Part shown: piece after piece, positions 1-14,337 of the stretch
Position numbering within the stretch: the first letter of the stretch is position 1
How the letters are laid out: every line of letters begins with the position of its first letter
Source of the DNA: an archaeon
GTDB taxonomy: Archaea > Undinarchaeota > CAZHTU01 > JBDRCC01
Assembly (NCBI GenBank): GCA_043822065.1
Contig: JBDRCC010000011.1
Span: 1 to 14,337, forward strand
Direction of reading: 5' to 3'
Length of the DNA stretch: 14,337 nucleotides
Position numbers and translations under genes: made by a program
Notes under the pieces: generated by a model
What the model saw: only the letters and a program-made list of their open reading frames with translations
Databases searched by the model: none
What the model was told of the DNA's origin: nothing

Positions 1-18
1 GAGAAGCTCGAGAAATAG
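1..18 (+). CDS. Possible 3' end of an upstream CDS (partial, ...EKLEK*)
   Basis: GAG AAG CTC GAG AAA TAG at the window edge, with host-like codons and convergent on 43..315; too short to verify. Confidence 0.4.
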   Translation, partial: EKLEK

Positions 19-42
19 AAAACTGGCAGACTGTTCTGATGG

Positions 43-315
43 CTAAAATCCCAGCTGGGTCAGCCTTATGGCCTGGAACGCCCAAAGCCTGGCAAGCCTG
101 TGCCTGACGGCGTACCCGCCAGCGTGGAATGCCTTTACCCTCCCCCAGAACTCCCCTATCTTCGCTGCCTCGACTATGCACACCAGCTCGACCTCGGAGG
201 AGATGCGGGACACGCTTTTGACATAGCCCATGCTGGCAATCTCCTTCATGAGCTGCTCCGCTGCGCTGCCGTCAAGCAATTTGACAAACAGATACCTGAG
301 GCTCTTGTTCCCCAT
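43..315 (-). CDS. Small protein, probable stand-alone Lrp/AsnC C-terminal (RAM/ferredoxin-like) domain
   Basis: 90-aa ORF with pattern YLFVKL...helix...VKSVSRISSEVELVCIVEA, resembling the Lrp/AsnC ligand-binding fold. TATA-like TATATTAA (340-347, minus strand) upstream. Confidence 0.55.
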   Translation of the reverse strand: MGNKSLRYLFVKLLDGSAAEQLMKEIASMGYVKSVSRISSEVELVCIVEAAKIGEFWGRVKAFHAGGYAVRHRLARLWAFQAIRLTQLGF

Positions 316-399
316 AGAAAAATATATTCCCCCTGCCCCTTAATATATCTTCCCCATAAAGAAGAAACCTTTTTATCCAGCCTCCACCAGTATTATCCC

Positions 400-843
400 A
401 TGGCGCTCACAAAACCCATCGAGCTCATTGAGCTGAACTGCAGCTCGTGCTTCCACCTCCGCGCACGCCTGCGGAAGGACAGGGCGCGCGCCACCCTAGC
501 AATCCAGTACAAGCGCGCAAAGGTCGCAGCCTTCCTCACCGAGAAGCTCGCAGAGGACGCAGGCCTGGGCCAGATACACTTCCTCCCAAACACCTTCGGC
601 AAGCTCCAGGGCACGCGGCTTGAGATGTTCTCAGGCGAGGAGAAGTTCAGCCCGACAGAGCTCGCAGGCCTCCCTGACGACGACGCCCTCAAGATATTCA
701 AGGAGAAGCCAATCCAGAAGGCGATAAAATCATACGACAAGGTCCTCAGCCACTGCAATTCCTGCTTCAAAAGCCGCAACGACGAGTCAGCGGCGGAATA
801 CCGCGGGAAATTCTTAAAGTCAGCAAAGGAAAAGCTCGAATAG
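400..843 (+). CDS. Hypothetical protein with two CxxC motifs (putative Zn-binding), 147 aa
   Basis: ATG at 400 follows TTTTAT at 371-376; CSSC near the N-terminus and CNSC near the C-terminus; strong GC3 bias from 400 onward. The ORF-track start at 100 overlaps 43..315 and is rejected. Confidence 0.75.
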   Translation: MALTKPIELIELNCSSCFHLRARLRKDRARATLAIQYKRAKVAAFLTEKLAEDAGLGQIHFLPNTFGKLQGTRLEMFSGEEKFSPTELAGLPDDDALKIFKEKPIQKAIKSYDKVLSHCNSCFKSRNDESAAEYRGKFLKSAKEKLE

Positions 844-847
844 CCGA

Positions 848-2086
848 CTACTCATACCTCAGCGCATCAACCGGCTTCAGCTTCGACGCCCTGTACGCAG
901 GCACCGCGCCGGCAATCATGCCTATGCTTATCGAAATCCCGAACGCAAAGGCAACCAGGTTCAGGGGAATTGCGGTCGTCAGCATCCCTCCCTGCCCCAT
1001 TATCCTTACGCCTATGGACGGCAGGGTATAGGATATGGCCGCCCCGAGGCTTATCCCGAGCACCCCCCCGACGACCCCCACCAGCGCTGCATTCAGCAGG
1101 AATATTACCGTTATGTCCCTGTTCTTCGCGCCAATCGCCTTCATTATCCCGATCTCCTTCGTCTTCTCAAGCACTGACGTGAACATGGTATTCGCAATCC
1201 CAACCGCCCCGACAATCAGCGACACCGCGGCTATTGCGCCAAGGAAAATGGTCATGGTGCTGGTTATCGCCGAGATGTTTTCCTGCATCACCTTTGCGGA
1301 TGTGATTGAGTAGTCCTTTTTCCGTTCGGTGACGTGCCTGGAAGCCATCAGCTTGCTGTCCGCGTCCGCTATTATCTGGTCGACGTATGACTCGTCCTCA
1401 GCCTTTAGCGTGATTGAGTTGTAGATGCCGTGGACTGCGTCCTCCAGGACGGTTTCCGCGGCGCTGATTGGCATTATTATGCTCCTGTCGTCCGTTCCCT
1501 CCGCCAGTATGCCTACTATCTTGAAGGGGCTGCCTTCGATGGTCAGCACCCGGTTCACCGCAAGCGGCTGCTTGAACGTGCTCTGTGCAAGCCTGTATCC
1601 TACAACGACTACATTGCTGTCGCCTGGCCCCAGGAGCCTGCCTGAGTCAAGCTCCGCTGTCGTGATGTACTTCCACACAGCAGGGTCCACCCCGGTCACC
1701 GACATGGTCGTTTTCTCTCCAAGATAGTATATCTCCGCCCTTCCGGAGATTGTCCCCTCTATGAACTTTACCCCACTGATGGAGCGGAGTACCTGGATGT
1801 CGCGGGTGGTGAGGTTTCCTCCGCTTGACGCCGCCTGGAAGCCTTCATCAAAATGCGCCTCCCTGAAGCCGCCCATCGCCCTGGAGCCGCCCGGGCTTAT
1901 CGTTATGATGTCAGCCCCAAGGCCGCCAAGCCTGCTCTCTATGCTCTGCTGCATCCCCTCGCCGATGGAAACTATCGCAACGACCGCGGCTACGCCTATG
2001 ACGATGCCGATTATCGTCAGCCAGCTGCGGAGCTTGCTGTGCAACAGGATGTTCGCTGCCAGCTTGACGGAAGTTGCGAATTTCAC
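848..2086 (-). CDS. ABC transporter permease, MacB/FtsX family
   Basis: N-terminal KLRSWLTIIGIVIGVAAVV, large extracytoplasmic domain, C-terminal GIANTMFTSVLEKTKEIGIMKAIGA and PAYRASKLKPVDALRYE; GTG start. Confidence 0.96.
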   Translation of the reverse strand: MKFATSVKLAANILLHSKLRSWLTIIGIVIGVAAVVAIVSIGEGMQQSIESRLGGLGADIITISPGGSRAMGGFREAHFDEGFQAASSGGNLTTRDIQVLRSISGVKFIEGTISGRAEIYYLGEKTTMSVTGVDPAVWKYITTAELDSGRLLGPGDSNVVVVGYRLAQSTFKQPLAVNRVLTIEGSPFKIVGILAEGTDDRSIIMPISAAETVLEDAVHGIYNSITLKAEDESYVDQIIADADSKLMASRHVTERKKDYSITSAKVMQENISAITSTMTIFLGAIAAVSLIVGAVGIANTMFTSVLEKTKEIGIMKAIGAKNRDITVIFLLNAALVGVVGGVLGISLGAAISYTLPSIGVRIMGQGGMLTTAIPLNLVAFAFGISISIGMIAGAVPAYRASKLKPVDALRYE

Positions 2087-2088
2087 TT

Positions 2089-3399
2089 TCAGGCCTTCTT
2101 CTTTTCCTTAGAGCACTTCAGGCAGGGCAAAAGCCTCTTTCCCTGCTTGTAGCACTTCTTGTACCAAACCGCGCCCGCAGCTAAGACCAAAAGGACAATT
2201 CCATACGTCCTCAGCTTGCTGCCGCCTGCCGTTCCTGCCCTCTGCGGCATGCCTGTCGCAGTGGCTGTGCCGTCGGTAATGCTCCTGAACTGGATTGGAA
2301 CCTCCTTCTCCACCGAATGCCTCTTCCCGGTGGTGTCGGTGTACTCCACAAGCACCTTCAGGTTTCCGCCGCCGGCCTGTGCGCCCCCCGCGCTCTGGGC
2401 GTCCTTCAGCTGTGCAGCGCGCTCTTCCCTGCTCATTGCAGAGAAGTCGCCCGACGCGAAGCCCTGCGCTATCTGGAATGAGACTATCGTGTAGTCGCCC
2501 CTGTCGAGGTTGCCCACTATCGAAGCCGTGCTCCCTGACACCCTGAAGCTAGGCTGGTCCGGCACCCTTACTGTCACGGAATACGCCGGGTTGTTCCCTG
2601 TGTTTGCGACCGAAAGCGAGGTCTGCCCGGACGAGCTTTCAGAGAACGTCACGTCAAAGTCGGTCTCGCCGCCGACGAATATCCCAGCTTTTGTGCTGAC
2701 CGCGGATGACGAGCCGGAGGAGCTCTCGAACGTCAGCGTCATGTCAAGCTGGTACAGCCCGGGGTTTGCGTCTATCCCTGCGACAACAATGTACTCTATC
2801 TCCGCCGTCTGGCCGGCGCCTATGTACTTGACGTACTTAGTATTATCCGAATACACCGGAAGTATCACCCCGTCAGCCTCCTCCCACGAGAACCTGACAT
2901 TTTGCATGGAGGATGAGCCCCTGTTCTCTATTGTGAACTTTAATGTGGTCTCCTGCCCTGGCTCGAGCTTGGACTTGTCAAGGGTTATGGCCTGCGAGTA
3001 CTTCGTGCTGCTTATGTCTATGTCAAAGCTTTTGGTTATCCCGCCATACGCCAGCTTCACCTTGTAAGTCCCCTGGACAGCGTCCTTGTCGACGAGGACC
3101 TTGAACTTCTGTATCGACGCAGAGAGCTCCTGCTGGTAAGCCGCCAATGTGTTTATCTGCCTGGAGTAGTCCTCCCCGGAGACCTCACTGAACGGGTACT
3201 CTGGGAGCAGCTCCACCGCCACGTTATTCAGCGTCGTGCTGCCGGTGTTCTCAATGCTGAACCTCAGCTCCACTATGTCGCCGGTGTCTGCCGGGTCAGG
3301 GCTCTGGCTCACGAACGACGCATCTACCGCCGCGGCATGGCCTAAAGCCGAAAACAGCACTACTACCAGCAGGCAGCCAACTAACAGGTTTGCTCTCAT
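2089..3399 (-). CDS. COG1361-like (S-layer/Ig-like domain) membrane-anchored protein associated with MacB-type ABC operons
   Basis: Signal peptide; repeated Ig-like segments (FSIENTG, FTIENRG, SVANTG..AYSVTV); C-terminal TM helix and basic tail; ATGA overlap with the ATPase gene. Confidence 0.85.
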   Translation of the reverse strand: MRANLLVGCLLVVVLFSALGHAAAVDASFVSQSPDPADTGDIVELRFSIENTGSTTLNNVAVELLPEYPFSEVSGEDYSRQINTLAAYQQELSASIQKFKVLVDKDAVQGTYKVKLAYGGITKSFDIDISSTKYSQAITLDKSKLEPGQETTLKFTIENRGSSSMQNVRFSWEEADGVILPVYSDNTKYVKYIGAGQTAEIEYIVVAGIDANPGLYQLDMTLTFESSSGSSSAVSTKAGIFVGGETDFDVTFSESSSGQTSLSVANTGNNPAYSVTVRVPDQPSFRVSGSTASIVGNLDRGDYTIVSFQIAQGFASGDFSAMSREERAAQLKDAQSAGGAQAGGGNLKVLVEYTDTTGKRHSVEKEVPIQFRSITDGTATATGMPQRAGTAGGSKLRTYGIVLLVLAAGAVWYKKCYKQGKRLLPCLKCSKEKKKA

Positions 3400-4103
3400 T
3401 CTTTTTTCCTCCTTCTTTTGTTCTGGGTTATCCGCTCCACCTGCCCGTCCTTGAGGTACACTATCCTTTCTGCATACTGCACAAGGTGCAGGTCGTGGGT
3501 GACTATGATGAGGGTCGTGCCCTTCTTTTTATGTATGTCCGACAGGAACTTCATTATGAACTCCCCGCTCTTGCTGTCCAGGTTCCCTGTCGGCTCGTCC
3601 GCGAGTATTATGTCCGGGTCAACCGAAAGCGCGCGGGCGATTGCAACCCTCTGCCTCTCCCCGCCAGAAAGCTGGGACGGCAGGTGGCGCATCCTGTCCC
3701 CGAGCCCGACCAGCGTGAGAAGCTCAGCCGACTTTTTCCTCGCCACCCCTGTGTCCACGTCCTGGATCTCAAGCGGCAGCATGACGTTCTCAAGGGCGGT
3801 AAGCGTCGGGATGAGGTTGAACTGCTGGAATATGAAGCCTATCTGCTTTCCCCGGGTCTGGGCAAGGTCTGACTCAGTCAGGCTTTCTATGTCCTTCCCT
3901 GCGAGGTATATCTTCCCCTTAGTCGGCAGGTCAAGGCACCCGACAAGGTTCATAACAGTGCTCTTCCCGCTCCCGCTCGGCCCGGCTATTGCAAGGAACT
4001 CCCCCTTCCTGACGTCGAGGCTTATCCCCCGTATGGCCGGGACTTCGACTTCCCCCATCTGGTAAACCTTCCAGGCATCATCTAGTTTTATTATCGGCTG
4101 CAT
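3396..4103 (-). CDS. ABC transporter ATP-binding protein, LolD/MacB-like
   Basis: Walker A GPSGSGKST, GFIFQQFNLIP, signature LSGGERQRVAIARAL, Walker B ILADEPTGNLD, H-loop VTHD. Confidence 0.97.
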   Translation of the reverse strand: MQPIIKLDDAWKVYQMGEVEVPAIRGISLDVRKGEFLAIAGPSGSGKSTVMNLVGCLDLPTKGKIYLAGKDIESLTESDLAQTRGKQIGFIFQQFNLIPTLTALENVMLPLEIQDVDTGVARKKSAELLTLVGLGDRMRHLPSQLSGGERQRVAIARALSVDPDIILADEPTGNLDSKSGEFIMKFLSDIHKKKGTTLIIVTHDLHLVQYAERIVYLKDGQVERITQNKRRRKKE

Positions 4104-4111
4104 GCAAATTC

Positions 4112-4199
4112 TATAGTTTCATATAAATGAAACCATATATGGACTTATTCGAAACCATACGGCTTGGTATCAGCAACCACTAAATATGGTTTCATTTAT
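4112..4199. promoter_or_regulatory. Operator-like inverted repeats in the divergent promoter region
   Basis: Perfect 16-bp inverted repeat ATAAATGAAACCATAT (4123-4138) / ATATGGTTTCATTTAT (4184-4199); local palindrome TATAGTTTCAT-ATAA-ATGAAACCATA (4112-4137); extra half-site GAAACCATA (4151-4159). Confidence 0.7.
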
Positions 4200-4216
4200 C
4201 CTTGACCATGCCAAAA

Positions 4217-4224
4217 CTTAAATA
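4217..4224 (+). promoter_or_regulatory. Archaeal TATA box (CTTAAATA) with A-rich BRE-like flank
   Basis: Ends 24 bp before ATG 4248, which may therefore be the true start of the regulator gene. Confidence 0.55.
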
Positions 4225-4238
4225 AGTGCAGTCCAAAT

Positions 4239-4805
4239 ATGCCAAACATGACAAAGGAAAAGAACAGGAAGATAGTGCTCGGCATCGGCATAGTCGTCGC
4301 CTTTCTCCTGCTGCTCCTGGTTTTGAACTCCTACGTCGGCTACCGGGCGGCTGAGCGGAGGAACACGTGGCTTGAGGGGGAGATGCGGCAGAACCTTACA
4401 GCCGAGCAGTTCTCCCACTTTGAGGCAGGCAAGAGGATGGAGCGGCCGTCCCAGTTTACCTCCCTCTTTTTGCTCGTCCCGGCACTTCTTGGGGTCTTTG
4501 TCGGCGTCCTAGTCTACTATGTGACCTCAGAGAAGATTGTCGAAAAGGAGCACCAGATAGAGAAGAACACTAAGATAATACTCAACTTCCTCGGTCCGGA
4601 GGAGAAGAAGATAGTCCACACCCTGCTCGCGAACGGGGGCAGCATCAACCAGTACGAGCTCACCCGCCTCCCGGACCTGAACAAGGTAAAGACCCACAGG
4701 ATTCTCCAGAAGCTTGAGCAGAAAGGTGTAATTACGAAGCAGCACCTCGGCAAAATAAACAAGATAGCCCTCCACAAGGAATTGTACGAGGTCCTCAAGG
4801 ACTGA
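4239..4805 (+). CDS. Membrane-anchored transcriptional regulator with C-terminal MarR-like wHTH (COG2512-like)
   Basis: Two TM helices, then L.PEEKKIV..L..NGGSINQYELTRL..LNKVKTHRILQKLEQKGVI.K...GK.NKI. Start may be 4248. Confidence 0.88.
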   Translation: MPNMTKEKNRKIVLGIGIVVAFLLLLLVLNSYVGYRAAERRNTWLEGEMRQNLTAEQFSHFEAGKRMERPSQFTSLFLLVPALLGVFVGVLVYYVTSEKIVEKEHQIEKNTKIILNFLGPEEKKIVHTLLANGGSINQYELTRLPDLNKVKTHRILQKLEQKGVITKQHLGKINKIALHKELYEVLKD

Positions 4806-4894
4806 GGCAGCCAACGCCAGTTCCGCTTCTTTTCAAACAATATGAATGATAGCATTTTATACGCCGCCACCCAATATTTATGCCGGTGCTATGA

Positions 4895-5224
4895 ATGACT
4901 AAAATAGAATTTACAGGCCTCAATGAAATGGCTTCAAGCGAAGAGAAAATAGGCGAGCTCAAGAACAATGTCAACAGCTTTCAGTTCCGGATGGATTTTC
5001 CTGATTCAGACAGGGGCGATATCCTGTCCCTGATCAATAAATGCGGCTTAAGCTCCAAGCCAAACAAGCGCGCAGAGTTTAGGTCTGACGTCGTGAACGG
5101 CTTCCTTAAGGGAGAACGCGCCGTACTGGTCTCTTGCCGGGGCTCCACGCTCAATGTGCTTTATTTCAAGCTGAAGAATGCTGGCTACCGCCTGTCGAAT
5201 GGCGGCGGCGTGTTTGTCCATTGA
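4895..5224 (+). CDS. Hypothetical protein, 109 aa
   Basis: ATG-initiated ORF filling the gap between neighbours; no family recognised. Confidence 0.6.
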   Translation: MTKIEFTGLNEMASSEEKIGELKNNVNSFQFRMDFPDSDRGDILSLINKCGLSSKPNKRAEFRSDVVNGFLKGERAVLVSCRGSTLNVLYFKLKNAGYRLSNGGGVFVH

Positions 5225-5262
5225 ACTAAATCCGCGCCTTCAAACGGTTAGGCTATCACAAT

Positions 5263-5586
5263 CTACTCCGGCAGCAGCCCCGGCAGCAGCCCGGTGCATC
5301 TCCAGTTCGTCTCTGCCGCCATTGTCTCCTCCGAGACAACGCAGGCCGGATTTGTGCAGAACTCTTTTGCCTCAGCCGGCTCAAGGTCAATCCACCAGGT
5401 CGTTGTCACTTCATTGTACACGAACGAATCCTTCAGCGCCCCGTCATCCATGCACGGGCTCGCTTCCGCTATTGCGTACGCCTCCTCCCTGGAAATGAGG
5501 CCCTGCGGCTCGCCGTAATCCTGCCCTCCGGCGGAAACGCACCCTAGCAGAAACACTACAAGCAAAATGAAAAACCGCCTTACCAT
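5263..5586 (-). CDS. Putative secreted/lipoprotein with Cys-rich domain
   Basis: From ATG 5586: MVRRFFILLVVFLLGC (lipobox-like), then C..., WWIDL, CTNPACVV and NWRCTG, i.e. four Cys suited to disulfides. Alternative start at 5625. Confidence 0.75.
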   Translation of the reverse strand: MVRRFFILLVVFLLGCVSAGGQDYGEPQGLISREEAYAIAEASPCMDDGALKDSFVYNEVTTTWWIDLEPAEAKEFCTNPACVVSEETMAAETNWRCTGLLPGLLPE

Positions 5587-5667
5587 ACGCCCAACTAATC
5601 CCAACTGCTTTTTATCATTTATCATTTGCCCCCAGCAAGGCTTAAATACAAATGCGCCAAATGCCGC

Positions 5668-5916
5668 CTATGCCTGCGGCACTTGCTTTCGTGCAGCTAA
5701 AGCCCAAAGAATGATTGCCAAGCAGCCTAAGGTGCCAATTCACCTGACTTTCGAGAATTTTTCATGCGCTGCGGTAGTCAACAGTGACAAGGCAGCCGCC
5801 ACAGCAACATCTTGAAACGGCGTTGCAGAGGCATACCCGTAATTCCACAATACGACTAGCAGCAGCCAAACTCCAAAAATAGCAATCCAATTCTTTGCCG
5901 TGACCTCTTCTACCAA
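5668..5916 (-). pseudogene. Small membrane protein, apparently interrupted by an in-frame TGA at 5740-5742
   Basis: Two hydrophobic helices (WIAIFGVWLLLVVLW; VAVAAALSLL) precede the TGA. The same frame continues IGTLGCLAIILWALAARKQVPQA to TAG at 5668-5670. Only a TTG start (5916) is available outside the upstream gene. Confidence 0.4.
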
Positions 5917-5944
5917 AAACTGCTTTATCCTTTTAACTGCCCTA

Positions 5945-6655
5945 TCAAAGCCCCAGGAAAACAATCGCCATGCCGCTTATGAAAATCATCGCGCCCGATA
6001 TCGGGTGGATGTACTTCTCAAACGCCTTTGCAGGCAAAAGCTCAATCCCCCTCGAAAACAGGTACACCACAGCCATCATCGTGAGCACGGTCACGCTTCC
6101 GAAAAAAAGGCTTACCATGCCCACGCCAGCCAGGCTCCCTGCCGCAGCCGGGTACATCAGCAGGGGTATCAGCGGCTCGCACGGCCCCAATACAAAAATC
6201 ACGAAAAGCACCCAGGGGGTTATGTTCGCCTTCCCTTCGCCATGCACGTGGGCGTGCCCGCCTGAATGGGTGTGCATCTCCTCATGCCGGCTCCCGTCCT
6301 CATGGAAATGCACGTGCTTGTGCGGCCTGCCGCTGTAAACTGCATGCATCCCCCAGACAAAATACGCAAGCCCGAATGCAATCATCGCCCAGGCGGCGAT
6401 ATTCCCGCGGAAAGCCTCAAGCGCCTCAAGCCTGAAAACAGCCATCCCGAATGCAATGCCGACAAACCCTATGACAATCGAGCTCATCACGTGCCCTATC
6501 CCGCAGGCAGCTGTTATCGCAAGCGTCTTTGCAATCCCCCACTTGCGCGCCTTGCCCATGGCTATGAACGGTATGTAGTGGTCCGGCCCGAAAAGGGTGT
6601 GTACGAACCCAAGCGAAGCCGCAGTCACCAGTAATAAATTCAAGTCCTGTGCCAT
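5945..6655 (-). CDS. His-rich nickel/cobalt transporter-like membrane protein (UreH/NiCoT/RcnA-like superfamily)
   Basis: TM1 motif HTLFGPDHY, CGIGHV, His-rich loop HKHVHFHEDGSRHEEMHTHSGGHAHVH, GPCEPLIP motif, about 6 TM helices. Confidence 0.85.
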   Translation of the reverse strand: MAQDLNLLLVTAASLGFVHTLFGPDHYIPFIAMGKARKWGIAKTLAITAACGIGHVMSSIVIGFVGIAFGMAVFRLEALEAFRGNIAAWAMIAFGLAYFVWGMHAVYSGRPHKHVHFHEDGSRHEEMHTHSGGHAHVHGEGKANITPWVLFVIFVLGPCEPLIPLLMYPAAAGSLAGVGMVSLFFGSVTVLTMMAVVYLFSRGIELLPAKAFEKYIHPISGAMIFISGMAIVFLGL

Positions 6656-6724
6656 TTAGCTCTCCGAGTCGCTAACTAACCCGCGCCATTTTTTAACCGT
6701 TTTGAATGCCGCTTATCCTAGAAA

Positions 6725-7183
6725 TCAGTCCTTGTGCGGCGGGTAATACGTCTTGCTCTTGAAAAGCGAGTACCTATGGACTCCGCGTGTTGAGGATTCC
6801 TCCCTGCGTATGCCGTACCTCATGCTGATGCCTGCCTTCTCATCCAGCTGCGTGTCCATGGCTATGCTCTCATAAGCGTCCTTCTCATCCAGCTCGAAGA
6901 CGAAAAACGAGACTTTTTCAAGCTCGTGCCTCTCCAGTCCCAGCTCCTTCGCCAGTATCTCCTTGAGCCTCTCCTGGAACCTTACAAACTTCGCAGACTT
7001 CCTCAGCTCCTCATACTCAGACTTCGCCTGGGCGTTCAGCTCGGCTGCCCGATCAAGCATGTCGCCCCTCGCGTGCGCGTCTGCATCCTTCCACTTCTTG
7101 TGGATCGGCTTGTACAGGTCGATAACCTCGTCGAATATCTTCCTTAGCTCCTCAACGTCCGGGTGGTGGTAAAACATTCCCAT
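6725..7183 (-). CDS. Hypothetical protein, 152 aa (charged, helical N-half)
   Basis: Host-like codon usage; TATA TTTTTATAT (7212-7220, minus strand) about 30 bp upstream. Confidence 0.75.
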   Translation of the reverse strand: MGMFYHHPDVEELRKIFDEVIDLYKPIHKKWKDADAHARGDMLDRAAELNAQAKSEYEELRKSAKFVRFQERLKEILAKELGLERHELEKVSFFVFELDEKDAYESIAMDTQLDEKAGISMRYGIRREESSTRGVHRYSLFKSKTYYPPHKD

Positions 7184-7301
7184 TGCTATCCATATTAACT
7201 TCTCCGACTGGATATAAAAAGATTTGCATCACGGCATGCGCGGCTTAGCAAATTCCAGGCCTTTCCAGAAATCTTATTAATCCCCCTGACATCTTTCTTT
7301 C

Positions 7302-8048
7302 ATGGTAAGCGGATTTTTCATTCTCCTGGCAGTATATGTGCTTGCGGGAATAAAGGTAGTCAACCAGTATGAGCGGGGGGTCAGGTTTACTTTCGGAAAA
7401 TATTCCGGCCTGATCGAGCCTGGCCTCAGGATAGTTCTTCCTGTAATACAGACCTGGAAGCGCGTCGACATCCGAATCAAGGCAGTCGACGTCCCGGACC
7501 AGGATGCAATAACACTTGACAACGTCTCCCTCAAGGTGAACGCTGTCCTCTACTACAAGGTGAGCGACGCCGCAAAGGCCATCATCGAGGTCCAGCAATT
7601 CGACTATGCGGTCTCCCAGCTTGCCCAGACGACAATGCGGGACGTGGTCGGCGAAGTCTCCCTTGACCAGCTCTTAAGCAAGAGGGACCAGGTCTCCAAG
7701 AGGATCAAGGAAATCGTCGACAAGGCGACCGACCCGTGGGGCATCCAAGTTGATTCCGTTGAGCTCAAGCACGTCGAGCTCCCTGAGCAGCTCAAGAGGA
7801 CAATCGGCAAGCAGGCCGAAGCGGAGAGGGAGAAGCGCTCAGTAATCATCGCGGCGGAGGGAGAGGTAATCGCGGCAAGCAACCTGGCGAAGGCGGCAAA
7901 GACCCTCTCAACGCAGACTGGCGCGCTCCACCTCAGGACTCTCCAGACCCTCAACGACCTGAGCTCCGACCAGAGCAACACGGTTGTCATCGGGGTTCCG
8001 CTCGAGATCCTGAGGGCGTTCGAAAAGCCAAGCAAGGACAAGAAGTAG
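7302..8048 (+). CDS. SPFH/band-7 stomatin-like (slipin) protein
   Basis: N-terminal TM; QYERGVRFTFG, ITLDNVSLKVNAVLYYKV, QLAQTTMRDVVG, TDPWGIQV..VELK, QAEAEREKR, ALHLRTLQTL. Confidence 0.95.
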   Translation: MVSGFFILLAVYVLAGIKVVNQYERGVRFTFGKYSGLIEPGLRIVLPVIQTWKRVDIRIKAVDVPDQDAITLDNVSLKVNAVLYYKVSDAAKAIIEVQQFDYAVSQLAQTTMRDVVGEVSLDQLLSKRDQVSKRIKEIVDKATDPWGIQVDSVELKHVELPEQLKRTIGKQAEAEREKRSVIIAAEGEVIAASNLAKAAKTLSTQTGALHLRTLQTLNDLSSDQSNTVVIGVPLEILRAFEKPSKDKK

Positions 8049-8095
8049 GCGCCAGCCTACTTCCCTTTTATTTTCATGCAGAACTAGCCAACTCC

Positions 8096-10051
8096 CTATT
8101 CCTTTCCCTTTACAATCTTGTACGAGACATACCCAGCATACGCCCCAGCCAGGTACAGCAGGTACTTGAACCAAGCCGAAACTGCAAGGACAGTGAGCTT
8201 CAGCGGCCTTTCCTTGGAGACAAGGTAATTTGTTACCGTGATTTCTTTTCCCATCTCAGGGATGTCCAGCCTTACCGGAAGGACGCCCTTCTTCGTCGGC
8301 GCGGTTATCGCAGCTTTCGCCACACTCTCATCCCCATCTATGAGCTCCATGGCAGCGTCAAACGTCGGCATCGGCGCATTCTGAGCCATGTAGCCAGTCA
8401 TTTCCGCAGCTTCATACGTCCTCACCGACGGCGCGCTTGAGACGCCGCCAAACATCCCGCCCGTTATGAACAGGAACAATACAATGACCAGCAGGACCGC
8501 CCCGCCAGTGACAAGCTTCTTGAACGGCACCTTCCCCACATACGACTTAAGCAGCCAGATTATGCACCCAGCCATAAGCAGGAGCAGAAGCCCGCTGTTA
8601 AACACATAAAGCGCGAGGGAGAAAAGGGTGAAATACGCAACAAACCTCTTGTCCTTCTTCAGCATCATTCCAACAGCCACGAACAGGACAATCATCATTG
8701 ATACGAACTTTACCGGGATCTCCGACCCGCCCTCCGCGCCAAAAGTTTCGAGGACAACCACGCTCTTTGGCAGGTAAATGCTCGTCACCGCAGTCGAGAT
8801 TGGGAGGTCGGTCCTTGCCAGGGGCACTTTTATCAGGCTTATTGGCATGAGCCTCGAGCGGGTCTCAAAGTAGACCACTTCGAAATTCCCGTACTCGGTC
8901 TTTGGGAATGCAAGGAGGAGGTTGTCCTCCTTTGTCAGCTTTATTGCGGAGCCCTCCGTCGACGCGTAGAGCGGCGTGCCAGGCACTTCCACCTCAAGGT
9001 AGTCAAGCCCGGTGTTCGCATACCTGTAGGACATCTCCCCAACGATGCTGCCGACTGTTGTGACCGCGACCCGGTTGTCCGCCCTGCTGACGGAAGCGAT
9101 TAGGGACGGCTCGGTGTCAAGCTCCTCTATAGAAACATAAAGCGTGTCTCCCGGGTTTGCCAGGAACGCAATCCCGTTGAAGTACGTGCGCGGGAGCGGG
9201 ACTTCCGACAGGTCAATTTCCCTTGCAGTCCCGGACACCGACATCTTCTTCTCCGGCTCCGACTCAAGAAGCACCCTGTGGTCCCGGAATGGCCCGCTTG
9301 GCGCCGGAACCCTCAGGGTTTTTTCAGTAAACACGCCCTGGATTACGACAGCCGCCCTGTCCCCCTTGAGGTCAAGGGATATGCTGTCTTTTCCAGCCTC
9401 CCAGTCAAGGGCGCCGGTCACGGACGAAACAGACTCCCCGTTCCTCAGGCTGACGGACTGCCTGCCGAGGTCCCCACCGAACGACTGGAAGTTTATCACA
9501 TAGTAGAAGGAATCTGTTGATGCGAACGTGTACCTGTAGCTCCCCTCGACAATCGTTGAAACGTCCATCACTCTCTGGATGTAAACCGTCTCGTCATATG
9601 CGCCATACCTGTCGCCCTCGACTGCGTAGCCGTTTGTCAAATCAAAATTTAATTCATTTACAGGGCCTTTCACGTCAAGCCTAATCTGGTCCGCCGTCCT
9701 GATTGCCAGCTCCCCGTCAAGCTCAAACTTCCCAGACGGGTGGATGAAGAAATATCCCCTGCCGTCAAACGACACCGACGTGTCCTTCCCATTGACCTTC
9801 AGGTCCCTGACTACAATGTCCTTCGCCGGCCCGAGGAGGTAGACCTTCACATCCGCCCCGGAGAGGACTTCGCCCTTTCCAGTCAGACTGAAGACGTTTG
9901 TGGAGACGTCCCCGGACAGCCTCAATTCCTCAAGCGCGTAGGTGCCCTCATTAGTATCGTTAATAACAATGACCGTGGCCCCGAACGAGCCAGCCGAGAA
10001 CAAAATAAGCAAAAGAGCCAGTGAGAACAGCGCCCTGCCCGAGTACCCCAT
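8096..10051 (-). CDS. Large hypothetical membrane protein (signal peptide, ~430-aa beta-rich ectodomain, C-terminal multi-TM region)
   Basis: Long ORF with host codon bias. ATG 10051 (MGYSGRALF) is preferred to TTG 10060 because a TATA-like TTTAAAT lies at 10073-10079. Confidence 0.85.
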   Translation of the reverse strand: MGYSGRALFSLALLLILFSAGSFGATVIVINDTNEGTYALEELRLSGDVSTNVFSLTGKGEVLSGADVKVYLLGPAKDIVVRDLKVNGKDTSVSFDGRGYFFIHPSGKFELDGELAIRTADQIRLDVKGPVNELNFDLTNGYAVEGDRYGAYDETVYIQRVMDVSTIVEGSYRYTFASTDSFYYVINFQSFGGDLGRQSVSLRNGESVSSVTGALDWEAGKDSISLDLKGDRAAVVIQGVFTEKTLRVPAPSGPFRDHRVLLESEPEKKMSVSGTAREIDLSEVPLPRTYFNGIAFLANPGDTLYVSIEELDTEPSLIASVSRADNRVAVTTVGSIVGEMSYRYANTGLDYLEVEVPGTPLYASTEGSAIKLTKEDNLLLAFPKTEYGNFEVVYFETRSRLMPISLIKVPLARTDLPISTAVTSIYLPKSVVVLETFGAEGGSEIPVKFVSMMIVLFVAVGMMLKKDKRFVAYFTLFSLALYVFNSGLLLLLMAGCIIWLLKSYVGKVPFKKLVTGGAVLLVIVLFLFITGGMFGGVSSAPSVRTYEAAEMTGYMAQNAPMPTFDAAMELIDGDESVAKAAITAPTKKGVLPVRLDIPEMGKEITVTNYLVSKERPLKLTVLAVSAWFKYLLYLAGAYAGYVSYKIVKGKE

Positions 10052-10109
10052 ACTATACAAATGTATGACGGATTTAAATGCCTTTCCAAGCCCAGCGGCT
10101 TAATGCCTG

Positions 10110-10150
10110 CGCCCACAACTTTTTGTGTGAGCCTTCGCCAATCCCAAACC
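10110..10150 (+). repeat. Degenerate copies of the CGCCAAAA/CCAAAA-NN-TTTTGG repeat family
   Basis: CCACAA-CT-TTTTGT (10113-10126) and CTTCGCCAATCCCAAACC, which resembles CTTCGCCAATTCCAAAACC at 11062. Confidence 0.45.
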
Positions 10151-10188
10151 TGAAAAGGCTTAAATATCCCACTGCCCAATACTAAAGC

Positions 10189-10473
10189 ATGCCAACCGCA
10201 TACACACTAATCAAGCTTACTTCCCCGGAGAAACAGGGGGACGTGGTCAAAAAGCTGCAGAAGCTGTCAAAGAAGCATGGCATGGGCATAGCCCAAATCG
10301 TGCCAATCGACCCCACCAAGTTCGTCTCCGCAGAAGGAATGGATTCGGAGAGCCCGGAGATAATTGTTACAGTAACACAGGACAAGCAAGACGACATCAC
10401 GGCAACAATAACAAAGATACGGTCTCTGGACGGCATAAAGACTACAAAGACCCTGCCCGTAGCAACACTTTAG
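10189..10473 (+). CDS. Stand-alone Lrp/AsnC C-terminal (RAM)-like domain protein
   Basis: AYTLIKL...DVVKKLQKL...EIIVTV...ITKIRSLDGIKTTKTL matches the fold's typical pattern; TATA CTTAAATA at 10160-10167. Confidence 0.75.
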   Translation: MPTAYTLIKLTSPEKQGDVVKKLQKLSKKHGMGIAQIVPIDPTKFVSAEGMDSESPEIIVTVTQDKQDDITATITKIRSLDGIKTTKTLPVATL

Positions 10474-10527
10474 CCAAGCGGCCCACCAAAACCGCCTGCA
10501 CAGGCCAATTTAGGGGCTATGTCAACT

Positions 10528-11025
10528 TCACCAGGCGTTCTTCTTCCCTATTGACCCTACATTTAGAAGGCCCAACTTAGCACTACGCGTGTCTGTTAGC
10601 CTTTCAGGCGGATTGTTAAGGATATACCTGTCGCCCATGTCCTCTAAGTGGGATGCCGGGCAGACAAACGCAATTACAAGCCGCTCTTTCCCCTTATTTA
10701 CAAGAGAATGCGCATACCTTTCCGGGACTATGAACACGTCATTTTCCTTTACTTTGACTGGAGCCTCCCAATTAGTTCTTATTACCTTCATGCCCTTCTT
10801 GACCTCCCCTATGTTCATCTCGCCTTCGCCAGAGAGGACATGATAGAACTCGTCGCCATTGAAATGCACATGCGCCTGAACCTGCTTTCCTATCTCAGCC
10901 ACGTGATACCCCATTGTCTGACCCTTAATGACGATGCCGTGTTTAATGGCAACAGCCGGATCCTCAAGGGCTTCCCTTAGAACCTCATCAATGTTTCGTA
11001 TTTCCATACTCCCTATTATCTGCAT
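10528..11025 (-). CDS. Cupin domain protein
   Basis: Cupin motif 1 HVHFNGDEFYHVLSGEG and motif 2 DVFIVPERYAHSLVNKG. Confidence 0.9.
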   Translation of the reverse strand: MQIIGSMEIRNIDEVLREALEDPAVAIKHGIVIKGQTMGYHVAEIGKQVQAHVHFNGDEFYHVLSGEGEMNIGEVKKGMKVIRTNWEAPVKVKENDVFIVPERYAHSLVNKGKERLVIAFVCPASHLEDMGDRYILNNPPERLTDTRSAKLGLLNVGSIGKKNAW

Positions 11026-11064
11026 TAAAGGACTTAAACTTAACTGTTCCTAAATGTGATGCTT

Positions 11065-11134
11065 CGCCAATTCCAAAACCCTTTTTCGCCCAAACTCTTT
11101 TTGCCGCGCCAAAAGATTTTAGTCGAAACTAAAA
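11065..11134 (+). repeat. 20-bp-period repeat cluster (CGCCAAAA family)
   Basis: Units start at 11065, 11087, 11107 and 11127 (spacing 22, 20, 20); 11109-11122 reads CCAAAA-GA-TTTTAG. Confidence 0.75.
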
Positions 11135-11167
11135 TACAGGATAGTGGCAAGCTACTCCTTCCCATGC

Positions 11168-11175
11168 TTTAAATA
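11168..11175 (+). promoter_or_regulatory. Archaeal TATA box (TTTAAATA) of the LAGLIDADG gene
   Basis: Ends 23 bp before ATG 11198, matching the spacing at other genes in the window. Confidence 0.6.
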
Positions 11176-11197
11176 GTTCTAAACCCGCCCGTATTTT

Positions 11198-11731
11198 ATG
11201 AAAGAAGAAATAGAAAACGAGATAGACCGAGCTTATGTTGCTGGATTTGCCATGGGCGAAGGCTGCTTTCACATAGGAATAACTAGCCGAAGGCGGGGTA
11301 AGAAATCGAGGTTACACTATACCGTTCGGCCAATTTTTGTCATAGTCCAGGCAGAGCAAGATTCAGCTGTTTTAAACTATGTTCAGAAGGTAATCGGGTT
11401 TGGAACAATACACCAGTCATCTCAACACAGGAACAGAAATGCAAACAATACCGTCCTCCTTATGATTAGTGGAGTTAAACGGTGCAAGGAATTAATACCG
11501 CTTTTTGACAAATACAAGCTTCACGGTCAAAAACAAGTAGATTATGACTTATGGAAAAACACCATAACTCTCATGGATAGCGGTGCGCACCTCACTGTCG
11601 AAGGGTTTCTAAAAATTGCAGAACTGCGAGACCAAATGAACCTGAGGGGGGTGCAAGGCAAACCAAACCCACGTTACCGGGATGTAACGTTTTTCAGAAA
11701 ATTTTTTAATGCAAACAAGTATACAAATTAA
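11198..11731 (+). CDS. Free-standing single-motif LAGLIDADG homing endonuclease family protein
   Basis: YVAGFAMGEGCFHI motif, FVIVQ, GFGTI, and the C-terminal KQVDY..WK...HLTVEGFLKI..LRDQMN typical of LAGLIDADG_1; AT-richer codon usage than flanking housekeeping genes. Confidence 0.92.
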   Translation: MKEEIENEIDRAYVAGFAMGEGCFHIGITSRRRGKKSRLHYTVRPIFVIVQAEQDSAVLNYVQKVIGFGTIHQSSQHRNRNANNTVLLMISGVKRCKELIPLFDKYKLHGQKQVDYDLWKNTITLMDSGAHLTVEGFLKIAELRDQMNLRGVQGKPNPRYRDVTFFRKFFNANKYTN

Positions 11732-11746
11732 CAAACCGTTTAACCA

Positions 11747-11766
11747 TGCCAAAATACTTTGGGCAT
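11747..11766 (+). repeat. CCAAAA-NN-TTTTGG family unit
   Basis: TGCCAAAA-TA-CTTTGGGCAT, ending 8 bp before the dif-like site. Confidence 0.7.
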
Positions 11767-11774
11767 TGAATACA

Positions 11775-11802
11775 AGGGCGCATAATACTGATTATGCGCC
11801 CA
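11775..11802. other. dif-like Xer recombination site (11-6-11)
   Basis: AGGGCGCATAA TACTGA TTATGCGCCCA has the GCATAA-N6-TTATG geometry of dif. The left arm matches the E. coli XerC arm GGTGCGCATAA at 9/11. Near-symmetric arms suit a single XerA. The sequence could alternatively act as an 11-bp hairpin. Confidence 0.65.
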
Positions 11803-11905
11803 TTTTCTCGATATAAGCCCCTTTTTCAGGCCCTCTCCGGGCTTTTTCCCCTATATTATCCCCTAAAAGGGCATGTGTGGGGGTTTTACCCTAACCTCTA
11901 ACTCT

Positions 11906-11962
11906 CGCCAAACCCTGCGCAACAAGCCCGCGCCAAAACTTTTTGGGCTTCGCCAAAACTCT
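11906..11962 (+). repeat. 20-bp-period repeat cluster (CGCCAAAA family)
   Basis: CGCCAAA at 11906, 11931 and 11951; 11933-11946 reads CCAAAA-CT-TTTTGG (perfect arms). Confidence 0.8.
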
Positions 11963-11969
11963 CTTTCTT

Positions 11970-12203
11970 CTACTGCGCTTCGCTCTTTATTCTGAAAATG
12001 ACCTTGGTCCCCTTGAGCGCCGTTGCGACCCGGTCGCTGAGCGCAAGGATGTCCTTGGTCGTTGGGACCTTTTCACCCCAGTTGTACTGGAAGTCGGAGT
12101 TCCCAAGCGAAACCGTGAAGCCAAGCGCGGACACCTTGTTCTTGACCTCTGACGGCATTATGCCGCCCTCTGAGTTGAAATATAATACCAGCCTAGTTTT
12201 CAC
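11970..12203 (-). CDS. Small hypothetical archaeal protein, 77 aa
   Basis: GTG start preceded by SD GAGGTG; alpha/beta pattern FNSEG..PSEV...LGF....G..DF.Y.W, which resembles uncharacterised small archaeal proteins (from memory, unverified). Confidence 0.8.
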   Translation of the reverse strand: MKTRLVLYFNSEGGIMPSEVKNKVSALGFTVSLGNSDFQYNWGEKVPTTKDILALSDRVATALKGTKVIFRIKSEAQ

Positions 12204-12263
12204 GTTGCCACCTCACACGTGCTAATACTAGCATATTTATAACAATTTTCAGCCGCCCCTTTT

Positions 12264-12323
12264 CGCCAACACTCTTTTAGCCACGCCAAAACATTTTGGG
12301 CATAACTAAAAGACTATGGGCGC
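12264..12323 (+). repeat. 20-bp-period repeat cluster (CGCCAAAA family)
   Basis: Units at 12264, 12284 and 12304; 12286-12299 reads CCAAAA-CA-TTTTGG and 12306-12319 reads CTAAAA-GA-CTATGG. Confidence 0.8.
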
Positions 12324-12336
12324 CAGAATATACTGC

Positions 12337-12618
12337 TTATTTCACGTCTTCTTCAGTTAAGTCTTTTAGATTGCTCTGGACGACACCATGCGGAAACCCC
12401 GGCATTGGAACCGTGCGCGCCGTACGGCACATATCGCATGACGCCTCAATCGTGACCTTTGTTATCTCACTTTTAACATGTTCCTGGACATATGCCATAA
12501 AATCAGCTTGAGCCGTCATTATCTTCTTATGGGTGCCGCCCTTGCACGCTTCCCCAAGTTCAAAGCAAGACTCGCAGCGCTCAATCAGCTCGTCTTTAAT
12601 TTTATTTTTTTCCGCCAT
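12337..12618 (-). CDS. Small hypothetical protein with two CxxC motifs (putative Zn-binding), 93 aa
   Basis: ATG at 12618 after purine-rich GAAAGGGGT; CESC and CDMC plus one extra Cys. The ORF-track start at 12669 falls inside a repeat. Confidence 0.7.
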   Translation of the reverse strand: MAEKNKIKDELIERCESCFELGEACKGGTHKKIMTAQADFMAYVQEHVKSEITKVTIEASCDMCRTARTVPMPGFPHGVVQSNLKDLTEEDVK

Positions 12619-12663
12619 ACCCCTTTCTTGGTCAGTCCAGTATATAATTATTCTCACTACCCA

Positions 12664-12703
12664 CGCCAAAACATTTTTAGCATAGCTAATACATTACGTA
12701 CGC
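12664..12703 (+). repeat. 20-bp-period repeat cluster (CGCCAAAA family)
   Basis: 12661-12691 matches 12281-12311 at 27/31 positions, including 17 consecutive bases (CCACGCCAAAACATTTT). Confidence 0.8.
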
Positions 12704-12709
12704 ACCCAA

Positions 12710-13222
12710 ATGGACGAAAAACCTTACGAAATAACCCGGGCTAAACCGCAAACAGGCAGCCTAGTCGCGGAGGCCGAGCTCATTGAGGCGGAAATGACCA
12801 TCCGCAAAATGCGGCTCCCGCCGGAGGCCAGGCTCACCCGGAAGGCGCTCATCCGCTGGGTCGCCCTCAGCCTCGGCCTGATAACCCCCGGCGAGTCGCG
12901 CGACACCATCCTCTCGATTCTTGACGCCCTCTTTTACTACAATTTCAGGGGGAAAAAGCCGACCACCCGCGACCTGAAGGACTACATCGACTCAAACTGG
13001 GAGGAAACCACCGAAAAGACCATCCGGTACCAGCTCGGGAAATTGAGGGAAACCGGCTTCCTGGAGAAATCTGAGAACACTTACACCTTTGTCAAGGACC
13101 CTGAAGCACCTGAACACGACCTAAAAGCCGGAATATTTTTGGCATTGGACAAACACTTTGGGCAGTCTAAAGGGCGCCTTTTGGAGGCGCTGACAAGCCT
13201 TCAGTCTCAGTATAGTATTTGA
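12710..13222 (+). CDS. Winged helix-turn-helix domain protein
   Basis: PTTRDLKDYI...TEKTIRYQLGKLRETGFLEK...YTF is a wHTH pattern; helical N-terminal region RWVALSLGLI.PGESR. Confidence 0.8.
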   Translation: MDEKPYEITRAKPQTGSLVAEAELIEAEMTIRKMRLPPEARLTRKALIRWVALSLGLITPGESRDTILSILDALFYYNFRGKKPTTRDLKDYIDSNWEETTEKTIRYQLGKLRETGFLEKSENTYTFVKDPEAPEHDLKAGIFLALDKHFGQSKGRLLEALTSLQSQYSI

Positions 13223-13652
13223 GGAACTTGCCCTCCTTCTTCGTTTTTACCATGCCAGCATCCACGAGGCGGTTTACCTGCTGGCTCACCCACGTCCTGC
13301 TCTTGCCCAGGGCCTTCGCCAGCTCGGCTGCGGTTATCGGGTGCTCGAGGTAGTCCAGTATCTTTCTTTGGAGCTCGGTCAGCTCTATCTCCTTTTCGAG
13401 CTTCTCCTTTTCCCCCCTAAGCCGCTCAATCTTCTCGCCGAGGGCGTCCCTGAGGTCGTCCCTCTTCGGCAGCAGGTCAAACTCGGTAAGTATCCTGTGG
13501 TGGTCGTCGTGCATCGCCCTCTTCAGGTCGTCGACGGCGAACCTGATTCCGAGGAGCTCCCTCATCATTGTTATGGCGACGTCCTCCTTCACTATGGTCG
13601 ACTCCTTCTGCTCCTCCTTCTTTTTCCTCTTTAACAGGGTGAAAAGTCCCAT
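13167..13652 (-). CDS. Coiled-coil plus C-terminal wHTH (ArsR/MarR-like) DNA-binding protein
   Basis: N-terminal MGLFTLLKRKKK, coiled coil LGEKIERLRGEKEKLEKEIE, then LTELQRKIL.YL..PITAAELAKALGKSRTWVSQQVNRLVDAGMV.TKKEGK..KY. ATG 13652 is preferred to 13673. Confidence 0.88.
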   Translation of the reverse strand: MGLFTLLKRKKKEEQKESTIVKEDVAITMMRELLGIRFAVDDLKRAMHDDHHRILTEFDLLPKRDDLRDALGEKIERLRGEKEKLEKEIELTELQRKILDYLEHPITAAELAKALGKSRTWVSQQVNRLVDAGMVKTKKEGKFLKYYTETEGLSAPPKGAL

Positions 13653-13655
13653 CTG

Positions 13656-13805
13656 CTTAACATATCTTAACACGTTACTTATATGTTAATTTTTCCTTTA
13701 CATGTTAATAACATGTTATCAACACGTACTTAACATGCACTTGACGTGTTAAGTATATCGAGACTTAGCTTGCCAGTACTCTCGGCACTGGCAGGACGCG
13801 TTAAG
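13656..13805. repeat. Cluster of TTAACAYGT boxes (left flank), overlapping the wHTH gene promoter
   Basis: Copies at 13656, 13666, 13681(rc), 13700(rc), 13709 (palindrome TAACATGTTA), 13719, 13729, 13744(rc) and 13796(rc). Confidence 0.8.
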
Positions 13806-13885
13806 CACGTATTGCTGCAGGATCCGCCCCCAATTATACTGGGTTATCCAAGCCAGGGTTTATCCGCATTTAAGCCGGACAGTTC

Positions 13886-14155
13886 CAATTGTGAGCTTAT
13901 GGGCCTGCCCAGGATAGCCAATAGGGCGCCATATCGAGGATTTTTCCGGAAAAAATTAGTACACCCTCAATTGTGAGAGTTAGAGGGGGTAATTCAGCCA
14001 GGCCTTTTGAGTGGGTGGAAAGCGAGATGTGAGGGTTGGGTCCAGAATAGGCAATTGTGAGAGCTTGGCCTGTGAGTGAACAAGGCCTAAAAATGGCGAA
14101 TGTGAGGATCCAGGCCAAAAACATGAATTGTGAGGGTAAGATACGCCTTTGTGAT
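13886..14155 (+). repeat. Co-oriented (CAAT)TGTGAG boxes (iteron-like)
   Basis: TGTGAG at 13890, 13972, 14028, 14056, 14071, 14101 and 14129 (plus TGTGAT at 14150); four copies read AATTGTGAG; all on the + strand. Confidence 0.8.
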
Positions 14156-14197
14156 ACCTGCCTTTTTTCCGCATATTAAACGGATTTAGACCATTTA

Positions 14198-14217
14198 CTT
14201 AACACGTCTTAACACGT
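14198..14217 (+). repeat. Tandem CTTAACACGT x2 (right flank)
   Basis: Two exact adjacent 10-mers, identical to 13666-13675. Confidence 0.8.
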
Positions 14218-14227
14218 TCACTTTTCG

Positions 14228-14337
14228 TCAGACGCGTTCACTCAGGATAGCGCAAATCGCCAGAAGGATTATCAGATAAATCACGTTAAACCCGGTTTCA
14301 ACCGCAATCAGGAGGTAGCTTATCCCCAGCGCATAGA
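14228..14337 (-). CDS. C-terminus of a membrane protein (partial, runs off the window)
   Basis: Open hydrophobic frame ...YALGISYLLIAVETGFNVIYLIILLAICAILSERV* with TGA at 14228-14230; not in the ORF track. Confidence 0.65.
   Translation of the reverse strand, partial: YALGISYLLIAVETGFNVIYLIILLAICAILSERV

Follow-up and report, generated by a model that had tools for sequence, protein, structure and literature searches.

Winged-helix protein genes and clustered repeat arrays at a probably composite locus of an Undinarchaeota genome

Introduction

Does a 4-kb region in which repeats, a dif-like palindrome and genes for DNA-binding proteins lie side by side constitute a single system, or is it an assemblage of separate parts? 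The window (14,337 bp), which is the whole of contig C11, belongs to an Undinarchaeota assembly of 1.03 Mb (22 contigs, 82% complete), and was compared with two genomes of the same order, G001 (79% complete) and G002 (72% complete). Archaeal XerA acts with a 28-bp dif site, according to PMC2958812. A preliminary description of the region placed such a site at its centre and assigned the surrounding repeats and proteins to it. Every sequence feature reported there exists, and the local concentration of these features is far beyond chance; they do not, however, form one dif-centred system, and the locus is a patchwork, several parts of which are non-syntenic or foreign. On balance, we favour by a small measure the view that the region is a composite of the P0001 gene with motif A, a coiled-coil winged-helix (wHTH) gene with its arrays, a terminator hairpin and a LAGLIDADG gene. 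The observations behind this composite reading are the repeats, their enrichment, synteny, protein folds and comparative footprints. The repeats are most likely autoregulatory operator arrays.

Results

Organization of the region

Features are listed in Table 1. Only two of the 19 window proteins, P0001 and the coiled-coil wHTH protein, were matched in the syntenic loci of G001 and G002. Both loci also keep TTAACAYGTTAA and TGTGAG repeats in a non-coding region, beyond which lies, as in the window, the PF01901 membrane-protein gene. No counterpart of the LAGLIDADG, 77-aa, 93-aa, 94-aa and cupin genes was found in them. The suggestion that the parts could be unrelated neighbours holds for these genes.

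Table 1 Features of the 4-kb region and its right-hand border
Feature	Position	Strand	Remarks
Relaxed motif-A half-site TTCGCCAA..CCAAAC	10134..10150	+	upstream of 94-aa gene
94-aa protein gene	10189..10473	+	weak NapD / Lrp-type C-terminal-domain similarity, below cut-off; non-syntenic in relatives
Cupin-domain protein gene, 165 aa	10528..11025	-	GC3 0.54; non-syntenic
Motif-A module, 3-4 boxes	11055..11137	+	59 nt 81% identical to 12256-12314
LAGLIDADG endonuclease gene, free-standing, single-domain	11198..11731	+	GC3 0.42; single copy
Motif-A palindrome ATGCCAAAATACTTTGGGCAT	11746..11767	+	
Palindrome, perfect 11-bp arms	11776..11801		dif-like geometry; also two-way terminator-like hairpin between convergent genes
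Three motif-A boxes	11905..11965	+	one palindromic, 11929-11947
77-aa protein gene	11970..12203	-	no family hit; non-syntenic
Motif-A module	12256..12314	+	upstream of the 77-aa gene's promoter; palindrome 12282-12302
93-aa Cys-rich protein gene, ATG at 12618	12337..12618	-	no family hit; non-syntenic
Motif-A box	12662..12684	+	26-48 nt upstream of 170-aa gene ATG; putative autoregulatory operator
P0001, 170-aa winged-helix protein gene	12710..13222	+	A2 family; widespread in Micr-/Iainarchaeota
168/161-aa coiled-coil + ArsR-like wHTH gene	13167..13652	-	A1 family; basic N-terminal tail; invariant D-H in MHDDHHRIL
AT-rich cluster, CTTAACAYGTT boxes + palindromes	13656..13805		overlaps coiled-coil wHTH gene's promoter
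Array of 7 unidirectional wwTGTGAGrg boxes	13888..14138	+	
Tandem CTTAACACGT x2, ends non-coding region	14198..14218	+	contig C20 begins here, 141-nt overlap
PF01901 (O_anti_polymase) membrane-protein gene, 3' end	14229..14337	-	runs on into contig C20

The LAGLIDADG protein (177 aa) carries one LAGLIDADG_1 domain at residues 15-122 (Pfam PF00961, E 2.8e-19). Its gene is compositionally foreign, because its GC3 is 0.42 versus 0.70-0.78 in neighbouring core genes, and may be a recently acquired selfish gene. Of the three predicted DNA-binding proteins, the LAGLIDADG and 168/161-aa proteins are recognized by Pfam, the 170-aa protein by a profile search of PDB sequences and an AF2 model.

Motif A and the P0001 protein

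Motif A, CGCCAAAAC..TTTTGG (also written CGCCAAAAC-N-TTTTGG(C)), is intergenic. Four of the five genome copies of GCCAAAANNTTTT map to 11108-12665. Within 10100-12720, CGCCMAA occurs 7 times on the plus strand and never on the minus strand (0.40 expected per strand, P 2e-7). Palindromic repeats had been described as phased and present in nearly every gap; motif A is found in its strict form in 4 of 6 intergenic gaps and in the relaxed TTCGCCAA form in a fifth, and about four copies are palindromic. No regular phasing was found, as Tandem Repeats Finder reports nothing there.

P0001 has no Pfam hit. A profile search against PDB sequences matched BlaI (E 2e-4) and MecI (1.4e-3), and the AF2 model has a winged-helix core. 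In other DPANN genomes, 11 of 63 P0001-homologue loci carry a perfect xyAAAA-N2-3-TTTTy'x' palindrome no more than 135 bp ahead of the gene, versus 15 of 979 control ORF upstream regions. These homologue upstream regions total 8,505 bp and hold 12 sites; the other 598 kb hold 14, which makes the enrichment approximately 60-fold. A motif-A-type site overlaps the start codon of the P0001 homologue in G001 and lies upstream of it in G002. Motif A is best read, from these sequence comparisons, as the P0001 operator. P0001 would use CGCCAAAAC-N-TTTTGG(C) sites to repress or tune its own gene and, in the host, may also act on a few adjacent, partly foreign small genes, whose intergenic regions carry duplicated motif-A copies. 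One observation sits poorly with the composite reading: all motif-A copies point in the same direction whatever the orientation of the genes, which is unexpected for promoter elements.

The palindrome between the LAGLIDADG and 77-aa genes

The palindrome, GGGCGCATAAT-ACTG-ATTATGCGCCC, has the geometry of a dif site. It features perfect 11-bp arms and a 4-bp loop or, alternatively, arms complementary at 10 of 11 positions and a 6-bp spacer, which fits the criteria given in PMC2958812. Its 9+4+9 core, intergenic and flanked by convergent genes, is the sole copy in the assembly. The host has one XerA-like gene (C10:3552-4400), and XerA-like genes are present in all 3 genomes of this order versus 1 of the 8 other-family genomes searched. 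The xerA-like gene of G001 is separated from the wHTH pair by 2.4 kb. In G002, the P0001 orthologue is preceded, at a distance of about 270 bp, by a site matching 16 of 22 arm positions. These observations support the model of the preliminary description, in which the palindrome is the chromosomal XerA dif, where dimer resolution is organised or licensed by the nearby repeats and DNA-binding proteins. The dif geometry, the position of the G001 xerA-like gene and the G002 site also count against the composite reading.

Several lines of evidence nevertheless make this model very unlikely. The arms of the G002 site are poorly symmetric, and the palindrome was not found within 3 mismatches in either G001 or G002; in the 14-kb syntenic locus of G001, the best arm match is 15/22 and lacks the core. 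The GC skew is uniform: each 5-kb bin of C11 and onward into C20 has a value between -0.10 and -0.14, and the sign stays the same throughout C11 and over the first ~75 kb of C20, the adjoining contig, a result that is not decisive for multi-origin archaea. Motif A keeps its polarity across the palindrome, the flanking genes are non-syntenic and partly foreign, and the conserved core of the locus (see below) occurs in families in which no Xer gene was found.

The palindrome also scores as a two-way terminator. It would fold into an 11-pair stem (6 G-C pairs) closed by a 4-nt loop, with a T-rich tail after the stem on either strand, and the hairpin lies 45 nt past the LAGLIDADG stop codon. The class is itself weakly specific, as the same scan returned 6 such sites versus 3.8 expected from shuffles. 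The palindrome may serve as a hairpin terminator common to the convergent LAGLIDADG and 77-aa genes. In sum, the site resembles archaeal Xer/dif systems in being unique and intergenic, in its arms and in the presence of a XerA-like gene, but is not conserved in same-order genomes, does not sit at a skew switch and doubles as a terminator hairpin. Its dif geometry is exact; its identity as dif is not confirmed.

The coiled-coil wHTH protein

The 168/161-aa protein begins with a basic tail (MGLF..KKKK), which is followed by a coiled coil. It matches the Pfam families HTH_24, HTH_20, MarR_2 and HTH_5, and folds as a helical hairpin plus an ArsR/SmtB-like wHTH. In a profile search of PDB sequences, it matches 2oqg (E 5e-7) and archaeal AspA (E 1e-4); Foldseek matches include SmtB, CzrA and HlyU. 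The NCBIfam HTH_metalloreg score (36.8 bits) is below the 55-bit cut-off. Two residues, D50 and H51, are invariant, and H52 is almost invariant; all three are located in the helical hairpin, not at a known ArsR site.

In sequence profile and fold the protein is similar to autoregulated ArsR/SmtB repressors, palindromic boxes overlap the TATA/start region of its own gene, and the invariant Asp-His pair could be a metal site. It departs from these repressors in that a basic tail and a helical hairpin of 75 residues precede the C-terminal wHTH, in that the cis-element comprises iterons and an array of 7-10 boxes in one direction instead of one or two operators, and in that no dispersed regulon is evident.

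The non-coding arrays

The non-coding stretch (13653-14228) contains, as had been described, clusters of two further motifs, TTAACAYGT and TGTGAG; arrays of these motifs, as of motif A, are absent from the left 10 kb of the window. Genome-wide counts show the same local concentration. Six of the 11 genome copies of TTAACAYGT fall in C11, and the seven TGTGAG copies, all on the plus strand within 240 bp, form the only cluster of at least 4 in 300 bp in the assembly (~3e-7 expected). Short tandems with units of 10-11 bp are found at 13700-13724 and 14198-14217. Across the genome, TGTGAG is under-represented (191 observed versus 496 expected; rank 7 of 60 same-composition hexamers), and the extended box occurs 9 times in the assembly, 3 of them in the array. 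A dispersed regulon is therefore lacking, although one would be expected of an ordinary transcription factor.

That the stretch encodes an RNA with repeated UGUGAG motifs, such as a protein-sponge RNA, is extremely improbable. The boxes of an array do share one orientation, which is kept relative to the flanking gene, and a T-run (14160-14175) follows the array; however, no Rfam family reaches threshold on the stretch, neither strand folds with a better energy than its shuffles (z -0.21 and -0.03), and the segments that separate the boxes are not conserved from family to family.

Conservation across Undinarchaeota

The coiled-coil wHTH gene with its array is the conserved part of the locus and is present across Undinarchaeota. 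Of 15 loci, 13 have an array of at least 3 TGTGAG boxes upstream of, and antisense to, this gene. Nine of the 15 have a second array, inverted and of at least 4 boxes, and there the two inverted arrays flank a three-wHTH gene cluster. The box consensus is wwTGTGAGAGTT (116 boxes). In other families, related CTTACAT palindromes or direct repeats adjoin the gene start, and CTTAACAYGTT iterons are added in this order. TTAACRYG half-sites extend into 4 kb of neighbouring coding sequence in G001 (30 sites); in G002 they are arranged in tandem, with periods of 11 and 21 bp. Synteny is accordingly partial: P0001, the coiled-coil wHTH gene and the TGTGAG and TTAACAYGTTAA repeats are kept in G001 and G002, whereas the 77-aa gene and the palindrome were not found.

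Comparative footprints tie P0001 to motif A and the coiled-coil wHTH protein to the TGTGAG and TTAACAYGT arrays; in keeping with the earlier proposal, the local proteins very probably bind the local repeats. The protein, the promoter-overlapping CTTAACAYGTT boxes and the upstream one-directional wwTGTGAGAGTT array would form a self-contained protein/iteron module that at least autoregulates. We infer both which protein binds which box and the regulatory outcome.

In all 8 relatives with both on one contig, the conserved core is 13-22 kb from orc1 and is therefore origin-proximal, not at the terminus; the host orc1 is on contig C21. Could the locus be a second origin of the iteron type, with the wHTH protein as initiator, TGTGAG iterons, promoter palindromes for autorepression and an AT-rich unwinding element at 13650-13760? 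The motif is unique in the genome, and with its repeats of one direction, AT-rich segment and promoter inverted repeats the locus is reminiscent of iteron replicons. Yet the protein matches no replication-initiator family, and the locus shows no skew switch either in the host genome (G000) or in contig C2 of G008, where the switch is at orc1. Inverted repeat arrays and an AT-rich stretch are shared with archaeal oriC (ORB / mini-ORB, orc1/cdc6), but the locus has no adjacent orc1 and no strand-composition switch, and its box is not ORB. Moreover, ORB-like boxes and an AT-rich stretch stand beside orc1 itself in G012 and G008, as judged by eye against the ORB consensus. A second origin is highly improbable.

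Discussion

The composite reading leaves some observations unaccounted for. Seven to ten one-directional boxes spread over 250-600 bp far exceed the usual archaeal autoregulatory operator, and the sites within coding DNA in G001 and the tandem periods in G002 look like a higher-order nucleoprotein site.

Plasmid centromere systems, such as archaeal pNOB8 AspA, ParR-parC and TubR-tubC, consist of centromere-binding proteins with iteron centromeres. The unique arrays might, in the manner of AspA, ParR or TubR, nucleate a higher-order complex of the coiled-coil wHTH protein that marks, anchors or segregates the origin-proximal part of the chromosome, with autoregulation as a by-product; we regard this as possible, if unlikely. 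As in those systems, a small dimer-type DNA-binding protein is encoded beside repeat arrays that include its own promoter, and the iterons have an 11-bp period in G002. Each genome holds one array cluster of an otherwise avoided hexamer, often as two inverted arrays near the origin. The AspA match and the basic tail ahead of the coiled coil point the same way. Box spacings peak at a period of 10.6 bp (nominal p 0.005-0.007), but 273 of 2000 jittered sets do as well, so that the phasing is not significant after the period scan. The AspA match spans only the generic ArsR-type wHTH, proximity to the origin could be plain inherited synteny, and both arrays are upstream of the two outermost genes, as would be expected for operators. 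In contrast with the plasmid systems, the locus lies on the chromosome and is conserved across a phylum, its boxes are unrelated in sequence to theirs, and no adjacent adaptor gene or ParA-, ParM- or TubZ-type NTPase was seen among the Pfam-annotated genes of the window and C20:1-12000, in which the sole ATPase is an ABC-transporter subunit.

Should this less likely alternative be correct, Undinarchaeota would possess a single, undescribed origin-proximal landmark, made of wwTGTGAGAGTT arrays (often two, inverted) and lineage-specific iterons with an 11-bp period, and coated by the coiled-coil wHTH protein. The basic tail of this coat protein would possibly bind the membrane, and the landmark would be a centromere or anchor with no ParA-type motor encoded next to it.

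Organization of the locus

The assembly of this archaeon (G000; 1.03 Mb in 22 contigs) is 82% complete, and the window corresponds to the entire 14,337-bp contig C11. The end of C11 (14197–14337) is identical to the start of contig C20 (C20:1–141) over exactly 141 nt, indicating that the locus goes on in C20. Scaffolding by contig-end overlaps linked C11 to C20 and found no link between C11 and the orc1 contig. The C11/C20 break falls inside a CTTAACACGT tandem; given this position, the iterons are a probable branch point of the assembly graph, and copy-number or strain variation is a possible cause.

The genes and other features are listed in the table. The 3' ends of the genes encoding P0001 (family A2) and the coiled-coil winged-helix protein (family A1), hereafter the pair, overlap by 56 bp in G000 and by 23 bp in the same-order genome G001. 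The ABC transporter operon and the DUF7343 gene in the left part of the window are ordinary in appearance and carry none of the motifs of the locus. No tRNA was found in the window.

Features of the window and of the repeat-rich locus at its right end
Feature	Position	Strand	Remarks
MacB/FtsX-type ABC transporter operon	848–4103		FtsX permease, CARDB/NEW3-domain protein, ABC ATPase
DUF7343 winged-helix gene	4239–4805		
94-aa gene		+	first in the 10.1–14.3 kb map
Cupin gene		-	after the 94-aa gene
LAGLIDADG gene		+	after the cupin gene
dif-like palindrome	11776–11801		
77-aa gene		-	after the LAGLIDADG gene
93-aa Cys-rich gene		-	after the 77-aa gene
P0001 gene	12710–13222	+	170 aa
Coiled-coil winged-helix gene	13167–13652	-	161 aa; convergent with P0001
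Non-coding stretch	13653–14228		575 bp; between coiled-coil and PF01901 genes
PF01901 membrane-protein gene, 3' end	right edge of C11		continues on C20

Repeats of the locus

The repeats noted in the preliminary description are real, and genome-wide counts revealed that they are concentrated at the locus. For instance, four of the five genome copies of GCCAAAANNTTTT fall within 11108–12665, and C11 carries 6 of 11 copies of TTAACAYGT and 4 of 8 copies of AATTGTGAG. CGCCMAA occurs seven times on the + strand of the 10100–12720 region and never on the - strand (0.40 expected per strand; P = 2e-7). TGTGAG, which is rarer in the genome than expected (191 copies against 496), is present in seven copies within 240 bp, all on the + strand, and this array is the only cluster of at least four copies in 300 bp in the assembly. 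The 9+4+9 core of the palindrome is single copy. Phasing of motif A (CCAAAA-N-TTTTGG-type sites) was not recovered, as the only 10–11-bp tandems reported in the window are two short ones, both of the TTAACAYGT family.

A short motif, TAGCTTGCCAGTA, is found in the non-coding stretch (13766–13778) and, inverted, upstream of the LAGLIDADG gene (11142–11154); its 9-mer is not rare in G000 (13 copies). The variant CTTGCCAGTAAT occurs twice upstream of the G001 pair (L009 2817–2860).

Conserved and variable parts

When 19 window proteins were compared by tblastn with the loci of five relatives, the only matches were to P0001 and the coiled-coil protein, and they came from the two genomes of the same order. 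Both G001 and G002 carry the convergent pair (76% and 58% identity for P0001, 55% and 46% for the coiled-coil protein). Beyond the pair, G001 features a ~600-bp non-coding region dense in TTAACAYGTTAA palindromes, followed by TGTGAG boxes and by a PF01901 gene, a TrmB-like gene and a second PF01901 gene, arranged as on C20. The genes to the left of the pair are different in each of the three genomes, and their composition in G000 is mixed (GC3 of 0.42, 0.51 and 0.54 for the LAGLIDADG, 93-aa and cupin genes; 0.70–0.78 for core genes), suggesting that the left part is a variable zone and not a conserved system. Linkage in the same-order genomes holds for the pair and its non-coding repeats, and fails for the left-flank genes.

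In G001, a gene for a XerA-like recombinase (L009 2–559) is located at a distance of 2.4 kb from the pair. None of the six small genes (65–158 aa) located in between is matched in G000, and the flank of the pair is thus variable in every genome.

The dif-like palindrome

A few observations favour reading the palindrome as a dif site for XerA. It is unique and intergenic, has dif geometry and probably resembles the bacterial XerC arm; a XerA-like gene is present in G000. The three genomes of the order all have Xer genes, which were found in only one of the eight other-family genomes searched; the G001 gene is close to the pair. In addition, a 16-of-22 match to the arms is located ~270 bp upstream of the P0001 gene in G002 (chance in 3.9 kb ~0.02 by our own arithmetic), although the arms of this site are poorly symmetric. 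However, copies of the palindrome within three mismatches are found neither in G001, including its locus, nor in G002, and skew does not switch at the palindrome. Moreover, the sequence forms a hairpin whose 11-pair stem is G+C-clamped and which has a T-rich tail on either strand; it lies between two convergent genes, with the stop codon of the LAGLIDADG gene 45 nt before it. With no copy found within three mismatches in the same-order genomes, no skew switch, a terminator-type hairpin and variable flanking genes, the dif-centred system initially proposed was not borne out.

No dif-like palindrome was found beside xerA on contig C10. A looser pattern, GCATAA-N6-TTATGC with up to two mismatches, yielded 44, 30 and 43 matches per strand in G000, G001 and G002, compared with 37, 18 and 9 for the control, and was discarded as too unspecific, apart from having flagged the G002 site. 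The comparison with archaeal dif (PMC2958812) concerned geometry.

P0001 and its putative operator

P0001 belongs to a family of winged-helix proteins (146–195 aa) that has no Pfam or NCBIfam model and is found in 63 species-representative genomes (loci L035–L097), mostly Micrarchaeota and Iainarchaeota. A BlaI/PadR/MarR-like winged helix is moderately supported by the PDB profile (E = 2e-4), Foldseek (E = 0.02–0.1) and the predicted model (mean pLDDT 75).

Perfect xyAAAA-N2-3-TTTTy'x' palindromes, such as CCAAAACTCTTTTGG and GGAAAAAGAGTTTTTCC, are located within 135 bp upstream of the P0001-family gene in 11/63 loci and in 15/979 control upstream regions. Their upstream density is ~60-fold that observed in the remainder of the same 63 loci. 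In the window, CACGCCAAAACATTTTTAGC lies 26–48 nt before the P0001 ATG. In G001, CCAAAAGATTTTGG spans the start codon of the homologue, and TTCCAAAACATTCTTGG is found upstream of the G002 homologue, with more copies in the next intergenic gap. Judging from the sequences, the upstream palindromes are the phylogenetic footprint of a putative autoregulatory operator, and P0001 would bind CGCCAAAAC..TTTTGG sites. The additional motif-A copies of G000, some of them in a 59-nt module whose two copies are 81% identical, would bring neighbouring small genes under P0001. At odds with the operator reading, all motif-A copies have the same orientation, regardless of gene direction. No repeat arrays were seen beside P0001 homologues in 61 loci outside the order.

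The coiled-coil winged-helix protein and its arrays

The coiled-coil protein is present in 15 of 16 other genomes of the phylum; the match in the relative G003, and those outside the phylum, are restricted to the winged-helix part. The protein features an N-terminal MGLF..LLKKKKK tail, a low-complexity linker and the motif MHDDHHRIL, whose residues D50 and H51 never vary and whose H52 is almost invariant. In the AF2 model (mean pLDDT 81), long helices (25–60 and 64–101) precede the winged helix. Fold and profile comparisons match ArsR/SmtB proteins, and archaeal AspA is matched at E = 1e-4.

At least three TGTGAG boxes (consensus wwTGTGAGAGTT, 116 boxes) are located upstream of the gene in 13/15 loci, always antisense to it; the two exceptions, with two boxes each, are both loci of a single genus. 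A second array of 4–7 boxes, 2–2.5 kb away and in the opposite orientation, is found in 9/15 loci upstream of a small winged-helix gene (family A4, 11 loci). Consequently, the arrays have the same orientation relative to each outer gene. A PadR-like protein of 170–197 aa (family A3, 12 loci) is encoded between the arrays, convergent with the coiled-coil gene. A3 takes the position of P0001 in other families, and hhalign detected no relationship between the two (probability 0.2).

CTTACAT palindromes or direct repeats, related to the CTTAACAYG of this order, are found near the start of the coiled-coil gene in other families. In the window, CTTAACAYGTT boxes flank a TATA-like ATATAAGT, 26–33 nt before the ATG, which suggests promoter occlusion as the simplest mechanism.

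Other features extend beyond a plain operator. TTAACRYG half-sites number 11 of 48 within 3 kb around the array in G000, 30 over 4 kb in G001, where they extend into four neighbouring genes, and 25 in 1.3 kb in G002, where they form tandems with periods of 11 bp (7 and 3.3 copies) and 21 bp (3.5 copies). Spacings between TGTGAG boxes peak at 10.6 bp (nominal p = 0.005; 46 spacings, one genome per family), but 273 of 2000 jittered sets equalled this peak somewhere in the 7–16 bp range, and helical phasing is not significant. A structured RNA is not supported: no Rfam family reached gathering thresholds over the whole window, and neither strand of 13870–14180 folded better than shuffles.

Locus L036, a 3.9-kb contig titled with a bacterial genus, carries the archaeal winged-helix pair and the iteron array; an error in binning or labelling probably accounts for the title.

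Position relative to the replication origin

The orc1 (PF09079) and coiled-coil genes reside on one contig, 13–22 kb apart, in eight relatives from four families, and on separate contigs in three others. Two relatives, G012 and G008, have boxes that we take to be ORB-like, judged against the consensus, in the AT-rich gap preceding orc1. Skew changes sign at this gap in G008, and not at the coiled-coil locus.

In G000, GC skew is strong and uniform in most contigs (means of about ±0.08–0.12, up to 119 kb), being mixed only in C7, C17, C2, C4 and C18. Skew is negative for ~75 kb along C11 and C20 and does not change at 10–15 kb, which indicates that the locus is neither a skew-defined origin nor a terminus. 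The orc1 gene of G000 (C21:24084–25190) has a very short upstream gap and lies in uniformly negative skew with no switch, suggesting that the origin is away from orc1 or unassembled.

Discussion

We lean, with modest confidence, towards two separate winged-helix/operator modules, neighboured by foreign genes and by a hairpin of the terminator type, as the best-supported reading. The observations of the preliminary description largely stand; its unifying interpretation does not. The array system of the coiled-coil protein, which is phylum-wide, unique and origin-proximal, is the most interesting remainder. The system may amount to no more than an autoregulatory array of unusual size; that it serves as a centromere-like landmark seems rather unlikely. 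Among the matches listed, the literature on Undinarchaeota replication origins and archaeal TGTGAG repeats contained no description of this system.

The organisation, segregation and regulation of the tiny chromosomes of DPANN archaea are very poorly understood. The proteins at issue here belong to no named family, and the protein atlas yielded generic winged-helix clusters only. Three pairings that can be tested now emerge from the repeat cluster. One joins P0001 to the CCAAAA-N-TTTTGG operator and is relevant to at least 63 DPANN genomes; the other two join the coiled-coil protein to the TGTGAG boxes and to the CTTAACAYGTT iterons. Under either reading of the arrays, the dif label should be kept out of the annotation. 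If the arrays are operators only, they would provide a clean case of an unusually large autoregulatory array; if they exceed operators, DPANN archaea would have in them a first candidate for a centromere-like element of the chromosome.
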